A stretch of DNA of 46,060 nucleotides from a virus: IMG/VR virus record IMGVR_UViG_3300045988_015321, positions 1 to 46,060 of that record; one strand, given 5' to 3'. This document shows positions 1-46,060 of this stretch, one piece after another; within the stretch, counting starts at the first letter, position 1, and the number at the start of each line of letters is the position of its first letter. The notes beneath the pieces are model-generated. The model was not told the DNA's origin, searched no databases, and saw only the letters and a list, made by a program, of their open reading frames with translations. The translations under genes were made by a program, and so were the position numbers.

Positions 1-53
1 CGTCTGTGGATTTTATGTAGAACTTTTCGCTTTCGCTGTCCATCAGCAAAACA
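1..53. repeat. Terminal direct repeat, identical to 46008-46060 (circular-assembly overlap or terminal redundancy)
   Basis: cgtctgtggattttatgtagaacttttcgctttcgctgtccatcagcaaaaca occurs at both ends of the window. Confidence 0.95.
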
Positions 54-238
54 CTTGTCCCGGGTGCTACCAGATAGGATTTTGCACCCACTTCACCAGA
101 TACCCACAGGATACCATTGTTGTTCTGCTGTGGTTGCTGTACTGTTTGAGCTGGAATCTGGACAGGCTGTTGCTGGAACTGGTTCATCTGCCCAGGAACG
201 CCAAAACTATATTGATAAGGATTGTTATATAATGCCAT
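1..238 (-). CDS. N-terminal part of a 156-aa Q/N-rich protein that crosses the junction (continues 46007->45775)
   Basis: ATG at 238-236 is preceded by SD GAAAGGCGG. Hand translation gives MALYNNPYQYSFGVPGQMNQFQQQPVQIPAQTVQQPQQNNNGILWVSGEVGAKSYLVAPGTSVLLMDSESEK..., which joins in frame to ORF 45775..46056 through the 53-bp repeat. Confidence 0.6.
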   Translation of the reverse strand, partial: MALYNNPYQYSFGVPGQMNQFQQQPVQIPAQTVQQPQQNNNGILWVSGEVGAKSYLVAPGTSVLLMDSESEKFYIKSTD

Positions 239-272
239 CTTATACACCGCCTTTCTGATTATATTTTTACAT

Positions 273-306
273 AAAAAAAGAACCGGAAACAGGTCGTTTC
301 TGGCTC
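273..306 (-). terminator. Rho-independent terminator ending late unit 2
   Basis: Minus-strand hairpin GAGCCAGAAAC-gacct-GUUUCCGGUUC is followed by UUUUUUU, directly after the gene ending at 327. Confidence 0.7.
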
Positions 307-326
307 TAATTAGTATCCAAAAAGTA

Positions 327-527
327 TCAGCACACTTTGATTATTTTATTATTTACTCTCCGGCTTAATCTCTTTGCCGTTGATATGCTCACGTTCATCT
401 GTTCAGCGCAGTATTCAAGCGTATATTCCTTGCATCTCAACCGAAACAGTCTTTCTTCGTCTGGTGTGAAATTACACTCTATCAAGAACCTGTCTATATC
501 TTTTTTCGTGAACACATATAATTTCAT
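327..527 (-). CDS. Small sigma-70 region-4-like HTH protein (candidate RinA/ArpU-type late regulator)
   Basis: TPDEERLFRLRCKEYTLEYCAEQMNVSISTAKRLSRRVNNKI resembles a sigma region 4.2 HTH. SD AAGGGG lies 7 nt before the ATG at 527. The ORF-track start at 545 is a TTG. Confidence 0.6.
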   Translation of the reverse strand: MKLYVFTKKDIDRFLIECNFTPDEERLFRLRCKEYTLEYCAEQMNVSISTAKRLSRRVNNKIIKVC

Positions 528-547
528 GAGCATACCCCTTATCAATG

Positions 548-853
548 CTAACGTTGATTCTGTGCAAGATACTCCGTGAGCTTCTGCTTTGTTTTTTTTA
601 ATTCCTCAACATTATTCCCACTGATCTGACTATCCAACATGGTTGATAGTACTTCCAGAATCAATGAATCACGCTCCGCGATCCTCTGAAGACTCTCAAA
701 GTCACGCTTATCATGTTCTTCCAGTGTTTCAACTCGCTTGTTGAGTCGAAATGCCGGAGTAATCCACTTAAGAATTACGGCCACCGCTCCTCCGACAATA
801 GACACTCCTCCGCAAATTGAGAGGAATACTTGTACAAATTCTGATATGCTCAT
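548..853 (-). CDS. Membrane-anchored coiled-coil protein (one N-terminal TM helix), function unknown
   Basis: Hydrophobic N-terminus FVQVFLSICGGVSIVGGAVAVIL is followed by a charged helical region. SD AAGGAG lies 7 nt upstream of the start. Confidence 0.6.
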   Translation of the reverse strand: MSISEFVQVFLSICGGVSIVGGAVAVILKWITPAFRLNKRVETLEEHDKRDFESLQRIAERDSLILEVLSTMLDSQISGNNVEELKKTKQKLTEYLAQNQR

Positions 854-857
854 TTAG

Positions 858-1244
858 CTACTCCTTTTCCCAGTAGTATACCGGGATCTCATTACCACTA
901 TCCCATGTATCGAAATATTTGCCTTCCTGTACCGTCACCACATGGTCATATATGCAGAGAATGTATGTACCTGTCGGATGGTCTGTGCAAAAATCATTGA
1001 CTGTATAGATATATCGTTCTGACTGTTCAATTAGTTTGCGTCTGTATCCATGCTTATAGAGGTACGCTCCCCAGACATAATTTGCGCTTGGCATATCTGA
1101 TAGAGCGCACGCCTGTATCATTAATCCGGCAAATACCGTTTCCCAGTCAAAACCGGTTGCCTTGCATATTGCCCGGACAACGCAGTCTCCTGTTCTCTTA
1201 TCCTTAACGGGATTCGGATTATAATATTCCCATCTATCATCCAT
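858..1244 (-). CDS. Hypothetical protein with a papain-fold-like Cys...His...Asp pattern
   Basis: GDCVVRAICKATG (Cys) and YDHVVTVQEGKYFDTWDS (His/Asp) are present. The start overlaps the MuF stop as ATGA, suggesting translational coupling. Confidence 0.55.
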   Translation of the reverse strand: MDDRWEYYNPNPVKDKRTGDCVVRAICKATGFDWETVFAGLMIQACALSDMPSANYVWGAYLYKHGYRRKLIEQSERYIYTVNDFCTDHPTGTYILCIYDHVVTVQEGKYFDTWDSGNEIPVYYWEKE

Positions 1245-2386
1245 CAGTCAATCCCCTTTGCTGCCTTATATCGTTTTGCTGCTCCTCTGGCTTTTGCGGC
1301 GTTCTGACGGTTCCACTTCGCTATCATAAGCCGGTCTTGCAGTTCCCTTAGGTCGTTCTGCTTGCAGTAATCTTTGTATGCAGCATTTTGTTTCTGCAAA
1401 AGATAAGACTTCCGGTCAAGGTCTTGCTGAAGTGCGAATCTTGTCTGTTCATCCTTACAGTTATCAACCGCCGCTTGCATTCCGAGAACTTCTCTCTTCG
1501 TTTTGCGGATTCTCCGTTCATAAGTACGTTGCCGCTGTTCCTTTTCGTACTGTTTGCCTTTATCAGCTTTATCCTGTGCTGATAGTTCTGCATAAGGATT
1601 AAATTCTCCATCACTTGCCCCAAAACTATGCCGGCAGTTGACCCCTGACAGTCCGCTTGCCGTTCCGTATCCGGTCAATGAGAATGGCGGAAATTTCTTA
1701 CTCTTGCCAGAACGAGAGTATATCTTGCCTTGCCACCATGAGTGATTTCCGGGATTCTCGCCGTCATCACCCGTTCTGGCTCCTATGTGAGCACTGACTA
1801 GAATTAAATCCCAGTCCATTTCTTCCATGCGTTTTAGGGATATATCTCCCGTAGCCTGTGCCACACCAGTTCTGACAGAACGTGCAACTGCTGTTTCGAT
1901 GGTGTCTTTTCTGCCAGATGGGTATGTGACGGTAACACCATCTGATACAACGTTATTAACTGCCTCTTTGATGGCTTGTGTATACCCGACTGCCCCAGTC
2001 ATCACATGATTATATGCAAGGTCACATTGCTCAATATAGAGCCTCTGAGCGACACTTGCGGTTGTTCTCGTGAAGTTCTTCCACTCACCCATAGTCGCAA
2101 GCATATTTCGCTCCATGAGTCTTATCATAGCCGGAGACTGTTCAAGCGGTACGGGACTAAGCCCCGCCGCCTTATAGACTTTATCATCATAGTCCATTGC
2201 AGTGATTCCGGCATCCTCAAACGCTTCAAGAAGCTCCTGTTGTTCGCGCTTGGTGTATCTGGATAATTCTGCCAGAATGTCCTCTAGCAATTCGCCAGAT
2301 TCCTGCAATGTTCTGATTCTCCACGCATCTGCATTGGTTAGGATATAGTCTTCACCTCTGCCGATTCTTGCCACCATTCTCGACAC
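1244..2386 (-). CDS. Minor head morphogenesis protein (Mu gpF / SPP1 gp7-like); start uncertain
   Basis: Sits after the portal region, matches the MuF-like central region, and has a K/R-rich helical C-terminus. The frame stays open upstream to about 2475 with no canonical in-frame start (see findings). Confidence 0.8.
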   Translation of the reverse strand: MSRMVARIGRGEDYILTNADAWRIRTLQESGELLEDILAELSRYTKREQQELLEAFEDAGITAMDYDDKVYKAAGLSPVPLEQSPAMIRLMERNMLATMGEWKNFTRTTASVAQRLYIEQCDLAYNHVMTGAVGYTQAIKEAVNNVVSDGVTVTYPSGRKDTIETAVARSVRTGVAQATGDISLKRMEEMDWDLILVSAHIGARTGDDGENPGNHSWWQGKIYSRSGKSKKFPPFSLTGYGTASGLSGVNCRHSFGASDGEFNPYAELSAQDKADKGKQYEKEQRQRTYERRIRKTKREVLGMQAAVDNCKDEQTRFALQQDLDRKSYLLQKQNAAYKDYCKQNDLRELQDRLMIAKWNRQNAAKARGAAKRYKAAKGID

Positions 2387-2473
2387 GATCTCAGAGATGA
2401 TATACTGATGTAGTTCTTCGGCGATTTGCTCACTACCCTCTGTTATCCGGCGTAAATATTCTGGACTAAGTAT

Positions 2474-2516
2474 AGCATATCACCTCTTTCGTCAAAAGTC
2501 GTGGTACATGTTTTGA
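2474..2516 (-). promoter_or_regulatory. Late promoter-like element, copy 2 (conserved box plus extended -10)
   Basis: Minus strand reads TCAAAACATGTACCACGAC, then 18 nt, then TGA-TATGCT. Same architecture as the copies at 7848-7889 and 43586-43628. Confidence 0.5.
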
Positions 2517-2576
2517 ATTTTACTGGTTAACTAAAGTCCTCTTTAGTTAATTAGTAATGTAACATACTTCATTACT

Positions 2577-4265
2577 TTAATACAAATCATCGATCAACAA
2601 CGCATTTGTGCAAACAAAATGTACTCCATTTTTTGCAAACTCTTTTGCTACAGATTTTTCATCTGTTGTACCAACGCCTACTTGGATATTGTTTGACAAC
2701 GCTTTAGAAACGCCATTTGAAGTAAGTTTCTCAACTGTAGAACCTATATAAACAGCATTACTATTTGTTTTAAGATTGATTGCTATATTTATTGCATCCT
2801 CATCTATATCCCTATCTACATTTACAAAAAAATTAGTAAAATCACATAGACTGTGTATATATGTTAAAAACGAATGCTCAAAAGAATTCCATACAACCTT
2901 ATCAAGCATTCCCAATTTACTTGCCACATTATACGCGCCTTTTATCCAACTATTGTCGTAGCCTCTTTTTAATTCGATAATAGGCTGTACCGATTTTACC
3001 TTACAGAAATACAAGAAATCTTCAAGTGTGCATATTTCCGTTCCTTTATATTCCACATCTTTCCAAATTCCAAAATCATATTGTTTAACATCGTTATAAG
3101 TAATAGTAGAAATATTAACAGTTTCTGGCAACATGTTTCCATTTTTGTCCCTAGCAGTTCTATTAATATTAATATCATGAGATAAAACTGGTATTCTATC
3201 AGATGTATAAACAACATCAGTCTCAATACACCTACAGCCATTTTTATATGCCAATTCAAAAGCTGGCATTGTATTTTCTGGAGCAATACTTGAATATCCT
3301 CGATGAGCCATTATAACAGTATAATCATTAAAATTATTTACCGGTTTTTTACCAATTACATCTATAAGATGTCTATTGCCTTCTATGCCACTATATGATG
3401 CAACATATTTTTCTGTAATTAATTCTATATCATTTTCTTTATATTCCTCCATAGTATCTTTCAATAATAGTCTATACTTAGTGCCTTTGCTTACTGATAC
3501 TTCATAGTTCCACCCACTATCATATAAAAAATTACCATTTTCATCATAAGAATGATATGCTAAAACAAATCTATCTTCCAACGACCTAAAAGTGGTATCA
3601 TAATATGCACAAGAAATATCTTTGCTTCTAAATCTTGATGCAGATGTTGAAACTGGAATACCGTTTGATAAAGTTCCATATACAAATTTCATGTAATTCT
3701 TTAATATATCATTTCTGTAAGTTAAATTTATCAATTCCCATTCATATGTTATTGCGCTTAAATATTCGTGAACATCAGCAATTCCAGTTGTAATTCCTGT
3801 TTTTAAAATAGTCACCGAAAACTTTGTATTTGCCGTTATTACTTTTCTATTTTTTATAAACGAATCTTTTTTTATAAAACTACCATCGTTATCATACCAA
3901 GAAAAAGCAACTTGAAATCCATCTTTAATATATAATATTAAATTTGTATCATAGGAAATGGGATGTTTATTCGATACCTGATAAATATAATCACGTTCAT
4001 ATTCGCCAGTAGAACTTTTGATATTACCAACGTCAAATTCTCCTTTTAAAATACATGTACCATTCTCTAAGTTAACTAAATCTTCCTTTAGTGAATTAGT
4101 TTCCGCCTTTACTTCTTTGAATTTGTCCCCTGTTACTTTAGCATCTGCAAAAGCGCCGTCCGCAGATAATGTTTTATCAGATACAGGCGTTTCGAGAACA
4201 CTTCCATAAGGTAACTGTCTCTTCTTCCCATCTGCTGTGATTATTCCCTTGAATGTATCTGCCAT
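2577..4265 (-). CDS. Glycerophosphodiester phosphodiesterase (GDPD) domain protein with two N-terminal beta-rich repeat modules
   Basis: IMAHRGYSSIAPENTMPAFELAYKNGCRCIETDVVYTSDRIPVLSHD matches the GDPD signature. There is an internal duplication (FQVAFSWYDNDGSF / FVLAYHSYDENGNF). SD GGAGAGGAG precedes the ATG at 4265. The gene is visibly more AT-rich than its neighbours. Confidence 0.8.
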   Translation of the reverse strand: MADTFKGIITADGKKRQLPYGSVLETPVSDKTLSADGAFADAKVTGDKFKEVKAETNSLKEDLVNLENGTCILKGEFDVGNIKSSTGEYERDYIYQVSNKHPISYDTNLILYIKDGFQVAFSWYDNDGSFIKKDSFIKNRKVITANTKFSVTILKTGITTGIADVHEYLSAITYEWELINLTYRNDILKNYMKFVYGTLSNGIPVSTSASRFRSKDISCAYYDTTFRSLEDRFVLAYHSYDENGNFLYDSGWNYEVSVSKGTKYRLLLKDTMEEYKENDIELITEKYVASYSGIEGNRHLIDVIGKKPVNNFNDYTVIMAHRGYSSIAPENTMPAFELAYKNGCRCIETDVVYTSDRIPVLSHDININRTARDKNGNMLPETVNISTITYNDVKQYDFGIWKDVEYKGTEICTLEDFLYFCKVKSVQPIIELKRGYDNSWIKGAYNVASKLGMLDKVVWNSFEHSFLTYIHSLCDFTNFFVNVDRDIDEDAINIAINLKTNSNAVYIGSTVEKLTSNGVSKALSNNIQVGVGTTDEKSVAKEFAKNGVHFVCTNALLIDDLY

Positions 4266-4269
4266 CTTT

Positions 4270-5715
4270 TTACTCCTCTCCGAATAAAGTTGGTTCGTCT
4301 GGCTGAGCTTCTTCAACCATTGCTTTAGCTTCTTCCTCAGTCATTCCCTCGAATTTTACAAAATACAACCATGCCGGAACCTTGCCAGTGGTCACATACT
4401 GCCACCATCTTGCACGGTCATTTTCACGCACATAGAGAATGTCTCCAAAATCATAATTGACCTCGTATGCTCCGACTGGCGCAAGTCCGTACAGGTCAGC
4501 GTAAACGTTCAATGCGTAAATAACTTCATCCAGACAGGATTCCAGTTTATCTCGAACGTCTTTGACGAACTGCACTGTCCTCTGCTGTTCTGCTTCTACT
4601 CCTGTAGCCGTCTGTATGCCGCTAGATTCGTTAAAAACAAAGTATCCGTTGGAGAATCCAATCTTGTACCCTAACTGGCTTAAAATGGCGTTTATGCCGC
4701 TTATACGGGTATCTGTGTTGAGAATTGGATTGATTTCCTGATAGAACTCTTTCTCATCCTGCCCGAATACATTCTTGACAAAGTGCGGTAATTTCATCTC
4801 ATTACGTCTGTTCTCCATACCCTGCGGTGACATGGCTGCTACAGGTGTACCGCTTGGCATCAGCAGTCTATCATCTGCCAAGACAATCTTCTGCGAATCA
4901 AAAATCTCTCCGGCGTTCCTGCTGTATGCAATATCGAGGTCTTTTAACTCTTCGATAGCTTCGGCAAATATTGGCAAACCCAATGGTGCGTTAATATCCA
5001 CGTTATTTGCCTGTGGTGTCCGTAGAACTCCGTACAGAGGTCCGTCCAACTTCTCCCCGTTCGCCTTGAGGATTGGCGGAGTGTCTGCCATTAGGTCAGC
5101 CCACTTGGTCTGTTTGAGGTCAATCTTGTCTCCGATTGACTGAGGGGATTTTGATACATAGGCTCTGTTAGAAACATAATACGGATAGGTTGTCACTCCA
5201 TCCACAGTGGTCTCAACAAAACGATGATATTCAAGCCGTGTGTAGTATTTCCTTCCAACTGTATAAGAATCTTTGAATATAATCCCTTTGATTTCCTGAT
5301 TATCGTAATCTACAATTATCACATCTGCCGGAGTGAATATGTCAAGGCTCTCACCATTTGGTTTGATAAATACTGTTCCGTAGGCACAGCCGTACTCTAC
5401 CCAGTGCCGAATCCGGAAATATACCTTGTTGATCTGCTGCTGTAACCATGCTGCCCTTGCGGAACCGTCTATCTGAATGCCGATTGCCAGCGTTGCGAGC
5501 CGAGCTGTCTCTGAGCAGACGGATTTCGCGAAATTAATCGTCTTGATGTTATCATTATCATCTATCCATTCCGGTACTCCCCTGTAAATGTTCGCGCACC
5601 GGTTAATCAACGATTCCATTTCTGGAAACTCTGCCGCCTGGATATTAAAGTCCTCTTCGGCTTGTTTTTTGAAAATCATGTTAAACCACCTTTTTAGTGT
5701 TTTTATAAGTCCCAT
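4270..5715 (-). CDS. Portal protein (SPP1 gp6-like)
   Basis: 481 aa, located immediately downstream of the terminase, with overall similarity to SPP1-family portals. Confidence 0.88.
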   Translation of the reverse strand: MGLIKTLKRWFNMIFKKQAEEDFNIQAAEFPEMESLINRCANIYRGVPEWIDDNDNIKTINFAKSVCSETARLATLAIGIQIDGSARAAWLQQQINKVYFRIRHWVEYGCAYGTVFIKPNGESLDIFTPADVIIVDYDNQEIKGIIFKDSYTVGRKYYTRLEYHRFVETTVDGVTTYPYYVSNRAYVSKSPQSIGDKIDLKQTKWADLMADTPPILKANGEKLDGPLYGVLRTPQANNVDINAPLGLPIFAEAIEELKDLDIAYSRNAGEIFDSQKIVLADDRLLMPSGTPVAAMSPQGMENRRNEMKLPHFVKNVFGQDEKEFYQEINPILNTDTRISGINAILSQLGYKIGFSNGYFVFNESSGIQTATGVEAEQQRTVQFVKDVRDKLESCLDEVIYALNVYADLYGLAPVGAYEVNYDFGDILYVRENDRARWWQYVTTGKVPAWLYFVKFEGMTEEEAKAMVEEAQPDEPTLFGEE

Positions 5716-5720
5716 TTAAT

Positions 5721-5879
5721 CTACCTTTTAAAATCCATCCATCTTACAGAAGTATCTCGCACAATAATGTCTTCATATTCTACAACTTTTAAGATTTCGT
5801 TAATGTCAGATGATCCATATATTTTTAAACCGATGCTTAAGAATTTATTTATTTTATCTGAAAAGTACCTATCTAACAT
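5721..5879 (-). CDS. Small hypothetical ORF (52 aa) between terminase and portal
   Basis: Hand-translated as MLDRYFSDKINKFLSIGLKIYGSSDINEILKVVEYEDIIVRDTSVRWMDFKR. It exactly fills the gap between the two genes. Its SD is weak. Confidence 0.35.
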   Translation of the reverse strand: MLDRYFSDKINKFLSIGLKIYGSSDINEILKVVEYEDIIVRDTSVRWMDFKR

Positions 5880-5880
5880 T

Positions 5881-7518
5881 TTATGCACTATTCCCTCTTC
5901 TTCTCCACATCTCTTCAGTGGCGTATCTGCAAGCGTCTATAAAGTGATTATCTTTGTCGGGATAACCGCTTATAATGTTTCCGTCCTTGTCTCTCTCGTA
6001 TTCGTACTTCTTGAACTCTTTTAAGGCTTTTGGTGTTCTAGCAGGATCAAACACTAATTTTCTTTTTTGCAACCACTTCATTGAGTATTCAATGCTGCCA
6101 GGTCCTTTGATTGCCCCTCTTGCCGGAAGTCCTGCATCCCTGTAATCATTTACAGATTTATTCTCAGCACTGTCACAGGTGATCACATAGTCATCATAAC
6201 CACGCTTCTTGATTTCGGCAGCAGTCCAGTCATTTGACTTTTTGTTTTCGCCAATTTCATCAAGAAAATAAATTGTCTCTCTTGCATGGTCATAATAGAG
6301 CCGCGCAAATGCATAAGGATCTGGGAACCATCCCCAGTCAACACCCTGATAAATTCTATCAAAATGGCTAATCTCTTCGTCTGTGATAGTTCTTTCTTCG
6401 ATATATTCGAAGATATTTCCACCATTTCCATTGGCATGTCCTAAATACTCGTTGTCATAAGCGTCTGGATTTACTTCTTTTAGATGTTCAGCATCTGCAA
6501 GAAATACATCGCCAAGCCACTCCTGTTCAATCCCTAAATCAAGGTATGTGCTATGCACAACCATTACATTTTTATCTTTTTCTTCTGCTTCTGCTGTATA
6601 TTCATTCGCCCAATTATTCTTACTCCTAGGTGGGTTGAATGACTTGAATTTATACGCTTCATTGCCGCCACGAATTGCAGACTGTTGAATATTTCGTATT
6701 TCTTCCGGACCGGCAAACTGGTCAAGCTCCTCGAACCAGACAATTCCGATATAGCCAAACTCTGGCTTAATAGACTTAATCTTTAATGGATCGTCAGCAC
6801 CACGGAAATAAATCTTCTGGCCGGTAGGCTTGTATGTAATCTCCATTGGAGATACTTTACAGGTAAATTCCTTATTTAGATCTAATTTATCAATAGCCCA
6901 TTTCATCTGAGCATAAACAGAATCTTTGATAGTGTTTCCGACTTTTCGCAGAATCAGAGCGTGCATGTTCGGATTATTCTTCAGCAGTTCCGGTATAATC
7001 AATGATATTGTCGATGACTTCATGGAACCACGTCCGCCAGGGAGAATGTATTCGCTATGTTTCTTTGCTCGAATATCCCGAATCATTTTATGAAATACGT
7101 CCGGGACAATATTCAGATCAATATGGTACTCGCCTTGTAATCTGGCTTTTTCTTCTGCTTTCCGCTGCTCTTCTCTGGCTTCTTTTATAGCAAGCGTTTT
7201 TTCCAGATCATTCATAGATTTCAGCTGATCGGAGAAGTCTGGTGCAAAACCGAATGAATCAGTCAGCTCACCTCTTGCGATCATGGAGCGGCGCTGCTGA
7301 ATTTCTGCCAGAGACATGATGTCAGTGCCTTTTTGTTTTTCGATGAGAGACTGTTTTTCAGCTATATAGGAAGAAATATTAAGTTTTCTTAAGTTCTGTG
7401 CTCCTATTACTTCTGCGTTTTTCTCGGCATATCCAGCTTTTCTCGCGGCATCAGATGCATTCCCGCCATTTTTTATATATTCATCTGCAAACGCTTTCTG
7501 CTTAGGCGTTAAGTCCAT
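5881..7518 (-). CDS. Terminase with small-subunit-like N-terminus fused to a PBSX-family large subunit
   Basis: Residues 1-60 (LTPKQKAFADEYIKNGGNASDAARKAGYAEKNAEVIGAQNLRK) match the TerS (Terminase_2) HTH pattern. From about residue 150 onward, YILPGGRGSMKSS (Walker A) and IVWFEELDQF match TerL motifs. Confidence 0.9.
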   Translation of the reverse strand: MDLTPKQKAFADEYIKNGGNASDAARKAGYAEKNAEVIGAQNLRKLNISSYIAEKQSLIEKQKGTDIMSLAEIQQRRSMIARGELTDSFGFAPDFSDQLKSMNDLEKTLAIKEAREEQRKAEEKARLQGEYHIDLNIVPDVFHKMIRDIRAKKHSEYILPGGRGSMKSSTISLIIPELLKNNPNMHALILRKVGNTIKDSVYAQMKWAIDKLDLNKEFTCKVSPMEITYKPTGQKIYFRGADDPLKIKSIKPEFGYIGIVWFEELDQFAGPEEIRNIQQSAIRGGNEAYKFKSFNPPRSKNNWANEYTAEAEEKDKNVMVVHSTYLDLGIEQEWLGDVFLADAEHLKEVNPDAYDNEYLGHANGNGGNIFEYIEERTITDEEISHFDRIYQGVDWGWFPDPYAFARLYYDHARETIYFLDEIGENKKSNDWTAAEIKKRGYDDYVITCDSAENKSVNDYRDAGLPARGAIKGPGSIEYSMKWLQKRKLVFDPARTPKALKEFKKYEYERDKDGNIISGYPDKDNHFIDACRYATEEMWRRRGNSA

Positions 7519-7538
7519 CTAATCACCTCTGTCTATCC

Positions 7539-7796
7539 TCATTTTCTGACCGTCTCCCATATTTCTTTTAGGCACATGACTACATCATACTGGGATGCAG
7601 TTCGTAGTATTTCATAATCACAGTCTTTCCACTCACCACGTTTTGTTGGTCTGAATACTGGCGTTGATATGATCGTTACTGTAATCAATCGTTCCTGCTC
7701 ATGGCTGTAGAATTGTGACGTTCCAATTTTTATGATTAATCCGGTGGATAATATAGCTTTTTGGAGTTTTCTTGTAACTGCTTTTAAGTTCGCCAT
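7539..7796 (-). CDS. Hypothetical protein, first gene of late unit 1
   Basis: 85-aa ORF with SD GAGGTGA, about 45 nt downstream of the predicted late promoter. Confidence 0.6.
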   Translation of the reverse strand: MANLKAVTRKLQKAILSTGLIIKIGTSQFYSHEQERLITVTIISTPVFRPTKRGEWKDCDYEILRTASQYDVVMCLKEIWETVRK

Positions 7797-7847
7797 ATTA
7801 TCACCTCATTTCTGGCTATAAAATCCCATAGTAACACTTCTGAGTAT

Positions 7848-7889
7848 ATTCTATCACAGGTCAGCAGAAAAGTTGTGGTACATGTTTGA
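7848..7889 (-). promoter_or_regulatory. Late promoter-like element, copy 1 (conserved box plus extended -10)
   Basis: Minus strand reads TCAAACATGTACCACAAC, then 18 nt, then TGA-TAGAAT. It lies just downstream of the terminator at 7903-7929. Confidence 0.6.
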
Positions 7890-7902
7890 GGAATTTTGTG
7901 CT

Positions 7903-7929
7903 AAAAAAGAGCCGGTAAATACCGACTCT
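7903..7929 (-). terminator. Rho-independent terminator ending the early/middle operon
   Basis: Minus-strand hairpin AGAGUCGG-uauuua-CCGGCUCU is followed by UUUUUU. The U-G wobble exists only in the minus-strand RNA. Confidence 0.7.
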
Positions 7930-7935
7930 CTAATT

Positions 7936-8130
7936 TTATTCATTGCTTTGCAATTTTCTGATTACCTCGCCCTGATTTCCCGGACACCCCATGAAACACT
8001 CCGGGCAATGTTCGTAAAATACGCATCTGATGCAGTCATGTGGACTGATTGAGCTGCAATATTGATGCAGTACTGCGAATGCGGATATAACAAGGTTTGG
8101 CGTTATGTCTGGTGTGAGTTTGTTATTCAT
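7936..8130 (-). CDS. Cys-rich small hypothetical protein
   Basis: 64-aa ORF containing CIRCVFYEHCPECFMGCPG. Confidence 0.55.
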   Translation of the reverse strand: MNNKLTPDITPNLVISAFAVLHQYCSSISPHDCIRCVFYEHCPECFMGCPGNQGEVIRKLQSNE

Positions 8131-8164
8131 TTTTCATCATCTCCAATTTCTTCTCTGATTCATG

Positions 8165-8329
8165 CTAGTTCTCCTCTTCATCATCAATTTCAATAATTTT
8201 TAAGTCTGCAAAATCACAACACATTGCGAATCCGTCAATCATTTTCTTCTTAACTCCAAATACCTCTATCATGTGAGAATTATTTTCCATGATTTTTATT
8301 ATATCTGACTTTTTAACATATTCAGCCAT
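8165..8329 (-). CDS. Small acidic hypothetical ORF (54 aa)
   Basis: Hand-translated as MAEYVKKSDIIKIMENNSHMIEVFGVKKKMIDGFAMCCDFADLKIIEIDDEEEN. SD GGAG is present and the ORF overlaps the upstream stop. Confidence 0.4.
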   Translation of the reverse strand: MAEYVKKSDIIKIMENNSHMIEVFGVKKKMIDGFAMCCDFADLKIIEIDDEEEN

Positions 8330-8774
8330 TCTTCATCTCCTCCAACTTCTTCTCAGCCTCTATATGGGTGAGAAACCATGTTTTTCCGTATTCTATGTCA
8401 ACGCAAATTATATTCGGGGCGTGAATACTGTCTTTATCGCACTGTACGAACCATCCTCTTTGTGAAAATACAATGCTGTAAACTTTTTGATGATACACTC
8501 TGTTATTTGCTTTATATCCATTCAGGACATTTAAATCATAATTTGCTTTGCTCGGAATCTTATAAATATCATCACCGATTTTAACCGGCAATCTCACAAG
8601 CAAGCCCTGTTCTTCTAAGTCTTCGTAAGCTGCAAGCTTTTCAATTGCAGGATATAAATATTCTCCGCTTAATACTTTAACAAGAGGTATTTTATTCTCA
8701 GATTCAAATACCTTTATCCCTGCAATCCCTTTCTTTTCATCATTTAGAACATATCTTTCAGTTAATCTCTCCAT
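8322..8774 (-). CDS. Hypothetical early protein
   Basis: 150-aa ORF packed tightly in the early operon. Confidence 0.6.
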   Translation of the reverse strand: MERLTERYVLNDEKKGIAGIKVFESENKIPLVKVLSGEYLYPAIEKLAAYEDLEEQGLLVRLPVKIGDDIYKIPSKANYDLNVLNGYKANNRVYHQKVYSIVFSQRGWFVQCDKDSIHAPNIICVDIEYGKTWFLTHIEAEKKLEEMKNG

Positions 8775-9047
8775 CTACTTCGCCTCTCCTGCGATCTCAT
8801 CAATACACTGGTTTCGACCATCGATCATCCCGCACTGATAATCCGTCATGTCATTCTCAATAGCGCTCTTCTCCGGCAATGGCTTCAGTGGACACCAATC
8901 AGGGATTGATTCTGCTTCTTTATCGAGCACGCATTTTCCTGTAATCGGGCAAAAGGTGCATGTTTCCAATATATTGCTACAATCTCGACTGATTGAACAA
9001 GATATACAATTCTCTGGTGTATCAATCACTAATACTGATTTGCTCAT
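8775..9047 (-). CDS. Cys-rich hypothetical early protein
   Basis: 90-aa ORF with several CxxC-like pairs. Confidence 0.6.
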   Translation of the reverse strand: MSKSVLVIDTPENCISCSISRDCSNILETCTFCPITGKCVLDKEAESIPDWCPLKPLPEKSAIENDMTDYQCGMIDGRNQCIDEIAGEAK

Positions 9048-9292
9048 TCAACTCCACCACCTTCTAAGATTTTAATAGCATAATCTATAGCTCTGTTCCA
9101 TTCCAAGTCCTCATCATTGGAAACAACACGAAATCTGTCCATAAGCGATTCCGTAACTTTTTCCGCATCAAAAGCTGTCGGCTGTTTATTAATGCAATCA
9201 ATAAACTCTTTCTGGTCAGAACTAATACTTGTGCCAATTTCCCAAATTTTGATGTATTTGATTAATTCGTCTGCATCAATCAGTCTGCTCAT
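9044..9292 (-). CDS. Hypothetical early protein
   Basis: 82-aa ORF with a 4-nt overlap to the next gene. Confidence 0.6.
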   Translation of the reverse strand: MSRLIDADELIKYIKIWEIGTSISSDQKEFIDCINKQPTAFDAEKVTESLMDRFRVVSNDEDLEWNRAIDYAIKILEGGGVE

Positions 9293-9295
9293 ATT

Positions 9296-9676
9296 CTATT
9301 CTCCTAACTGTTTTAAAATTTCTTTTGCAATTTTATTACTTTCCTGCATGGAAACTCCCCATCCATTATATTTTCTGTGGCATTCATCACAGTTCCATTC
9401 ACCATTATCACTTTCTTTAATTTCGCTATTGAATCTGCAATTATCGCAATACATATGATCGAGAGTGCTATAAATGATGCTTGCAATATCGTCTTGTTTG
9501 CTATTAGCATCGTCTACGTGTTTATACCTAGTTGAATATTCAAATGTTCTCAGCTCATTTTTCCCGACCCATTTAATCCATGCACCGCAATCCCCACAAT
9601 ACAATCCTGTATTATTCCCAACTTTCTTGATAAAAAGGTTTTTACTATTGCACTTTGGGCATCTATATTCTTTCAT
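9296..9676 (-). CDS. Zinc-ribbon protein
   Basis: CPKC...CGDC and CDNC...CDEC pairs are present. SD GGAGG lies 7 nt before the ATG at 9676, and there is an ATGA overlap with the upstream gene. Confidence 0.65.
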   Translation of the reverse strand: MKEYRCPKCNSKNLFIKKVGNNTGLYCGDCGAWIKWVGKNELRTFEYSTRYKHVDDANSKQDDIASIIYSTLDHMYCDNCRFNSEIKESDNGEWNCDECHRKYNGWGVSMQESNKIAKEILKQLGE

Positions 9677-9990
9677 CTTTTTTCCTCCCACACTCCCAAT
9701 AACCGCATTCTCTCATACAGTACAGCGACGGTCTTGCGTCTGTATCCGTAGAAGTCTTTCGGGTTCATTGGGATATATCTTTCTTTACTGATTTTCCTGT
9801 AACTTTTCCGGTGCAGGATATTTTCAATAACCATATCCGCTATCACCGTGTTTTTCGGGCAAGCTGACAAGGCAGCACTGGAAAGCAGATATCCGTACTC
9901 TGCCGGAAAGTCTTTCAGCATCGTGTTTAGTTTTTCTATGTCCTCTGCCGGAATACCGTAGTCTTTCAGCTTTTTATTCCTTGTCAGCAT
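9673..9990 (-). CDS. Hypothetical protein (possible DNA-binding regulator)
   Basis: 105-aa ORF with a basic C-terminal helix region (YGYRRKTVAVLYERMRLLG). Confidence 0.55.
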   Translation of the reverse strand: MLTRNKKLKDYGIPAEDIEKLNTMLKDFPAEYGYLLSSAALSACPKNTVIADMVIENILHRKSYRKISKERYIPMNPKDFYGYRRKTVAVLYERMRLLGVWEEKR

Positions 9991-10003
9991 ACCGTTCTCC
10001 TTT

Positions 10004-10105
10004 CTACTTGTCTGGATGGTGTTTGTCGTACATGATTGCTACACATGCAAGACCGGCCACTCCGACTATGATTCCAAGGGTGAATCCTAATAAGAATGTA
10101 ATCAT
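10004..10105 (-). CDS. Very small membrane peptide (33 aa)
   Basis: Hand-translated as MITFLLGFTLGIIVGVAGLACVAIMYDKHHPDK. ATGA overlap with the upstream stop. Confidence 0.35.
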   Translation of the reverse strand: MITFLLGFTLGIIVGVAGLACVAIMYDKHHPDK

Positions 10106-10461
10106 GATTCGTCCTCCCTATAGCGCTCCGGCAATTCCATCCAGGCGTTGACATATAAATCATTACCTAAACAAGATATTAAATCGTCACCGGCGTAAAA
10201 AATGCCGTTGCCATCTTTATCTCTTTCACATCTTCCGATTATTGGGATTGAGTAATTCGCAAAAGAGAGAAGAATATAATCATCTGTTTCTGGTAATCTC
10301 TCACTAACAGGAATCCAACCATTTTCTTTCTCGTCCTGTTCTATATCGTCTTGAAGCTGCTCGATCATATCTTGAATAACTTTGACATATACCCCAGCGT
10401 ATTTGTAGCAGTCCGAATATTTATCCTTGTACTGCTTTAATCTGTCTTTGATATGGCTCAT
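10102..10461 (-). CDS. Hypothetical protein, DUF551-like C-terminus
   Basis: GWIPVSERLPETDDYILLSF resembles DUF551. SD GAGGT lies 6 nt before the ATG at 10461. Confidence 0.55.
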   Translation of the reverse strand: MSHIKDRLKQYKDKYSDCYKYAGVYVKVIQDMIEQLQDDIEQDEKENGWIPVSERLPETDDYILLSFANYSIPIIGRCERDKDGNGIFYAGDDLISCLGNDLYVNAWMELPERYREDES

Positions 10462-10676
10462 ACTTCTACCTCTACAAAACACTTTTCTAAAGTTTCTTTT
10501 GATATTTCAATCCATCTGTTAACATTTACTCCGTCAAGATGAATTTCTCCATCAATTATTTTTTCATTTCCAACTTCATAAATTTCGCCTACCTCAATTT
10601 CCATGTATCCGTCAACGTAAAATCCATCACCATCGTATGTATCTAACGTGAATGCTTTCACGCATTTATACTTCAC
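10458..10676 (-). CDS. Hypothetical protein
   Basis: 72-aa ORF, translationally coupled to its neighbours. Confidence 0.55.
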   Translation of the reverse strand: MKYKCVKAFTLDTYDGDGFYVDGYMEIEVGEIYEVGNEKIIDGEIHLDGVNVNRWIEISKETLEKCFVEVEV

Positions 10677-10978
10677 GCTTCCACCTCCTCATAAGTTTCT
10701 CTGAATATATCTGGTTTACACGGATAAAATTCACCGTGGACACCTCTGATAATATAATCACCAATATTCGCCAGATGTTCGCCCTCAAGTGTCTTAATAA
10801 CCAATCCACCCGGAACCTTCCATTTGTCGATATAGAAGTTATCAGATACAATCGGGAAATCAGATACCATATACTCCTCTGGGCAATTGCCATTTGTCAT
10901 GAAATCGAACATTTCTCGCTTATTTGTACCAGTCCACTGAAGCGCATCAATTATAACTGGCTTCTTTCTGTACTTCAT
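10673..10978 (-). CDS. Hypothetical protein
   Basis: 101-aa ORF with 4-nt overlaps on both sides. Confidence 0.6.
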   Translation of the reverse strand: MKYRKKPVIIDALQWTGTNKREMFDFMTNGNCPEEYMVSDFPIVSDNFYIDKWKVPGGLVIKTLEGEHLANIGDYIIRGVHGEFYPCKPDIFRETYEEVEA

Positions 10979-11337
10979 GCTTCCACGCTCCCGTCTTCTG
11001 GCATCTGAAACAGGATTGATTTTCTTATCTCATTTCCATAGCCTTTTAATACAGCAATTCCATGCGCCACGCTTTCTTTTGTATTATAGCTTCCTGTGTA
11101 TGCTGATCCTGCCAGTCCATTGCTAATAATTTCACCAGATTTGTAATCCATGTATGCTTCCTGAATCATATCCAGTACCTTCATGGCTTTTACTTTGGTG
11201 GAATATCTTCCGACCATGAGCGATCCTGTGCCATCTTCGACATAGATATCCTCACTATCCTTTTCAGGAAATGCTGATACTGTGCAAATATTGTCGAAAT
11301 TTACAATCATTCTTTTATCCTGGCTTCTAATTAACAT
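10975..11337 (-). CDS. Hypothetical protein
   Basis: 120-aa ORF. Confidence 0.6.
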   Translation of the reverse strand: MLIRSQDKRMIVNFDNICTVSAFPEKDSEDIYVEDGTGSLMVGRYSTKVKAMKVLDMIQEAYMDYKSGEIISNGLAGSAYTGSYNTKESVAHGIAVLKGYGNEIRKSILFQMPEDGSVEA

Positions 11338-11348
11338 TTTGCATCCTC

Positions 11349-11636
11349 CTAATATCTGTCAAATTCAATGTTGCTGTCTGAACAGAATTTGTATGCATCT
11401 TCTCTGATTTTCTTAACTTCACGCATGACAACTTCTTTTGTTCTGCTGACAGCTTCGTCAAAATCTTCTGTTTCAAGATCATAGTTATCAATGTTCAGTG
11501 CCTCGCTATTGAGAAATAGCGCATTTCCGCAACCGAAATATTTGTGAATAGTGATTCCTAAAGAATTGTTTTTCAGTGTAAAAACACTCCCGGTTTCGAG
11601 TTTTTCTTCGTACTTAGCATTGCTTTTGAATTTCAT
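11349..11636 (-). CDS. Hypothetical protein
   Basis: 95-aa ORF. Confidence 0.6.
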   Translation of the reverse strand: MKFKSNAKYEEKLETGSVFTLKNNSLGITIHKYFGCGNALFLNSEALNIDNYDLETEDFDEAVSRTKEVVMREVKKIREDAYKFCSDSNIEFDRY

Positions 11637-11678
11637 TTTGTGTCCTCACTTTCCCCATGTAAGCAACTACATGGCTAA

Positions 11679-12041
11679 TCAACAAAACTCCATCTGTCCA
11701 TCATCAATAAACTTCTTTTTCTTCCGGCTTAATGTATCGCCCTGCTGTTTCAATCTATTCACACGAGCTTCCTGGTCAAAGTTTGCCATATAATCATCGT
11801 CAACTTCAGGCGGTACTTTTAGAAAATATTCTTCTGGAAGTGGAAGATTATGTTTCTCACAACAATTTACAATCTCATTTCTGTATGAAAGAATATGATT
11901 TCTTGTTAGATTCATATTACATCCATCTGCCCAAAATGGATCGTTACAGCCATTTTCGTTGATGCGTTCCCAGATAGCACGCTCATATAATAGGCTTTCT
12001 CTTAACAACTCTAATTCCTGTTCCGGTGTTTTCTGCTTCAT
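11679..12041 (-). CDS. Hypothetical protein
   Basis: SD AAGGAG lies 7 nt before the ATG at 12041 (MKQKTPEQELELL...). The longer ORF-track version would overlap the upstream gene. Confidence 0.55.
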   Translation of the reverse strand: MKQKTPEQELELLRESLLYERAIWERINENGCNDPFWADGCNMNLTRNHILSYRNEIVNCCEKHNLPLPEEYFLKVPPEVDDDYMANFDQEARVNRLKQQGDTLSRKKKKFIDDGQMEFC

Positions 12042-12102
12042 CCTCATTCTCCTTTTGCTAATGTAAGCAACTGACACGCTATTGTGCAGTTGGCACATGA
12101 TT

Positions 12103-12993
12103 TTAATACTCAATAAAATCAGATAATTCCATCTGACCAACTACATTGTTGTCTTGCATCCACCATAGATAAACTTCTTCTCCACAACTCCACTTTGTAT
12201 CTTTTCCGCGCAGCTTTCGCTCCTGAAGCATTCTGTCAAAGGAACGAATGTAGGCTTGCTTGTACTTTGGAAAATCATACATTTCCTTTTTCCTCTGCTT
12301 CTTTGATGCAAGTGGACAGCCCAAACAGCCTAACCGATCATATCCGCATTGATACAGCTCACATACCTGAACGTCTTTCTCACCAATGAACTGCCAGATA
12401 TTCTGATCTGTCCAGTCGATTATTGGATTGACTACTGTTTTTGCTTTCATCTGGCAATTTTCAAACAACCTTCTGGTGTTGTCATTGTCGGTGACAAGCA
12501 TTTTCTCATCAGAAACACCGATGCTTTTGTTTGCTGTCTGTCCTAGTACTTCAAATGGGCTTCTGTTGCTTCTCTTACTGCTTTCAGACCATCTAACACC
12601 TGTTGCAATCATTCTGTTGGGATTCCCGCCTTCTTTCAGTTCTGAACAACAATACCGAACGATTCTGGTAGGTGGCATTAACTTTCTGGGGATAAGATTC
12701 CACATTGTAAGACGTTTTCCGTTTTCCTGTACATGATAGTCAATCTCGCATTTGATGCCTTTATCTACCAATTCAGAAAACACATTCTTGATATGTCTTA
12801 CTGTCTGTGGTGCATCAACAGTGGTATGCGAATTATGAACCTCAAACGGGATTCCAGACATTCTGAACAGTCTCAGAAGTACATCCGAATCCTTTCCGCC
12901 AGAATACTCACATACAAGTGGCTTTCCATAATGTTTCAACGAGAGATCAGATGCAAGTCGAATTCTCTCAATTGATTTTTGCTCTAAATCCAT
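12103..12993 (-). CDS. PAPS-reductase / PP-loop ATPase family protein (DndC/IbrA-like) with a C-terminal Cys cluster
   Basis: The PP-loop motif EYSGGKDS is present, and the Cys cluster CELYQCGYDRLGCLGCP suggests Fe-S binding. Confidence 0.85.
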   Translation of the reverse strand: MDLEQKSIERIRLASDLSLKHYGKPLVCEYSGGKDSDVLLRLFRMSGIPFEVHNSHTTVDAPQTVRHIKNVFSELVDKGIKCEIDYHVQENGKRLTMWNLIPRKLMPPTRIVRYCCSELKEGGNPNRMIATGVRWSESSKRSNRSPFEVLGQTANKSIGVSDEKMLVTDNDNTRRLFENCQMKAKTVVNPIIDWTDQNIWQFIGEKDVQVCELYQCGYDRLGCLGCPLASKKQRKKEMYDFPKYKQAYIRSFDRMLQERKLRGKDTKWSCGEEVYLWWMQDNNVVGQMELSDFIEY

Positions 12994-12994
12994 T

Positions 12995-13378
12995 CTATAC
13001 TCCCATCTTCTTGACCAGATTCTTATTCATCTCGTCAAATCTTACATCTGTGTTCTTTTCAATGTCCTGTATCATGTTCAGAACGCTCATTTCACCTCTA
13101 TTTGCCATTTCAACGTACTCATTGGCAGTTCTTATCACATCAAGCAAACGCTTCGTAGAAAAGCCATATAAACGTCTTAGAGCCATCATGGTTGTGACCG
13201 TGTTGATCGTATTGCTCCAATCCTCGCCAACAGCAAAACCATCTTCATAGGCTTTCTGTTCTATGCCTTTAAGCTGGCTCTGACAGTTCTGCATAGCCCG
13301 TCCGAACGCCTGAGCTGCCTGATTAGAAGTCTGAACAGGAAATCTGGTCTTTTTCTTGACTTTTAATTTGCTACTCAT
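12995..13378 (-). CDS. Hypothetical protein
   Basis: 127-aa ORF immediately upstream of the PAPS-reductase-like gene. Confidence 0.6.
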   Translation of the reverse strand: MSSKLKVKKKTRFPVQTSNQAAQAFGRAMQNCQSQLKGIEQKAYEDGFAVGEDWSNTINTVTTMMALRRLYGFSTKRLLDVIRTANEYVEMANRGEMSVLNMIQDIEKNTDVRFDEMNKNLVKKMGV

Positions 13379-13638
13379 TTTTCCTTCACTTTTCTGAACT
13401 TGTATCCTGTCACTCGGTACGCTCGTGGCGTGCCGGGGTTGTCTGTCGCAAGTAAGCCACTTTCCAGTAATTCGCCGAAATGATTCTGCACGGTATGGTT
13501 AGATATGCTCAGACCTGTTGTGATTTCTGGAATGCTTGGCGGATAATTGTGTTCTTTCAAGTATCTTATGATGTACAGATATATGTCTTTCCTTGTCTGG
13601 ATACCCTCATAGTACTTTCTTGCTGTGTTATATGGCAT
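13375..13638 (-). CDS. LexA-N-terminal-like winged-helix DNA-binding protein (no protease domain)
   Basis: IIRYLKEHNYPPSIPEITTGLSISNHTVQNHFGELLESGLL matches the LexA DNA-binding domain pattern. SD AGGAG precedes the ATG at 13638; an alternative start lies at 13656. Confidence 0.65.
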   Translation of the reverse strand: MPYNTARKYYEGIQTRKDIYLYIIRYLKEHNYPPSIPEITTGLSISNHTVQNHFGELLESGLLATDNPGTPRAYRVTGYKFRKVKEK

Positions 13639-13660
13639 TTCTATCACTCCTGTCATGCTT

Positions 13661-14248
13661 TTATATTTCTTCCCATTTGAAGCGGCCCTTACCTGAATTA
13701 CGCCACTGTCCGATGCCTCTCAGTTCTCCATAGTCAAGCCATTCTCTGACTGCTGCTTCATGGCTTTCGCATAAGCACTTGATTGTGAACTCAATCCAAC
13801 TTCCGGCAGGTATTGTCTCACTATTTGCCAGTGCAATTCTTTCACCCTGCGGTGTTTGTCCTCTCAGTGGCCTCTGGCAAGTTCCTATTTCACCTTCAAA
13901 ATGAATTGGAATTTTGCGTTCTTCAACGAAAATTAGACCGTCAATTTCTTTTTTGTAAGCCTTAATTTTTGAAGATTTTGAACCAGTTACCTTTCTCATC
14001 ATTCCACAAGCATCTTTGAAAAAGCCCTTAATCTGGTAATCCCAGTAAATTGGTACACCGTTATCTCTCGGGAATACGGTCATGGATTTCTCAATCACTT
14101 CTTCAATTCCGATTGCTTCAATCTCTTCTTTTCTTGTTGGTGCGTCTGGTGCATTCGAAGCAATAAATGTTTCGTGGATTTCCGGGTCTGCGCTTGCTGT
14201 TCCTAAAATTTCTTCCAAAAATGTCAATCTTACTTTTAATTCTTTCAT
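13661..14248 (-). CDS. Hypothetical protein with a RAMP-like glycine-rich C-terminal loop
   Basis: 195-aa ORF. The C-terminus LRGIGQWRNSGKGRFKW resembles the G-rich loop of Cas6/RAMP proteins, and an IKGFFKDA motif is present. The function is not recognised. Confidence 0.6.
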   Translation of the reverse strand: MKELKVRLTFLEEILGTASADPEIHETFIASNAPDAPTRKEEIEAIGIEEVIEKSMTVFPRDNGVPIYWDYQIKGFFKDACGMMRKVTGSKSSKIKAYKKEIDGLIFVEERKIPIHFEGEIGTCQRPLRGQTPQGERIALANSETIPAGSWIEFTIKCLCESHEAAVREWLDYGELRGIGQWRNSGKGRFKWEEI

Positions 14249-14289
14249 TCTGCTATTCTCCTTGTAATTTTTATAGTTTTCTTACATTG

Positions 14290-14620
14290 CCGTGCTACTC
14301 TCTGCCTTAGCTCATTCCACCACGGTTATTCCCTGCCCAGCGCATCGCCGCCGTTCCTCTGCGGTCCCTTAACTTCTCATTCCGTAGCACATCGTTGCTG
14401 TTCCCCGCCATTTCGTAGCTATTCTTATCTAATCATTACATTTCTACGCCGTAGCTTTTCCGTTCAGCGCCTTTGCCCCGCTTTTCCCATCTTTTCGCTG
14501 CCCAGCTATGCCGTAGCTATGCATATCGTTTCAGAACCTTTCGTAGCAACTCCTTTGCGTTTCCTCACAAGGCTGTGCCTTTGCATTTCAATTCACTTCG
14601 TTGATGCGCTTCTCCATAGC
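14290..14620. repeat. ORF-free, pyrimidine-rich (plus strand) region with degenerate CGTAGC-centred iterons
   Basis: CGTAGC occurs at 14382, 14413, 14449, 14511 and 14541, at spacings of about 30-36 or 62 bp. Variants are cgtgctac at 14290 and catagcac at 14614. TTGCATTTC occurs 3 times (14581, 14643, 14696). Confidence 0.7.
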
Positions 14621-14688
14621 ACATTCAATGCCACTCCACTCCTTGCATTTCCATTGCTGTGCTTATACGACATTCTTTTCCATGTTTC

Positions 14689-14916
14689 TTATATTTTGCA
14701 TTTCCCTGTTGACACATCCTCAGCCCATTTGTAAAAGGCCAAAGACAGATACCTTGCCAAACTGTCTGGATAGATTTCATATAAATCCTCGATTTTTTTA
14801 TGTAATGCATCAAAATATTCATCATTATTTTTAACATCGTAAAATTCTTTTATCGCCTTCCAGAACTCTGGCATGAACTTATGCATGATCGGAATATCTT
14901 TAGCTTCTACTTTCAT
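14689..14916 (-). CDS. Hypothetical protein between the two iteron arrays
   Basis: 75-aa ORF. Confidence 0.55.
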   Translation of the reverse strand: MKVEAKDIPIMHKFMPEFWKAIKEFYDVKNNDEYFDALHKKIEDLYEIYPDSLARYLSLAFYKWAEDVSTGKCKI

Positions 14917-14934
14917 TATTCACCTTCTTTATGA

Positions 14935-15120
14935 GTAACCGTCAGTAACCGAAACGTAACCGTTCAAAAATCCGCAAACCCTTGATTTTACTGGCAGGTA
15001 ACCGAGTAACCGAGTAACCCTGAATTTCTCATATATGGAAACTTTTATACTCAATATGTGCATATAAATACTCAAATATATATATGCAGAATCAAAGGTT
15101 ACCTAGGTTACCCGGTTACC
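14935..15120. repeat. Candidate replication origin: GTAACC iterons flanking an AT-rich segment
   Basis: Six direct GTAACC copies (14935, 14945, 14956, 14998, 15006, 15014) and three inverted GGTTAC copies (15097, 15106, 15114) bracket a ~75-bp AT-rich stretch. The array lies directly downstream of the helicase gene. Confidence 0.75.
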
Positions 15121-15138
15121 TTTTGAACGAATTGTTTG

Positions 15139-17040
15139 TTAATCAAACACAATATCGTCTGTAATCTCAAAATCATCATTACAATTAACAAATCCTTTTG
15201 GAATTTCATCCACAATTTTCAAGAACACACATTTTGTAACAATTCCGTCCAGTTTCTTCGCCTTGGTCGGATAACCTCTGCTGTCGGTTTCTACAAGCCC
15301 CTTCTTAACAGCCCATGATAAAAATGCTTTTCTGGAGAATCTTCCGATTTTACATAAATCATCAAACGCTGCGCTATAGATTATTGCCGTTGACGTTTTT
15401 TCTACCGGGTCATTGTCAATAATTCCCCATCTTTCTGTTTTGATATCTGGGTTATCGTTAAATTTAATTCCGTTCATGGCAATCTTATCAAGTACAAACC
15501 AGTAGGCACGTTCATTTTCAGATACCCTTTCTTTCTCTGTCAGAAGATTCTTAGCCGTCTCAATGTCAATGTACTGGCCATCATGGAACAGCTGATCTGT
15601 TGCGATTTTATCTGCTGTCAAGATGATGCTCATTGATATACTCTGCTTCTGCATTTTATCATCATCCTGTATAAGGCTCTGAAAATGCTTCTGCATGGAT
15701 TTTATATCGTCAATGGACATTTCCTTAACTACATTTACAAAATCGATTCCTGCGTACCCATAGTTCTTTTTAAGGGTATCTGCGGTAAGCTGCGGATCGT
15801 CAAATATTTTCTCAGAACACTCAACCTCAATAATTCGGTTAATTGCTCCGCCCTGGCTGACATACCCGGCCAGTGGACGTTCACCGTTGGTCAGAATGCA
15901 GTTCTGCCAGCGGTTCTCCCGATTAACACCCAGCTCCTTGTTGGAACGGCTCTTTCCTTTTCCAGAACACAGGTCATATACAATTCCTTCGAAATTATCC
16001 CGGATTTTAGCCGATACTTTGGAAGTATCATCCAGGATCAGCGGTAAGTTGTTGAGCATATCGGATTTTGCTTCCAGGGCCACATCGGTTGTCTTGAAGT
16101 CTCCTATATACCTAGATTCTCCCGGATTTGCCCAGACGGAAGCTCCTAACATAAGCGTCACAGTCTTGCCACCCTCAGTTTCTCCCCAGAGGTCTACAAA
16201 GAACGGAAGTGCGCCAACAAGCTTAATCAGAATACTAGCAAAACTTGCAGCCAACATAATTTTCGGTTCTATTCTTCCAGTAGCACGAACATTTTTTACA
16301 TGTTCATACCATTCTGTTCTGCTGCCGCCTACACTGATACTTTCATACAGTTGTCGGAACCGCATATCTCCATCGAATACAATGTCTTTGTCATAAGGAA
16401 GAAAATAGTCCCTGATCCACCCGATTTTGCTGGATGAATACTGAATGTTGATATAATCGTCATTTGCATTCTCGACATCTGACAGATACCGCACAAGAAA
16501 CTTCGCATTCTCAGATGTTACTGAAATTCCAAGCGCAGACAAGCCTACAATTTTACTGGCTGATGCAACCATGGTTTTCGGTACAATAACCTCTGACCAC
16601 TTATTATTCCTCTTATAGATTAACTTTATCTGCTCTTCACCGGTCTCCAGATTCTTCATTCGTTCGATTGGAAGAATAGGGTGATAACAAGCTATGATGT
16701 CCGGCGATCCTGGATTAGTGTTTGATATTCTGATTCCATCATCGTCTGCTATCCAGTTAAGGCACTTCATTCTGTCATATTCACAATCAGAGAAATCAGT
16801 CCACTGGTCCAGCATAGACAACGTCCTATTGCTTTTCTCTTTCTCGATCATCTGCTTCTGTACTTTAGTGTATGCTTTAAGCAAATCTTCGAATTTTTTC
16901 TTTACGCCAAGCTCCTTGGCCCTATCCAGAAGAGTCAGTGTAAGACGTGCCTTGTATATCTCGTCTTCCTGGCTGAATATCTCGTCAAACACTTCTTCGT
17001 CCAGAATAGAATCCTTCGTGAGCTTGTTTATCATTTCCAC
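15139..17040 (-). CDS. DUF927-type replicative helicase (primase-associated P-loop NTPase)
   Basis: Walker A (WGETEGGKT) and Walker B (LPLILDD) motifs are present in a 633-aa protein, next to a CHC2 zinc-finger gene and the origin. Confidence 0.8.
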   Translation of the reverse strand: MEMINKLTKDSILDEEVFDEIFSQEDEIYKARLTLTLLDRAKELGVKKKFEDLLKAYTKVQKQMIEKEKSNRTLSMLDQWTDFSDCEYDRMKCLNWIADDDGIRISNTNPGSPDIIACYHPILPIERMKNLETGEEQIKLIYKRNNKWSEVIVPKTMVASASKIVGLSALGISVTSENAKFLVRYLSDVENANDDYINIQYSSSKIGWIRDYFLPYDKDIVFDGDMRFRQLYESISVGGSRTEWYEHVKNVRATGRIEPKIMLAASFASILIKLVGALPFFVDLWGETEGGKTVTLMLGASVWANPGESRYIGDFKTTDVALEAKSDMLNNLPLILDDTSKVSAKIRDNFEGIVYDLCSGKGKSRSNKELGVNRENRWQNCILTNGERPLAGYVSQGGAINRIIEVECSEKIFDDPQLTADTLKKNYGYAGIDFVNVVKEMSIDDIKSMQKHFQSLIQDDDKMQKQSISMSIILTADKIATDQLFHDGQYIDIETAKNLLTEKERVSENERAYWFVLDKIAMNGIKFNDNPDIKTERWGIIDNDPVEKTSTAIIYSAAFDDLCKIGRFSRKAFLSWAVKKGLVETDSRGYPTKAKKLDGIVTKCVFLKIVDEIPKGFVNCNDDFEITDDIVFD

Positions 17041-17043
17041 GTA

Positions 17044-17535
17044 TTAATCACCTTCTTCCAGTCCTGCTATGAATCCATGCTTATATAATGCAAGCTGTAA
17101 TTTGTTCCATGCTTCACACCATCCATCTGATAATGGCCTTACTCTGTCAAGAATAGACCTGTAAAAATCAATATCGGACAAACATTCCTGCAATTCTTCA
17201 TTCTTCTTCCGTTCTGCTTTCTCTCTCATTTCTTTTTGCTTCTGAGCGTGATATATTGCCATTCTGGACGAAAAATCAGGTTTATGGTATGTTCCACCAA
17301 GAATCTGAAATGCTGTCTTAAAATCGCAATTATCCATATTCTGAACGAAAGTAAAAATATCTCCTGACGCGCCACATCCGAAGCAATAGTAGCTGTCTTT
17401 GTAAATTTTCAATGAAGCAGTACGGTCACTGGGATGAAATGGGCAACTGATAAAGCCAGCTCTGTTCGGAATCATTCCGTATCTGGAAAGAACATCTCTC
17501 ATGCTGTTCTGCTGTTTAATTGTTTCTTTGTCCAT
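17044..17535 (-). CDS. DnaG-type CHC2 zinc-finger protein; start uncertain
   Basis: CPFHPSDRTASLKIYKDSYYCFGCGASGD is a CHC2 primase zinc finger. The N-terminus of the ORF-track version overlaps the upstream gene. Confidence 0.7.
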   Translation of the reverse strand: MDKETIKQQNSMRDVLSRYGMIPNRAGFISCPFHPSDRTASLKIYKDSYYCFGCGASGDIFTFVQNMDNCDFKTAFQILGGTYHKPDFSSRMAIYHAQKQKEMREKAERKKNEELQECLSDIDFYRSILDRVRPLSDGWCEAWNKLQLALYKHGFIAGLEEGD

Positions 17536-18031
17536 ACGATAGTAGCTCCACAATCTGACGTCCGGTTTCTTCTTTTGTACAGAATTCAAATCGAACTCCA
17601 TATCTATCTCTGATTGTGCAGAGAGATTTATATAACTGACAGCCATCAACAGCCTTTTCAGAAATTACAGTCTTTACTCTCTTACCGTTTACCGTTTTCC
17701 AGATAACTTTATGTTTTCGGGGATTCTCCCAGAAATATACATCACCAACTGATTTAATATCTGGTCCATGTTCACACAGAATAATCAACTGAATACCTGC
17801 TTCACGCGCTCTGATAAGCTCTGCTTTGAATCTTTCATGCTGCTGGCAGACATTTCCACAAAGCTCTTGCAAATCCTTTTTACGGTCAATACAGAGTTTT
17901 GCATTGTCAAGCGATTGATAATCACCGCAATACAGTTTCGAGCGAAAATACTGCACTCCAAGGCTATCAAACTGACTCTGAATCCGTTCCCATTCTGATT
18001 TATGTTCCCTTGTGTCCACTTGTATAACCAT
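17516..18031 (-). CDS. ERCC4 (XPF/Mus81/Hef)-type nuclease
   Basis: VDTREH ... CGDY ... IDRKKDLQEL matches the ERCC4 signature (GDY...ERK..DL). Confidence 0.7.
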   Translation of the reverse strand: MVIQVDTREHKSEWERIQSQFDSLGVQYFRSKLYCGDYQSLDNAKLCIDRKKDLQELCGNVCQQHERFKAELIRAREAGIQLIILCEHGPDIKSVGDVYFWENPRKHKVIWKTVNGKRVKTVISEKAVDGCQLYKSLCTIRDRYGVRFEFCTKEETGRQIVELLSYGQRNN

Positions 18032-18046
18032 TAAAAACACATCCTT

Positions 18047-18655
18047 TTAATTAAATGGAAGTTCTTCGTCAATTCCATCTGGAATACTCATAAAGTCTGT
18101 ACCTGACGGGTTCGCTCCCATGATAGCTTCTTCTTTCAGATGATCGTCATAGGCTTTTGTGGTACGCTCTTCTGGGATATCTGCATCTTTGATTCCTTCA
18201 ATACTGCGGAACCATGCAAGCTTGTGGCGTTTCACTTCTTTATTGTCGTACCAGTCTTTCTCCAGACGGAAGATGCCACCGATCAGCTTGCCTTTAAACT
18301 GCTGTCCGAAGTTATCGCCCCACTTAACAGCAAATCCCGGATTTGACTTTTCTACACATGTAATGAATGTTTTGAGATTACGAACACCATAATCTACACT
18401 CTCGTCAATAACCATGTAGTTTGTACCGGAATTCGGGTATTTCTTGTCTGGACGAATATCGTTCTCAAACTGCTTCATAAAGTAACCTGCCTGCTCGTCT
18501 CCATCTGCAAAATCAAACAGGATAACAATCATATTCAGTCCACCCTGAGACTGACGTTCAGACACCTGTTTAATCACCATTTTGTGACCGCCAAGCTTAA
18601 TTGGTTCAAATTCTCCTGCTGCCTGTGTTGTGTCATAATTCTGTGGTTTTAACAT
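18047..18655 (-). CDS. DUF669-like single-strand DNA-binding protein with an acidic SSB-type tail
   Basis: The C-terminus DGIDEELPFN resembles the SSB tip (D-D-D-I/L-P-F). This is the usual partner of a Sak4-like ATPase. Confidence 0.7.
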   Translation of the reverse strand: MLKPQNYDTTQAAGEFEPIKLGGHKMVIKQVSERQSQGGLNMIVILFDFADGDEQAGYFMKQFENDIRPDKKYPNSGTNYMVIDESVDYGVRNLKTFITCVEKSNPGFAVKWGDNFGQQFKGKLIGGIFRLEKDWYDNKEVKRHKLAWFRSIEGIKDADIPEERTTKAYDDHLKEEAIMGANPSGTDFMSIPDGIDEELPFN

Positions 18656-19023
18656 TTTGATTCCTCCTCAAAACAAATTATTTTTTCGATGCAATCTGAC
18701 GGAACGATTTCTTTATTATCACAAAATACGATTGTCGTTCCATTATTGTCTGCTTTTACAATGTTGATAAGTGACGAATTATACGTATCACCCATAAATG
18801 CCGGGAGATAAAACAAATGACATTCTCTTACGTCTCCATATTTTTCCAGCACATAGTGAACGGAATTATTAATTTTTGAAAATATAGAGCTTAAATTTGA
18901 ATAGCTTTTTGGTTCGACTTTAATCAAATGATCAAAAGAACATTCACCTTTGTATTCATCGATGATAGTATTTAATTCTATTGCGTATTTAAAACAATAG
19001 TTAGTTACTTCCACCATCTTCAA
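18649..19023 (-). CDS. Hypothetical AT-rich ORF inserted between the Sak4-like ATPase and the SSB-like gene
   Basis: 124-aa ORF overlapping both neighbours. Confidence 0.55.
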   Translation of the reverse strand: MKMVEVTNYCFKYAIELNTIIDEYKGECSFDHLIKVEPKSYSNLSSIFSKINNSVHYVLEKYGDVRECHLFYLPAFMGDTYNSSLINIVKADNNGTTIVFCDNKEIVPSDCIEKIICFEEESKC

Positions 19024-19651
19024 TTCCTCCTAATTCGTAGTAGTCTCTGATAACCTTATCCACCTCTGCAAGGTCATTATCAATAGTCAAACTGTCAAAC
19101 ATTCCGATCGGAGACTTGCTTACCGCTCCCTGACTGGACTGAGTGACAAATAAGTGTTTTCCACTCTCTTCGATGCAGCGAAGAACGATGGTAAACATAC
19201 CCTCGATGCAAACTTTTTCGTCCAGAAGCTTACCAATTGTCTTAGGTTTTACTTCCCCGGAATCATCTTTTTCTTCATGCATCATAAGGTAAACAATTTT
19301 ATTCTGCGGTACTTTTGTTACAATGAACTGGATAAGATTCCAGAAATAGTCTCCAATATCATTGTACAGAGCGAACACCGCATTGCCTTTTCCGGCAGAA
19401 GCGTGTCCTTTCATAAAATGATTCGTGATAAGATAACCTGCATCGTCAATCACAATTGACTCCGCTTTTGATGCAATCAGGCACTTCATTACCTGCTGGT
19501 AATCATCTGTAAACCATCCGTCAATCTTTCCTTTAAACGGAAGTGGCTTATTTAATACTCTAATAAGATTCCAGTGTTCATTCTGGCAGTTTCTAAGACT
19601 AGTACTTTTACCGGAACCAGATTTTCCAATAATCAATACTGGTGTTGCCAT
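19001..19651 (-). CDS. Sak4-like RecA-fold ATPase (AAA_24-type)
   Basis: Walker A (IIGKSGSGKST) and Walker B (SIVIDD) motifs, about 216 aa, located in the recombination/replication module. Confidence 0.8.
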   Translation of the reverse strand: MATPVLIIGKSGSGKSTSLRNCQNEHWNLIRVLNKPLPFKGKIDGWFTDDYQQVMKCLIASKAESIVIDDAGYLITNHFMKGHASAGKGNAVFALYNDIGDYFWNLIQFIVTKVPQNKIVYLMMHEEKDDSGEVKPKTIGKLLDEKVCIEGMFTIVLRCIEESGKHLFVTQSSQGAVSKSPIGMFDSLTIDNDLAEVDKVIRDYYELGGIEDGGSN

Positions 19652-19653
19652 TG

Positions 19654-19854
19654 TTATTCCTCCTTGTCATAAACTACATGCTTACTGCCCTCAACGATCA
19701 GCAAACTTGCGATATCTTTCATTGATAAGGTTGATTCGTTATAGATTTCAACCAGTGCGTTGTATGCACCTGCTGATACTTTCACAACCGGGTTATCCTT
19801 ATCAGTTGCCGGCTGCTTCTTTCTTGCCGGAATACGGATTTCAAAATCACTCAT
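19654..19854 (-). CDS. Hypothetical protein
   Basis: 66-aa ORF. Confidence 0.55.
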   Translation of the reverse strand: MSDFEIRIPARKKQPATDKDNPVVKVSAGAYNALVEIYNESTLSMKDIASLLIVEGSKHVVYDKEE

Positions 19855-20017
19855 TGTTTTCCTCCTTACATGATTTCTGAGCCGCTAAAAGCCCATTTAG
19901 TGCTTGCGTGTAACTCGCCAACGTCCTTGCCTTGTACTGTTCCTCTATTGGATTGTCTGGAGCAAGTGCGAGCTGAACATCAATCAGTCTCAAGACTTCC
20001 TGTATTCTTTCGTTCAT
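19847..20017 (-). CDS. Small hypothetical ORF (56 aa)
   Basis: Hand-translated as MNERIQEVLRLIDVQLALAPDNPIEEQYKARTLASYTQALNGLLAAQKSCKEENNE. SD AAGGAG lies 7 nt upstream, and there is an ATGAGTGA overlap with the next gene. Confidence 0.4.
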   Translation of the reverse strand: MNERIQEVLRLIDVQLALAPDNPIEEQYKARTLASYTQALNGLLAAQKSCKEENNE

Positions 20018-20258
20018 AGACTGGCTCCTTTAACTGCTTAAAAAAACAATAGATTGCGTCTGACTTATCACCCATGCCCGGAACCGTCTTACCGTTCTGA
20101 ATAGAATCAGCGGCGTGATATTCGAGATGATCCACAAACATATCTGGATTTTCCCAATCAACAATAGGCACATTTCGCTTGTTCAGTTCCTCCAAGAGGA
20201 CATTCACTGCAAGTACCATATCCCATTTTGGAAGAAGCCTTAATTCTTCAAGATTCAT
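19980..20258 (-). CDS. Hypothetical protein
   Basis: 92-aa ORF. Its 3' end overlaps the small ORF above. Confidence 0.5.
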   Translation of the reverse strand: MNLEELRLLPKWDMVLAVNVLLEELNKRNVPIVDWENPDMFVDHLEYHAADSIQNGKTVPGMGDKSDAIYCFFKQLKEPVYERKNTGSLETD

Positions 20259-20514
20259 TTAACGGACACCTCCCATTGATAAGCAGTTCCAGAAGACATT
20301 TCTTTGCATTTTCGTAATTCTGAGATTCGGACTCAAAGTCGTAAAACTGGCACAATGAAAAATGCTTTACGATCTCCCCTGCATAATTAAATACATAAAT
20401 ATAAACTCTGGATATGTCGTTATACGCCGTATAGTCAAAATTCACATGCGCCGTTGTTTCACTTGAAACTCTCAGACACAAATCAAATATTTCTCTGATT
20501 TTCTCTTCGTTCAT
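20248..20514 (-). CDS. Hypothetical protein
   Basis: 88-aa ORF with SD AAGGAGG. Confidence 0.55.
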   Translation of the reverse strand: MNEEKIREIFDLCLRVSSETTAHVNFDYTAYNDISRVYIYVFNYAGEIVKHFSLCQFYDFESESQNYENAKKCLLELLINGRCPLNES

Positions 20515-20529
20515 AATTTCCTCCTTGTA

Positions 20530-20618
20530 TTGACTTTTGGTTTCTTTCCTTCTACAATGGAGAAGAAATATATTGTCTTGGATCCTTATTTGAGTTGCAG
20601 CTCTGAGGATCCTTTTTT
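20530..20618 (+). ncRNA. Candidate small RNA 1 (promoter plus ~53-nt transcript plus intrinsic terminator)
   Basis: TTGACT (20530-35), 17-nt spacer, TACAAT (20553-58). This is followed by hairpin GGATCCT-19 nt-AGGATCC (20580-20612) and TTTTTT. It is antisense to the intergenic part of the early minus-strand operon. Confidence 0.45.
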
Positions 20619-20629
20619 AGTTGGCATGT

Positions 20630-20782
20630 CTAGCATGTCCATTCTTTCCACGTCCTTGCTATGTACACAGCTCCGATCAGTCCCAACGCTCCCATGATCT
20701 GGTCACGACTGTTGTCCCAGGTCCAGAACGGAAGATACGTTGCTATCCCTCCAATCAGAATGGAGTCTATCCAATCTTTCAT
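20630..20782 (-). CDS. Small hydrophobic peptide (50 aa)
   Basis: Hand-translated as MKDWIDSILIGGIATYLPFWTWDNSRDQIMGALGLIGAVYIARTWKEWTC. ATGA overlap with the upstream gene. Confidence 0.45.
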   Translation of the reverse strand: MKDWIDSILIGGIATYLPFWTWDNSRDQIMGALGLIGAVYIARTWKEWTC

Positions 20783-21015
20783 GTCAAAGCCTCCAATATT
20801 TCCTCGTTAGGGAAGTTCAATCGAATAAAAATATGCCGCAGTTCCGGATACGTGAATGTTTCCGGCTTATTTCGCTTTTTACGGAAAGTGTTTTCAGCCA
20901 TTCCTGTTACTGCTGCCATCTGAGCATCACTTACTCGCTCGGCCTCCATCCTTTTTGCAATATTGCCTTTTAAAAGGATGTATTTCTTTTGCTCTGTGGT
21001 ATATCTGATTGCCAC
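20779..21015 (-). CDS. Small HTH-type DNA-binding protein
   Basis: 78-aa ORF with a GTG start 6 nt after SD GGAGGAAAG. VSDAQMAAVTGMAENTFRKKRN is HTH-like. Confidence 0.6.
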   Translation of the reverse strand: MAIRYTTEQKKYILLKGNIAKRMEAERVSDAQMAAVTGMAENTFRKKRNKPETFTYPELRHIFIRLNFPNEEILEALT

Positions 21016-21031
21016 AGTCTTTCCTCCTTTC

Positions 21032-21202
21032 TTACTTAATAAACATCCATGCAGCGTTTGAAAAAATTAATGCAATCATGGTTACAATCCATGCACAGAA
21101 CCATTTGTGAGCCTGCTTTTTCGCCTCTCTTACAACTTCAACTGCATAGAAAGTTTCTAACTCTTCAAAATTTGTCACTTTTTTATCCTCGGTTTTCTTC
21201 AT
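21032..21202 (-). CDS. Small protein with a C-terminal TM helix (56 aa)
   Basis: Hand-translated as MKKTEDKKVTNFEELETFYAVEVVREAKKQAHKWFCAWIVTMIALIFSNAAWMFIK, with SD AGGAGG. Confidence 0.45.
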   Translation of the reverse strand: MKKTEDKKVTNFEELETFYAVEVVREAKKQAHKWFCAWIVTMIALIFSNAAWMFIK

Positions 21203-21221
21203 AAAAAATCCTCCTGTTCTC

Positions 21222-21333
21222 TTGCGAAATACAGGAAGAAATGATATGATTATCCTGTAATCCGCTAGTGTGGTTAGTGGTTTACAGCTCCGAGGCGAGA
21301 GGTTTCAGCTCTCCTTCGGAGCACTTTATTTTT
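21222..21333 (+). ncRNA. Candidate small RNA 2 (promoter plus ~77-nt transcript plus intrinsic terminator)
   Basis: TTGCGA (21222-27), 17-nt spacer, TGa-TATGAT (21245-50). This is followed by hairpin GCTCCGAGG...CCTTCGGAGC (21287-21322) and a U-rich tail. It is convergent with, and overlaps, the 3' end of the repeat gene. Confidence 0.4.
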
Positions 21334-22066
21334 CAAAATGATTTTCCATAAGGTCAGCAATCATCAGATACTCTTCTGCAATTTTCCCTTTTCTTGTATT
21401 TTTAACCTGTTCACGGAATTCCGGAATAGTCCCAAAGAAGCATCCGCATGCAACTCTGACCTTTTTATCTTTGCATCTAAAAAACGTAGTGGTACGGAAT
21501 TGAGCACCAAATCCATGAATAGTTGTGTAATCTGCATCGCCGTACACCTTTGCATCGCCGTACACCTTTGCATCGCCGTACACAATTGCATCGCCGGACA
21601 CCTCTGCATTGCCGTACACCTTTGCATCGCCGGACACCTCTGCATTGCCGTACACAATTGCATCGCCGGACACCCATGCATTGCCGGACACCATTGCATT
21701 GCCGTACACAATTGCATCGCCGGACACCTTTGCATTGCCGTACACCTTTGCATCGCCGGACACCTCTGCATTGCCGTACACCTTTGCATCGCCGTACACC
21801 CATGCATTGCCGGACACCATTGCATTGCCGTACACAATTGCATCGCCGGACACCCATGCATTGCCGGACACCTTTGCATTGCCGTACACAATTGCATCGC
21901 CGGACACCCATGCATTGCCGGACTGGTTTACATTTCCTTCTTTTTCTACCCATCCGCCAGTTTCTCCGGCTTCTACATCCGCAAATGAAATGAGTGCTTT
22001 GATTCGGAAAAGTTTCTTTCCGAAAATGTTAATTTTGGTTTCTGATGTTAATTCAAATTTCTTCAT
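21326..22066 (-). CDS. Hexapeptide-repeat (beta-helix/bactofilin-like) protein
   Basis: About 22 consecutive G-[ND]-A-x-V-[SY] hexapeptides sit between a ~55-aa N-terminal domain and a ~65-aa Cys-containing C-terminal domain. Confidence 0.8.
   Translation of the reverse strand: MKKFELTSETKINIFGKKLFRIKALISFADVEAGETGGWVEKEGNVNQSGNAWVSGDAIVYGNAKVSGNAWVSGDAIVYGNAMVSGNAWVYGDAKVYGNAEVSGDAKVYGNAKVSGDAIVYGNAMVSGNAWVSGDAIVYGNAEVSGDAKVYGNAEVSGDAIVYGDAKVYGDAKVYGDADYTTIHGFGAQFRTTTFFRCKDKKVRVACGCFFGTIPEFREQVKNTRKGKIAEEYLMIADLMENHFEK
21531..21922. repeat. Tandem 18-bp (hexapeptide-coding) repeat array, about 22 units
   Basis: Unit gcatYgccgKacacNNNt, with higher-order near-identical 36-90-bp blocks. All six frames stay open across the array. 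Confidence 0.9.
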
Positions 22067-22108
22067 TTTCTTTATCCTCCTTAATTACTGTGAATGCACA
22101 GTTTCTTT

Positions 22109-22137
22109 GTTTCGTTTTTTGGATTTTGTGTTATACT
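22109..22137 (+). promoter_or_regulatory. Extended -10 promoter for the plus-strand moron
   Basis: TGt-TATACT at 22129-22137. The -35 is weak. Confidence 0.4.
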
Positions 22138-22161
22138 CTCCTTTGGAAAGGAGGTGTAATA

Positions 22162-22350
22162 ATGACGGATAATGAAAAACGCGCACATGATTTAGCCATT
22201 GTAATTTGCACTGATGTTTGCCATTTAAAACGTCAATCTCAAGTTGATGCTGGCAAAACTCATGTAACCGTCGATTATTTCGAAGAATACATAAATGCTT
22301 ATGAATCCGCATTAGAAGCATTCAACGAAAAATATCCATCTGGCAAATAG
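22162..22350 (+). CDS. Small plus-strand hypothetical protein (62 aa), moron-like
   Basis: SD AAAGGAGGTG lies 7 nt before the ATG at 22162 (MTDNEKRAHDLAIVICTDVCHL...). It has its own promoter and terminator and points against the early operon. Confidence 0.6.
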   Translation: MTDNEKRAHDLAIVICTDVCHLKRQSQVDAGKTHVTVDYFEEYINAYESALEAFNEKYPSGK

Positions 22351-22381
22351 GTTTCTTATTAATCAAACATGTTAAGGAAAT

Positions 22382-22436
22382 AGGTTTCTTTGATGTTCGC
22401 ACCATCTTGGAAACCTTTTTCTTTTTTTTCTTGTTG
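22382..22436 (+). terminator. Putative terminator of the moron
   Basis: AGGTTTC-21 nt-GAAACCT is followed by a long T-rich run. Confidence 0.5.
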
Positions 22437-22456
22437 CTCATAAAATTTGCTCCTTT

Positions 22457-22663
22457 CTATTCCGGTAACTTTGGTTCAAGAAACTTGTCTGTTCCAACAG
22501 ATAACGCCCCACAAATTAATTCGTATTCATCGAAATCTAATCTGCGATTTCCATTGAGAGAAAGATTGAGTTTCTGAACAGGAATGCCAGTTTTGTTGGC
22601 GACAAATGTCTGCGTTATACCGTTGTTTTCAAGGTACGACTTAATCTTTTTACCAACGCACAT
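22457..22663 (-). CDS. Cro-like XRE-family HTH protein
   Basis: ITQTFVANKTGIPVQKLNLSLNG is an HTH_3-type motif. 68 aa, divergent from the cI-like gene. Confidence 0.8.
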   Translation of the reverse strand: MCVGKKIKSYLENNGITQTFVANKTGIPVQKLNLSLNGNRRLDFDEYELICGALSVGTDKFLEPKLPE

Positions 22664-22710
22664 TCTTCATTTCTCCTTTCTATTTAATTTCGTTCCTATC
22701 GAACAATTAC

Positions 22711-22800
22711 AGTATAACTTCGAATTACTCGAATGTCAAGAAGAAATTTCGAGGAAATCGAAATTATTTTATTGACAGTTCGAAATTTCTATATTATTAT
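22711..22800. promoter_or_regulatory. Lysis/lysogeny switch: divergent promoters with TCGAA-type operators
   Basis: Minus strand has TTGACA (22739-34), 17-nt spacer, TATACT (22716-11). Plus strand has TTGACA (22772-77), 17-nt spacer, TATTAT (22795-800). Palindromes are TTCGAattacTCGAA (22719-33), ATTTCGAggaaaTCGAAAT (22746-64) and GTTCGAAATTTC (22778-89). Confidence 0.75.
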
Positions 22801-22824
22801 TAGCTATGAAGGGAGGAAACGATA

Positions 22825-23169
22825 ATGACATTTGGTGAGAAAATCAAACAAGCCAGAACGGCAAAGAAGCTGACCCAGAAACAACTTGCAGAAAAAATCA
22901 ATGCAAAGCACAATTCAATTAGTGACTGGGAAAAAGATAAGTGTAAGCCAGATATGGACACTATTGAACTTCTATGCGGTGTTCTGGAAGTAACACCAAC
23001 ATACCTCATGGGTTCTAAAAGCGATGACGATTATGCAACCATAATTGGAAATCTTATGTCGGAACCTGACATCTTAGATTTTATCGAGGAATACAAAGCA
23101 CTCGATAAAGAAGATAAGAAAGCAATAAAACAAATAGTTTCATCACTAAACAAAAGGAGCAAGGGTTAA
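22825..23169 (+). CDS. cI-like XRE-family repressor
   Basis: FGEKIKQARTAKKLTQKQLAEKINAKHNSISDWEKDK is a canonical HTH_3 motif. 114 aa with SD GGGAGG. Confidence 0.85.
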   Translation: MTFGEKIKQARTAKKLTQKQLAEKINAKHNSISDWEKDKCKPDMDTIELLCGVLEVTPTYLMGSKSDDDYATIIGNLMSEPDILDFIEEYKALDKEDKKAIKQIVSSLNKRSKG

Positions 23170-23282
23170 TCCCCTTGCTTCTTTGATTTTAGATATTTAA
23201 TAAGAATTGTATAGACAAATTTTAATTTGCCCTCATTTTCAGTATTCTCTATCATTTCAATAATTTCTTTCTTGTAATCCAT
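23166..23282 (-). CDS. Small hypothetical ORF (38 aa)
   Basis: Hand-translated as MDYKKEIIEMIENTENEGKLKFVYTILIKYLKSKKQGD, with SD GGAGGT 6 nt upstream. Confidence 0.4.
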   Translation of the reverse strand: MDYKKEIIEMIENTENEGKLKFVYTILIKYLKSKKQGD

Positions 23283-23329
23283 ATTATACCTCCTACCGCA
23301 CAAAAACACTTGCTCTCTTTTACATTGCA

Positions 23330-23662
23330 TTATCTTTGGTACGATAAAGTGGCATCGGCGGACAAATCACCCCTCGCTAGTTGCCAATGATAGACCGGAA
23401 CATTCGTAATATCGAATATAATTTTTACTTTTGCAAAAAGGAAGTTCGCTTTGAGTGGAATTTTTATTGTTTCTATAATACCGTCTGTTTTCAAAATTCC
23501 CTTCGCGTTCCTGGTCAAGGTCGAATGCCTGCACATGTGTTGAGCAGAGTATATGTCAGAATCCTTGTGTACATAATCATCCACGCACATTGGAAGATGG
23601 ATTATATAATTGACAAAAACTATAACCGATATCAAAATTAGTACTTTTTTGACTCTTTTCAT
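23330..23662 (-). CDS. N-terminally membrane-anchored or secreted hypothetical protein (superinfection-exclusion candidate)
   Basis: Signal/TM-like N-terminus MKRVKKVLILISVIVFVNYII. AT-rich gene located in the lysogeny region. Confidence 0.55.
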   Translation of the reverse strand: MKRVKKVLILISVIVFVNYIIHLPMCVDDYVHKDSDIYSAQHMCRHSTLTRNAKGILKTDGIIETIKIPLKANFLFAKVKIIFDITNVPVYHWQLARGDLSADATLSYQR

Positions 23663-23686
23663 TCTAAAATCACCTACAAACGTCTA

Positions 23687-23715
23687 TTTACAACTATATT
23701 GCATGATGCTATAAT
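23687..23715 (+). promoter_or_regulatory. Strong sigma-A-type promoter of the LytTR operon
   Basis: TTTACA, 17-nt spacer, TGc-TATAAT. Confidence 0.6.
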
Positions 23716-23783
23716 CAACTATAACATATAGAATTCTTATTTAACGCAAATGGCGAAAATGACAATTTAAAGGACTGATTTGC

Positions 23784-24488
23784 ATGAAAATTGCGATTTG
23801 TGACGATAATTCTTTACAGATTGATTTTTTTAAGGCTCATATTGATGAGTTTTTGAAAAAGCGCGGAGACAAGAGTTACACGCTAAACACTTATAGTAGT
23901 GGAAAGCCGCTGATTGATGATATAGCAGACGGTCAATGGTACGATATAGTCGTGTTGGATGTGGTCCTTGATAATGAGAATGGCATAAATGTTGCAAGAC
24001 AGCTCAGGAAAAATGGATATAATGGCAACATTGCCTTCTGGACAGCATACAAAAACTATGTATTTGACGCATTGGACGTCTTGCCAGTGCATTACATCAT
24101 CAAAGGCTCTGAGCATGGACGCATGTATTCTGTCGTAGCACACACATTGGAAGATATCCGTGAGAAAGCCTTGACTATCAAAAACCGAGATCACTTCCAT
24201 CGGGTAGAATTCCGTCACATCGAATACATAGAAAGCCGAAATAAATCAATTCTTGTCCACTGTACCTGCGGTATCATACATGTAGTACGTGGAAAGCTGT
24301 CAGATATAGAGCCTCGCCTTGACGGAAGATTTCTCCGTTGTCATCAGAGCTACATCGTAAACATGGATGAAATCAAAGATGCGTCAGATCATTTCGAAAT
24401 GATATCAGGGGATATCGTTCCGATCAGGCAGAGGGAGGCTGCAAAAATAAGGAATCTATATAAGAATTATATCGAAAATTTTGAGTAA
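23784..24488 (+). CDS. LytR/AlgR-family response regulator (REC + LytTR DNA-binding domain), orphan
   Basis: REC residues are present (DD at 7-8, VVLDV acceptor Asp, T, K), and the LytTR pattern is present (IEYIESRNKSILVH...FLRCHQSYIVNMDEI). No histidine kinase is encoded in the genome. Confidence 0.9.
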   Translation: MKIAICDDNSLQIDFFKAHIDEFLKKRGDKSYTLNTYSSGKPLIDDIADGQWYDIVVLDVVLDNENGINVARQLRKNGYNGNIAFWTAYKNYVFDALDVLPVHYIIKGSEHGRMYSVVAHTLEDIREKALTIKNRDHFHRVEFRHIEYIESRNKSILVHCTCGIIHVVRGKLSDIEPRLDGRFLRCHQSYIVNMDEIKDASDHFEMISGDIVPIRQREAAKIRNLYKNYIENFE

Positions 24489-24508
24489 TCGTGTCAAAGG
24501 GGGAAACT

Positions 24509-25405
24509 ATGAAAAAGATACGAAATGTGTTGATGATTATTTGGACTGCATTCATTGTGCTGATGATTGTGGCTTTGATGAGTTCAAACGATCTTTCATC
24601 GGACAATATTATGGTCGTTGTTGTACTTGAGACATTTGGAATTGCTGTTTTGTATCTTATTTTTGCACTTTTGCTGTCTATTAAAAATAAGGTTCAAAAA
24701 CCTGCAATATCAAATAATTCCGTAGCAACCCAGCCGGCGGTTGTAGAAAAACCTGTTCGAGTATTGAATCTGAGAGTTATATCCGGTAAGGAGGATTTTG
24801 AGCTTGGTTCCAAACACACAAGATTTGATTTGAAGCAATGGAAAGATGGATCTGTTACAGTGTCAGATGCTCCAACCAAATATGAACTTTTCGACTATGA
24901 ATGGAACGGGTCGGAATACAGAACAGTAGAAAAGACAACTACAACATCTCACACTAAAGGGAAAAGTAAAGAAAAAACAAAACGAAAAGGAAGATTAGCT
25001 GGTGCTGTTATTGGTACGGCTGCTACAGCTGTCACGCTTGGAAACCCTGTTGTCGGTGCAGCTGTCGGTGCAGCTGTTGGAACCGGAAAGAAAACTAAAG
25101 GAAAGAATAATTCCACTACTACTGGAACTGCTACCACAACAAGTGATAACATTGAAGTGGATTCTTATGCATCTATGAAAATGCGGAATATCGAAACCAA
25201 TCAAATAAATATTATTGGATTCCGCTGTAGTTCAAATATAGATATGCAGTTAAAGAGTTTCAATATTTCCAAAAGCTCTGATGCTGTTGAAAATGTTCGA
25301 AATCAGAAAACATCCGTTGAACTACTGAAGGATTACAAAGAGCTTTTAGATAGCGGTATTATTACTCAAGAAGAATTTGACCAGAAAAAATCAGAACTTT
25401 TATAA
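24509..25405 (+). CDS. Membrane protein with a glycine-zipper segment and a C-terminal SHOCT domain
   Basis: Two N-terminal TM helices, a glycine-zipper segment GAVIGTAATAVTLGNPVVGAAVGAAVGTG, and a C-terminus LLKDYKELLDSGIITQEEFDQKKSELL that matches SHOCT. SD GGGGGA precedes the ATG at 24509. Confidence 0.8.
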   Translation: MKKIRNVLMIIWTAFIVLMIVALMSSNDLSSDNIMVVVVLETFGIAVLYLIFALLLSIKNKVQKPAISNNSVATQPAVVEKPVRVLNLRVISGKEDFELGSKHTRFDLKQWKDGSVTVSDAPTKYELFDYEWNGSEYRTVEKTTTTSHTKGKSKEKTKRKGRLAGAVIGTAATAVTLGNPVVGAAVGAAVGTGKKTKGKNNSTTTGTATTTSDNIEVDSYASMKMRNIETNQINIIGFRCSSNIDMQLKSFNISKSSDAVENVRNQKTSVELLKDYKELLDSGIITQEEFDQKKSELL

Positions 25406-25409
25406 AAAG

Positions 25410-25444
25410 AACCGGCTCCTGCTACCAACGGGAACCGGTTTTTA
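25410..25444 (+). terminator. Terminator after the LytTR/SHOCT operon
   Basis: AACCGG...CCGGTT stem followed by TTTTT. Confidence 0.55.
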
Positions 25445-25578
25445 AAAAAAAGAAAAATATTTTTACGTTCCGCAAAGCATAACGAAGTGAAACGTATCGC
25501 CTGACAAGTCATATTGTATCATCTTCGGTGTGTTCGGACAAGTCAGAAAGTTTGTTCGGTTAATAAGGAGGAAAAGAA

Positions 25579-26688
25579 ATGGCAACTGCAAAAAAACTGC
25601 CATCTGGCTCATGGAGATGTCAGGTATTCAGTCACATCGAAGAAATCCCGTTATCAGACGGGACTATCAAAAAGAAAAGGGTTTATAAATCTTTTACATG
25701 TTCAGATCCTAGCAAAAAAGGGAAGCGAATCTGTGAGCAAATGGCTGCCGAATGGGCAGCAAAAAAAGAAAGTGAAGTATTGACTGCGCGATATGTTCCA
25801 CCAGAAGATATGACATTAAAAGAGGCATGTAATAAATACATAGAAAGCAGAACAGGTGTTTTATCCCCTGGAACTATTAGAGAATATAAGCGATCTGTCA
25901 AAAGAGACATGGCTAAACTTATGTCATTAAATATAATGGAAATCACTCAAGAGGATGTTCAAGCTGAAATGAATCGTGAAGCACTTACTCATTCGCCAAA
26001 AACTGTGTACAATATGCATGGCTTTCTTTCTACTGTCTTGAAGACTTATCGTTCGGATTTCATCTTAAGAACTTCCTTACCTAAAAAGGTAAGACCGAAA
26101 ATCTATGTACCTACATCTGCCGAAGTCAAAAAGGTAATTGAATGTACTGTAGGTAGTGAATTAGAGATACCTGTTCTTCTGGCAGCGTTCGGTCCGATGA
26201 GGCGGTCAGAAATCTGTGCGCTTAATTCTGATCATATCAAGCAGAACATAGTACATGTCGAATATGCTATGGTTATGAATGATTCTCATGGTTGGGTTAT
26301 CAAAAGACCAAAATCTTTTGCTGGTGACAGATTCATTTCATATCCAGGTTTTGTTGCAGATAAATTAAAAGGAATACATGGGAAAATAACAAATTTGAAC
26401 CCATCGCAAATATCCGACAGATTTTCAGATCTGTTAGATGACAATCAGATTCATCATTTTCGATTCCATGATTTACGTCATTATTGTGCATCTGAACTTC
26501 ATTCACTCGGTATTCCAGATGTATATATTATGCAGCGCGGCGGTTGGGAGGATGATACCACATTAAAAAATGTATATCGGCACGTTCTGGTTGATCGAGA
26601 AAAAGAGATGAATGAAATTGGGAATGATTATTTTTCCAAGCTATGCAACACAAAATGCAACACGAAAAAAGAAAGTGCTGAAAAATAG
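25579..26688 (+). CDS. int: Tyrosine recombinase / phage integrase
   Basis: Catalytic-region motifs are present: MRRSEICAL (Arg), HDLRHYCAS (H-x-x-R), GGWEDDTTLKNVYRH (Tyr). SD AAGGAGG. Confidence 0.95.
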   Translation: MATAKKLPSGSWRCQVFSHIEEIPLSDGTIKKKRVYKSFTCSDPSKKGKRICEQMAAEWAAKKESEVLTARYVPPEDMTLKEACNKYIESRTGVLSPGTIREYKRSVKRDMAKLMSLNIMEITQEDVQAEMNREALTHSPKTVYNMHGFLSTVLKTYRSDFILRTSLPKKVRPKIYVPTSAEVKKVIECTVGSELEIPVLLAAFGPMRRSEICALNSDHIKQNIVHVEYAMVMNDSHGWVIKRPKSFAGDRFISYPGFVADKLKGIHGKITNLNPSQISDRFSDLLDDNQIHHFRFHDLRHYCASELHSLGIPDVYIMQRGGWEDDTTLKNVYRHVLVDREKEMNEIGNDYFSKLCNTKCNTKKESAEK

Positions 26689-26883
26689 CGTATATTAGGA
26701 TTTTTCTTGCAGGTTCAAGTCCTGTCATCCGCATTTTTTATGCAGTACTTGTATTTACTAGGATTGCCAAGAAATCAAGTATTTTCAATGCTTACAGCAA
26801 TTTTAAATTAGCTCATAAAATATGTTATTTTGCCAGTTTTGGCATAAAAAAGAAGAACTATGCAACACGAAATGCAACACGAA
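26641..26883. other. attP region: tRNA 3'-end mimic core flanked by arm-type repeats
   Basis: Positions 26709-26733 read GCAGG-TTCAAGT-CCTGT-CATCCGC-A (T-arm, 3' acceptor strand, discriminator). The 26-bp repeat ctatgcaacacRaaatgcaacacgaa occurs at 26641-26666 and 26858-26883, each being 2 x ATGCAACACRAA. Confidence 0.75.
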
Positions 26884-26938
26884 TTTGATACAATATGTAA
26901 AAAACAGCCCCAAGGAATAATTTCCAAGGGGCTTAAAT

Positions 26939-27742
26939 TTATGCTTTTTTGATGTATTTTGCAGAAACAAATCCAAAATATTTTCCGGCAATGCGGATAT
27001 AGTACCAAGATGCTCCATCTTTGGCTTTAATGGTATCGCATACATCAACTAAATTGCCTTTTGCAAGTGTAGGATAGCTTTTAAGCTGTGCATACTCTGT
27101 TCCTGCCCATGTGCGGACATTAAGTGTATTTGCAGTTACCTTTCCCACCCACTTCGGAGTTTTAGACAGAATAGTTGGCGTTGAAAGCGTACTTGCTTTT
27201 GCGCCAGTGGTAACAGCGATAGCCACGTGGTGGTTATCATTCAGGAGGATATCTCCTGCCTTTAGATAGTCACCGGATGTCAGATACTTTCTATCCGTCA
27301 GTACTTTCGCACCGGCAGCCTTCATTGCAGCTCTCATGTTCCGTGTCGTCAGATAGATGCTGACCGCTTTGAGCCTTGCATTATTTAAGCGATACCCAGC
27401 CCCTTTGACAATAGCTGCTGTACTTGCGCTGCAATCAGATTCGCAAGCTACCGTGATCTGTGCTGGATCGTAGTTACTTGCCTTTAAGTGCTGCCAGAAT
27501 GAATACCGGTCATTGCTGTTTCCGGAAGTACCCTGATCGTACCCAATGAGATTGTTCTGTGCCGCTTTTGTCGCCATGTCTGCGATCATGGCTGCGATTT
27601 TAGCGTCATTGAATCTTAGAACACAGAACCACGGTCTGCTGTACCAGTTCATAATCTGATATTCTGTACCAGTCTGATCTCCTGCTTTCCCACCTGCATA
27701 TCTTCCGTGTTCATCATGTCCGCAGTTACTGATTTTTACCAT
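26939..27742 (-). CDS. Endolysin 2: NlpC/P60/CHAP-like cysteine peptidase with a C-terminal SH3 domain
   Basis: Candidate catalytic Cys (ESDCSAS) and His (DNHHVAIAV). SH3-like C-terminus VTANTLNVRTWAGTEY...WYYIRIAGKYFGFVSAKYI. Confidence 0.8.
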   Translation of the reverse strand: MVKISNCGHDEHGRYAGGKAGDQTGTEYQIMNWYSRPWFCVLRFNDAKIAAMIADMATKAAQNNLIGYDQGTSGNSNDRYSFWQHLKASNYDPAQITVACESDCSASTAAIVKGAGYRLNNARLKAVSIYLTTRNMRAAMKAAGAKVLTDRKYLTSGDYLKAGDILLNDNHHVAIAVTTGAKASTLSTPTILSKTPKWVGKVTANTLNVRTWAGTEYAQLKSYPTLAKGNLVDVCDTIKAKDGASWYYIRIAGKYFGFVSAKYIKKA

Positions 27743-27751
27743 TTTAGTTCC

Positions 27752-28360
27752 TCATTTCTGCATCGTTCCTCTATAGTCCTTGTAGAACACATCCATGTCA
27801 ACATTTCCGCTGATTCCTGGAACTTTTCCTTTACGGGAATACTGCCAGCCTACACCGACATTCGGACGCAATCTTTCCTGCACAGAACCATTGTCGCTTG
27901 CCGGATAACGAGCAATCCAACAATCATACTGCTTCAAAGCATCTGACAGAACGTTATTATACCAGTCCAGATTACAGTAGATACCGGCCTTATAACCAGC
28001 TTTCTTGATTCTGGTCAGAAACGCTACTGCAATATTCTCGATAGCCTGTTTTCCGAGACTTCTTTGCTGTGCCCATTCCAGATCGTAGAATACTGGAAAG
28101 TCCAGTCCACGTCCACCAAGAACGGAAATTACGTTCTCAGCTTCGTCAATCGCCTGTGCCGGTGTTAAAGCGTAACTGTATTTGTATCCTCCGATAAGAA
28201 TTCCATTGGATTTACAGCCCTTGTAGTTGTGTTCAAAGGATGCATCAATTCCAGATTTCTGATAGATTCTTAATATTGCAAACTTAACTCCAGAATTCGA
28301 TACTTTTGCCCAATCCGGTTTTCCTTGAAAAGACGATACGTCAATTCCTTTAATTTCCAT
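27752..28360 (-). CDS. Endolysin 1: GH25 muramidase
   Basis: GIDVSSFQGKPDWAKVSNSGVKFAILRI is the canonical GH25 N-terminus. Confidence 0.9.
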   Translation of the reverse strand: MEIKGIDVSSFQGKPDWAKVSNSGVKFAILRIYQKSGIDASFEHNYKGCKSNGILIGGYKYSYALTPAQAIDEAENVISVLGGRGLDFPVFYDLEWAQQRSLGKQAIENIAVAFLTRIKKAGYKAGIYCNLDWYNNVLSDALKQYDCWIARYPASDNGSVQERLRPNVGVGWQYSRKGKVPGISGNVDMDVFYKDYRGTMQK

Positions 28361-28492
28361 ATTTTATCAACTCCTTTCATGATTCCATGAAACATATTTG
28401 TGGTGGCTATAGCGTACAGATTTCACACTCCATTGGTAGCTTTTTATGAAATTTTTAATGAACTAAATGGGAAGACCAAGAATTAGCTACTG

Positions 28493-28978
28493 TTAATCGA
28501 CTATATTATTTGCGAAGTCTTTCCATTTTGCCCAATTAGCCATTTTCCAGACTGGCTTCACTTCTTCCGGAAATAATACGATTTTGCATGAATTTGAATT
28601 ACGGTAAAAAATAATTCCAGATCCATATTTATATTTCTCACCAATAGGAAGATCATTCCCTGCATAGTTAGCACCAGAGAGGTGGAACAGAATGCACGTG
28701 CCAGATGAAGCTTTGCTTATCAAAGCCTGTATATTGGTCACGTTTTCTTCCAAGGCAAGCTTTGAGGTTTTACTATTTAATTCATTTAAAGCCCCCACCA
28801 CGGACTTGTTATTGGTCTGCAAATTACTGATGACCGCATTGGTCAGTTTTCCAACAATCCAGTTCCAGATTCCGCTGAATGGTGAAAGTTTGTTTGTTTT
28901 TGATGCAGCATCATAGAGCATTAAGGTATCTGCATCTTCTGGAGTTGCCTTTACTGTGTATTCATTAAATTTTGCCAT
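28493..28978 (-). CDS. Putative tail-fibre / receptor-binding accessory protein
   Basis: NKSVVGALNEL is a fibre-like motif. The gene sits directly after the large tail protein and is AT-rich. Confidence 0.55.
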   Translation of the reverse strand: MAKFNEYTVKATPEDADTLMLYDAASKTNKLSPFSGIWNWIVGKLTNAVISNLQTNNKSVVGALNELNSKTSKLALEENVTNIQALISKASSGTCILFHLSGANYAGNDLPIGEKYKYGSGIIFYRNSNSCKIVLFPEEVKPVWKMANWAKWKDFANNIVD

Positions 28979-28979
28979 A

Positions 28980-31900
28980 TTAATTCTCCTTTTCTATATT
29001 GAGCTTTTTATAGAGCTGATTAATTAGTTTCTCCTGTCGGTCAAGCTGTTCTTTCTGGCTTTTAATCATCGCAAACATAGCCGGTATCATGATACGTTCG
29101 TTCCAGTCTTCGACCAGTCCATTTGCGTGTCTGGTGGCTTCTGGAAAATATTCTTCTACGTCTTCGGCAATAAACATCGGGATATATCTGCCTTCATTCT
29201 CGTCCCCTTTAACTAGATATCCCTCTTTATATTTCGCCCAAAGTGGTTCAATATTGTACCATTCTTCAATTTCTTGCTCTGAAATATCGTTTCCAATGTC
29301 TTTATAGCGCTTTGAAGATGAAGATTTCAGCATCAGCTGTTTGTATCCTGTACGTCCATCCCAACAAATAGTATTTGATGATGTCGTATACTCCATGTTT
29401 TCTATCTTTGGCGATTTTGCAAAAGATGCAGAATTAGTAACAGTTAAATCTCCAAATGTACCGGTATCAGCCGATACTTCTGTTGCACTAATATTAAGCT
29501 CTTCGGCAGTCCAGTCGATTCCCCACGCCGTTTCAACGTATTCAATGTCCGCAGTGCTGCTAAAGTATTTTTCGGCACTAACAGGATTTATTCCAGTATC
29601 TGAAAAACAAATTCCTGTATATTTCATGCGCGTAGAATTTTCTTCATAGCTTGTAAATGCAGTGTAGCCTGAGTAATCTATCAGTCCCTTCACGGTGCCT
29701 TTTTTATCTTTAATCTTTAGGTATCCGTTGCCGTTTTTGGCTCCACCTAGAATTGCGGCGTTTCCCATCAATGCGTCTAAACTGATGTACAGATGTCCAT
29801 TCAGATAGTAGAGACCTTTAAATTCTCCGTCATTGGACAATATCTCAACAATCTGCTCCTGCGTAAGCATGCCAACGTCAACAGCAACCTGCCATGTCTG
29901 CTGATCGGCGATTTTAGTTCTTCCGGAATCCGTATAAATTGTTGCACGTATCATTCCGTCAGCACCAAGAGAATAGCTATCTAGATTAATAGTTATTCCA
30001 CTGGTCTGTACATTAAAGGCCAGTTTTGTCCATGTTTTTCCGGAATTTTTGCTGTATTCTACTACCCACCAGGTTTTAAAAGTTGCTTCATCACCCTGTC
30101 CATCTCTGTAATACGCATGAACCTTGAATGGATTAGGAGTTATTTTCTTATCCTGTCCCATCATCAGGACTCCTGCGTTGGCCCTCAGATAATACGTTCT
30201 TCCCGGAGTACCGTCGTTACCTTTAATCTTTGTCCAACTATACTTAGCTGGGTCAGTGCTATCATCTGGTAAGTAATCTGTGTACTGACCGATATACAGC
30301 TTATCGACACTGTTATCTACTGAGAATTCAGTCTTTCCATCCGCACTGTTCGCATAGGCAATATGGAAATAAGGCGTTTTACCATCGGTTCCAGGTTTCC
30401 CCGGCACGCCCTGTGCTCCGTTTGCGCCCTTAACCAATGTCCATGCGTACTTTTCCGGGTTAGTGGAATCCTGTTCTTCGAAGTCCACGTACATGCCGAT
30501 ATATTCACGGTTTGGATTATCGACTGAGAAATCTGTTTTTCCATCAGCACTATTCGCATAAGCGAGATGAGTGTATTGAGTCAGCCCGTCAGTTCCTTTG
30601 TACCGTGACCATTCATAGTCACTTGGATTCGTACTGTCTACTTCTGCACTTTCTTTTAGGAATCCGACATAAAATGCTTCACCACTTGTATAAATAATGT
30701 CACCAGTTGAATCGCTTATTATATTTCCGGCACTGTCAAGTAATTTTACATACTTCGGATTATCCGACATATCGGTGCCATCCGGCATAGACGCATAACG
30801 AATGGTCGGTGTTTTTCCTGGAATACCTTTATCACCTTCGAGTCCTTGCTTCTGTTTAGAAATTGTGAATCTTTTTACTACTGCCAGATTGATTAGATAC
30901 ACCGCTTTAATGTCTACCCAGCCATCGTCCGCACTTAATCCAGTAACCGTATATGTATGAGTGGATTCATCCCACGAACCAGTTACACTGTCTGATTTTG
31001 TAATGGTATAGCTACAATCATTTGTGATATCTGACGAGCCGTACATAACTTTCGCTGTAGTTGCCACTGTTGGAAATACCGGAATGTTGCCGTCTGCGTC
31101 AGATGTGATCGTCTGCATATCGTTCGACAGCTGGAATGTCATATTCTTGGCATCCGCAATATTGTTGTCCATTTTTGTCAGTTTATCCGGCAAAGAACTG
31201 TCACCAATTACAACATTATCACCACTGATGATTACTTTTTTGGTGTCCATATCAACCTGGAAGATTATGTTTCCATCGCTATCTCTGACAGTCAGTGCGC
31301 CTGTGTCAATATAATCAGCATTGATACCATGTGCGTACAGAATTTTTGCTATCAAATCGCCTGTCAGAAAGAAACCGTAAGGATATGTTTTGCCACCATC
31401 ATTGGATACGCCAATGGCTTCTGCTGTGAATTTAATTACATTTTTTGATTCTGCGAGTGTAAGCTTGTCATGCAGATATGTGATAGTACTGCCATCTTCC
31501 TGTGTGACTGATGTTTCATATAATCCAGAAGAATTTTTTAAGGTTTCTTCTAATTTCTCTACTGCTTTTTCTCTGGCCGTTTTTTCTTTTTTTACAAGAC
31601 GCCTTGCCTCTACAATTGCCTTAGTGGATTCTGACTGGAACTTGCTCATTCCTCTGATCGGATCATCGGCTTGAGTTTTTACAGTGGTCTTTCCATTAAC
31701 GGAACAAGAAACGTCCGTCAGCGGAGTTATATATTTGTTCCATTTGCGATCATAAGTATATGCCATATCTCCAAACTCAATGAGTGGGTTATATACAAGT
31801 TCTCCCGACATGTTACGGAATTTAGCTCCAATTATGGAATCACCGATTTGAGCAGCTACCGTGTCCAAGTCCGAATCCGCAACAAGGTCGTTCTCCAATT

Positions 31901-32909
31901 CAAGAACATATCCTGTGCTTCCGTACATGGCTTCATTTTCTCTATTTTTTAGCTTGATTCCAGTAATCACAATATCATCACTAGAAACGGTTGGACTTGT
32001 AAAAAAGTCTTTGAGCTTTTCGGATGTGTCAGCTGCTGATTCGATCAGTGTTAAGAATCCATCACTATCAATTGTCCAGTTCCCTGTCGGACTGATAAAA
32101 CTTTCTGAGTCAATACTTGCGCCGCCTTTAAACGTAATGTTTCCATCAGCATCCGCAATTGCACCATAATCTTCTTGTATATTGGAAAAATCCCATCTGA
32201 TAAATTGCAAGTATCCTCTGTTATCCAGACGGACGTTCGCAGTCTCAAGCATTGCCGCCCATCCGAATAACTGGCGAAATGTCATATTTTCTGGAATCTC
32301 TGACACGATCAGATTTCCATGAGTCATGGAGACTTCTGACGGAATGCCAAGAGTCTCGCACGCATCTCTGACAAGAGTCTCTATTGACTGTGGCAGAACC
32401 AGATGAGATATATAAGTTGCGTTCGTTTTATACATATCGTCCAAAGCGGTAAAACTAAGGATTTCGCCATATTGTTCTGGTGTCGTAATTGTATAAATAC
32501 CTTTATCAATGGTTTCGATTCTGTCTTCTGTCGCTGCTTTTGTTGCCAGAATCGTACCGCTACTCTGGTCAAGAATTGGCTCATAGTTTTCATCCAGCAA
32601 TTCATCTGTTGTAGCCGGACTTGCTACAGAGGTCTGCATTTTAAGATACGCATGAACTTTTGCCATGTAGAAATTATAGTTTTTCCACTGATCGGAAGTG
32701 TTGTCCAACTCCAATGTCATGGATTTACAAACAACACAGCCAATCGGAAAGCTGCTACTTTCTGCACAATCGGAAAAAGTGCAGTTTTCACCCATAATTT
32801 CATCTTTTACGGTTTTTACAGTTCCGCCAGGAAAGGTGATTTCCACTTCCTGCCAGACTCTTTCTCCGTCCTGTAGTTTTTGCTTAAATGTATCAGATAC
32901 ATTAATCAA
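28980..32909 (-). CDS. Tail-associated / tail-fibre protein (1309 aa) with collagen-like stretch, three ~60-aa repeats and a C-terminal S74 intramolecular chaperone domain
   Basis: N-terminus is typical of phage minor structural (Tal-like) proteins. There are three repeats (IRYASMPDG.., HLAYANSADGKTDFSVDN.., HIAYANSADGKTEFSVDN..) and a G-X-Y run GAQGVPGKPGTDGKT. The C-terminus SSSKRYKDIGN...IAEDVEEYFP...LINQLYKKL matches the S74 chaperone. Confidence 0.9.
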   Translation of the reverse strand: MINVSDTFKQKLQDGERVWQEVEITFPGGTVKTVKDEIMGENCTFSDCAESSSFPIGCVVCKSMTLELDNTSDQWKNYNFYMAKVHAYLKMQTSVASPATTDELLDENYEPILDQSSGTILATKAATEDRIETIDKGIYTITTPEQYGEILSFTALDDMYKTNATYISHLVLPQSIETLVRDACETLGIPSEVSMTHGNLIVSEIPENMTFRQLFGWAAMLETANVRLDNRGYLQFIRWDFSNIQEDYGAIADADGNITFKGGASIDSESFISPTGNWTIDSDGFLTLIESAADTSEKLKDFFTSPTVSSDDIVITGIKLKNRENEAMYGSTGYVLELENDLVADSDLDTVAAQIGDSIIGAKFRNMSGELVYNPLIEFGDMAYTYDRKWNKYITPLTDVSCSVNGKTTVKTQADDPIRGMSKFQSESTKAIVEARRLVKKEKTAREKAVEKLEETLKNSSGLYETSVTQEDGSTITYLHDKLTLAESKNVIKFTAEAIGVSNDGGKTYPYGFFLTGDLIAKILYAHGINADYIDTGALTVRDSDGNIIFQVDMDTKKVIISGDNVVIGDSSLPDKLTKMDNNIADAKNMTFQLSNDMQTITSDADGNIPVFPTVATTAKVMYGSSDITNDCSYTITKSDSVTGSWDESTHTYTVTGLSADDGWVDIKAVYLINLAVVKRFTISKQKQGLEGDKGIPGKTPTIRYASMPDGTDMSDNPKYVKLLDSAGNIISDSTGDIIYTSGEAFYVGFLKESAEVDSTNPSDYEWSRYKGTDGLTQYTHLAYANSADGKTDFSVDNPNREYIGMYVDFEEQDSTNPEKYAWTLVKGANGAQGVPGKPGTDGKTPYFHIAYANSADGKTEFSVDNSVDKLYIGQYTDYLPDDSTDPAKYSWTKIKGNDGTPGRTYYLRANAGVLMMGQDKKITPNPFKVHAYYRDGQGDEATFKTWWVVEYSKNSGKTWTKLAFNVQTSGITINLDSYSLGADGMIRATIYTDSGRTKIADQQTWQVAVDVGMLTQEQIVEILSNDGEFKGLYYLNGHLYISLDALMGNAAILGGAKNGNGYLKIKDKKGTVKGLIDYSGYTAFTSYEENSTRMKYTGICFSDTGINPVSAEKYFSSTADIEYVETAWGIDWTAEELNISATEVSADTGTFGDLTVTNSASFAKSPKIENMEYTTSSNTICWDGRTGYKQLMLKSSSSKRYKDIGNDISEQEIEEWYNIEPLWAKYKEGYLVKGDENEGRYIPMFIAEDVEEYFPEATRHANGLVEDWNERIMIPAMFAMIKSQKEQLDRQEKLINQLYKKLNIEKEN

Positions 32910-33300
32910 GTGGATTCACCCCCTGCATGTTAAAAGATATTTTTGATACAAATTTTAAGTCTGGCGAAATTTCTCCAATAGTTAGGTTTGCTTTTCCGAC
33001 ATAAAACGGGTCTGTTCGCCATGCCATGTGATACAGTGACCAATGATACAAATTGAAAGTTTTTCCTTTTGCGATAATTTTGAGAATTTTGTTTGCTTCT
33101 ATGACTGGAACGTTTGATGCTTCATAGCTATACTGTTCGACTGTAAACAATGGAGTCAGCAATGCTTTTCCGAACTGCGTGCGGTTACTACCTTCTGAAT
33201 AAGTTGTTTCAAGGTTATAACCCATATCTTTATCTGGCTGATAGATGGAAGCCCCATTCATTTTGTATCGTTCTGTTATGCTTTTTGGAATAGTTGCCAC
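32902..33300 (-). CDS. Putative distal tail protein (short)
   Basis: Lies between the tape measure and the Tal-like protein. GTG start with SD GGAGG 7 nt upstream. Confidence 0.5.
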   Translation of the reverse strand: MATIPKSITERYKMNGASIYQPDKDMGYNLETTYSEGSNRTQFGKALLTPLFTVEQYSYEASNVPVIEANKILKIIAKGKTFNLYHWSLYHMAWRTDPFYVGKANLTIGEISPDLKFVSKISFNMQGVNPLD

Positions 33301-33311
33301 GCTTCCACCTC

Positions 33312-36023
33312 CTATGCCAGTTCAAACGGGTTTCTGCCGCTTGTATTCTGTCTCAACTTTGCTTCTTCGATAATTTCATCAAATACTGTTCTTCGGTTAA
33401 TCTGAGCAGTAAAATGATAATCTCCACCGGAATTGCTTCCGGATTCTTCGCGAACAATCTTTCTGAGCAGCGCTTCTGGTGTTTCAATGTTATTGCCCTG
33501 TTTCTGGTCGCCCAGGACAGCCAGAAATTCGCTTCTTGGTGGAATAACTGCACCTTTTGCCAGATATGGAATAGTCGGTACTCTTGGAAAGCTTGCGCTA
33601 AATCCGATCGTCTTAGAGCCGAATGGTGTAGGCACTTCCCACGGACCAAATGACATTGCAGATTCAATTCCACTGATCGCGCCGTTCACCGTACCGATTG
33701 CGCCATTTACGATACCGATAACTTTATTGAATATCTCTTTAACTTTGTTTTTAATACCCTCGAACGTATCAATAACCTTGTCTCTTGCACTTTTGAATTT
33801 ATCAACGATTCCATCAACTATCCTCTTTACAACTTCTTTTATAGTGGACCATATAGCGCTCCACTTTTCTTTTGCACTTGATTTGATACCATTCCAAATA
33901 GAAACAATCTTTTCTGCCAAATCACTTAGTTTGGATTTTATTCCATCAACGAAAGCTATGGTTTTGTCTTTAATCCAACTCCATACCGCACCTGCAACTT
34001 CTTTTATTTTGTCCCAGTTTTTGTACAGCAATACACCAATCGCAATGCAAGCTGTTACTGCTGCTATAAAAATTCCGCCCGGTCCGACAGCTGTCGCAAT
34101 GGCTTTGATTCCACCAATAATGCCGCCAGAGCCGGTCATGAGTGCAATAAGACCCTTAATGAAACTTGCTACTGTCGTTATACTTCCTGCGATTCTCGAA
34201 GCTAAGCCTGCAATCTTCGCTGCCGCAAATGCTCCGATCAGAGCTGCGCCAAATGCTTCAATGATTGATTGATGATCTGCAAAGAATCCAGCCAAATCAG
34301 ACACTAGGTTAATCACTGTCGGAATTCCTGTTTCAATCAGCCATTTCAGCATTGGGAGAACAATATTGTTATAAATCCATTCAAGAACATTTCCGATAGA
34401 TTCCAGAATTGGCGCAAAGGTACTGGTCAGGTTACTGATGGATTCTAGTAACGGATAAAAGTTCAAGTTCGCCGCCCATGTTGCTGTATCCTCTGCGATT
34501 TTTTCAACAAACTGCATAACCACCACAAGGGCGTCTGCAATGTTCTGTATGATCTGCGTTCCAACATTGTTCTTATTCCACGCATCCGCAAAACCGGATG
34601 CAATATTCCCGATAGTTTTAAGCACGTTCTGAGCAATCCTCAGCATGGTCGTAAGCATCGTTGTGCCTGTGCCATTTGTCCAGACCTCTACAAGGCTTTT
34701 ACCTACACTTACAGCGAGCTTTTTGAGTCCATCAAGTGCGACTTTTGCTGCATTAATGGTATTCTTACCCTCTTTTTTCCATGCGTCCTGGAATGGTTTC
34801 CAGAGTTTCTTGAGCAGGTCAGCAAGTTTCTTTGCGGAATCGCTAATCTTGTCAAGTGCGGTTTCGCCTTCTGCGAGATTGCCGTAGTCCACATTACCAA
34901 CTGAACTCGGAAGGCCACTGTTACCTGCTCCACCACTTCCACCAGATGAAGATGGTGTGGAAGATGAATTGCTGCCAGTAGATGTGACTTTGTGAACTTC
35001 ATCAAGTGACGAAAGATAGTTTTTGGTTTCCTTATTCGCTTTTTTTGTTGCTTTTGCATTGTCGTTCGTGGCATCTGCCAGTTTCTCTGCATTATCTGCC
35101 GCCTGTCCATACTGGTCCGCTGTATCTGCGATCGCGTCTGTTCCGGCAAGACCCGCTCCACTTCCGCTCGTTTGACCGGAAGATTTCTTGCCAGTAATAA
35201 GCTCCGTGAATGACTTAAATGCGTTTGCCAGAGTCGCCAGTTTGCCGAGAAGAATATTGATTACTTTCAGAACAGGTGTAAAAATATTAATCAGCCCTTG
35301 TCCGACTGTTGCCTTGAGGGACTGCAACTGCAACTGCATCACTCGCACCTGGTTCGCCCAGCTGTCAGAAGTACGAATGAAGTCACCAGATGCGGCTGAT
35401 AACTGTTCCTGCACAAAAGCAAAGCGGAGAGCAACTTTCTCCTGTTCAGTCATTGCAGATGTGGTCTTGCCGTAGCCATTTGCAAGTGCATATTGGTCAA
35501 GTGCCGACTGGGTCATTACCACGCCCAAATCTTTTAATGTTTCCGTTTCACCCGTAAACACTGATTTCAGTTTGATATAAGCCAAGTCCTGACTGATGTT
35601 GTAGAATGATGCCACATCACCAGTCAACTGTGTTAGAGCCGTTGACATGTCGTAAGCCTGTGCTTCTGAGAATCCGAACGACTTAGACATTGCTCCGAAC
35701 GTACCGACATACCTTTTTGCCATGGTTTCTGACAGTCCGGCTGAGGTCATGGCATTCTTTGCGAATTCGTTCACCTTATCCGACATGGTGGTAAATGTAA
35801 CATCGACCACGTTCTGCACTTCTGCGAGGTCAGAGCCAAGTTCCACGCACTCTTTTCCAAACTGTACCAATTTACCAACAGCAAAAGCCCCACCAATTAA
35901 CAGACCGATTTTTTTTACAGCACTTCCAAGGCCGTTAAATGACTGTTTTATAGCTGATACGCCATTTTGGACACCGGTTGTATCCATTCTGGTATCAATA
36001 ATGACTGAGCCATCAGCAGCCAT
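33312..36023 (-). CDS. Tape measure protein
   Basis: 903 aa, helical with hydrophobic glycine-rich segments and a central S/G-rich linker. Lies downstream of the chaperone pair. Confidence 0.9.
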   Translation of the reverse strand: MAADGSVIIDTRMDTTGVQNGVSAIKQSFNGLGSAVKKIGLLIGGAFAVGKLVQFGKECVELGSDLAEVQNVVDVTFTTMSDKVNEFAKNAMTSAGLSETMAKRYVGTFGAMSKSFGFSEAQAYDMSTALTQLTGDVASFYNISQDLAYIKLKSVFTGETETLKDLGVVMTQSALDQYALANGYGKTTSAMTEQEKVALRFAFVQEQLSAASGDFIRTSDSWANQVRVMQLQLQSLKATVGQGLINIFTPVLKVINILLGKLATLANAFKSFTELITGKKSSGQTSGSGAGLAGTDAIADTADQYGQAADNAEKLADATNDNAKATKKANKETKNYLSSLDEVHKVTSTGSNSSSTPSSSGGSGGAGNSGLPSSVGNVDYGNLAEGETALDKISDSAKKLADLLKKLWKPFQDAWKKEGKNTINAAKVALDGLKKLAVSVGKSLVEVWTNGTGTTMLTTMLRIAQNVLKTIGNIASGFADAWNKNNVGTQIIQNIADALVVVMQFVEKIAEDTATWAANLNFYPLLESISNLTSTFAPILESIGNVLEWIYNNIVLPMLKWLIETGIPTVINLVSDLAGFFADHQSIIEAFGAALIGAFAAAKIAGLASRIAGSITTVASFIKGLIALMTGSGGIIGGIKAIATAVGPGGIFIAAVTACIAIGVLLYKNWDKIKEVAGAVWSWIKDKTIAFVDGIKSKLSDLAEKIVSIWNGIKSSAKEKWSAIWSTIKEVVKRIVDGIVDKFKSARDKVIDTFEGIKNKVKEIFNKVIGIVNGAIGTVNGAISGIESAMSFGPWEVPTPFGSKTIGFSASFPRVPTIPYLAKGAVIPPRSEFLAVLGDQKQGNNIETPEALLRKIVREESGSNSGGDYHFTAQINRRTVFDEIIEEAKLRQNTSGRNPFELA

Positions 36024-36038
36024 ACATTCACCTCCTAA

Positions 36039-36611
36039 CTATTTGAGGTTTAACATCTCATTCAGCGCATCCTTGTACGCTTGCTCCTCTTCGCTGAGAC
36101 GTGTTTTTATATCAATAATGTTCTTATTTTCCTGATAGAATTTCTTTTCCCATTTTTCAAGCCGTTCGCCTTTTGCTTTTTTTGAACGGATTCCAACAAC
36201 CGTGTTGAACAGGCATTCGTCGGATTCCATGAAGTATCCGAAGAACGTCCACCAGTGCATATAAGGTACTGATCTGATTTCTTTACCAGTAACCTTGTTT
36301 ACAGCCGGTACAATCATGTCTCCGTCCTGTTCCCAGTCCATCAAACGGGGTTTTGGGCGGTTCGGATTATCGTCAGACTGTCCGCAGTCGATGAACTCAT
36401 AAGCTTTTTGAAGAGCTTCGCTTAAATTTTCTTCTGGTATCTCCCACCATTTTTCGTACATTATCTGAACAGCAATTATTGCTTTCGCTTCATTGCTAAA
36501 ATCCGGATTTCCAAGAGCGATTAATATGCCTATTATTTTTCGAAAATCCGTTCTGATAGAAAAATCCACCCCACTTATGTTCAGTGAGGTGGGAAGCTCA
36601 TAGGCGGTCAT
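36039..36611 (-). CDS. Gp15-like tail assembly protein
   Basis: Position and pattern (FSIRTDFRKIIGILIAL...) are typical of the Phage_Gp15 family that precedes tape measures. Confidence 0.7.
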   Translation of the reverse strand: MTAYELPTSLNISGVDFSIRTDFRKIIGILIALGNPDFSNEAKAIIAVQIMYEKWWEIPEENLSEALQKAYEFIDCGQSDDNPNRPKPRLMDWEQDGDMIVPAVNKVTGKEIRSVPYMHWWTFFGYFMESDECLFNTVVGIRSKKAKGERLEKWEKKFYQENKNIIDIKTRLSEEEQAYKDALNEMLNLK

Positions 36612-37033
36612 TTTGTATATTTCTCCACGTACTTATTGACTGCCGTCTGCATTTTCTTTTTTCTCTTTTCGATTTCCGGTGCGATTGCTTCTGCGATCTT
36701 GTCAAGTACGATGTAGGCGAATACCTGACCATTGCCGAATACAGTAGTCGCTGTGATCGGCTCCTTGAACAGGTCTTTTGATGCTTCATATCCGAGCAGA
36801 TAGTTGATTTTGTCTTCGATCTGTTTGTTCAGTTCTGCCACTTCCTTACCAGATGTGACTTTTTGAATAGAATTTTTAAGCTGGTCAAAGTACTCTCCCA
36901 GTTCCTCCGCACGTGCTGCTACATTGATATCAGTCGGGTTAAGCTTGAAAGAAGAAAAAACTTCGTCTTCGTTGTTGGTAAACGTGAATGTAAAAATTCC
37001 ATCATCAATTTTGGTATTAATTACTTTTGCCAT
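36608..37033 (-). CDS. Tail assembly chaperone
   Basis: 141-aa acidic protein between the major tail protein and Gp15, with a 4-nt overlap. Confidence 0.65.
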   Translation of the reverse strand: MAKVINTKIDDGIFTFTFTNNEDEVFSSFKLNPTDINVAARAEELGEYFDQLKNSIQKVTSGKEVAELNKQIEDKINYLLGYEASKDLFKEPITATTVFGNGQVFAYIVLDKIAEAIAPEIEKRKKKMQTAVNKYVEKYTK

Positions 37034-37059
37034 TTAGCATATCCTCCTTGTGTATGTGC

Positions 37060-37560
37060 TTATTCACTGTCAGCTGTGAATGTACCGGAACTGATATCAA
37101 ATTTTCCTTTTACACGTTCGCCAACATAGTTGACAGTAAATGGAATCTGATAGCCAGATGTGTCTCCACCGTAGGATGTCGGCACAACGTAGCAATCCTG
37201 CTGATATGCTTCATACTTGCCTGCTGTGGCTTCCGTCCAGAGATGGACTTCAACTGCTTTTGTCTTGAGGTTATCGTCTTTGAGGCGTCCGTCTACAATC
37301 TTCTGTAACGCCGTGAATAGGTCAGAAGTGGTATCTGCATAAAATGGATCGGCATCAGAAGATACCTCATAGCCGTTATGCTTAAATGTGGATTCTCCAA
37401 GAATATTTTTAGATGTTTCGGTATCCGGGTTGAGTTCGATGTTGTACTCTTCCAGATCCTTTCCAAGACGCTCATATTTCGGTGTCAGTCCTCCGCAGAG
37501 GGAACCTGCATCAATGTAATGAGCCATATATTTACGGTCAATTTTTCCTGTAACTGCCAT
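37060..37560 (-). CDS. Major tail protein
   Basis: Start MAVTGKIDRKYMAHYID with SD GAAAGGA 7 nt upstream. Size and position match TP901-1/phi13-type major tail proteins. Confidence 0.75.
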   Translation of the reverse strand: MAVTGKIDRKYMAHYIDAGSLCGGLTPKYERLGKDLEEYNIELNPDTETSKNILGESTFKHNGYEVSSDADPFYADTTSDLFTALQKIVDGRLKDDNLKTKAVEVHLWTEATAGKYEAYQQDCYVVPTSYGGDTSGYQIPFTVNYVGERVKGKFDISSGTFTADSE

Positions 37561-37641
37561 AGAAATGTCCTTTCTGCCTATAACTTTTAAAAGGCTGTGT
37601 AGGTTAGCGACTATCTCCAATTGATAGCCGGTTGTTACTTG

Positions 37642-38151
37642 TTATATTACTTCATAAGTATTTTCGTAGCGTACTGACAATGGCAATAACCAGTCCTGTA
37701 CGCCGTTCTCCTGCGGCTCTGTACCGTAGGAGTTTCCACGGGTTATACGTTTTATCACTCGCCCTTGCGAAAGCTCTGGAAACGCATTTAAACGTGTCTC
37801 AGTGCCATTTATGACAACTGGTTCTCTGCATATCCATTTACCGAGATTATCCAAAAATTTCTGAACAGATAATTTCTGCCTCTCCTTGTCGGATGCTGTT
37901 CGGTATACCACATAAAATGGATACTGGCATACCTGATGCATTACGCCACAAACATCTTCTTTTTCTGAATAGATCAGCGCCCCGTTGTCTGCTGAAAACG
38001 CAATTCCCGATTCTTTGCCAAGTTCCTCGAATTTGATTATTTCATTGTCGTGTAGTCCCGGATACTGGTTTAGAAGTGCTTTCATGGCGTCTGTCAGAAT
38101 GTCATATCCGGTTGCATCTACTCCGATAGGTTTATCTGCCATGTCTGCCAC
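37642..38151 (-). CDS. Head-tail joining / tail completion protein (Minor_capsid_2-like)
   Basis: 169-aa protein located between the head and tail genes. Confidence 0.6.
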   Translation of the reverse strand: MADMADKPIGVDATGYDILTDAMKALLNQYPGLHDNEIIKFEELGKESGIAFSADNGALIYSEKEDVCGVMHQVCQYPFYVVYRTASDKERQKLSVQKFLDNLGKWICREPVVINGTETRLNAFPELSQGRVIKRITRGNSYGTEPQENGVQDWLLPLSVRYENTYEVI

Positions 38152-38623
38152 CTCCTGCCTGTGCTTTTACTTTGCGAAGCCATGTACTGCCGTATTTTCG
38201 TTTAGCGGCATCGAACCATTCAGCTTGTACCTGAGTATGCGGTGATTTTGTATATTGAAGATTCTCCTTTGCGTTCGTCTTGCCAGAATACTGACTCACA
38301 AGAACCTTTTCCGCATCGTGTCTTGCCCATGTGCTACCTGTTGCGGGGTCGACCATGGTTTTTCCAAAATAAAGAAAACGTCCATATGGTTCTGCCGCCG
38401 CACATACAAATCCAGTCCCTTGCATCGATGTACTTTTGGCTCTTGTTCGGTCAATAAAATCTCCCGAAATCATTGGCATAAACTCTATCATACTGTCCAT
38501 AACCATTCCATCAAGGAGATACTGGGCTTCTTGGTACTGTCTGGAGAATCTATCCATATTCAACTTGATTTTCATATCTCCATCAACTACGGAGAATCCT
38601 TTAAAATGATGAATTTTGCTCAT
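38132..38623 (-). CDS. Head-tail joining protein (Minor_capsid_1 / gp10-like)
   Basis: Start MSKIHHFKGF immediately after the upstream stop. Position-based call. Confidence 0.6.
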   Translation of the reverse strand: MSKIHHFKGFSVVDGDMKIKLNMDRFSRQYQEAQYLLDGMVMDSMIEFMPMISGDFIDRTRAKSTSMQGTGFVCAAAEPYGRFLYFGKTMVDPATGSTWARHDAEKVLVSQYSGKTNAKENLQYTKSPHTQVQAEWFDAAKRKYGSTWLRKVKAQAGGGRHGR

Positions 38624-38624
38624 A

Positions 38625-39086
38625 TCACTTACCCAGAATCTCAAAATGCGGAATCAGTGTATATGGACCGCCTACACTGGTAATCTTGAATACGTTATCC
38701 TTATTCTCGTTCATGTACTGATAGAATCCGCTCCGATAATCACCATCAGATACCGTTCCGCCAGTCCACTCACCCTCCCAGAAGAACGATTCGTCTGAGA
38801 ATGTGATAGTATCTTCCAAAGCGTTGTTAATCTGCTGTTTCCACTCTTTAGGAGGCACATATGGGAGAATCTTACCGTCTTTATCAGTAATGGTTGCATC
38901 GCCGTTCTGGACAGTGTATCGAACGTGTAACTGTGCGTTGTCAGTTACATTTGGTCCGTACTTTTTGAGTATCGCTCCCTTATCCGTAATGAGGTCAACG
39001 CCGGATAAAACATGAGGATACCAGTACGCATCTCCTGTCGTGGCTGATTCGTAATAATCAAAAATCGTCACCGTTTTTTCGTACAT
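38625..39086 (-). CDS. Head closure / head-tail adaptor candidate
   Basis: 153-aa protein. Position-based call. Confidence 0.55.
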   Translation of the reverse strand: MYEKTVTIFDYYESATTGDAYWYPHVLSGVDLITDKGAILKKYGPNVTDNAQLHVRYTVQNGDATITDKDGKILPYVPPKEWKQQINNALEDTITFSDESFFWEGEWTGGTVSDGDYRSGFYQYMNENKDNVFKITSVGGPYTLIPHFEILGK

Positions 39087-39095
39087 GATACCCTC

Positions 39096-39737
39096 CTATC
39101 CTTCACATATTGCTTTTGAAAATCTATCAGAGAATGATTTTATTCGGACAATATTGCCTTTACACTCTTCCGGCATTTTCCCGTAAAAGATAATGCTTTC
39201 TGGGTGCAATTTCTCAATCATGGCATTGTAACCAGAAAGAAACAGTTCTTTCTTTTTCTTTCCATTCATGCAACCAACAGAAGATACTGCCACCGTTCCG
39301 CCCTCTGGTTCTCCATCAAAACACCAATCGTAAGAATCCGGTGTGCTCCATGATATTGTCGGAATCACCTTGCAACCATATTCTTGCAGGTACGCCCCGA
39401 TCCAGTGCTTGCGATAATGATTATAAATCTGGATAGCTTTCGGGAAATCGGTGTAAGTGCTGAAATCCGGTGTCAGAACATACCGGAATCGGCTCAACTT
39501 GTCCACGTACCTGTCTGGATTTCTCCATAGTGCGTCAAATTGGTAATCATCTAAGAAGAAATGAACAGCTTTCTCTTCTGGATTCTTGCAATTACCTCTT
39601 GCGTAATTGAAACCAATAAATTCGCAGTTCCCTTCGAATACTTCCGGGTATATCTGTGGTATGTCATATTCACCAATGCCGGGAAAGATACGGCGGTTTA
39701 GATTTTCGTAAGCTATGCTGGTTGATTTATCTGCCAT
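39096..39737 (-). CDS. DUF4417-like protein
   Basis: HFFLDDYQFDALWRNPDRY...VLTPDFSTYTDFPKAIQIYNHYRKHWIGAYLQEYGCKVIPTISW matches my recollection of the DUF4417 pattern. Confidence 0.65.
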   Translation of the reverse strand: MADKSTSIAYENLNRRIFPGIGEYDIPQIYPEVFEGNCEFIGFNYARGNCKNPEEKAVHFFLDDYQFDALWRNPDRYVDKLSRFRYVLTPDFSTYTDFPKAIQIYNHYRKHWIGAYLQEYGCKVIPTISWSTPDSYDWCFDGEPEGGTVAVSSVGCMNGKKKKELFLSGYNAMIEKLHPESIIFYGKMPEECKGNIVRIKSFSDRFSKAICEG

Positions 39738-39740
39738 AGG

Positions 39741-40121
39741 CTATCTCTTTCTTTTCATAGCTCTGGTCATAAGTCTGTTTCTTCTTGCTGTCTTCCTGTA
39801 TGCCGAATTGTCTTTCAAGCCCATGCCAAGTTCATAATCAGGACGGTTTGCGTGTTCTATCTCTCTGGCTTTCTCTGTTTTGTTCCAACTAGATACACTC
39901 ATTTTCTTTACAGTTGCGCCGTTGGATTCTACTCTTTTGCGAAACTCAGACGCAGACATGTTCAGTGGCGTTTCTTCGACATGCCCACCGATGCCGCGCT
40001 GATAATAATTCTGTTTGCCTTTTCTGGTAAACTTATATTCTGTTGTTTCTCCATTCATGGTAACAGAAAATGCGGTTTCTTTTGTTCCACTTAATCCACT
40101 ACTTCCGCCACGTCCGCCCAT
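39741..40121 (-). CDS. Basic hypothetical protein (MGGRGGSSG N-terminus)
   Basis: 126-aa K/R-rich ORF. Confidence 0.55.
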   Translation of the reverse strand: MGGRGGSSGLSGTKETAFSVTMNGETTEYKFTRKGKQNYYQRGIGGHVEETPLNMSASEFRKRVESNGATVKKMSVSSWNKTEKAREIEHANRPDYELGMGLKDNSAYRKTARRNRLMTRAMKRKR

Positions 40122-40125
40122 AAAG

Positions 40126-40395
40126 TCACTCTTTCTGCACTGTCTGCTTGATAACCTGATTCACTCCAGTAGCCGACAGCCCGTTAAACATACCAACCGC
40201 AACTGCTGTTATATAGTCCGATGCCGGGAAGTCCGGGATAATTCCCATTCCGACCGCTCCGAGAATTCCACCAATAACCGCCATGATTACCGGGATCCAT
40301 TCATCAGAGATTCTTTTTGATGCTTTACAGCCCATTCCTACGATGTAGCAAATCATAACGATTGCTACGCATGAGCCTAATGTTGAAATATCCAT
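40126..40395 (-). CDS. Holin-like membrane protein (Hol118/phage_holin_1-like)
   Basis: 89 aa with 2-3 TM segments. EWIPVIMAVIGGILGAVGMGI...GMFNGLSATGVNQ resembles A118-type holins. Confidence 0.7.
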   Translation of the reverse strand: MDISTLGSCVAIVMICYIVGMGCKASKRISDEWIPVIMAVIGGILGAVGMGIIPDFPASDYITAVAVGMFNGLSATGVNQVIKQTVQKE

Positions 40396-40406
40396 TATTT
40401 TTCACC

Positions 40407-40754
40407 TCACATTAATTTAAGTTCATTGAATACTTTAAAAATTTTCGGTGACTGAATAGCAAACCAGTCAACCGTAGTTTCGTCATGTCCGAACTGCTCT
40501 GTATGTTGCCAGTTGCACTGCAATCCGCTTTCCGACAAGAACGCATGAATAATTTCATGTCTCAACTGCTTTTTCTGTAAGGAATCAAAATCACCAACAT
40601 TATTTGCGTTGTCTGTTCTGATAACAATTTCTTTTGATGTATTGTCTGTGTAGCCGTCAACATCTGCATTTTTTAATTCTTTTGGACTAATTTTGTAAAC
40701 CGTCCCGAGAACATTAATATTACATTCCTGCATATAAAATTGGTACTCCTTCAT
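40407..40754 (-). CDS. Small HExxH-motif protein (putative zinc metallopeptidase)
   Basis: LRHEIIHAF plus a downstream GHDE. Confidence 0.55.
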   Translation of the reverse strand: MKEYQFYMQECNINVLGTVYKISPKELKNADVDGYTDNTSKEIVIRTDNANNVGDFDSLQKKQLRHEIIHAFLSESGLQCNWQHTEQFGHDETTVDWFAIQSPKIFKVFNELKLM

Positions 40755-41217
40755 CCGTCCTTACTCCCATCAAAAGCGGCAAAGCTGTCTTAAGAAGTAA
40801 GTCATTCGTTTTCTGTACATCCCCGGCGGCGGCATACACCGCACTCCATTCCTTTGCACTTGCTCCAATCTGCTGAGGCGTGGCGTAGGAAATGGATTCA
40901 CTTCCAGAGGATACAGATGTTACAACGCCTGTAGTGCTACCACCGGACCCGATTGTGGTTGATGCTCCACTAGCGGCGGCATTGGTAGCATTCTTCTCAG
41001 CAAGCTCAATCTGATACATTAATTCAGCCAGTGAACAGACCGCCTTTTTAATACGTTTCTGTGAACGCTTATCAGCTGGCAGTCCGTCCACCAAATTATC
41101 AAATGTCAATGTATCAATAAAATCGCTGGCTCTGGCTGCCAGACGATCAAAGTCAGCTTCTGGCACGACATTGCCATAATAGGATTCTGTGTAAAAATCA
41201 TAATCTGCATAAGCCAT
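40720..41217 (-). CDS. Head-tail connector (gp6-like)
   Basis: N-terminus YADYDFYTESYYGNVVPEADFDRLAARASDFID is typical of Phage_connect_1 proteins. Lies directly after the capsid gene. Confidence 0.75.
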   Translation of the reverse strand: MAYADYDFYTESYYGNVVPEADFDRLAARASDFIDTLTFDNLVDGLPADKRSQKRIKKAVCSLAELMYQIELAEKNATNAAASGASTTIGSGGSTTGVVTSVSSGSESISYATPQQIGASAKEWSAVYAAAGDVQKTNDLLLKTALPLLMGVRTDEGVPILYAGM

Positions 41218-41238
41218 GCCAGTTACCTCCCACGATTA

Positions 41239-42405
41239 TCATTTTGCTGTTACAGTCGCATGTCCGGCACTCAATGCCTTATAGGTACTGTCACACTCAA
41301 CCACTGTGATTACCTGCCCTGTTGCTGCTGTAATGTCGGATTCTCCATCCCATGCGCTCCAGTTCTTCACGTTCTGTCCGTAGTCTACGGTAGTCTCAGA
41401 TGATGCAACTTTGTACTTGTACACATTTCCTGCGCTTACTTTTGCCGGAGTAACAGTCACTTTTGTATCTCCGCTCTTACTTCCTGCTGTGGAGTTTACA
41501 GTCAGAGTTCCAAGTGTCTGAGTTGCGTTGATAGTTCCGACAGCAACAGCGTCAATATATTCTGCAAAGAGGGTAAGTCCCATGATTGCGAATGATTCAG
41601 ACACTGCTGTGTGGTAATTGCCCTGCGTATGGAATCCGATCAGATTTGTTTCGCCGGATACAGTATATACAAGACCTGCTCTTGCAAAATCAGATTCGTT
41701 CGGATCCACGTAGTAAAGAACGATGTTCTCACCGGGTGTGGCGATTACTGTTCCTCTCGGAATCTCGCTGTCAGATAACAGGAAGATTGTGTTGAATCCC
41801 AGGAAGTTTTTCACATACTGGAAGCCGAACTGGTTCTGAATAGAAATCTCAGCTGCTCCGATATACTCGTACACGTCCAGAATGTTCACAAATCCAACGA
41901 CGCCAGTCACATTTCTGTGCATCTGCTTGAATTTGTTTTCTACACGACCCTTGGCCATTGCCAGAGCCATCTGGAAAGTAATCTCTGTAAATGTGAGGGT
42001 ACCGGTTTTCAAATAATTGTAAAATCTTTCGGTAACATTGGTCTGAAGCTGGAAGAGGAATTCATCATCGGTCATCTGAACAGCGTTCTCGTAACCGTGA
42101 TCTTTGATTGCTTCGATAGATACAGCCTTTGCGTATTTCTCGATAGTCATTTCTGCATAGGGTTTTTCTTTTACAACGAATTTGCTGTAAGGGATTTCCT
42201 CACCTTCACCAACATTTCCGTTCTGCAATGTACCCTCTGCATATTTTGATTTAAGAACCGCTCCGGGCGTCTTTTTGATTGGACGCATGATACCAAGGAT
42301 TTCACGTAAGTGTTCCCAGTTTCTTTCGAATCTGGTAACAAAGTCAATCTCACGTGCCTTTACCTGAATATCATTAGTCATAATAAGATTAGCTTTTGCT
42401 GTCAT
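41239..42405 (-). CDS. Major capsid protein (HK97 fold) with a C-terminal Ig-like extension
   Basis: 388 aa, follows the scaffold gene. The C-terminal ~90 aa are T/S/V-rich and beta-like (TLTVNSTAGSKSGDTKVTVTPAKVSAGNVYKYKV...). Confidence 0.88.
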   Translation of the reverse strand: MTAKANLIMTNDIQVKAREIDFVTRFERNWEHLREILGIMRPIKKTPGAVLKSKYAEGTLQNGNVGEGEEIPYSKFVVKEKPYAEMTIEKYAKAVSIEAIKDHGYENAVQMTDDEFLFQLQTNVTERFYNYLKTGTLTFTEITFQMALAMAKGRVENKFKQMHRNVTGVVGFVNILDVYEYIGAAEISIQNQFGFQYVKNFLGFNTIFLLSDSEIPRGTVIATPGENIVLYYVDPNESDFARAGLVYTVSGETNLIGFHTQGNYHTAVSESFAIMGLTLFAEYIDAVAVGTINATQTLGTLTVNSTAGSKSGDTKVTVTPAKVSAGNVYKYKVASSETTVDYGQNVKNWSAWDGESDITAATGQVITVVECDSTYKALSAGHATVTAK

Positions 42406-42485
42406 ATAAAAAAATCCTTTCTACCCATAATTGTTAAGGTATTGGGTTAGCGGCTATACTCTGGCGTATAGTCGGTGTAAAAAAA

Positions 42486-43118
42486 TCACTGGAATAACTG
42501 GATATTCTGTGCAATTGCAGCCTGTCTCTCGGACGGGTCTTTGATCGCTTCGATATCTTTCTTCGTCATGCTTCCCGGTGTCTGCTGCTGTCCAACGTGA
42601 GTGGTAAATCTTGCCTGGTTCTGCTGAGCCTGCTGCTGAGATTCATCTACAAAAGCGGATGCGTCAGACTGTTTCATCTGCTCAATCAGGTCGTTCAGCC
42701 CGAGAATTTTACCATCTTTCAGTTTGAGGCCTGCTTCTTTAATATCTGCCATAACAGACTTCTTTGCAGCTTCGCTTGAAAATTTAACATCATCAAGTGC
42801 TGTTTTAAGTGCGTCTGAAAAATCGCGGTCATAGATCTTTGCGTTGAATTCCTTCTCTGCGTCCTCAGCCTTCTTCTTCCATCCAGCAAGCTCTGTCTGA
42901 ATGTTCGCCGGGTCAATACCGTCGAAACCTTTTAAGGTTTCTTCTGCTGTCTCAGCACGTTCTTTCCAGCCATCACGTTCTCCCTCGACTTTTGACAGAG
43001 TTTTCGCTACTTCTTTTGCATTCTTATAATGCTCAGAGAGTGCTTTTTTCACATCTGCCTGTTTGTCCTCCGGGATTTCAATTCCAAATGATTTTAATGT
43101 GTCAATAAGTTTCTGCAT
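42486..43118 (-). CDS. Scaffolding protein
   Basis: SD AGGAGG lies 6 nt before the ATG at 43118 (MQKLIDTLKSFG...). It is an acidic, coiled-coil protein. The upstream part of the ORF-track version lies in the structured leader. Confidence 0.8.
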   Translation of the reverse strand: MQKLIDTLKSFGIEIPEDKQADVKKALSEHYKNAKEVAKTLSKVEGERDGWKERAETAEETLKGFDGIDPANIQTELAGWKKKAEDAEKEFNAKIYDRDFSDALKTALDDVKFSSEAAKKSVMADIKEAGLKLKDGKILGLNDLIEQMKQSDASAFVDESQQQAQQNQARFTTHVGQQQTPGSMTKKDIEAIKDPSERQAAIAQNIQLFQ

Positions 43119-43578
43119 ATGCATCCTCCTGGTCGTGTTTATTGACCTGCCGCCGCAGGTAAGTGGATTAAGCCAGTTAGACCACTGGCAGGGTAAGCGG
43201 AACTTCCAGAGTCGAACTGGAAAACTTGTATCTATATATATTTGTCCTATATCCGATAGGTTCCACATAACCCGGATTCCCGGGTTAGCAAGGTATTTTA
43301 CGTGCTATGCCTAAACACGGAACGTTCGGGCTACGTCAACACCGCCTATACGGTCGCACACCTCTGCACGGGTTGGATTTCACTGTTCAGTTATATGCTC
43401 ACAAGGAGGTATGCCGCCATGCACTAACGGCAATGGTACGTGTCGGAAATTGCATCCGCTTTTCAACCTCCAGGTTCCGCCCGAACCTGTTTCTGTTAAG
43501 GACACGCGCCTAAGAAAGGAGGAATCAATGAAAAAATGTCTATGTCAAGTGGCTACAACCACTTACGAATCTTCCTTA
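43119..43578 (-). ncRNA. Long structured 5' leader / candidate large ncRNA with a tRNA-like minihelix
   Basis: No credible ORF, GC-rich by eye, with many nested complementary segments and a T-arm/acceptor mimic at 43197-43266 (details in findings). Strand is inferred from the upstream promoter-like element. Confidence 0.5.
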
Positions 43579-43585
43579 TGAATAC

Positions 43586-43628
43586 ATTTTACCACAGAAC
43601 CTCCAAAAAGTTGTGGTACATGTTTTGA
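43586..43628 (-). promoter_or_regulatory. Late promoter-like element, copy 3 (conserved box plus extended -10)
   Basis: Minus strand reads TCAAAACATGTACCACAAC, then 18 nt, then TGG-TAAAAT. Confidence 0.6.
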
Positions 43629-43632
43629 CTAA

Positions 43633-44187
43633 TTAGAGCATATCACGGAGCTTTTCCACGTATCTTTTAACAAGATCACGTTCCTCCCGGCACTCCGCAT
43701 CCTTGGACATATCGCTCATTTCTGTTGTGAGTTCGTCCAGATGTTCTTCCAGAGCGGCAAGCATCTTTCTCTTGCAGTCCTCGGATTTGCCGGAACGATA
43801 GCTCTGTTTCTGCGTCATATAGTCGTCATAAGCATCTCGTCCGTCAGAACGGCTGTAATGTCCTCTGACATAATGCTCACCGCGTCTGGCATAAGAACTA
43901 CCCCTGTCGTAATCCGGCATCATTCTGCCGTCATTTGAGCTGTATCTCCCCATGCTGTCGCGCTTTCTTCCACGTTCGCTGTAATCGTCATTGTAGCCAC
44001 CACGCATCTCATCAAGGACAGTATTGTAATATTCCACTTTCTTGTCCCAGTACTGCGTATTCTTGATATCTTTATACATATCAATCAGTTTGTATGTCAT
44101 TTCCAGATTTCCAGTGGTCAGCCCACTGTCAGCAATTTTGGACAGTTCGTCTTCAATTCTTGCACATAAGTCTTTAATGTCTCTCAT
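43633..44187 (-). CDS. Hypothetical protein with a central R/G/Y/D/S-rich disordered region
   Basis: SD AGGAGG lies 7 nt before the ATG at 44187. The core reads RGGYNDDYSERGRKRDSMGRYSSNDGRMMPDYDRGSSYARRGEHYVRGHYSRSDGRDAYDDY, flanked by helical ends. Confidence 0.6.
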   Translation of the reverse strand: MRDIKDLCARIEDELSKIADSGLTTGNLEMTYKLIDMYKDIKNTQYWDKKVEYYNTVLDEMRGGYNDDYSERGRKRDSMGRYSSNDGRMMPDYDRGSSYARRGEHYVRGHYSRSDGRDAYDDYMTQKQSYRSGKSEDCKRKMLAALEEHLDELTTEMSDMSKDAECREERDLVKRYVEKLRDML

Positions 44188-44198
44188 AATCACACCTC

Positions 44199-44621
44199 CT
44201 ATGCTTCTCTGGTCACAACAATGTTTGCGTTCGCAACAGAAACAGCCTGATCGCTTGTATTCTCTACTGCGATATTAACGCAACATCCGCGAGGTACATC
44301 AATATAGATTCCAGAGGACACATTGTTGTACTGGTCTACTGCTGCCGGTGTGGAAATCATCTGAGAAGAAAGAACCGGCTCACCAGATATTGCAATAGCC
44401 AGAGAGATAGCCCCGACAGTACCACCTGTTGGAATTGCAATATTACCAGAAAAATCCACGAAGAATCTAGCCTTGCACTGGTTAGTAAGTCCTCTCAGCG
44501 TAATGATTCCACTTCCCTCCCTGTGTTGAATGCAGTTAGAACCTTTGACTGCTGTGTTTGAAAATACTACGTTTCCATTTGCTGCTACAGTCTGAGCAGC
44601 TACATTTGTAAATTCTGCCAT
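44199..44621 (-). CDS. Small beta-rich protein, BclA-C-terminal / C1q-TNF-like jelly-roll candidate
   Basis: 140 aa with alternating beta pattern (VVFSNTAV..., ITLRG..., ARFFVDFSGNIAI, ISLAIAISGEPV, VNIAVEN, ANIVVT). SD AAAGGAG. Confidence 0.55.
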   Translation of the reverse strand: MAEFTNVAAQTVAANGNVVFSNTAVKGSNCIQHREGSGIITLRGLTNQCKARFFVDFSGNIAIPTGGTVGAISLAIAISGEPVLSSQMISTPAAVDQYNNVSSGIYIDVPRGCCVNIAVENTSDQAVSVANANIVVTREA

Positions 44622-44731
44622 AAAAATACTCCTTTCATATCACAAAAGGACAGGTCTCAGCCTGCCCCTCTGTGTAATACGGCATAAGCCGACATCCGAA
44701 TCAATCGAAAGATACTCTCGATATGAAGTTG

Positions 44732-45508
44732 TTAACAATTACATCCGGTGTTGCATCCGCATCCGTAATATGTGTTCGGATTAGGAACCTGATATGCCGG
44801 AATCGGTGCTGGATTAATCGCATTAATGAGCTGCTGTGTCTGAGAAGCCATTGCAGTTGTGAGAAGCGCACTCTGGCGATCCTGAGAAGCGGCACGTCTG
44901 AGGTCGTTATTTTCAGCCTGGAGATTGGATATCTTCTCGTTGCACAGGTAATCAAGGATTGCCCTTGTTCCGGCGTTCTGGCTGTCGATAATGTCTCTTG
45001 TGTTACTGTTCATGGTGTTCTGCAATGCACAGGTATTCTGTGCCATGTTGTAGTTTATGCCCTGGATTGCTTCTCTGGTTTCGCAGCAGCAGTTTGCAAG
45101 CTGTGCCTGGAGTGCATTGGTATTCTGCATATTTGCTACAGTGTCAGCATTAATAGCCTGCTGAATGCCGAAACCAGTCTGCATGATGTTTGTGTTGATT
45201 CCGTTAAATCCGGTAAGCATACCGTTATTCATAGCATAGAAGCCATCACACAGGCCGCTATTGATTCCGTCAAGCTTGCTGATTACAGCGGAATTGTCGA
45301 ATCCTCTCTGAATATCTGCCTGAGTAGCTGCTGTAGCTACATATCCTCCGCCGTTTCCATTATTGCCCCAGCCGTTGTTTCCCCATCCGCAAAATGCGAA
45401 CAAGAAAAGCACGATAAGCCACCATGCGCCATCTCCGCCAAACATTCCATCATTTCTGTTGTTCCCGGTCAAAAGAGCAACGTCTGATGCTGTTAAATTT
45501 CCATCCAT
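44732..45508 (-). CDS. Membrane-anchored N/Q/G-rich, Cys-rich protein (YjcZ-like N-terminus)
   Basis: N-terminus GGDGAWWLIVLFLFAFCGWGNNGWGNNGNGGG, a Q/N-rich helical core with CCC and other conserved Cys, and the C-terminus YYGCGCNTGCNC. SD AAGGAG. Confidence 0.6.
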   Translation of the reverse strand: MDGNLTASDVALLTGNNRNDGMFGGDGAWWLIVLFLFAFCGWGNNGWGNNGNGGGYVATAATQADIQRGFDNSAVISKLDGINSGLCDGFYAMNNGMLTGFNGINTNIMQTGFGIQQAINADTVANMQNTNALQAQLANCCCETREAIQGINYNMAQNTCALQNTMNSNTRDIIDSQNAGTRAILDYLCNEKISNLQAENNDLRRAASQDRQSALLTTAMASQTQQLINAINPAPIPAYQVPNPNTYYGCGCNTGCNC

Positions 45509-45560
45509 AGTTATAATCTCCTTTTTTGTATTTACATCAATCTGGCCAGATTGTAATGTA

Positions 45561-45782
45561 CTATTTTATATTTTTCAGCAGATTTTGGAACTGCCCTGCC
45601 ATCTGTTGAACCTGATTAAGCTGTTGCTGTGAAATCCTTCCAGACTGCAACATTTTCTGGACTTCTTCTTTTGGGTTTCCTTTATAATTCTGTTTAAATT
45701 GCATGAATTGTTGTATCATCTGCATTGGTCCGTTTCCCTGTGGCACCCCACCACCGAGGGCATTAAATAATGGATTACTCAT
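45561..45782 (-). CDS. Small Q-rich hypothetical protein
   Basis: SD GGAGG lies 8 nt before the ATG at 45782 (MSNPLFNALGGGVPQGNGPMQMIQQFMQFKQ...). Confidence 0.55.
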   Translation of the reverse strand: MSNPLFNALGGGVPQGNGPMQMIQQFMQFKQNYKGNPKEEVQKMLQSGRISQQQLNQVQQMAGQFQNLLKNIK

Positions 45783-46060
45783 TTGCATTTCCTCCATTGA
45801 CTGCTGATTCCTGTACGGTATTAGCTCTAACAGGTTCAGAAAAAGAATTTAATCGGTTTATGATAGCTTCGTATTTGCCCTTTAAATCGTCATATTCCTG
45901 TCTGGTGACGTATTTACTGTCCATGTTCTGAACAGGCTGTTTAGGTGACATCTGAGTGCCTATTTCATGATATTCAAACGTACGTAATGGCTGTGGCATA
46001 CCGGAAACGTCTGTGGATTTTATGTAGAACTTTTCGCTTTCGCTGTCCATCAGCAAAACA
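45775..46060 (-). CDS. C-terminal part of the junction-spanning 156-aa Q/N-rich protein (N-terminus at 238..1)
   Basis: In frame with 1-238 through the 53-bp repeat. Reads ...LLMDSESEKFYIKSTDVSGMPQPLRTFEYHEIG... Confidence 0.6.
   Translation of the reverse strand, partial: VLLMDSESEKFYIKSTDVSGMPQPLRTFEYHEIGTQMSPKQPVQNMDSKYVTRQEYDDLKGKYEAIINRLNSFSEPVRANTVQESAVNGGNANE
46008..46060. repeat. Terminal direct repeat, identical to 1-53
   Basis: Exact 53-bp identity with the window start. Confidence 0.95.

Follow-up and report, generated by a model that had tools for sequence, protein, structure and literature searches.

A kinase-less LytTR response regulator in a Blautia phage may carry a host phosphorylation signal into lysogeny control

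Classical DNA-damage inducers have little effect on most human gut prophages, and signals from the host may help decide when such a phage wakes. Blautia is a dominant genus of the gut, and a locus in one of its phages raises this question in a concrete form: what does a phage gain from a complete two-component response regulator encoded beside its repressor, which signal could reach that regulator, and which genes would it control? The window, i.e., the whole stretch of DNA analysed, is a complete 46,060-bp phage record with direct terminal repeats, and the phage host is the gut bacterium Blautia. Pfam searches placed the island encoding the regulator and a SHOCT membrane protein between a 114-aa cI-like HTH repressor and a tyrosine integrase (positions 25579-26688, plus strand; Pfam Phage_integrase, PHROG 1), in line with the initial annotation of this DNA, which had assigned the regulator to the lysogeny region. 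In sibling phages a serine recombinase replaces the tyrosine integrase. The window contained no tRNA genes, and positions 22000-27000 were free of Rfam elements. The reading that we favour, with confidence that is evenly balanced, is that a host-phosphorylated regulator would activate a divergent operon, which may feed an SOS-gated antirepressor, and would in this way add a host phosphorylation input to lysogeny control in Blautia/Lachnospiraceae.

The regulator (23784-24488, plus strand, 234 aa) was characterized by Pfam, PHROG, alignment and dN/dS analyses. Pfam assigned a Response_reg domain (PF00072, 2.6e-10) and a LytTR domain (PF04397, 2.8e-14), PHROG 8810 was matched at 2e-34, and the C-terminus matched the LytTR domain of PDB entry 3d6w at 8.7e-6. 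The residues D7, D8, D59, T87 and K107 were all present, and invariant in an alignment of 29 phage and cellular homologues, which together with the Pfam domains bears out the earlier description of a complete REC+LytTR regulator with all its phospho-acceptor residues. The two-domain architecture and the full set of receiver residues are shared with the REC-LytTR regulators AgrA, LytR and BtsR. The present protein differs from them in being phage-encoded and kinase-less, in falling far below the NCBIfam equivalog cut-offs (51, 40 and 39 bits for AgrA, LytR and BtsR versus 375, 400 and 246) and in a K107-G pair that is found in the phage clade where cellular relatives have K-P after beta5. The dN/dS values were 0.04-0.05 in regulator type A versus 0.17-0.22 in type C; the regulator is intact, strongly constrained and under selection.

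Searches for HATPase_c, HATPase_c_5, Hpt and AgrB gave no match anywhere in the complete record, which agrees with the initial annotation that the genome encodes no histidine kinase. That annotation had named a kinase elsewhere in related phages, with simple loss here, as the finding that would speak against its proposal. The kinase was absent from all five related phage records searched, four of which are estimated to be 100% complete, so simple loss in this phage was ruled out; no kinase adjoined any phage-clade homologue of the regulator in the neighbourhoods surveyed. The kinase-less state appears to be a trait of the clade. Since the phage encodes no kinase and the receiver is intact, any phosphorylation of the regulator would have to be host-derived, as had been proposed. 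The absence of a kinase from all six phage genomes, together with the clade-specific K107-G, which might alter receiver behaviour, would also suit an atypical or constitutively active receiver that works without phosphorylation and is possibly controlled by its own level alone. We regard such a regulator as very improbable: a clade diverged to 51% identity shows no or almost no variation in the five phospho-chemistry residues and at the Y104 switch position, and the dN/dS is very low. Atypical receivers usually lose some phospho-chemistry residues.

For the favoured host-phosphorylated regulator, the phosphodonor would probably be a host kinase of the AgrC type (HATPase_c_5) or acetyl phosphate. 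The nearest cellular homologues of the regulator (35-37% identity) adjoin HATPase_c_5 kinases, AgrC-type kinase/LytTR pairs are present in the host genus, and three strong HATPase_c_5 kinases were found in a Blautia genome carrying a type-B prophage. An orphan host kinase was also looked for: one of the three AgrC-type kinases in Blautia fusiformis had no LytTR gene on its contig, but it lay at the contig end and was not retained. No cellular protein found exceeded 40% identity to the regulator, and its identity to Blautia regulators was only 26-29%; hence, there is no evident mimicry of any one host regulator. A partial Agr-type pathway in a Clostridia phage, with the host supplying the rest, has a precedent in the Clostridioides difficile phage phiCDHM1, which encodes agrB, agrD and agrC but no regulator (PMC3901668; reviewed in PMC11945551). 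The two phages are mirror images, with the signal and the kinase in phiCDHM1 and the regulator only, accompanied by neither AgrB nor a kinase, in the present one.

The upstream region of the regulator indicates what it could act on. The near-consensus sigma-70 promoter of the regulator-SHOCT operon, P_RR (TTTACA, 17-nt spacer, TGcTATAAT), was found at 23687-23715 on the plus strand as previously described; it scores 11/12, carries a TG extension and is kept in regulator types A, B and C. As this strong promoter has no cI operator-like 9-mer nearby, the regulator should be made in the lysogen. Back to back with its -10 box lies, on the opposite strand, the extended -10 TGTTATAGT (23726..23718), which is accompanied by a weak -35 at approximately 23746..23741. 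Together they constitute P_div (23718-23746, minus strand), a predicted activator-dependent promoter of the divergent operon, marked by the extended -10, the weak -35 and a fixed distance to a repeat. A simple sigma-70 scan returned no minus-strand promoter at P_div because its -35 is poor; a poor -35 is typical of activator-dependent promoters.

The repeat in question, DR1 (23748-23760, minus strand; ATTTTCGCCATTT, plus strand AAATGGCGAAAAT), is a candidate LytTR binding site with the direct repeat core TTCGCCA and is the sole intergenic exact match in the phage. It is kept in regulator types A, B and C, and loci without the regulator lack the motif in the corresponding region. A candidate second repeat, DR2 (23769-23781, minus strand), was read from the sequence 21 bp from DR1; it overlaps the ribosome-binding site of the regulator and is degenerate, with 8/13 matches. 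Of the LytTR-type direct repeats that the initial annotation had suggested looking for, one is present as an exact intergenic match, and the second copy in the window is only a weak match. The window and type B contain one clear repeat, and in type C and the divergent L283 context a clear second copy lies exactly 21 bp away. The regulator type at 51% identity (L016-L018) has neither the repeat nor the 110-aa divergent ORF described below. The repeats are located 4 bp upstream of the divergent -35 and downstream of P_RR, the proximal one at approximately +26 to +38 of the P_RR transcript. In published LytTR promoters, 9-bp repeats separated by a 12-bp spacer lie 4-11 bp from the -35 (PMC6193735). 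The sequence TGnTAnnnT has a background frequency of 0.0017 per position; of the 65 unique upstream sequences, which fall into four spacer-sequence classes, 64 carried it exactly 24 nt past the proximal repeat, although the 65 count as about four independent observations because types A and B share descent. This arrangement of repeat and extended -10 appears to be a LytTR-activator geometry facing the divergent operon and, by likeness to AgrA, LytR and BtsR, the probable recognition sites of the regulator are 9-10-bp direct repeats beside a weak -35, set in a 21-bp register.

The position of the repeat within the P_RR transcript would equally be expected of a pure autorepression operator that limits the regulator and its SHOCT or zinc-ribbon cargo, with the divergent operon being driven independently, e.g., by LexA or cI. 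The divergent ORFs do function without the regulator in other phages, which have a cI-operator-like 9-mer in the equivalent region, and the small divergent ORF has a promoter of its own. However, autorepression leaves unexplained both the exact 24-nt distance from the repeat to an opposite-strand extended -10 across four unrelated spacer sequences and the lack of a -35 of sigma-70 quality in front of the divergent gene, and we consider it quite unlikely to be the whole function of the repeat.

Beyond this locus, ATGGCGAAA had 26 genome-wide matches in the phage against 15.2 +/- 4.2 expected, a marginal enrichment with only two exact matches, one of which lies within a tail gene, and a paired-repeat scan of the phage identified no second credible site. 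There is consequently no evidence of a phage-wide regulon. The targets could instead lie in the host, with the regulator serving lysogenic conversion by reprogramming host LytTR-controlled genes or by diverting phosphate from a host Agr-like system as a sink or decoy, and the repeat at its own locus serving autoregulation only. In keeping with this, the regulator is driven by a strong promoter that is not obviously under cI control, and it occupies the cI-to-integrase interval, a classic moron slot. It moves readily between mosaic phages that differ in their cI genes, integrases and attachment sites, and the host genus has AgrC-type kinase/LytTR pairs. Lysogenic conversion nevertheless seems unlikely to us, given that the only strong site of the phage sits in a promoter geometry facing a divergent phage operon and that the identity to cellular regulators, those of Blautia in particular, is as low as stated above.

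Whether the regulator acts together with the membrane protein encoded behind it was decided by comparison of neighbourhoods. The 298-aa protein (24509-25405, plus strand) starts 20 nt after the regulator, without a terminator between the two genes. The SHOCT domain (PF09851) was matched at residues 273-298 with 3.6e-9, and in the AlphaFold model, of moderate quality (pLDDT 69), residues 2-25 and 31-62 form TM helices, the glycine zipper interrupts a PH-like beta domain as an insert, and SHOCT folds as a helical hairpin; the two TM helices, glycine zipper and SHOCT tail described earlier are therefore well founded. PF27000 (PH_gly_zipper) is recorded, mostly as weak matches, for close relatives, and the Pfam scan of the window protein gave no match to it. 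A Foldseek search of the model against PDB and BFVD returned nothing below E = 0.3, the best matches being PTB/PH-like at a non-significant E of approximately 0.5. The operon is closed by a terminator region (25405-25450, plus strand) in which a T run comes after a terminator-like site at 25417-25433 (overall approximately 25417-25445). The same region is the right-hand recombination breakpoint of the cassette, as seen from a short block of MT835739 homology at 25402-25456; the breakpoints of the cassette lie at about 23428 and 25402.

The initial annotation had compared the two genes with HdrRM and BrsRM of Streptococcus mutans (PMC6193735), that is, a signalling unit in which the membrane protein senses or inhibits, or alternatively a membrane-triggered abortive or exclusion module. 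The likeness is real in that a LytTR regulator is followed by a membrane protein in one operon and that, as far as the second repeat is clear, direct repeats spaced by 12 bp stand near a -35 (PMC6193735). Moreover, the SHOCT protein is present in all 53 type-A regulator loci, and an unrelated zinc-ribbon membrane protein stands behind the regulator in all 27 type-B loci. The pair is not conserved as such, however: in this very interval between cI and the integrase, phages without the regulator encode SHOCT homologues of 71, 60 and 55% identity behind promoters of their own, the zinc-ribbon protein is also found without the regulator, and regulators at 51-66% identity have no membrane gene downstream. 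The co-variation of regulator allele and downstream gene is accounted for by linkage within the cassette. Unlike the LRS regulators of the HdrRM/BrsRM type, which have no receiver, the phage regulator has a full one, and in place of a dedicated membrane inhibitor that is always downstream the phage has what resembles swappable cargo. In HdrRM and BrsRM the repeats lie 4-11 bp upstream of the system's own -35, whereas the phage repeats lie downstream of P_RR and face the divergent promoter, which makes positive autoregulation unlikely. PADLOC found no defence-system match for any of the four island proteins. The signalling-unit reading is largely refuted by the neighbourhood survey and is the least probable of the alternatives considered here; the SHOCT protein appears to be independently assorting, lysogeny-expressed cargo, co-transcribed with the regulator in this phage, and not its partner.

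Attention accordingly falls on the two divergent minus-strand ORFs, which start 122 bp from the plus-strand regulator. The first (23330-23662, AGGTGA ribosome-binding site) encodes 110 aa with an N-terminal membrane anchor and a poorly structured tail; it has no family matches, and its AlphaFold model (pLDDT 45) is confident only for the helix at 2-22. Its C-terminus varies by frameshift, and its dN/dS of 0.12-0.61 suggests that it is coding but loosely constrained. The second (23166-23282, GGAGG ribosome-binding site) encodes a 38-aa peptide (MDYKKEIIEM...), a putative antirepressor or cI modulator. It is found in nearly all related loci with a conserved N-terminus and a variable C-terminus, and its allele tracks the cI allele. 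A LexA (Cheo) box-like element, GAGCAAGTGTTT (23304-23315, minus strand), lies 33 nt upstream of the 38-aa ORF, one mismatch from GAAC-N4-GTTT when judged by the published Clostridial consensus (PMC4234289). A perfect GAAC-N4-GTT[CT] box is present in 142 of 163 related small-ORF upstream regions, and in siblings L034 and L106 the position of the window's box is taken by GAACAAATGTTT; the host lexA promoter, when inspected, contained a near-consensus box only. A candidate -10 (GATAAT, 23329-23334, minus strand) of the small ORF's own promoter was read from the sequence and overlaps the stop codon of the 110-aa ORF; its counterpart in relatives is TGATATAAT, and the window's small-ORF promoter is weak. 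The existence of both ORFs was confirmed, and the earlier view of them as merely completing the island does not hold, as the cis-elements make them a likely target. Regulator-less phages carry them too, so they do not need the regulator; judged by the cis-elements, they are the most likely direct target of the regulator in this phage.

The 38-aa ORF lies next to the immunity genes. The cI-like repressor (22825-23169, plus strand, 114 aa) consists of an HTH only (Pfam HTH_3, 1.4e-12; PHROG transcriptional regulator/repressor families); Pfam detected neither an S24 peptidase nor any other second domain in it and, as the peptidase is absent, cI is probably not self-cleaving. A cro-like HTH gene of 68 aa (22457-22663, minus strand; Pfam HTH_26/HTH_3) is the first of the leftward lytic operon and has the promoter TTGACA-17-TATACT at 22739-22711 on the minus strand. 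The divergent promoter and operator region between cI and cro (22664-22824) holds two 11/12 promoters back to back and the inverted repeat AGAAATTTCGA/TCGAAATTTCT at 22742-22752 and 22780-22790; the 9-mer AAATTTCGA occurs in the window in this region and in one other place only. A bidirectional intrinsic terminator (23153-23184, inverted repeat I2), with hairpins on both strands, separates cI from the 38-aa ORF and rules out convergent-transcription interference with cI.

In the circuit that we propose, the phosphorylated regulator would bind the repeat and recruit RNA polymerase to P_div. Binding would also damp the regulator's own operon, SHOCT included, since the repeat lies early in its transcript and the -10 boxes abut. 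Divergent transcription would run on into the 38-aa ORF, as no terminator is predicted before 23184. This ORF is probably a repressor-linked, SOS-controlled induction gene. The LexA-box promoter in most relatives and the co-variation with a short, non-cleavable cI make an SOS-controlled antirepressor the simplest reading, and an antirepressor role of the peptide itself is purely what we infer. The Tum protein of coliphage 186 is a comparable LexA-controlled antirepressor. Gifsy prophages likewise have LexA-controlled small antirepressors for short repressors (PMC3121763), with repressors of 136 aa in Gifsy and 114 aa here that lack a cleavage domain and a small gene behind a LexA box, or behind a LexA box-like element in the present phage. 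In contrast to the Gifsy type, the small gene of the present phage encodes only 38 aa and stands directly beside cI, not outside the immunity region, its LexA box has one mismatch, and a second promoter, predicted to be regulator-dependent, lies upstream. The regulator would give the prophage a second, SOS-independent induction route or would at least modulate repressor activity. The eavesdropping on host density signals and the part in the lysis-lysogeny decision that the initial annotation had suggested may thereby take a more definite form. In its fullest form, a host kinase, e.g., an AgrC-type quorum sensor, would act through the kinase-less receiver as a second trigger, flipping the overlapping back-to-back promoters towards a LexA-gated 38-aa antirepressor of a non-cleavable cI, so that DNA damage and a host phosphorelay are integrated; we regard this complete chain as rather unlikely.

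A similar logic has been reported for TF-smORF modules, in which a transcription factor activates a divergent small ORF that inactivates cI (Silpe et al., bioRxiv 10.1101/2022.09.16.508337). As with VqmA_Phage-Qtip, a phage sensory transcription factor adjoins a divergent small ORF beside or acting on cI; no domain is recognisable in the small ORFs of these modules, each of which is specific to its partner cI, and an SOS-independent induction input is what such a module is predicted to supply here. The known modules are located at repA-telN or par loci of Gram-negative linear plasmid-like phages and use one-component ligand sensors; that report contains no response-regulator or LytTR example (bioRxiv 10.1101/2022.09.16.508337). 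The present locus differs in its two-component receiver, in the 110-aa membrane gene between promoter and small ORF, and in the additional LexA-box promoter that the small ORF has of its own. Were the complete chain true, this logic would have its first response-regulator version here, and also its first in a Gram-positive integrative phage. If the favoured reading holds, phages would tap host two-component signalling directly with their own receiver, and phage eavesdropping, so far a matter of one-component receptors in Vibrio plasmid-phages, would extend to gut Firmicutes and their integrative phages; it would also offer a means of controlling when prophages in the microbiome are induced. 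Even with the cis-regulatory part alone, the locus would provide a clean natural orphan LytTR regulator with an identifiable target. The circuit is concrete and testable in its 13-bp repeat, two overlapping promoters, phospho-acceptor Asp, 38-aa candidate antirepressor and cognate 114-aa repressor. Such loci are numerous: relatives of the regulator are encoded on at least 445 and at least 161 viral contigs in two scans, and the assembly collection lists one 98%-identical protein in 1,556 of its index blocks.

The 46,060-bp record was complete, with direct terminal repeats, and nearly all its genes lay on the minus strand; the lysogeny region (22.1-26.7 kb) stood out as a small segment with plus-strand genes. 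The 114-aa cI-like repressor (22825-23169, plus strand) was HTH-only, with no cleavage domain, and was opposed by a 68-aa cro-like gene on the minus strand; between them lay a pair of divergent promoters, both close to consensus, whose operators were inverted repeats. A bidirectional terminator (23153-23184) came after cI, and then two minus-strand ORFs, one of 38 aa (23166-23282) preceded by the ribosome-binding site GGAGG and one of 110 aa (23330-23662) with a membrane anchor at its N-terminus. An intergenic region of 121 bp separated this pair from the plus-strand genes for the response regulator (23784-24488, 234 aa) and, 20 nt after it, the SHOCT membrane protein (24509-25405, 298 aa), which were followed by a terminator and a tyrosine integrase (25579-26688, plus strand). 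The initial annotation had described a REC+LytTR regulator with intact phospho-acceptor residues, a near-consensus promoter and a downstream protein with two TM helices, a glycine zipper and a SHOCT tail, and all three descriptions were confirmed. The regulator matched Response_reg (2.6e-10) and LytTR (2.8e-14) and possessed the invariant receiver residues. Its promoter, P_RR (TTTACA-17-TGcTATAAT), was located at 23687-23715 on the plus strand and scored 11/12 plus the TG extension. The downstream protein matched SHOCT (3.6e-9), and its AlphaFold model contained two TM helices together with a beta domain in two parts (residues 84-149 and 204-249), between which a glycine-zipper insert was modelled with low confidence.

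A search of the phage for the LytTR-type direct repeats anticipated for such a regulator yielded one site, upstream of the regulator gene, but no other credible repeat pair. The motif AAATGGCGAAA at this site was kept in regulator types A, B and C (homologue classes by identity to the window regulator) despite diverged surroundings, with two copies 21 bp apart in type C; it was not found in type D or in the equivalent regions of regulator-less loci. The 164 loci examined gave 65 unique upstream sequences (72 when a slightly longer stretch was taken), which were read on the minus strand. Roughly half of the type-C sequences, and also locus L283 with its different composition, contained two copies of the core TTCGCCA whose starts were spaced by exactly 21 bp. 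Types A and B carried one perfect TTCGCCA copy, placed in the window at 23748-23760 and accompanied there by a degenerate 8-of-13 copy at 23769-23781. An extended -10 element (TGnTAnnnT) followed the promoter-proximal CCA after exactly 24 nt in 64 of the 65 sequences and after 25 nt in the other one. Types A and B are linked by descent, leaving about four independent observations of this offset; since TGnTAnnnT had a background frequency of 0.0017 per position in the window phage, the shared offset is not due to chance. The whole layout (repeat, 4 bp, weak -35, 17 bp, TGn-10) was kept across four unrelated spacer sequences. Published LytTR-activator promoters have the same layout, with 9-bp repeats, a 12-bp spacer and a distance of 4-11 bp to the -35 (PMC6193735), but the phage repeat faces the divergent operon. 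Consistently, a simple sigma-70 scan of the regulator/110-aa intergenic region identified no minus-strand promoter, which fits an activator-dependent P_div, the predicted promoter of the 110-aa/38-aa operon. In the window, the two -10 boxes abutted (23710-23715 on the plus strand and 23723-23718 on the minus strand) and the predicted start sites crossed (about 23722 for P_RR and about 23711 for P_div), so that RNA polymerase could not occupy both promoters. Relative to the start of the regulator transcript, the repeat occupied approximately +26 to +38, and the same back-to-back promoter arrangement was present in type C. The divergent-ORF/cargo intergenic region, which holds the LytTR repeat in the window, contained a cI-operator-like 9-mer, AAATTTCGA, in the regulator-less sibling loci L002 (7348), L105 and L106 (both 4912). 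The 9-mer was found in the window at 22744 and 22780, and L002 and L106 have the window's 114-aa cI. Control of this region may have been swapped between cI and the regulator, rather than added.

The 110-aa ORF was coding and loosely constrained (dN/dS of 0.12-0.61), with a frameshift-variable tail and a structural model that was confident for the TM helix only. Divergent ORFs were also present in regulator-less phages. A short 'QLAR-DLS' stretch at the 3' end of the divergent ORF (window 23330-23420; L012, L283 and L003) was kept across otherwise unrelated alleles, the C-terminal tails of which differed by frameshift; part of this conservation may reflect constraint on the DNA itself, since the stretch is shared with the promoter region of the small ORF. 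This second promoter emerged when the DNA separating the 38-aa ORF from the end of the 110-aa ORF was aligned, with many variants carrying TGATATAAT followed by GAAC-N4-GTT(C/T), the Bacillus/Clostridium LexA (Cheo) box (PMC4234289). In the window, its transcript is predicted to begin slightly downstream of 23329 on the minus strand. A perfect box was present within about 90 nt upstream of 142 of the 163 small-ORF starts in the fetched loci, at several offsets and in several sequence classes. Another 16, including the window, had a one-mismatch box (GAGCAAGTGTTT, 23315..23304, where siblings carried GAACAAATGTTT), and the upstream regions of five contained none. The only perfect box elsewhere in the window was located inside the integrase gene. 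The small ORF varied at its C-terminus but was conserved at its N-terminus (MDYKKEIIEM), and its allele tracked that of cI, not that of the regulator or the 110-aa ORF. It was 89-100% identical only where the 114-aa cI was at least 93% identical, and in L031, L034 and L035, which have the window's 110-aa allele and a different cI, its identity was 47-49%. Inactivation of short non-cleavable repressors by small LexA-controlled antirepressors is an established induction strategy (PMC3121763). No predicted terminator separates the two minus-strand ORFs, so transcription from P_div should continue from the 110-aa ORF into the small one.

The best-supported reading of these sequence patterns is a regulator-driven promoter switch to the divergent operon. 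The lysogen would make the regulator from its strong promoter, together with SHOCT as an unrelated cargo protein, and a host donor would phosphorylate it. The phosphorylated regulator would then bind the repeat and redirect the polymerase from P_RR to P_div, the output of which would be the membrane protein and, by read-through, the cI-linked small ORF. If the small ORF is an antirepressor, the prophage would have two induction inputs, namely SOS via LexA and a host phosphorelay via the phage receiver. The logic of the proposed circuit matches that of the TF-smORF modules of Vibrio/Aeromonas plasmid-phages, in which a phage transcription factor switches on a divergently oriented small ORF and the small protein inactivates cI; no example with a response regulator or LytTR protein, or from a Gram-positive, appears in the paper describing them (bioRxiv 10.1101/2022.09.16.508337). 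Reviews mention LytTR proteins in some phages in passing only, and the phrase 'phage-encoded response regulator' was not found in the literature searched. Among known kinds, the window module is related to orphan LytTR regulators and to phage sensory induction modules.

The initial interpretation of an orphan, host-dependent regulator was upheld, but the proposed signalling unit of regulator and SHOCT protein was not, as the neighbourhood survey showed each without the other. The close sibling phage MT835739 had flanks 80-90% identical to those of the window, and the stretch in common comprised cI/cro as well as the 3' portion of the 110-aa ORF, ending near 23428. There, a zinc-ribbon/TM/OB-like protein replaced the regulator and SHOCT, homology resumed at the terminator (25402-25456) and a serine recombinase took the place of the tyrosine integrase. 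The 80 viral regulator loci tallied by tblastn comprised 53 of type A (95-100% identity to the window), all with SHOCT downstream, and 27 of type B (72% identity), all with a zinc-ribbon protein and none with SHOCT. The cI, cro and recombinase genes were freely variable around both types, and the co-variation of regulator allele with downstream gene reflects linkage. In types C (62-66% identity) and D (51%), the regulator had no membrane gene behind it and was convergent with the endolysin. Regulator-less SHOCT homologues (71, 60 and 55% identity), behind promoters of their own, lay in the corresponding slot between cI and the integrase, and a 41%-identity homologue lacking the N-terminal TM helices was found in a bacterial chromosomal context. 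Since the regulator and the downstream genes occur separately, the slot holds independently assorting cassettes. PADLOC matched no model to any island protein and Foldseek returned no significant match for the SHOCT protein model; judging from its position, this protein plausibly has a lysogen-expressed envelope or exclusion function. Type C was found on many 77-85 kb phage contigs (L210-L289; L012 6732-7538), directly convergent with the endolysin and with no adjoining integrase, so the regulator module is used by another, considerably larger type of phage as well.

The complete window phage encoded no HATPase_c, HATPase_c_5, Hpt or AgrB, in agreement with the lack of a phage histidine kinase stated in the initial annotation. 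Kinase ATPase domains were likewise missing from all five related phage records of types A, B and C (four estimated as 100% complete). As far as these genomes indicate, the absence of a kinase is a stable, selected state. AgrC-type HATPase_c_5 kinases adjoined the nearest cellular relatives of the regulator, and other relatives adjoined or were fused with Hpt. The latter included fusions of about 360 aa or separate downstream Hpt proteins (protein records P0051, P0053 and P0054; L022 6744-7088), pointing to phosphorelays, not simple kinase pairs, for part of the family. The Blautia fusiformis genome encoded three strong HATPase_c_5 kinases, two adjoining LytTR regulators and the third at a contig end. 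The regulator was assigned to PHROG 8810, a family of phage proteins without a known function. In a survey of one genome per species, phage-clade regulators occurred in three genomes only (Blautia fusiformis and two MAGs); the remaining matches were at most 40% identical and Blautia chromosomal regulators 26-29%, identifying an old phage lineage and not a recent host-gene copy. An alignment of the window regulator with 28 homologues (phage-clade, 51-98% identity; kinase-paired cellular, 29-37%) showed D7, D8, D59, T87 and K107 to be invariant and Y104 nearly so. For the regulator, dN/dS was 0.04-0.05 among type-A sequences and 0.17-0.22 among those of type C. Residues 107-108 (window 24102-24107) were Lys-Gly (IIKGSE) in all phage-clade regulators, in contrast to the standard Lys-Pro that follows beta5 in the kinase-paired cellular homologues; the change may be an adaptation to accepting phosphate from non-cognate donors. 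The 156-242-aa gene calls P0038 and P0047 combined an XRE-type HTH with a LytTR domain of the regulator's clade (55-59% identity to the window regulator), being either real fusions, with the HTH in place of the receiver, or short-contig artefacts.

Isolates of Blautia obeum and numerous gut metagenomes contained the prophage, which occupied no fewer than two integration sites. Tyrosine-integrase siblings adjoined a Metallophos_2/Ham1p-like cluster. Serine-recombinase siblings (L005, L007, L009 and L010, about 9327-10160; L105, 7587-8362) directly adjoined a CotJC-like fragment (Mn_catalase, 68-72 aa), with cotJB and cotJA next in order; this suggests that they inserted into cotJC, a spore-coat gene, in the manner of the intervening elements in sporulation genes of Bacillus and Clostridia. 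A regulator-less sibling prophage (L111, 7203-9436) lay beside the BREX genes BrxA, BrxB and the BrxC/PglY N-terminus. The window also encoded a 246-aa YdcK-type beta-solenoid protein (21326-22066) built of near-identical 18-bp units, with all six frames open; the sibling arrays were much shorter (153 aa in L002 and 139 aa in L003), and the repeat number is thus highly variable.

What the first reader, a model, noticed from the sequence alone, without database searches (positions are those of the whole stretch)
43119..43600. ~460-nt structured, ORF-free leader with an embedded tRNA-like minihelix in front of the scaffold/capsid operon
This is one of the two largest non-coding gaps in a tightly packed genome, and by eye it is much more GC-rich than its flanks. 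It contains many nested complementary segments (plus-strand coordinates):
- gttcgggc 43324-31 pairs with gcccgaac 43479-86, a span of ~150 nt.
- ggaggt 43405-10 pairs with acctcc 43466-71, nested inside the pair above.
- aacccgg-attc-ccgggtt forms a hairpin at 43269-86.
- aagtgg/ccactt lie at 43547-64.
- acctgc/gcaggt lie at 43145-60.

On the minus strand, 43266->43197 reads GUGGAAC...UUCCAG-UUCGACU-CUGGAA-GUUCCGC. That is a 7-bp acceptor-like stem stacked on a T-arm with a canonical UUCGANU loop, in a 70-nt unit. It also contains a small D-like hairpin (CCUAU-CGGAU-AUAGG). The anticodon-arm position is filled by AUAUAUAUAG, which cannot pair.

The leader carries two CCUCC (anti-SD-like) and two extra GGAGG boxes that could alternately mask the scaffold RBS (AGGAGG at 43125-30). 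Large ornate RNAs of phages and prophages (GOLLD, ROOL) are known to sit next to or enclose tRNA-like units, and bacterial Y-RNA-like RNAs mimic tRNA. This element could belong to or resemble such classes, or it could be a new late-operon riboregulator.
Basis: partly seen in the sequence, partly recalled or inferred. Interest (0 to 1): 0.78.

Follow-up and report, generated by a model that had tools for sequence, protein, structure and literature searches.

The report
Modular phage scaffold-gene leader RNA
The gap in front of this gut phage's scaffold and capsid genes is a promoter plus a roughly 460-base leader made of several exchangeable RNA modules, including the catalogued but unexplained RAGATH-21 motif and a conserved tRNA look-alike with no anticodon that probably marks where host tRNA-processing enzymes cut the transcript.

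Summary
The sequence features are real, but the region is not one large ornate RNA. All genes here are on the minus strand. Positions 43119-43632 hold a conserved promoter-like site and the 5' leader of the scaffold gene (PF06810).

- **RAGATH-21.** Rfam finds a full-length RAGATH-21 (43510->43435, 91 bits). In 131 of 131 evaluable loci this motif lies 79-1230 nt upstream of a scaffold gene.
- **tRNA slot.** Between RAGATH-21 and the ribosome-binding site, relatives carry 0-5 tRNA genes. Here the slot holds a 70-nt cloverleaf (43266->43197) whose anticodon arm is replaced by a short capped hairpin. ARAGORN and Rfam do not call it a tRNA. Its stems are kept by compensatory changes, and it is about 15-fold less diverse than neighbouring synonymous sites.
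- **Long-range pairings.** The two long-range pairings are at chance level and are not conserved.
- **Other families.** No GOLLD, ROOL, YrlA, riboswitch or ribozyme match.

Most likely mechanism (inferred): RNase P and RNase Z excise the tRNA-like unit, releasing the RAGATH-21 RNA and leaving a scaffold-capsid mRNA with a hairpin-protected 5' end.

RAGATH-21 is known. The anticodon-less cassette and the modular architecture appear to be new variants.

The parts
43586..43596 (-). Promoter-like extended -10 (TGTGGTAAAAT). The upstream box ACATGTACCACAA lies at 43611-43623. The predicted transcription start is about 43577-43580.
   Evidence: A TGnTAnAAT element sits just after the stop codon of the upstream gene in every lineage examined. 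In most lineages a GTGGGGA-type box begins 29-30 nt before the -10 hexamer. The simple -35/-10 scan found nothing. This is an inference; there are no transcript data.
43547..43564 (-). 5'-proximal hairpin H0 (AAGUGG-UUGUAG-CCACUU)
   Evidence: The stem is replaced compensatorily by AAGCA/UGCUU in L001 and by AAAUGGA/UCCAUUU in L131.
43514..43536 (-). U-run plus anti-Shine-Dalgarno-like box 1 (UUGAUUCCUCCUUUC; CCUCC at 43518-43522)
   Evidence: A CCTCC lies just upstream of RAGATH-21 (about 5-31 nt before the scanned motif window) in 85 of 92 distinct contexts, including lineages with unrelated flanks. It resembles the 3' end of 16S rRNA (my own knowledge). There is no conserved opposite-strand start codon.
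43435..43510 (-). RAGATH-21 RNA motif (Rfam RF03097), full length
   Evidence: 91.0 bits against a gathering score of 70.3, E = 8.7e-17, model positions 1-76. Relatives score 71-92 bits with covarying P1, P2 and P4 stems.
43402..43433 (-). Hairpin H2 (UGCCGU...GCGGCA) followed by box 2 (AUACCUCCUUG; CCUCC at 43405-43409)
   Evidence: The stem covaries (CGCCG/CGGCG in L130, CUGUCUA/UAGACAG in L003, GCCAUCU/AGAUGGC in loci that carry the ALT element). Box 2 is kept even where RAGATH-21 is absent.
43269..43319 (-). Pre-slot module: hairpin a (CGUG..AGGCAUAG..CACG, 43301-43319) and hairpin b (AACCCGG-GAAU-CCGGGUU, 43269-43286)
   Evidence: Present in 95 of 125 loci. Hairpin b covaries (AACCGGCAUCGCCGGUU in L005, AACCGGCGUUUGCCGGUU in L036). 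Hairpin a changes to GUGC..GCAC in L005.
43196..43266 (-). 'Type A' anticodon-less tRNA-like cloverleaf occupying the tRNA cassette slot (discriminator U at 43196)
   Evidence: The RNAalifold consensus is a cloverleaf. There are compensatory changes at acceptor pair 6:67 (A-U, A.C, G-C) and in the D-like stem (A-U to G-C). ARAGORN finds no tRNA and Rfam gives no tRNA hit at E<=10. The homologous slot holds real tRNAs in relatives. Nucleotide diversity pi is 0.018 against 0.265 at scaffold third-codon positions.
43119..43195 (-). Post-slot leader ('PSL'): UUACCCUG, hairpin 1 (43172-43189), CUUAAUCCA, hairpin 2 (43145-43160), RBS AGGAGG (43125-43130)
   Evidence: Six base pairs show compensatory changes across 22 diverse sequences whose scaffold proteins are 27-100% identical. 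The module always starts right after the discriminator of the last cassette. There is no Rfam hit at E<=10.
42486..43118 (-). Head scaffolding protein gene (start ATG at 43118)
   Evidence: phrog_194 at 2.9e-22. PF06810 Phage_scaffold (formerly GP20) at 2.1e-22. The start codon is conserved in relatives.

Best explanation
Positions 43119-43632 are the promoter and the ~460-nt 5' leader of the scaffold-capsid genes of a temperate siphophage of Lachnospiraceae.

The leader is a chain of separately conserved, exchangeable RNA modules, in this order:
1. A 5' hairpin.
2. An anti-Shine-Dalgarno-like CCUCCUUUC box.
3. The RAGATH-21 motif.
4. A second hairpin plus a second CCUCC box.
5. A two-hairpin pre-slot module.
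6. A tRNA cassette slot.
7. A two-hairpin element abutting the ribosome-binding site.

In this phage the slot holds a 70-nt tRNA look-alike. It keeps the acceptor stem, a GG-containing D-like hairpin and a canonical T arm, but has a capped hairpin instead of an anticodon loop, so it cannot decode.

Proposed mechanism:
- Shown: the anatomy, the conservation and the covariation.
- Inferred: the cleavage. Host RNase P and RNase Z recognise the acceptor/T-arm shape and excise the unit, as they would the real tRNAs in sister phages.
- That cut would separate the upstream RAGATH-21-containing RNA from the scaffold-capsid mRNA.
- The mRNA would then begin at the invariant UUACC and be shielded by two conserved 5' hairpins, with its RBS free of the upstream anti-SD boxes.
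- The biochemical role of RAGATH-21 itself stays unknown.
For: - RAGATH-21 scores 91 bits over its full length.
- In 131 of 131 evaluable RAGATH-21 loci a scaffold homologue (27-100% identical) lies 79-1230 nt downstream on the same strand.
- ARAGORN finds same-strand tRNAs between the two in 93 of 125 loci, and in most of about 20 scaffold lineages.
- In the 95 loci of this phage family the slot is never empty (75-991 nt). Its first unit is often an aberrant tRNA-like RNA, of type A, B or C.
- Type A stems are maintained by compensatory changes across 9 variants.
- Diversity is 0.018 for type A and 0.020 for the post-slot leader, against 0.265 at adjacent synonymous sites.
- No slot tRNA encodes CCA, and trailers start UUA/UAC. 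In type A the base before G1 is U and the discriminator U is followed by UAC, which fits RNase P/Z substrates (enzyme preferences are from my own knowledge).
- The post-slot leader starts immediately after the discriminator whatever the cassette, and its hairpins covary.
- In 24 of 75 closest relatives RAGATH-21 is replaced by an element with a T-arm-like hairpin ACAGG-UUCGAAU-CCUGU stacked on the closing stem.
- A promoter-like element is conserved across lineages.
Against: - There are no transcript, end-mapping or cleavage data. The promoter and the processing are inferred.
- The type A sample was selected by an exact 22-nt T-arm match, which inflates its apparent conservation. A recent horizontal spread of the cassette could mimic purifying selection.
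- Some lineages (L128 and the L125 family) have no tRNA or tRNA-like unit between RAGATH-21 and the scaffold gene, so excision there is not universally required.
- The window's own copy carries a C->A change that weakens the central hairpin, as a decaying gene would.
- One relative (L208) lacks both RAGATH-21 and its substitute.
Confidence: 0.5

Rival explanations
1. The tRNA-like unit is just a decaying tRNA gene left in a recombination-prone tRNA slot. It has no function of its own, and only RAGATH-21 and the RBS-proximal hairpins matter.
For: - The slot holds ordinary tRNAs (Met, Tyr, Ile, Asn, Gln) in sister phages, and its contents swap freely.
- Neither ARAGORN nor Rfam recognises the window copy.
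- The window copy has two private substitutions, one of which breaks a pair.
- Lineages without any cassette exist.
Against: - Compensatory changes keep the acceptor and D-like stems paired in diverged copies.
- More than 50 contigs carry type A, with diversity about 15-fold below neighbouring synonymous sites.
- Three different anticodon-less designs (A, B and the ALT element) recur, and all keep the acceptor and T arms.
- The slot is never empty in 95 family members.
Confidence: 0.22
2. The leader is a cis-acting riboregulator. RAGATH-21 binds a ligand, a protein or the ribosome, and the two CCUCC boxes alternately mask the scaffold RBS to time or autoregulate scaffold and capsid translation.
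For: - RAGATH-21 is invariably upstream of scaffold genes.
- It has highly conserved junction nucleotides with variable stems, an aptamer-like pattern.
- CCUCC box 1 is present in 85 of 92 contexts and box 2 in 62 of 92.
- UCCUCCU can pair with the AGGAGGA of the RBS over 7 bp (read directly from the sequence).
- Scaffold synthesis is autoregulated post-transcriptionally in phage P22 (my own knowledge).
Against: - The distance from RAGATH-21 to the RBS ranges from 79 to 1230 nt, with tRNAs in between that should be excised, which would sever any cis link.
- RAGATH-21 is swapped for another element, or lost, in a third of phages whose scaffold proteins are at least 97% identical.
- Both pairing partners are invariant, so there is no covariation support.
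Confidence: 0.18
3. The anticodon-less tRNA look-alikes (and perhaps RAGATH-21) act in trans. They would serve as decoys or inhibitors for host factors that recognise tRNA shape, for example anticodon nucleases or other tRNA-targeting defences.
For: - Several independent anticodon-less designs are maintained next to real tRNAs (Tyr, Asn, Met, Gln).
- Phage tRNAs are known to counter tRNA-cleaving defences (my own knowledge).
- Rfam files RAGATH-21 as an sRNA gene.
Against: - There is no direct evidence.
- Anticodon nucleases mostly read the anticodon loop, which these RNAs lack.
- The fixed position in front of one gene argues for a cis or processing role.
Confidence: 0.08
4. The whole ~460-nt region folds into one large ornate RNA of the GOLLD/ROOL kind, with the minihelix embedded in it.
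For: - The region is long, free of conserved ORFs and near tRNA-like sequence.
- Its folding energy is slightly better than shuffles (z = -2.5).
Against: - There is no GOLLD or ROOL hit, even at E<=10.
- The long-range helices are at chance level and not conserved.
- The modules recombine independently, and the slot length varies from 75 to 991 nt.
- The plus strand folds equally well.
Confidence: 0.02

Closest known systems
RAGATH-21 RNA motif (Rfam RF03097, from the Breaker-lab comparative-genomics motif surveys)
   Same: Positions 43510->43435 are a full-length member. It has the same four-stem junction and the same conserved CCUUAA-AGAAA and GAGGUUGAAAAGCGGAUGCAAUUUCCG cores, and it occurs in a phage.
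   Different: - It covers only 76 of the ~510 nt flagged.
- No function is published in any text I could search.
- The links found here may or may not be in the original supplement, which I could not read. These are the link to scaffold genes, to downstream tRNA cassettes and to an upstream CCUCC box.
GP20-a / GP20-b motifs and the six further candidate RNAs upstream of GP20 (PF06810) genes (Rfam RF02991, RF03003; PMC10690425)
   Same: These are conserved structured RNAs directly upstream of the same scaffold gene family. GP20-b sits between RAGATH-21 and the scaffold RBS in sister lineages.
   Different: The window has a different two-hairpin element at that place, with no GP20-a or GP20-b hit at E<=10. 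It might equal one of the unnamed candidates (for example DNAVirus_56, from Lachnoclostridium phages), but the models were not available to me.
tRNA-like processing signals: plant mitochondrial t-elements, mascRNA from MALAT1, mitochondrial tRNA punctuation, and bacterial tRNA-mRNA co-transcripts such as the tyrU-tufB operon (my own knowledge)
   Same: An acceptor/T-arm shape embedded in a longer transcript next to an mRNA. No anticodon function is needed. RNase P and RNase Z are expected to define the neighbouring RNA ends.
   Different: - Cleavage is not shown here.
- The setting is a phage late operon.
- The unit sits in a slot that other phages fill with working tRNAs.
Canonical phage-encoded tRNAs
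   Same: The unit occupies the same slot, has the same flanks and shares the acceptor-stem sequence family (GGAAU...) with the real tRNA-Met, Ile and Asn genes of sister phages. Its T loop is canonical.
   Different: It has no 7-nt anticodon loop, and ARAGORN and the Rfam tRNA model do not detect it.
GOLLD and ROOL large RNAs
   Same: They are phage- or prophage-associated and often lie near tRNAs (PMC5737381).
   Different: There is no sequence or structure match, and the size and architecture are far smaller and modular.

Membership tests
RAGATH-21 (RF03097) | Covariance-model score at or above the curated gathering score (70.3 bits), full-length match | tested here: met
   91.0 bits, E = 8.7e-17, model positions 1-76, minus strand 43510-43435
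RAGATH-21 (RF03097) | Stems P1, P2 and P4 supported by compensatory variation while the junction nucleotides stay fixed | tested here: met
   P1 and P2 differ with pairing kept across more than 20 lineages. P4 changes from A-U to G-C or G.U.
RAGATH-21 (RF03097) | Genomic neighbourhood shared with twister and hammerhead ribozymes (the origin of the name) | not tested
   I showed only that a PF06810 scaffold gene follows in 131 of 131 loci. No ribozyme was found in the 21 sources scanned.
tRNA (RF00005 / ARAGORN) for 43266-43197 | Recognised by tRNA detectors | tested here: not met
   ARAGORN finds 0 genes in the window. Rfam gives no tRNA hit at E<=10 in a 1-kb search.
tRNA (RF00005 / ARAGORN) for 43266-43197 | 5-bp anticodon stem with a 7-nt loop | tested here: not met
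   The consensus is 3 bp, an internal loop, then 4 bp capped by a tetraloop.
tRNA (RF00005 / ARAGORN) for 43266-43197 | 7-bp acceptor stem stacked on a T arm with a UUCRANN loop | tested here: met
   GUGGAAC/GUUCCGC plus UUCCAG-UUCGACU-CUGGAA
tRNA-like processing element (t-element / mascRNA type) | Acceptor/T-arm minihelix with no decoding function, embedded in a longer transcript | tested here: met
   It lies between the promoter-like site and the scaffold RBS. Co-transcription is inferred.
tRNA-like processing element (t-element / mascRNA type) | Cleaved by RNase P at the 5' end and RNase Z at the 3' end, which defines the ends of the neighbouring RNAs | not testable with these tools
   Only compatible sequence features were found: U at position -1, no encoded CCA, a U after the discriminator, and an invariant UUACC start of the downstream module.
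GOLLD / ROOL / YrlA / tmRNA / riboswitches / self-cleaving ribozymes | Match to the Rfam covariance model | tested here: not met
   The only gathering-level hit in the whole window is RAGATH-21. At E<=10 there are only chance-level hits of 20 bits or less. ARAGORN finds no tmRNA.
GP20-a / GP20-b | Match to the Rfam model directly upstream of a PF06810 gene | tested here: not met
   No hit in 42900-43900 at E<=10. GP20-b is found in L125, L138 and L044.

The most novel reading that the evidence does not exclude
RAGATH-21, the element that replaces it in a third of sister phages, and the anticodon-less cassettes could all be mimics of tRNA shape. Each has a closing stem stacked directly on a short hairpin with a T-loop-type 7-nt loop (UGCAAUU or UUCGAAU), followed by a conserved unpaired purine and a U-rich trailer.

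The scaffold leader would then be an array of RNase P/RNase Z punctuation marks. That would be a phage counterpart of mitochondrial tRNA punctuation. It would give RAGATH-21 its first function, and it would explain why ribozymes, tRNAs and these motifs gather in the same kind of phage intergenic region.
Probability: 0.2. Interest if true: 0.75.

Novelty: new variant of a known kind. Interest (0 to 1): 0.55.

Why it matters
- **Context for RAGATH-21.** It is one of many orphan structured RNAs. Tying it firmly to one gene (the head scaffold), to an upstream anti-SD-like box and to a downstream tRNA slot gives concrete, testable hypotheses for its role.
- **Selection for tRNA shape.** Recurrent anticodon-less tRNA look-alikes that are kept by selection would show that phages use tRNA shape, not decoding, to organise late-operon RNA. 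This would be a cheap way to borrow host RNase P and RNase Z to set the 5' end and the dosage of the most highly expressed structural mRNAs.
- **Annotation.** tRNA-like units missed by tRNA finders, and a third of the 'non-coding gap', are conserved functional RNA.

Tried and rejected
- **Literature.** No held paper text mentions RAGATH-21, and the 2015 and 2017 supplements are not held.
- **Searching for distant scaffold genes.** I used a protein alignment to look for ribozymes at the same position in other phages. It returned only scaffolds 97-99% identical to the query. That did give an unbiased sample of sister phages, but the ribozyme question stays open.
- **Consensus sigma-70 scan.** It found no promoter. 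The conserved extended -10 was found by comparing lineages.
- **Small ORFs.**
  - The plus-strand ORFs 43063-43314, 43307-43513 and 43411-43581 are destroyed by slot and module swaps in close relatives.
  - The antisense ORF 43536-43628 behind a strong SD survives in L002 and L003 but is truncated in L001. The A-run after the first ATG varies from 6 to 8.
  - Other lineages have no start codon after the GGAGG.
  - An ORF starting inside RAGATH-21 (GGAGG-N11-AUG) varies in length, and its A/G start base covaries as a stem pair.
- **attP remnant.** Rejected, because both halves of the acceptor stem are present and the site is inside the head operon.
- **Pairing of CCUCC box 1 with the GGAGG of RAGATH-21.** This could not be tested because both are invariant. 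It is weakened by the boxes persisting where RAGATH-21 is replaced.
- **A 12-bp tRNA-like stack in RAGATH-21 or the ALT element.** The evidence is suggestive only. RNAalifold extends the ALT closing stem to 10 bp.

Full report
**Context**

All genes around the finding are on the minus strand. The window is a circularly permuted siphophage genome.
- Terminase, portal and a MuF-like head protein lie at 7518-1244.
- The order then wraps to five small genes of unknown function at 46056-43633.
- Next comes the gap, followed by the head scaffolding gene (42486-43118; phrog_194, PF06810), the major capsid gene (41239-42405) and a head-tail adaptor.
- Related prophages sit in Lachnospiraceae genomes such as Enterocloster, Blautia, Faecalimonas and Mediterraneibacter.

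**Checking the observation**

- The region has 47.3% GC, against 44.5% and 45.5% in the flanking genes and 40.8% for the window. That is a modest rise over the flanks.
- Complementary 6-, 7- and 8-mers are close to what dinucleotide shuffles give. For 8-mers, 4 were seen against 2.0 +/- 1.8.
- The whole-region fold is only about 2.5 sd better than shuffles, and this holds on both strands.
- The eye-picked pairings are therefore not individually significant. Conservation has to decide.

**What Rfam and tRNA finders say**

- A gathering-threshold scan of the whole window gives one hit: RAGATH-21 (RF03097) on the minus strand, 43510->43435, at 91 bits against a cutoff of 70.3, full length.
- A permissive scan (E<=10) of 42900-43900 adds only chance-level hits. 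There is no GOLLD, ROOL, YrlA, riboswitch, ribozyme, GP20-a or GP20-b.
- ARAGORN finds no tRNA or tmRNA.

**Relatives**

- Six human-gut phage records match the gap.
MT838775 has a ~450-nt insertion with two more tRNAs.
- A scan of IMG/VR for the RAGATH-21 core returned 120 loci, and the species-representative genomes returned 14.
- In 131 of 139 loci a scaffold homologue (27-100% identical) lies 79-1230 nt downstream on the same strand. The other 8 loci are truncated.
- ARAGORN finds one to three same-strand tRNAs between the motif and the scaffold gene in 93 of 125 loci. They are mostly Met-CAU, Tyr-GUA, Ile-UAU, Asn-GUU and Gln-UUG.
- A few lineages have none (L128 and the L125 family).
- RAGATH-21 is therefore a leader motif of scaffold genes, and a tRNA cassette slot usually lies between it and the RBS.

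**The tRNA-like unit**

- In 95 of 125 loci the slot has the same borders. On one side is the hairpin AACCCGGGAAUCCGGGUU. On the other side is the post-slot leader, which starts UUACC and runs into GCCAGUGGUCUAACUGGC.
- The slot holds 75-991 nt and is never empty.
- The window's unit ('type A') occurs in more than 50 IMG/VR contigs as nine sequence variants.
- RNAalifold folds these variants into a cloverleaf with four parts:
  - a 7-bp acceptor stem;
  - a 4-bp D-like stem with a GG-containing loop;
  - a central arm of 3 bp, an internal loop and 4 bp capped by a tetraloop;
  - a 6-bp T stem with loop UUCGACU.
- Acceptor pair 6:67 runs A-U, A.C, G-C. Pairs 2:71 and 7:66 change on one side with pairing kept. 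A D-like stem pair changes from A-U to G-C.
- The window's own copy has a C->A change that opens one pair of the central hairpin.
- Among 23 distinct contexts, nucleotide diversity is 0.018 in type A and 0.020 in the downstream leader. It is 0.265 at third codon positions of the adjacent scaffold gene. The caveat is that 22 nt of the T arm were fixed by the search pattern.
- Sister phages carry other aberrant first cassettes:
  - Type B has a 5-nt 'anticodon' loop and a covarying stem, and scores 26 bits on the Rfam tRNA model.
  - Type C has a 5-nt loop UAAAC.
- In an unbiased sample of 75 loci with scaffolds at least 97% identical, 24 have an A, B or C unit first in the slot.

**The other modules**

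- H0 (43547-64) changes to AAGCA/UGCUU and to AAAUGGA/UCCAUUU in relatives.
- The pre-slot hairpin (43269-86) changes to AACCGGC..GCCGGUU.
- Hairpin 2 of the post-slot leader (43145-60) covaries. That leader has six compensatory pairs across 22 diverse sequences and always starts right after the discriminator of the last cassette.

Further points:
- Sister lineages have the Rfam motif GP20-b at the post-slot place. One has a skipping-rope RNA inside the slot.
- A CCUCC box lies just upstream of RAGATH-21 in 85 of 92 distinct contexts, and a second box lies downstream in 62 of 92.
- Each box follows a hairpin and reads like the 3' tail of 16S rRNA (my own knowledge).
- No conserved opposite-strand ORF explains the boxes.
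- Across lineages, a TGnTAnAAT element sits just after the stop codon of the upstream gene. A GTGGGGA-type box usually begins 29-30 nt before the -10 hexamer.
- In the window this element is TGTGGTAAAAT at 43596-43586, which predicts a leader of about 460 nt.

**Modularity**

- Of the 75 closest relatives, 50 have RAGATH-21.
- 24 have a different element at the same spot. It consists of a closing stem, a small hairpin and a T-arm-like ACAGG-UUCGAAU-CCUGU. Both stems covary, and it resembles tRNA only weakly (15 bits).
- One relative has neither element.
- These alternatives combine freely with every cassette type.
Among 29 distinct P2/spacer combinations, 20 have at most 5 complementary bases, yet all keep the spacer motif.
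- The region is a chain of modules, not one fold.

**Mechanism**

Shown:
- the identity of RAGATH-21;
- its fixed position ahead of scaffold genes;
- the tRNA slot;
- structural conservation of an anticodon-less tRNA-like unit and of the flanking hairpins.

Inferred:
- The leader is transcribed from the conserved promoter.
- RNase P and RNase Z excise the cassette. In type A the base before G1 is U. No slot tRNA encodes CCA, and the base after the discriminator is U. These match known preferences of the two enzymes (my own knowledge).
- Excision would release the upstream RAGATH-21 RNA, together with its anti-SD-like boxes.
- It would leave a scaffold-capsid mRNA starting at UUACC with two 5' hairpins. 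In Firmicutes such hairpins would be expected to slow 5'-end-dependent decay (my own knowledge).

I put about 0.5 on this overall account.

The main rivals are these:
- The unit is a neutral tRNA relic.
- The leader is a cis riboregulator that uses the CCUCC boxes.
- The tRNA mimics act in trans.

What RAGATH-21 does biochemically remains open.

**Comparison and novelty**

- RAGATH-21 is already catalogued.
- Structured RNAs upstream of GP20/PF06810 genes, and tRNA-like candidates in phages, have been reported in general terms (PMC5737381, PMC10690425).
- Three things appear new:
  - the strict coupling of RAGATH-21 to scaffold genes, with a tRNA cassette slot in between;
  - the recurrent, selected anticodon-less tRNA-like cassettes;
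  - the replacement of RAGATH-21 by a T-arm-bearing element.
- I could not read the original supplements, so the first point may be partly known.

Noticed in passing
window 43586-43623 (minus); L004, L005, L012, L028, L108, L111, L126, L137 upstream regions: A bipartite promoter-like motif is conserved across divergent phage lineages. A GTGG(G/T)GA box begins 29-30 nt before a TAnAAT -10, usually with an upstream TG. The window family has TGTACCAC in place of the GTGGGGA box. This might be the site of a phage-specific late activator or sigma factor.
   Followed up: partly
L187-L257 subset (e.g. L187 771-830); same position as window 43435-43510: In 24 of 75 phages whose scaffold is at least 97% identical, RAGATH-21 is replaced by a ~55-nt element. 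It has a closing stem, a small hairpin with a GG loop and a T-arm-like ACAGG-UUCGAAU-CCUGU. It always comes with a different promoter variant (CTGTTATAAT) and a different 5' hairpin. It has no Rfam family. L208 has neither element.
   Followed up: partly
window 43119-43195 (minus) and about 60 related loci: A two-hairpin leader (UUACCYYG, hairpin 1, CUUAAUCCA, hairpin 2, AAUAA..AGGAGG) lies directly 5' of the scaffold RBS. It has six compensatory pairs and no Rfam hit. The invariant AAUCC could pair with the GGAU of the RBS. It may correspond to one of the unnamed GP20-upstream candidates in PMC10690425.
   Followed up: partly
window 43514-43536 and 43402-43433 (minus): Each of the two CCUCC boxes follows a hairpin and reads (GAU)UCCUCCUUUCUUAG or ACCUCCUUG. 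This resembles helix 45 plus the anti-Shine-Dalgarno tail of 16S rRNA. Both boxes persist when RAGATH-21 is replaced. Their partner is unknown.
   Followed up: partly
window 43528-43628 (plus strand): A strong SD (AAAGGAGG) on the antisense strand is followed by ATGs that open a 17-aa and a 30-aa ORF. The 30-aa frame survives in L002 and L003 but is cut to 13 aa in L001. The promoter-variant-B family has a different 19-21-aa antisense ORF with an in-frame 6-nt indel. Probably not coding, but not excluded.
   Followed up: partly
L001, L013, L033, L054, L077, L088, L100, L102, L105 (type B); L003, L008, L015, L053, L058, L062 (type C); L071, L026 (another type): Several further families of aberrant tRNA-like cassettes have normal acceptor and T arms but 5-nt or 9-nt 'anticodon' loops. 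They are usually first in the slot. ARAGORN also calls odd anticodons (Ser-ACU, Asp-AUC, Ala-CGC) in some slots.
   Followed up: partly
L125 4638-4700, L012, L043, L046, L132 upstream of RAGATH-21: Some lineages have a small zinc-ribbon-like gene (about 83 aa) inserted upstream of RAGATH-21. It ends in a repeated AGAGCCAG-nCGCCAG-nCGC-AGAGCCA tract and a strong intrinsic terminator that abuts the CCUCC box. Transcription would therefore have to read through a terminator to reach RAGATH-21 and the scaffold gene.
   Followed up: no
L136 1190-1273: A skipping-rope RNA (RF02924, 49 bits) sits inside the tRNA slot, between a tRNA-Thr and a second tRNA-like unit.
   Followed up: no
window 43633-44193 and 44732-45508 (minus): The gene just upstream of the leader encodes a 186-aa protein with an Arg/Ser/Tyr/Asp-rich low-complexity centre (phrog_28802, no Pfam). 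It is conserved in the same position in L125. A 258-aa protein has a Gly/Trp/Asn-rich N-terminus and a Cys-rich C-terminal GCGCNTGCNC tail (phrog_16490). Both are of unknown function.
   Followed up: no

Follow-up and report, generated by a model that had tools for sequence, protein, structure and literature searches.

The TNF/C1q jelly roll of the BclA-CTD/ExsF type is a fold that forms very stable trimers. In the exosporium of the Bacillus cereus group it is used to anchor the nap in the ExsFA/BxpB-BclA (F-Anchor/F-BclA) system, where ExsF binds Pro-rich leader peptides in the clefts of its trimers and the BclA N-terminus is cleaved (PMC12357932). Other described systems relevant to the present work are the viral capsid cement proteins and fibre knobs with a jelly-roll/C1q fold, and the morons of temperate Firmicutes phages, which lie between lysis module and attachment site and are typically one or two genes of known host-directed function (toxins, exclusion proteins).

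The locus compared here with these systems belongs to a temperate Blautia-type siphophage (IMG/VR record IMGVR_UViG_3300045988_015321, of which the whole 46,060-nt stretch analyzed is called the window). It is a cassette in the order Pm3, sigma-region-4-like HTH, P1, P2, P3, P4, P5, and the module is undescribed. It resembles the ExsF-BclA system in that P4 has the same TNF/C1q fold (TM 0.68–0.78), is a stand-alone protein of the ~140–170 aa class without signal peptide, and is coupled to a partner with a Pro-rich motif, to a putative protease, and to Cys-rich and disordered proteins. Unlike that system, however, the cassette has no collagen-like protein, no match to the exosporium-leader HMM and no basal-layer protein of the ExsY/CotY type; P4 is only 11–16% identical to the exosporium-type structures, with the window P4 below every Pfam threshold; its partner is a membrane protein; and the cassette is phage-borne, one of its carriers infecting a host that is not known to sporulate. 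As with morons, its position varies (the lysis–integrase junction included), it is present or absent among relatives, it carries transcription signals (an upstream terminator and hairpins) and its own probable regulator, and it is dispensable for particle formation; but its six to seven genes have kept their order across deep divergence, two versions of it exist, and it is found within a head operon and in an apparently virulent phage as well.

Results

Organization of the cassette

The window represents a circular genome of 46,007 bp, its end repeating the first 53 nt of its start. The first-pass annotation had described a unit of five ORFs running across the circular junction behind a terminator at 273–306 and interrupting the usual succession of MuF and scaffold genes. 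All five ORFs are indeed found on the minus strand of the circle with agreeing coordinates, the flanks are a MuF-type gene and a PF06810 scaffold gene, and the terminator corresponds to a hairpin at ~279–307 with a U-run to 273 (−17.7 kcal/mol, z = −4.6; 0 of 200 shuffles as stable). The unit is nevertheless larger than five genes: three more (128-aa Pm3, a 101-aa TM protein and a 68-aa HTH protein) lie between MuF and the terminator, and of these Pm3 and the HTH accompany P1–P5 in other genomes. The features are as follows.

1244–2479, minus strand: MuF/Phage_min_cap2 minor capsid gene, bounding the insertion upstream (PF06152, matched by the identical gene of related contigs)
858–1244, minus: Pm3, 128 aa, putative papain-like cysteine peptidase (phrog_3754, E 1e-35)
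548–853, minus: 101-aa TM protein (ORF and sequence)
327–545, minus: sigma-70 region-4-like HTH, 68–72 aa (Sigma70_r4, phrog_1190)
273–307, minus: intrinsic terminator in the gap between HTH gene and P1 (folding energy and U-run)
238 to 1 joined to 46007 to 45778, minus: P1, 156 aa (phrog_21718, E 4e-38); 5' part 1–238, minus; 3' part including the stop codon 45775–46007, minus
46008–46060: terminal repeat, copy of 1–53
45561–45782, minus: P2, 73 aa, ATG at 45782 (phrog_22984, E 3e-27)
45538–45553, no strand: perfect 16-nt palindrome, 29 nt 5' of the P3 start
44732–45508, minus: P3, 258 aa (phrog_16490, E 4e-58)
44645–44670, minus: terminator-like hairpin, GC-rich and then a T-rich tract (−14 kcal/mol)
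44199–44621, minus: P4, 140 aa (phrog_20016, E 2e-61)
43633–44193, minus: P5, 184/186 aa (phrog_28802, E 2e-63)
43435–43510, minus: RAGATH-21 RNA (Rfam RF03097)
42486–43124, minus: head scaffolding gene, downstream boundary of the insertion (PF06810, E 2e-22; phrog_194)

Because P1–P5 each match a PHROG family (E 1e-27 to 1e-63) and homologues of each number in the thousands (the P3, P4 and Pm3 families with at least 8,000 candidates each in the protein search), they are real genes and not chance ORFs. The matched families are all of 'unknown function' and none of P1–P5 has a match in a PHROG structural category, in agreement with the original view of these proteins as unlike canonical virion proteins and of the module as a new one. 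P1, P2, P3 and P5 have no Pfam, NCBIfam or PDB-sequence match, and the sole match of the cassette proteins to PADLOC defence models is that of P3 to ZorA, at the coiled-coil level (E 0.0075). P1 and P2 overlap (P2 start, P1 end), and P4 and P5 are spaced by about 5 nt.

P4 is a jelly roll of the BclA-CTD/ExsF type

The AF2 model of P4 (pLDDT 97.9, pTM 0.90) is all-beta. Its top match in the PDB by Foldseek is F-BclA-CTD (9h38; E 6e-8, TM 0.74–0.78), together with ExsFA/BxpB (7r1m/8d02; TM 0.76) and BclA-CTD (1wck; TM 0.68), and the probability is 1.00 for 9h38, 1wck, 7r1m, 8d02, EDA and C1q. The window P4 itself has no Pfam match at E ≤ 1, and Pfam BclA_C (PF18573) is matched by 6 of 50 diverse P4 relatives (best E 1.2e-7). 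P4 is thus a distant relative of BclA_C rather than a scored member, and the model predicts with high confidence that this stand-alone protein adopts the ten-strand TNF/C1q jelly roll seen in BclA-CTD and ExsF, as its strand pattern had suggested. P4 and the 150 representatives listed (of 700 at E ≤ 0.001) are stand-alone, single-domain proteins, mostly of ~140 aa. P4 is not BclA proper, as no leader or collagen-like GXX region precedes the domain in P4 or these 150. The alternative of an Ena/DUF3992 protein (PF13157), raised at the same time, finds no HMM support: one of 50 relatives matches, at E 0.48, and no Ena appears among the best 50 Foldseek matches.

P3 is a membrane-anchored partner

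P3 is a single-pass membrane protein by its sequence. It contains 11 Cys. An acidic N-tail precedes the TM segment, after which a linker rich in G, N and W leads to a helical region rich in N and Q; the Pro-rich motif PxPAY and a GCGC-type tail follow, and the protein ends in YYGCGCNTGCNC. Among 133 homologues a CCC motif within the N/Q-rich helical region is invariant (133/133) and the C[GN]C tail occurs in 131. Mean charge in their N-tails is 3.7 D+E vs 0.9 K+R, and the charge bias C-terminal of the TM segment is weak. The acidic N-tail and the many conserved cysteines suggest that the helical N/Q-rich part of ~200 residues faces the cytoplasm; this orientation fits the finding that no partner protein of P3 has a detectable hydrophobic, signal-peptide-like segment. 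The plan would be that of membrane-anchored coiled-coil scaffolds of phages such as phi29 p16.7: a TM segment near the N-terminus, then a helical stalk, then a C-terminal region for interactions, presumably on the cytoplasmic side. P3 differs in having conserved cysteine clusters and no DNA-binding domain.

A G/N/W-rich membrane anchor reminiscent of YjcZ had been noted in P3. The anchor itself stands, as a 15-residue hydrophobic segment (27–41, mean KD 2.1) with G/N/W-rich flanks; the YjcZ resemblance (TIGR01732) finds no HMM support, there being no NCBIfam match at E ≤ 10 in the window P3 and 14 homologues, and the likeness is one of composition only (a G-rich flank adjoining a hydrophobic helix). 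The exosporium leader (TIGR03720) likewise has no match at the termini of 14 P3 homologues at E ≤ 10. By eye only, PxPAYxV resembles LPPIYIP.

P1, P2 and P5

P1 has a Q/N/P-rich N-terminus (Q+N 43% in residues 1–42), a conserved beta-rich domain with the invariant columns WVxGExGAK...DS...YxKSxD..GxP, and a C-terminal helix. P2 is Q-rich (Q+N 33%) and helical; of its two possible starts, 73 aa (ATG 45782) and 78 aa (45797), the former is favoured because homologues begin at MSNP. P5, of 184 aa (ATG 44187) or 186 aa (GTG 44193), consists of an N-terminal helical hairpin, a disordered core with an HYVRGHYSR motif (R/G/Y/D/S 72% in residues 61–135) and a C-terminal helix. The compositional biases first reported for the three proteins are therefore all present; the label 'low-complexity' holds for parts of each and fails for the conserved cores, namely the beta-rich domain of P1 and the helical segments.

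Genes upstream of the terminator

The conserved cassette begins with Pm3, immediately after MuF. In 62 homologues Asp20-Cys21, His101 and Asp112 are invariant, and the AF2 model (pLDDT 91.8) places Cys21 at a helix N-terminus and has a strand begin at His101, so that the Cys/His/Asp order and the secondary-structure context are those of the papain fold. One source annotates a member of its cluster as 'endopeptidase'. There is no Pfam or PDB-sequence match and no significant PDB structure match by Foldseek, the best plausible one being Josephin-2 (TM 0.46, E 0.84). On sequence and model, Pm3 is a putative papain-like cysteine peptidase. Of 15 diverse loci, 11 have it immediately 5' of P1, as do 71 of the 80 loci from a distant clade.

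The 101-aa protein (TM segment at the N-terminus, coiled coil after it) is encoded in 4/4 near-identical contigs, has no family match in Pfam, PHROG or PADLOC, and is specific to this phage lineage. The HTH protein matches phrog_1190 'RNA polymerase sigma factor' (E 1.8e-6) and, below the cut-off of 24.1, Pfam Sigma70_r4 (16.3 bits, E 0.007); its counterpart in locus L157 scores 23.6 bits vs a Sigma70_r4_2 cut-off of 25.7, and relatives are annotated at source as 'ECF sigma factor'. Homologues precede the cassette in L002, L005, L007, L011, L012, L157 and phage Ceridwen, and the HTH is probably the regulator of the cassette.

Regulatory elements

Most other lineages likewise show hairpin, T-run, ~35 nt and start codon, in this order, where the cassette's first gene begins. 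The palindrome before P3 is CAATCTGGCCAGATTG; at this site other lineages have different perfect palindromes, e.g. ATCGTGGCCACGAT and ATCGTGCGCACGAT. The hairpin at 44645–44670 lies 23 nt 5' of the P4 start, with an equivalent 22–30 nt before P4 in 11 of 15 P3-P4 spacers (the window and 14 loci). The positions of upstream terminator, pre-P3 palindrome and pre-P4 hairpin are thus conserved across lineages. Inspection by eye identified no sporulation-type promoter.

Downstream, the ~510-nt non-coding gap between P5 and scaffold contains a full-length match to RAGATH-21 (RF03097; 91 bits, gathering score 70.3). A match to the window's copy of the RNA was found in 59 of 80 window-like loci (78 with both P5 and scaffold), always between these two genes wherever both were called, and the RNA also occurs in L002 and L012; it is absent where the cassette follows lysis genes. 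RAGATH-21 is tied to the scaffold-upstream position and not to the cassette.

Distribution and the second version

The cassette is accessory and very widespread among gut Clostridia phages. Co-occurrence of the five families, which the first-pass annotation had made a point to check, is evident: the order Pm3-P1-P2-P3-P4-P5 is preserved in 11 of 15 diverse loci. Among IMG/VR loci of the window's phage species, 66 of 80 show it (most of the other 14 are cut by contig ends; two have no P1-P2), and a clade with only ~40% identity in P4 retains it in 71 of 80. It sits between MuF and scaffold or in the head operon in the window, L002, L007, L011 and L012; it follows the endolysin, and precedes any integrase, in Dulem virus 33, L102, L157 and the Butyrivibrio phage Ceridwen, whose host is not known to sporulate; and in Dulem virus 39 it comes after the integrase. 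Hosts include the Clostridia Blautia obeum, Eubacterium ramulus and Agathobacter, and many Clostridia such as these sporulate.

In a second version (B), P3 and P4 are kept and the partner genes are replaced. Between L005 and the window P3 is 85% and P4 81% identical, whereas P1', P2' and P5' align poorly or not at all. By sequence, each version carries a protease-like gene, Pm3 in A and an SprT-like HExxH metalloprotease in B. P3 and P4 are the sole components common to both, which shows this pair to be the core of the cassette.

The head module without the cassette

The 'minor head protein' of the cultured Blautia phage Montmirail is 54% identical to the window MuF. There the order is MuF, a 40-aa ORF, scaffold and major head protein, with no cassette at the site and no P4 homologue anywhere in the genome. 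As Montmirail shares the head module and lacks the cassette, the latter is dispensable for head assembly; together with the other genomic positions of the cassette, this makes a head-assembly role unlikely. Classification as head-morphogenesis or decoration genes was rejected on its absence from Montmirail and on the PHROG matches. The head module tolerates other insertions too: the portal–MuF gap is filled by a 579-aa phosphodiesterase-domain protein in the window and by a pectate-lyase-like protein of 610 aa in L178, and is empty in L176 and L177.

Discussion

The reading we favour, tentatively and at somewhat less than even chances, is that the cassette acts autonomously as an accessory module, is expressed late and builds an ExsF/BclA-like assembly anchored in the membrane. 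Late transcription would reach it by read-through or antitermination past the upstream terminator, possibly under its own HTH, with the internal hairpins setting the ratio of products. P3 would enter the cell membrane and oligomerize through its helical stalk, and P4 trimers may dock on its Pro-rich C-terminal motif (PxPAYxVxxP, then GCGC), by analogy with ExsF trimers on the Pro-rich exosporium-leader peptides of BclA and F-Anchor. P1, P2 and P5 (coiled-coil/low-complexity) might serve as adaptor, chaperone or matrix, and Pm3, or the SprT-like metalloprotease in version B, might trim one component, much as BclA loses part of its N-terminus when it attaches. A plaque-forming, apparently virulent carrier, Ceridwen, argues that the cassette works in the lytic cycle. 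Docking of P4 on P3, trimerization of P4, the topology of P3 and catalysis by Pm3 are what we infer here.

An optional virion decoration or fibre module, with P4 trimers as cement or knob and P1 and P5 as coiled-coil/linker parts on capsid or neck, P2 as assembly chaperone, Pm3 as maturation protease, and P3 as membrane assembly platform or membrane-active part of the particle, is unlikely. Like capsid cement and fibre knobs, the cassette would combine a trimeric jelly-roll fold with late expression and cytoplasmic assembly: five lineages have it inside the head operon, a position that implies late co-transcription, and the partners have no detectable signal-peptide-like segment. C1q/TNF-like heads are common on viral fibres, the BFVD matches of P4 include collagen/C1q fibre proteins and its PDB matches a cyanophage tail-fibre CBD and the phi812 spike knob, and sequence conservation of the cassette is similar to that of MuF and scaffold. 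Against this, P4 has no shaft, stalk or capsid-binding extension and is genetically locked to a membrane protein, while particles of tailed phages contain no membrane; the cassette of Ceridwen, Dulem virus 33 and the L102/L157 clade follows the lysis genes, beside the integrase if there is one, behind its own terminator and HTH; no cassette protein matches a PHROG structural category; and Montmirail has the same head genes without it.

Still less probable is lysogenic conversion of the host spore or cell surface, in which proteins made in the mother cell of sporulating lysogens would assemble on the forespore membrane as an extra, exosporium-like layer, with P3 serving as anchor and P4 as the ExsF/BclA-like unit, while P5 would be a disordered protein resembling CotG/ExsB and Pm3 a protease like YabG. 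Exosporium proteins are the best structural matches of P4, assembly in the mother cell requires no signal peptides, the proteins are Cys-rich, several temperate lineages have the cassette between lysis genes and integrase (the classical moron site), it has its own sigma-like HTH and terminator, and the hosts are Clostridia. But the window lineage has it within the late head operon, neither the YjcZ nor the exosporium-leader HMM finds a match, and no sporulation-type promoter was seen by eye. The idea is weakened further because the cassette is carried by Ceridwen, which according to its isolation paper forms plaques and was seen growing only lytically, which the authors consider virulent, and for whose host that paper nowhere mentions sporulation.

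That the genes are unrelated small hitch-hikers with no joint function, for which it speaks that P4 alone has a recognizable family, is very improbable given strict gene order across lineages with 40–60% protein identity and different genomic positions, the P1-P2 overlap and close P4-P5 spacing, conserved intergenic hairpins and a parallel version with analogous components.

The best explanation of the locus is a self-contained cassette, horizontally mobile in Clostridia siphophages and outside the head-assembly pathway, its place between MuF and scaffold in this Blautia-phage lineage being merely where it came to be inserted; our best guess is that its product is not part of the capsid. On the favoured reading of a membrane-anchored assembly, the outcome would be a robust, exosporium-nap-like structure at the membrane of the infected cell. 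Six genes are unusually elaborate for exclusion or lysis control, which speaks against such roles; even so, our guess is that the benefit to these phages may lie at the envelope level during or after late infection, as exclusion of other phages, as control of envelope integrity or lysis, or as a lasting surface layer on lysis debris.

Gene layout and signals of the cassette

The window ends in a direct repeat of 53 nt (46008-46060 = 1-53) that represents circular-assembly overlap, so that the true genome is 46,007 bp; it encodes a terminase, a portal (phrog_533), a major head protein (phrog_544), an endolysin and a tyrosine integrase, and is that of a temperate siphophage. The five ORFs that the first-pass annotation placed on the minus strand of the circle (P1-P5) are present with the sequences listed there; they are real genes, and all five match PHROG families of unknown function (E 1e-27 to 1e-63). 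The interruption of the usual MuF-scaffold order also holds, with a minor capsid gene of the MuF type on one flank and a scaffold gene (PF06810, E 2e-22) on the other, but the proposed unit of five genes does not, as eight genes lie between them: Pm3, a 101-aa protein, a helix-turn-helix (HTH) protein and, beyond a terminator, P1-P5.

Features of the window
858-1244: Pm3, 128 aa; start overlaps the stop of MuF
548-853: TM/coiled-coil protein, 101 aa
327-545: sigma-70-region-4-like HTH protein, 68 aa
238->1 / 46007->45778, minus strand: P1, 156 aa
ATG at 45782, minus strand: P2, 73 aa
45538-45553: perfect palindrome of 16 nt, 29 nt ahead of P3
44732-45508, minus strand: P3, 258 aa
44645-44670: GC-rich terminator-like hairpin, 23 nt ahead of P4
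44199-44621, minus strand: P4, 140 aa
ATG at 44187, minus strand: P5, 184 aa
43435-43510, minus strand: full-length RAGATH-21 RNA (RF03097), 91 bits vs 70.3
27755-28360: endolysin
25579-26685: tyrosine integrase

The terminator proposed ahead of P1 is a convincing intrinsic one, with a hairpin at 279-307 and a U-run down to 273 (-17.7 kcal/mol, z = -4.6). Neither a scan nor inspection by eye gave a convincing sporulation-sigma or sigma-70 promoter upstream of P1. The palindrome ahead of P3 occupies the same site in L002-L015, where its sequence varies and its palindromy is kept across lineages; of the 15 spacers scanned ahead of P4, 11 have a GC hairpin with T-tract that precedes the start codon by 22-30 nt. 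From their sequence these two elements could be an operator or an attenuator.

Conserved order, variable position and two versions

Per-family HMMs were run on the six-frame ORFs of 175 loci. The genes do co-occur in other genomes: the order Pm3-(HTH)-P1-P2-P3-P4-P5 is kept in 11 of 15 diverse phage or genome loci and in 66 of the 80 contigs of the window's species, most others being cut by contig ends and two (L031, L038) missing P1-P2; in a distant high-GC clade the order Pm3-(HTH)-P1-P5 is found in 71 of 80 contigs, the remainder again cut by contig ends. Position is variable. The cassette lies between MuF and scaffold in the window, Dulem virus 35, L007 and L012, and after the endolysin and a sigma-r4 HTH gene in Butyrivibrio phage Ceridwen, Dulem virus 33 and the L102/L157 clade, with an integrase downstream in the latter two; in Dulem virus 39 it follows the integrase. 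Foreign genes also occur inside it, namely a 287-aa ORF between P4 and P5 in Ceridwen (L001 8449-9312) and an annotated endonuclease gene, encoded on the other strand, that separates P2 from P3 in Dulem virus 33 (L004 8410-8961); the cassette thus tolerates selfish-element insertions with gene order kept. Ceridwen (L001 9711-10037) and the high-GC clade (L157, L102: 8815-9114) carry after P5 an extra conserved gene of ~100 aa, not found in the window, with the motif AWxVMDELMxxxxVxNxRxYxxVMxxL and no family match.

Dulem virus 39, L005 and L006 have a second version of the cassette (version B, as against version A with Pm3). This version retains P3 and P4 (the L005 copies are 85% and 81% identical to those of the window), has as P1' a distant relative of P1 (phrog_21718, 7e-11) and non-alignable analogues of P2 and P5, and carries an SprT-like HExxH protein after P5 in place of Pm3 before P1. 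In hhalign comparisons P2 and P2' show no homology, and the match of P5 to P5' is confined to the last helix (79%), so P2' and P5' appear from sequence to be positional and compositional analogues, not proven homologues. Comparison of the two versions therefore identifies P3-P4 as an exchangeable core and a putative protease as the constant element. One flank of version B in L005 (15091-15693) and L006 (15797-16402) consists of ordinary bacterial genes, among them an NRPS-like reductase and an AlbA_2-type regulator, and the other of small ORFs and a protein resembling by eye a small terminase subunit; this locus may be the edge of a prophage or of a satellite-like element.

Exact cassette sequences occur in Blautia obeum isolate genomes and in thousands of metagenomic contigs, and searches for the P3, P4 and Pm3 families each return at least 8,000 clusters.

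P4 has a BclA/ExsF-like fold

A BclA/C1q-like fold had been suggested for P4 from its strand pattern, and modeling bears this out. The AlphaFold2 model, built from an alignment of 50 relatives (38-59% identical), is all-beta with a pLDDT of 97.9; its first-ranked PDB match in Foldseek is the F-BclA C-terminal domain (9h38; E 6e-8, TM 0.74-0.78), followed by EDA/TNF ligands, BclA-CTD (1wck), ExsFA/BxpB (7r1m, 8d02, 9h3d; TM ~0.76) and C1q heads. Pfam BclA_C is matched by six of the 50 relatives (best 1.2e-7), and the P4 of the window itself has no Pfam match. The Ena/DUF3992 alternative received no support from a family HMM scan of P4 relatives.

The P4 family forms 700 representative clusters at 50% identity, and the members listed are stand-alone proteins, mostly of ~140 aa, without a collagen stalk; BFVD holds similar stand-alone proteins from many uncultured gut phages. 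The exact P4 sequence is present in 4,515 blocks of the assembly collection. A locus scan with P4 of the window as query returned only near-identical copies of the same phage, and one with P0225 as query gave no match. Three chimeric metagenomic proteins (P0124, P0212, P0133) are in-frame fusions of cassette genes, joining either the Pm3 N-terminus to P4 or the P1' N-terminus to the C-terminal part of P4; they are probably deletion variants or assembly artefacts and do not count as evidence of domain fusion.

P3 and the remaining components

Fourteen diverse homologues define P3 as an acidic N-tail, a transmembrane segment, a linker rich in Gly, Trp and Asn, and an N/Q-rich region of ~170 residues in which CCC is invariant and the block TRDIIDxQNAxTRAILDxL strongly conserved, with a PxPAY motif and a GCGC-type end toward the C-terminus. 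Across 133 homologues CCC is present in all and a C-terminal C[GN]C in nearly all, and the N-tail averages 3.7 acidic vs 0.9 basic residues. The unusual compositions reported earlier were reproduced: Q+N is 43% in residues 1-42 of P1 and 33% in P2, P3 contains 11 Cys and a single segment of strong hydrophobicity (residues 27-41), and the P5 core is 72% R/G/Y/D/S. A YjcZ-type assignment of P3 is not supported, as the NCBIfam YjcZ model does not match; nor does P3 match anything else in Pfam, NCBIfam (exosporium-leader models included), PADLOC or the PDB.

P1 has a variable Q/P/Y-rich N-terminus, a beta-rich core of ~50 residues with 19 invariant columns and a C-terminal helix; P2 is small, helical and Q-rich; and P5 has conserved helices at both termini and, between them, a disordered core that is RGY-rich and includes an HYVRGHYSR motif. 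Pm3, the best-conserved component (71% mean column identity), has invariant Asp-Cys, His and Asp residues, and in its AlphaFold2 model (pLDDT 91.8) Cys21 lies at a helix N-terminus and His101 at a strand start, a predicted placement like that in papain-like enzymes that suggests a putative peptidase; one database source names it 'endopeptidase'. Foldseek found no significant neighbour for this model, C-type-lectin and cupin matches (E 0.3-1) being dropped at TM < 0.2.

With all members of the family alignments as queries, nothing rose above noise for P1, P2, P3 and P5 in Pfam, NCBIfam and PADLOC, or for Pm3 in Pfam or PADLOC. Profiles of P1, P3, P4, P5 and Pm3 found nothing among PDB sequences; matches such as 'VP5' and 'PON4' were short coiled-coil or low-complexity and hence discarded. 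Pairing P2 as a bacteriocin/double-glycine leader with Pm3 as a C39-like peptidase was rejected, as the GG is not conserved in Ceridwen P2.

The cassette and the head operon

In the cultured Blautia phage Montmirail, MuF is 54% identical to that of the window and is followed directly by scaffold and major head protein, and a P4 homologue is absent. Montmirail uses the same head-module family, and head assembly within this family therefore does not require the cassette. A second hot spot of variable insertion is the gap between portal and MuF: in the window it holds a 579-aa protein (2577-4316, minus strand) with a C-terminal glycerophosphodiester-phosphodiesterase-like domain (phrog_13515 'phosphodiesterase'), and near-identical phages have either nothing there (L176, L177) or a pectate-lyase-like protein of 610 aa (L178); insertions into the head operon are thus tolerated. 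In L176-L179, Phage_holin_5_2 and DUF4417 genes lie at ~14.2-15.6 kb (homologous to ~39.1-40.8 kb of the window), among head-tail connector genes and far from the endolysin.

Butyrivibrio is not known to sporulate. Ceridwen is a plaque-forming isolate that its authors regard as virulent; their paper says nothing of sporulation by its host. From either of these points it follows that the cassette has to have a use during lytic growth.

RNAs in cassette-bearing phages

The non-coding gap 3' of P5, up to scaffold (43125-43632, ~510 nt), holds the RAGATH-21 RNA and is GC-rich outside it. A match to this copy occupies the equivalent gap of 59 window-like contigs and of Dulem virus 35 (L002) and L012, and is absent where the cassette follows lysis genes; the RNA is thus tied to the scaffold 5' region and not to the cassette. 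The main text of the RAGATH source paper has no passage on RAGATH-21. Cassette-carrying phages and elements are rich in Breaker-lab-type RNAs (L003 12918-12985, 15127-15191, 19297-19380; L006 12504-12572, 13821-13889; L001 702-774), including two type II hammerhead ribozymes each in L003 and L006, RAGATH-18 in Ceridwen, and RAGATH-27, int-alpA, skipping-rope, DUF3800-VIII, RT-18 and FuFi-1.

Discussion

The cassette is a mobile, conserved unit of several genes that has a terminator of its own and internal hairpins that are likewise conserved; it genetically locks a membrane protein (P3) to a BclA/ExsF-fold protein (P4), includes a putative protease in both versions and is dispensable for head formation. 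Our preferred but tentative reading is that this accessory module makes, in the infected cell, an exosporium-nap-like assembly anchored in the membrane. The bulk of P3 would face the cytoplasm, as suggested by its acidic N-tail, its conserved cysteines and partners that have no signal peptides; P4 would form trimers like its structural relatives, and the Pro-rich C-terminal motif of P3 might serve as its dock, by analogy with ExsF, whose crystal structure contains a Pro-rich F-Anchor leader (LPPIYIP), the BclA N-terminus being trimmed (PMC12357932). P1, P2 and P5 could be adaptor, chaperone or matrix parts, and the protease may mature one component. The benefit might lie in exclusion, in control of the envelope or of lysis, or in a surface layer that persists.

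An optional virion decoration or fibre module would suit the head-operon position and the use of C1q-like knobs by viruses; yet the partner of P4 is a membrane protein, a stalk is absent, the cassette follows the lysis genes elsewhere and Montmirail does without it, so that we consider this unlikely. Spore or cell-surface conversion in lysogens appears still more doubtful: the exosporium-like fold and moron position speak for it, but the cassette occurs in Ceridwen and in a late operon in the window, and the YjcZ and leader HMMs do not match. Equally improbable to us is a new 'auxiliary structural' class, in which membrane anchor, BclA/ExsF-type trimer, Q/N-rich and RGY-rich matrix and dedicated maturation protease would make an exosporium-like, cross-linkable coat, on the membrane of the dying cell, on lysogen spores or around released particles, and would lend phage or host persistence in the environment or adhesion in the gut. 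That P1-P5 are unrelated neighbours is contradicted by synteny and scarcely credible. A defence system was rejected, with no PADLOC match and the cassette also in Ceridwen, considered virulent.

Functionally closest to the assembly that we prefer is the ExsFA/BxpB-BclA anchoring of the Bacillus exosporium nap, with which only the P4 fold is demonstrably common; unlike that system the cassette has no leader, collagen region or basal-layer proteins. It acts as one of the morons genetically, yet is far larger, more deeply conserved and present in two versions. We see it as a combination of two known things, a phage accessory cassette and an assembly of the BclA/ExsF type; the probability that it represents a new class of coat-like structure encoded by phages is modest. 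No paper was found that joins BclA, prophage and Lachnospiraceae.

Blautia obeum and other common Lachnospiraceae of the human gut carry the cassette in prophages, and a conserved module of 6-7 genes that is so abundant and has no function assigned to it makes up a sizeable part of the dark matter of the gut virome. Entry points are the confident P4 fold, whose binding mode is known in structural relatives; the defined P3-P4 core with two interchangeable versions, each with a putative protease; and two cultured phages, Ceridwen with the cassette and Montmirail, a relative of the window phage, without. For annotation, a location between MuF and scaffold is not in itself a reason to call a gene product of these phages a head protein. 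If the ExsF-like docking is true, phages would have recruited an anchoring principle of the spore surface; if the coat is, it would be a bacterial-virus counterpart of spore coats or occlusion matrices.
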